Shown here piece after piece: positions 1 through 492 of a stretch of DNA of 492 bases. The notes beneath the pieces were generated by a model, which had not been told where the DNA came from, ran no database searches, and saw nothing but the letters and a program-made list of their open reading frames with translations. This stretch comes from a phage. Positions within the stretch are counted from its first letter, which is position 1. Every line of letters begins with the position of its first letter. The stretch lies in sequence record PZ136914.1; one strand, given 5' to 3'. The position numbers were made by a program, and so were the translations under genes.

Positions 1-492
1 ATGCGATTCAGTGACAACGGTCTGAGATTCACGGCAGCCTGGGAGGCTTTCAGCCCGGTGCCGTATTTCGCGACCAAGAAAGAGCAGGCCCGCGGCCTGT
101 ACACCTGGGGTTATGGTCATACTGGCACTAACCCGCCTCGAAGCATTACCCGTGCGGAAGCGCTGGAACTGCTCAAGCGAGATGTGGCGTATGCCGAGGA
201 CTGGGTGAACAAATACGCACATCCGAGCATTAACCAGGCGCAATTCGACGCGCTGGTGGACCTGGTAATCAATGCCGGTCAAGGTCCGATCGTACCGGAT
301 AACATCGCGAATGATTTCGATGATGCGGTGCGACTGGGCGACTGGGCGAAGGTCCGTGCTACTCTGCCGCAGTTCCGCAAGCAAGGCGGGGAAGTGCTTA
401 AGGGTCTGGTACGCCGTGCAATCGGCAGACAGGCGTTGTTTGATGGTAAGCAGTGGGACGTTGCCGAGAAGATCGGGCGTAACGCTGCATAA
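1..492 (+). CDS. Phage-type lysozyme / endolysin (glycoside hydrolase family 24, T4/P22-lysozyme-like muramidase), soluble form without signal or SAR anchor
   Basis: Complete ORF, ATG 1-3 to TAA 490-492, 163 aa. Family motifs read from the translation: Glu15 in 'AAWEAF' (nt 43-45) as putative catalytic acid; 'GLYTWGYGHTG' (aa 32-42, nt 94-126) matching the GxGHTG-type motif with conserved Thr35; 'NQAQFDALVDLVIN' (aa 78-91) matching the conserved NQxQ[FY]DAL helix; C-terminal 'GGEVLKGLVRRAIGRQALF' (aa 129-147) matching the G-x-x-L-x-G-L-x-x-RR...ALF motif. Size is typical for single-domain endolysins. No hydrophobic N-terminal stretch. No database search was possible. Confidence 0.9.
   Translation: MRFSDNGLRFTAAWEAFSPVPYFATKKEQARGLYTWGYGHTGTNPPRSITRAEALELLKRDVAYAEDWVNKYAHPSINQAQFDALVDLVINAGQGPIVPDNIANDFDDAVRLGDWAKVRATLPQFRKQGGEVLKGLVRRAIGRQALFDGKQWDVAEKIGRNAA
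330..349. repeat. Perfect tandem duplication of the 8-mer gcgactgg (about 2.5 copies: gcgactgg gcgactgg gcga) inside the lysozyme CDS
   Basis: Read directly from nt 330-349; it encodes 'RLGDWA' (aa 111-116). The unit length is not a multiple of 3, so a copy-number change would shift the frame. Confidence 0.6.

Follow-up and report, generated by a model that had tools for sequence, protein, structure and literature searches.

The missing catalytic Asp of a coliphage endolysin

T4-type endolysins are still defined in reviews and structure papers by the rule Glu-X8-Asp/Cys-X5-Thr. The window, the 492-nucleotide stretch of phage DNA analysed here, encodes a protein that departs from this rule, with Ala24 nine residues after the catalytic Glu (position +9) and the Thr at +20. 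This raises the question of what, if anything, takes over from the missing Asp. The lack of Asp is already known as a property of the subfamily rather than a defect: the 2014 paper on Lys68, the endolysin of Salmonella phage phi68 (Jerseyvirus; Oliveira et al. 2014, PMC4188523), already described an Asp-free stretch from its Glu to its Thr. The sole mechanistic proposal that we found for Asp-less members invokes a single catalytic Glu and does not put to the test the invariant Glu that lies four residues after the Asp position. To this we add the covariation of positions +9 and +13 over 146 loops, which bears on the migration of catalytic residues. The question is relevant to active-site annotation and to the engineering of Lys68/EC340-type enzymes, which are developed as antibacterials against Gram-negative bacteria.

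The window is an endolysin gene of the Lys68/EC340 type

The window is an ordinary endolysin gene of Dhillonvirus-type E. coli siphophages, a common phage group. In the ORF listing it forms one ATG-to-TAA frame on the plus strand (Table 1); the remaining small ORFs are short overlaps in other frames without support. A nucleotide search with the window found 153 near-identical phage records annotated as lysozyme or endolysin. The 'lysozyme' of Escherichia phage PC2 shares 98.2% of its nucleotides, and the highest protein identity among annotated phage endolysins is 99.4%, to that of phage NHEP3. Profile searches matched the protein to PF00959 Phage_lysozyme over residues 14-139 (76.1 bits against a gathering cutoff of 22.3) and to PHROG 7 endolysin (E=2.4e-35). 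Glu-X8-Asp/Cys-X5-Thr is a literature motif rule and not a criterion of family assignment; the PF00959 assignment still holds. The AF2 model (pLDDT 97.4, pTM 0.91) displays the two-lobed T4-lysozyme fold, and Foldseek matched it with probability 1.00 to 8hp8, AbLys1, AcLys, P21 R, P22 and T4 lysozyme (T4L), at TM values of 0.56-0.91.

Judged by its sequence, the protein is a full-length, T4-type member of the Lys68/EC340 subfamily, which is large and has been studied before. The closest solved structure is EC340/mtEC340M of E. coli phage PBEC131 (PDB 8HP8), which matches residues 3-161 in sequence (E=1.3e-31) and superimposes on the AF2 model with a TM of 0.91 and an rmsd of 1.6 Å at 46% identity. 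EC340 shares the Ala(+9)/Glu(+13) arrangement ('AYRATPNEKYLTIGYG') and is active in a zymogram (PMC8886149), whereas 8HP8 differs from the window protein in having the short-loop form and in being an engineered variant; a review that cites 8HP8 says nothing on its active site. Lys68 is about 47-50% identical to the window protein. Like it, Lys68 is a single domain (~162 amino acids) that has a Y-x-A-T-x-x-E...T-x-G-Y-G-H motif and shares the C-terminal extension; unlike it, Lys68 has a short loop with Thr at +17, lacks A30-R31-G32 and carries Glu31 as the equivalent of Glu28. The wksl3 endolysin, more than 90% homologous to Lys68 (PMC4188523), shares 46.9% identity with the window protein at 98% coverage. 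Literature searches returned nothing specific on Dhillonvirus endolysins or on the phi29 gp15 mechanism, and a text search with hairpin motif strings of this type gave no match. Other candidates proved irrelevant: LysJEP8 is an M15 peptidase, Pantoea phage PA1-Lys (217 amino acids) belongs to another family, KBNP1315 ORF51 encodes a SAR endolysin with an SLT domain, LysO78 is a GH19 enzyme, and the GH184 paper touches on Asp20 only in passing.

The gene sits in a lysis cassette of the order holin-holin-endolysin, with two holin genes upstream and a 14-nt overlap. In SSL-2009a, to which nucleotides 1-23 of the window are identical, a class-I-like holin CDS stops 14 nt inside the endolysin CDS and its translation ends in KHAIQ*. 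This gene is the sole endolysin of the cassette, in a phage group of which more than 150 isolates have been sequenced. The protein does not have the weakly hydrophobic N-terminal transmembrane segment that precedes the catalytic Glu in SAR endolysins; its N-terminus, MRFSDNGLRFTAAW, forms part of helix 1 in the AF2 model, and the catalytic Glu is residue 15. It thereby differs from P1 Lyz, a SAR endolysin regulated by disulfide isomerisation, in having neither the membrane segment nor a hairpin Cys. The endolysin would build up in the cytoplasm until the two holins encoded just upstream let it through to the cell wall, where it would cut glycan strands and lyse the cell.

Table 1. Features of the window, in nucleotide positions of the 492-nucleotide stretch
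Feature	Position	Strand	Basis or remark
Complete endolysin gene, 163 aa plus stop	1..492	+	GH24 / PF00959, Lys68/EC340-type subfamily
Overlap with 3' end of upstream holin gene (...A-I-Q-stop, TGA at 12-14, other frame)	1..14	+	Comparison with SSL-2009a
Glu15, catalytic general acid (= T4L Glu11, AcLys Glu64, Lys68 Glu18)	43..45	+	118/118; alignment; Lys68 mutant
Tyr22, hairpin tyrosine (= T4L Tyr18)	64..66	+	117/118; both loop types, 82/83 and 48/48
Ala24 on canonical catalytic Asp/Cys column, +9 from catalytic Glu	70..72	+	117/118 Ala; AcLys Asp73 alignment
K26-R31, hairpin-tip segment, predicted short helix	76..93	+	HMMER gap; DSSP helix 26-31 in AF2 model
Glu28 (+13), invariant second carboxylate, candidate relocated general base	82..84	+	117/118 Glu; covariation
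A30-R31-G32, three-residue indel	88..96	+	Present in 71/118, absent in 47/118
T35-W-G-Y-G-H40, GH24 beta-hairpin signature	103..120	+	Family conservation; kept in both loop types
Family-specific C-terminal extension D148-A163, predicted helix 152-160	442..489	+	Past Pfam match end (residue 139)

Alanine stands on the Asp column of a lengthened hairpin

The active-site region runs from the GAG codon of Glu15 (nucleotides 43-45) to the last nucleotide of codon 42 (126) and thus covers E15-G42, 'EAFSPVPYFATKKEQARGLYTWGYGHTG'. Direct reading bears out what the earlier note had pointed to: Thr35 follows Glu15 at a distance of 20 residues, and the segment between the two (residues 16-34) is free of Asp, with Glu28 as its sole acidic residue. 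By itself this is unremarkable, since 19 residues lack Asp by chance in roughly one case in three at typical Asp frequency; it is homology, not chance, that makes the absence meaningful. In HMMER profile alignments to solved canonical GH24 enzymes, Ala24 falls on the catalytic Asp column. There, 'SFEGTRFNAYDDG-----VGVWTIGTG' of 6et6 (AcLys) aligns to 'awEkfrakpyfatkkEkarglytwGyG', which pairs Ala24 with AcLys Asp73, the equivalent of T4 lysozyme Asp20, and places Glu28 inside a five-residue insertion (residues 26-30). In a 60%-identical enzyme of the Cys type, Ala24 pairs with the Cys. On these alignments, Glu15 occupies the general-acid column, the canonical Asp/Cys column is an invariant Ala, Glu28 is likewise invariant, and the Thr35-bearing hairpin is five residues longer than in canonical enzymes.

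Among 118 homologs, E15 and T35 are kept in all 118 and Y22, A24, T25 and E28 in 117 each, so that the subfamily's hairpin motif Y-x-A-T-x-x-E reads Y22-F-A24-T25-K-K-E28 in the window protein. The hairpin signature is kept as well (G37 in 117, G39 in 118 and H40 in 110); Thr35 corresponds to T4L Thr26, and in the alignment His40 pairs with the last residue of the T4L GIGH motif. In the AF2 model Glu15 lies shortly after helix 5-13. The indel A30-R31-G32 splits the long-loop form (the window protein, Thr at +20) from the short-loop form (Lys68, EC340 and the phi29 type, Thr at +17). The description of the loop as basic fits these homologs in part: position 29 is mostly K/R, but positions 26 and 27 are variable (A/P/K/S and A/K/D/E, respectively).

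Canonical GH24 enzymes (T4 E, P22 gp19, P21 R, AcLys and LysF1) share the Pfam family and fold of the window protein, as well as the catalytic Glu, the hairpin Tyr, Thr-x-Gly-x-Gly-His, D61, N91 and the RR motif. They differ in the hairpin, where their Glu-X8-Asp-X5-Thr contrasts with Ala at +9, Thr at +20 and a sole loop carboxylate at +13. The catalytic triad of AcLys is Glu64/Asp73/Thr79, and according to a 2021 statement every published structure of the family contains Glu-X8-Asp-X5-Thr (PMC8228626). That +9 need not be Asp is illustrated by P1 Lyz and further Cys(+9) endolysins (E-X8-C-X5-T), and some Ala/Glu-type enzymes have their closest relatives among the Cys-type enzymes, at 60% identity. 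We also considered a conserved Asp from elsewhere in the protein. The columns of D61, D83 and D87 are equally conserved in Asp-type enzymes and are therefore not compensations. In the profile these columns correspond to D63, D85 and the adjoining Asp. D61 and H40 of the window protein presumably resemble the Asp70-His31 pair of T4L.

Acidic residues at +9 and +13 are almost perfectly exclusive

We classified 146 loop segments from representatives of 50%-identity clusters, a sample biased toward the query; the broader GH24 pool comprises 8,785 representatives at E<=1e-10. Sixty-five carry A(+9)/E(+13), 18 carry P(+9) with E or D at +13, and five combine C(+9) with E(+13); D(+9) occurs in 37, none of them acidic at +13, and C(+9) alone in 11. 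An acidic +13 and an Asp at +9 are thus almost perfectly exclusive: position +13 is acidic in 0/37 Asp(+9) loops against 83/93 loops in which +9 is neither Asp nor Cys, counts that are not phylogenetically independent. The spacing from +9 to +13 is fixed, whereas the offset of the Thr varies (+16, +17, +20). About 10 of these 93 clusters have no acidic +13, and most of them are register shifts; one ('EQFRPVAYPISGQWTIGYGH') has a loop without any acidic residue, which counts against relocation.

All columns that differ between the loop types lie within the hairpin, and the column comparison revealed no distal co-varying column. The two types meet in a 60%-identical pair ('AYKCASG--VWTIGYGH' of the Cys type and 'AYKATPQEQYYTIGYGH' of the Ala/Glu type), whose alignment again sets Ala on the canonical column and Glu in the insertion. 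On a neighbour-joining (NJ) tree with the hairpin loop masked, which is noisy with its roughly 135 divergent columns, the types are intermingled: the minimum number of changes is 17, compared with 38 when the labels are shuffled, and some mutual nearest neighbours are of opposite type. The N-terminal domain of Bacillus phage Nf gp15 (phi29 family) carries the Ala(+9)/Glu(+13)/Thr(+17) hairpin of the Lys68/EC340 type ('AYKAVPTEKYYTIGYGH') at 31.5% identity to the window protein. Aligned to canonical enzymes, the phi29-type domain again shows Ala on the Asp column and Glu in the insertion. Nf gp15 differs from the window protein in its Gram-positive host and in extra C-terminal sequence past the lysozyme domain, and overall its similarity to Asp-type Acinetobacter enzymes (E=9e-39) exceeds that to 8hp8 (E=3e-19).

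Glu28 as a candidate relocated carboxylate

The explanation that we favour, with moderate confidence, is that the window encodes a soluble, holin-dependent GH24 endolysin, a peptidoglycan glycosidase whose second carboxylate has moved from +9 to +13, where Glu28 provides it. The second catalytic carboxylate would be kept with its position in the hairpin shifted: Glu28, on a short turn of helix at the tip of the hairpin, would reach back with its longer side chain over the small Ala24, and its carboxylate would take the space of an Asp(+9) carboxylate. Once Glu15 had protonated the glycosidic oxygen, a water molecule would attack MurNAc at C1, with Glu28 as its general base or electrostatic partner. 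Of the three possibilities that the earlier note had raised, a substitution of Asp by Glu28 is the best supported, by its invariance, by the +9/+13 exclusivity and by the fixed spacing, but it falls short of proof; a search of the accessible literature, which did not extend to the 8HP8 structure paper, found no mutant of the +13 Glu. A point against relocation is that D20A is said to retain activity in T4L and P22 (bioRxiv 10.1101/418723), so that such enzymes may not strictly need a second carboxylate.

That report also supports the scheme of the Lys68 authors, in which Glu15 would do all the chemistry, since besides the active D20A it describes P22 D20L as attenuated and not dead. In their scheme, acid catalysis is coupled to neighbouring-group participation of the N-acetyl group, which yields an oxazolinium intermediate; water is subsequently activated by the Glu in its deprotonated state. 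Glu28 would be kept for structure or substrate binding, for example by capping or stabilising the lengthened hairpin, a feasible role given its place within a predicted short helix in the AF2 model. The authors arrived at this proposal from the same data, the covariation excepted: Lys68 is active, Glu18Ala is inactive, Thr35Ala (T35A) is wild-type-like, and no second catalytic residue was found (PMC4188523). However, their mutants did not include Glu31, the residue in question, and because Glu31 was never mutated their conclusion does not reach it. The reference on which they rest a Glu-only GH24 subgroup really splits T4-type from lambda-type enzymes (PMC2976769), and we therefore set aside their 'two GH24 subgroups' as a description of the forms seen here. 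A structural role also leaves unexplained why +13 is never acidic in the Asp(+9) clusters, even in those with lengthened loops (Thr at +16, +18, +19 and +27), and why the P(+9)/D(+13)/T(+16) form, with a loop just one residue longer, has an Asp there; nor is there a partner residue outside the hairpin that co-varies. We regard the single-Glu scheme as rather unlikely.

We judge it improbable that the enzyme is instead a lytic transglycosylase, which would have no base for water and in which the C6-OH of MurNAc would attack C1 to give 1,6-anhydro-MurNAc, the chemistry of lambda R and Slt70. Within the lysozyme superfamily, lytic transglycosylases rely on one Glu, and the lambda type is tabulated without a general base (PMC2976769, Table 2). 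The activities of Lys68 and EC340 come from turbidity and zymogram assays, which are blind to the difference between hydrolase and transglycosylase, and we found no product analysis or stereochemistry for any Lys68/EC340-type member in the literature. Yet the window protein is of the T4/P22 type in sequence and fold, no lambda-type structure appears among the sequence and fold matches listed, and an invariant second carboxylate next to a retained Thr-x-Gly-x-Gly-His hairpin would be unexpected had the base function been dropped. Lambda R shares with the window protein its origin as a phage endolysin of the lysozyme superfamily and has a single catalytic Glu with no listed general base (PMC2976769), but it belongs to another sequence class, produces anhydro-muropeptides and lacks both the T-x-G-x-G-H hairpin and the +13 Glu.

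Least probable by far is that loss of the Asp has left a weakened lysozyme comparable to the domesticated SpmX domain. SpmX domains with D20L/R are attenuated (bioRxiv 10.1101/418723), and the window protein has a weak, sub-threshold similarity to NCBIfam SpmX (27 bits, where the cutoff is 700). In T4L and P22, however, activity is kept by D20C/A only, both substitutions being common in phage sequences, so that Ala belongs to the two tolerated residues and Leu and Arg do not (bioRxiv 10.1101/418723). Moreover, the lysis cassette of these lytic phages, which have been isolated many times, has no other endolysin, and the subfamily is strongly conserved. The earlier note's suggestion of altered or reduced activity therefore finds no support: the homologs Lys68 and EC340 are robustly active when purified, and, as far as activity goes, relatives with the same loop match the ordinary active muramidases in the first half of what the note had named as evidence against its proposal, the second half being a dispensable Glu28. 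The window enzyme is most likely a normal, active muramidase.

Returning to the relocated carboxylate, we give an even chance to a broader view, in which the second carboxylate of GH24 enzymes has two interchangeable sites in the hairpin, +9 (Asp/Cys) and +13 (Glu/Asp, with a lengthened loop), between which it has switched repeatedly; the forms with Cys(+9) and Glu(+13) are possible intermediates between the two types. If this is true, Glu28 is a real general base and the single-Glu mechanism of Lys68 is wrong, as is the rule that defines the family by Glu-X8-Asp/Cys-X5-Thr. The +13 form would then be a major form of the family (88 of 146 loops in a sample biased toward the query).

A conserved C-terminal extension

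Displayed profile alignments to canonical enzymes stop at about profile position 149. Within the extension that closes the window protein, residues G149, A155, E156, G159 and R160 vary little or not at all in the family alignment. Together they form part of an ALFDG..W..AE..GR motif (A145-L-F-D-G149 ... A155-E156 ... G159-R160) that aligns to 8hp8, in which the extension is also present.

The catalytic aspartate column and its hairpin

Canonical GH24 enzymes of the T4 lysozyme (T4L) type follow a Glu-X8-Asp/Cys-X5-Thr layout (Glu11, Asp20 and Thr26 in T4L). Reading nucleotides 43-126 (E15-G42) directly, we find Glu15 and Thr35 20 residues apart, with no Asp between them and Glu28 as the sole acidic residue, as the earlier note had described. 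Chance alone can readily give a 19-residue stretch lacking Asp; what counts is the homologous column. We used a profile of 66 family members for HMMER alignment to solved canonical GH24 enzymes, AcLys (6et6) among them, and it is Ala24, not Asp, that falls on the canonical Asp column. In the AcLys alignment ('SFEGTRFNAYDDG-----VGVWTIGTG' opposite 'awEkfrakpyfatkkEkarglytwGyG' of the profile), the aligned residues, counted along the AcLys chain, are Glu64, Asp73 and Thr79, the same three that are listed as its catalytic triad (PMC8228626). Because of this agreement, Glu15 corresponds to Glu64 (T4L Glu11), Ala24 to Asp73 (T4L Asp20) and Thr35 to Thr79 (T4L Thr26), and the missing Asp is thereby confirmed. 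Residues 26-30, including Glu28, form an insertion relative to canonical GH24.

The Asp-less arrangement holds family-wide: E15, Y22, A24, T25, E28 and T35 are each kept in at least 117 of 118 aligned homologs. The description of the loop as basic stands only in part, since position 29 is mostly Lys or Arg but positions 26-27 vary freely and A30-R31-G32 is an indel. Loops with these three residues occur in Dhillonvirus, Pantoea and Klebsiella phages, and loops without them in Lys68 (Salmonella phage phi68), EC340 (phage PBEC131), Kagunavirus and phi29-type proteins. An acidic residue stands at +13 (counted from the catalytic Glu; Glu28 in the window) in both forms.

An AlphaFold2 model built with the family alignment is very confident (pLDDT 97.4, pTM 0.91). 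It places a helix at residues 5-13, strands at 18-22, 34-37 and 40-42, and a short helix at the hairpin tip (residues 26-31). The top Foldseek match is 8hp8, an engineered EC340 endolysin (TM 0.91, rmsd 1.6 Å, 46% identity), followed by canonical AbLys1, AcLys, P21 R, P22 and T4L (TM 0.56-0.76). According to a 2021 structure paper, every structure published for the family had Glu-X8-(Asp/Cys)-X5-Thr (PMC8228626); 8HP8 (2023) is the one Ala/Glu-type structure found among the structure matches.

The C-terminal extension of the window protein also occurs in EC340/8hp8, and its G149, A155, E156, G159 and R160 are invariant or nearly so; the displayed profile alignments to canonical enzymes stop short of it. 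Related papers discuss membrane activity of C-terminal helices in Gram-negative endolysins, but strict conservation of the extension here would rather suggest a structural role.

Features of the window (nucleotide positions; residue numbers refer to the product)
Feature	Position	Strand	Basis or remark
Complete endolysin ORF, ATG to TAA, 163 codons	1-492	+	ORF reading and family matches
Overlap with 3' end of upstream second, class-I-like holin gene (...A-I-Q-stop, TGA), other frame	1-14		14 nt; SSL-2009a comparison
A30-R31-G32 three-residue indel	88-96		present in 71, absent from 47 of 118 homologs
C-terminal extension, residues 148-163, past Pfam match end	442-489	+	predicted helix 152-160

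Mutual exclusion of acidic residues at +9 and +13

A family-profile search of 1.84 billion cluster representatives returned 24,146 matches at E<=1e-3 (8,785 at E<=1e-10); the best 150 of the 24,146 yielded 146 classifiable loops.

Hairpin forms among the best 150 matches (offsets from the catalytic Glu)
Form	Loops of 146
A(+9)/E(+13)/T(+17)	40
D(+9)/T(+15)	27
A(+9)/E(+13)/T(+20), form of the window protein	25
P(+9)/E(+13)/T(+17)	14
C(+9)/T(+15)	11
D(+9)/T(+18)	5
C(+9)+E(+13)/T(+17)	5
P(+9)/D(+13)/T(+16)	4
Other forms, including 5 more D(+9) loops with Thr at +16, +19 or +27	15

Within this best-150 sample, an acidic +13 residue is present in 0 of 37 clusters with Asp at +9 and in 83 of 93 whose +9 residue is neither Asp nor Cys; the ten exceptions are mostly register shifts from indels ahead of the Tyr. 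The acidic residue always lies four residues from +9, while the Thr follows it at a distance of 3, 4 or 7 residues. Such fixed spacing fits a putative local turn that would fold the longer side chain of Glu back across the small +9 residue.

Five 50%-identity clusters (P0195, P0225, P0227, P0229 and P0244) carry both Cys(+9) and Glu(+13), as in 'AYKCVPTEKYYTIGYGH', and may be evolutionary intermediates between the two layouts or have a Cys under redox control, like that of P1 Lyz. Others (P0264, P0266, P0247 and P0222) pair Pro(+9) with Asp, not Glu, at +13 in a loop one residue longer than canonical ('AYKPTPRDVWTIGYGH'), which shows that the longer insertion is not needed for a +13 carboxylate. 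The hairpin loop of P0186 ('EQFRPVAYPISGQWTIGYGH') contains no acidic residue or Cys; this representative would be a true single-carboxylate candidate.

The two loop types differ only in the hairpin columns and the residue after 'GYGH', other conserved positions being common to both. Among distal positions, only profile position 130 varies with loop type, and that moderately, so nothing points to a new salt-bridge partner. On a hairpin-masked neighbour-joining tree the types interleave, needing at least 17 changes where shuffled labels need 38 on average, although the tree is noisy and the counts are not independent events. Close pairs of opposite type are, by contrast, robust: P0219 (Cys type) shares 60% identity over 143 aa with P0159 (Ala/Glu type), with 'AYKCASG--VWTIGYGH' set opposite 'AYKATPQEQYYTIGYGH' by BLASTP. 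The phi29-type endolysin domain of Nf gp15 ('AYKAVPTEKYYTIGYGH') resembles Asp-type Acinetobacter enzymes more, overall, than it does 8hp8.

Activity and the second carboxylate

EC340 and Lys68 are the closest relatives with characterised enzymes. EC340 is active in a zymogram (PMC8886149). For Lys68, whose mutagenic primer codes 'NEKYL(T>A)IGYGH', Glu18Ala is inactive and Thr35Ala wild-type-like (Oliveira et al., PMC4188523). The wksl3 protein ('FEGFRGTAYKATKSEKYLTIGYGH'), near-identical to Lys68, shares 46.9% identity with the window protein. The view that the window encodes an ordinary, active GH24 muramidase is well supported, because about 775 phage records hold a relative in a protein search, the protein is the sole endolysin of the SSL-2009a cassette, and both homologs are active. 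The last two points lend no support to the altered or reduced activity that the earlier note had raised, and an attenuated enzyme is very unlikely; a shift to lytic transglycosylase chemistry we regard as improbable.

Glu15 would serve as the general acid, a role demonstrated for Lys68. For that enzyme, Oliveira et al. had already described in 2014 the lack of an Asp between its Glu and Thr; they proposed a single-Glu, substrate-assisted mechanism, and Glu31, the equivalent of Glu28, was not among the residues they mutated (PMC4188523). The reference behind their 'a GH24 subgroup with only Glu' separates T4-type from lambda-type enzymes (PMC2976769) and hence has no bearing on the Asp-less Lys68 type. 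Tolerance of D20A in T4L and P22 makes the single-Glu mechanism, in which Glu28 would be structural, a plausible one: activity was kept only in D20C and D20A, substitutions 'well represented' in phage sequences, and P22 D20L was attenuated, not dead (Randich et al., bioRxiv 10.1101/418723). A structural Glu28, however, does not account for the lack of an acidic +13 in every classified Asp(+9) loop, lengthened Asp-type loops included. Because Glu28 is invariant, acidic +13 and Asp(+9) exclude each other, the spacing is fixed and the switch is local, we lean slightly towards a second carboxylate relocated from +9 to +13, in which Glu28 would take the role of Asp20.

The gene, its subfamily and the lack of the canonical Asp are all in databases and literature, and as stated the finding is therefore not new. 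Potentially novel are the systematic +9/+13 exclusivity and the interleaved loop types, which make the invariant Glu as missing base a one-mutation question.

Gene identity, lysis cassette and distribution

The product matches Pfam PF00959 (Phage_lysozyme; 76.1 bits, cutoff 22.3) and PHROG 7 (endolysin; E=2.4e-35), and its top protein match is the phage NHEP3 endolysin (99.4%). At the DNA level, the window matches 153 phage records at 80-99% identity, nearly all of them Dhillonvirus siphophages of E. coli or Shigella (e.g. SSL-2009a, EP23, YD-2008.s); the 'lysozyme' gene of Escherichia phage PC2 is 98.2% identical. In SSL-2009a the endolysin gene closes a holin-holin-endolysin cassette, and the window is identical to it across the holin overlap. 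Such short gene overlaps are typical of tightly coupled lysis cassettes. The N-terminus lacks a membrane segment, since the catalytic Glu comes as early as residue 15 and the model assigns residues 5-13 to helix 1, and the product is therefore a soluble, holin-dependent endolysin.

Directly 3' of the endolysin, SSL-2009a (3509-3910) has no annotated spanin, the next gene being annotated as an Ig-domain structural protein, unlike some relatives, such as Klebsiella phage EKq1, in which an Rz-like spanin adjoins the endolysin. At 88.6 kb, PQ843332.1 (Escherichia phage P-GXEC-L2P5) is roughly double the length of the other matching records, usually ~44 kb, and holds the endolysin region in two copies, one matched in three pieces; it looks like a concatenated or duplicated assembly. 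Sodalis phage SO-1 (GQ502199.1) has a near-identical endolysin (96.9% protein identity), and one record named as an Acinetobacter phage is also among the DNA matches, which suggests that Dhillonvirus-like phages were grown on other hosts or assigned to them.
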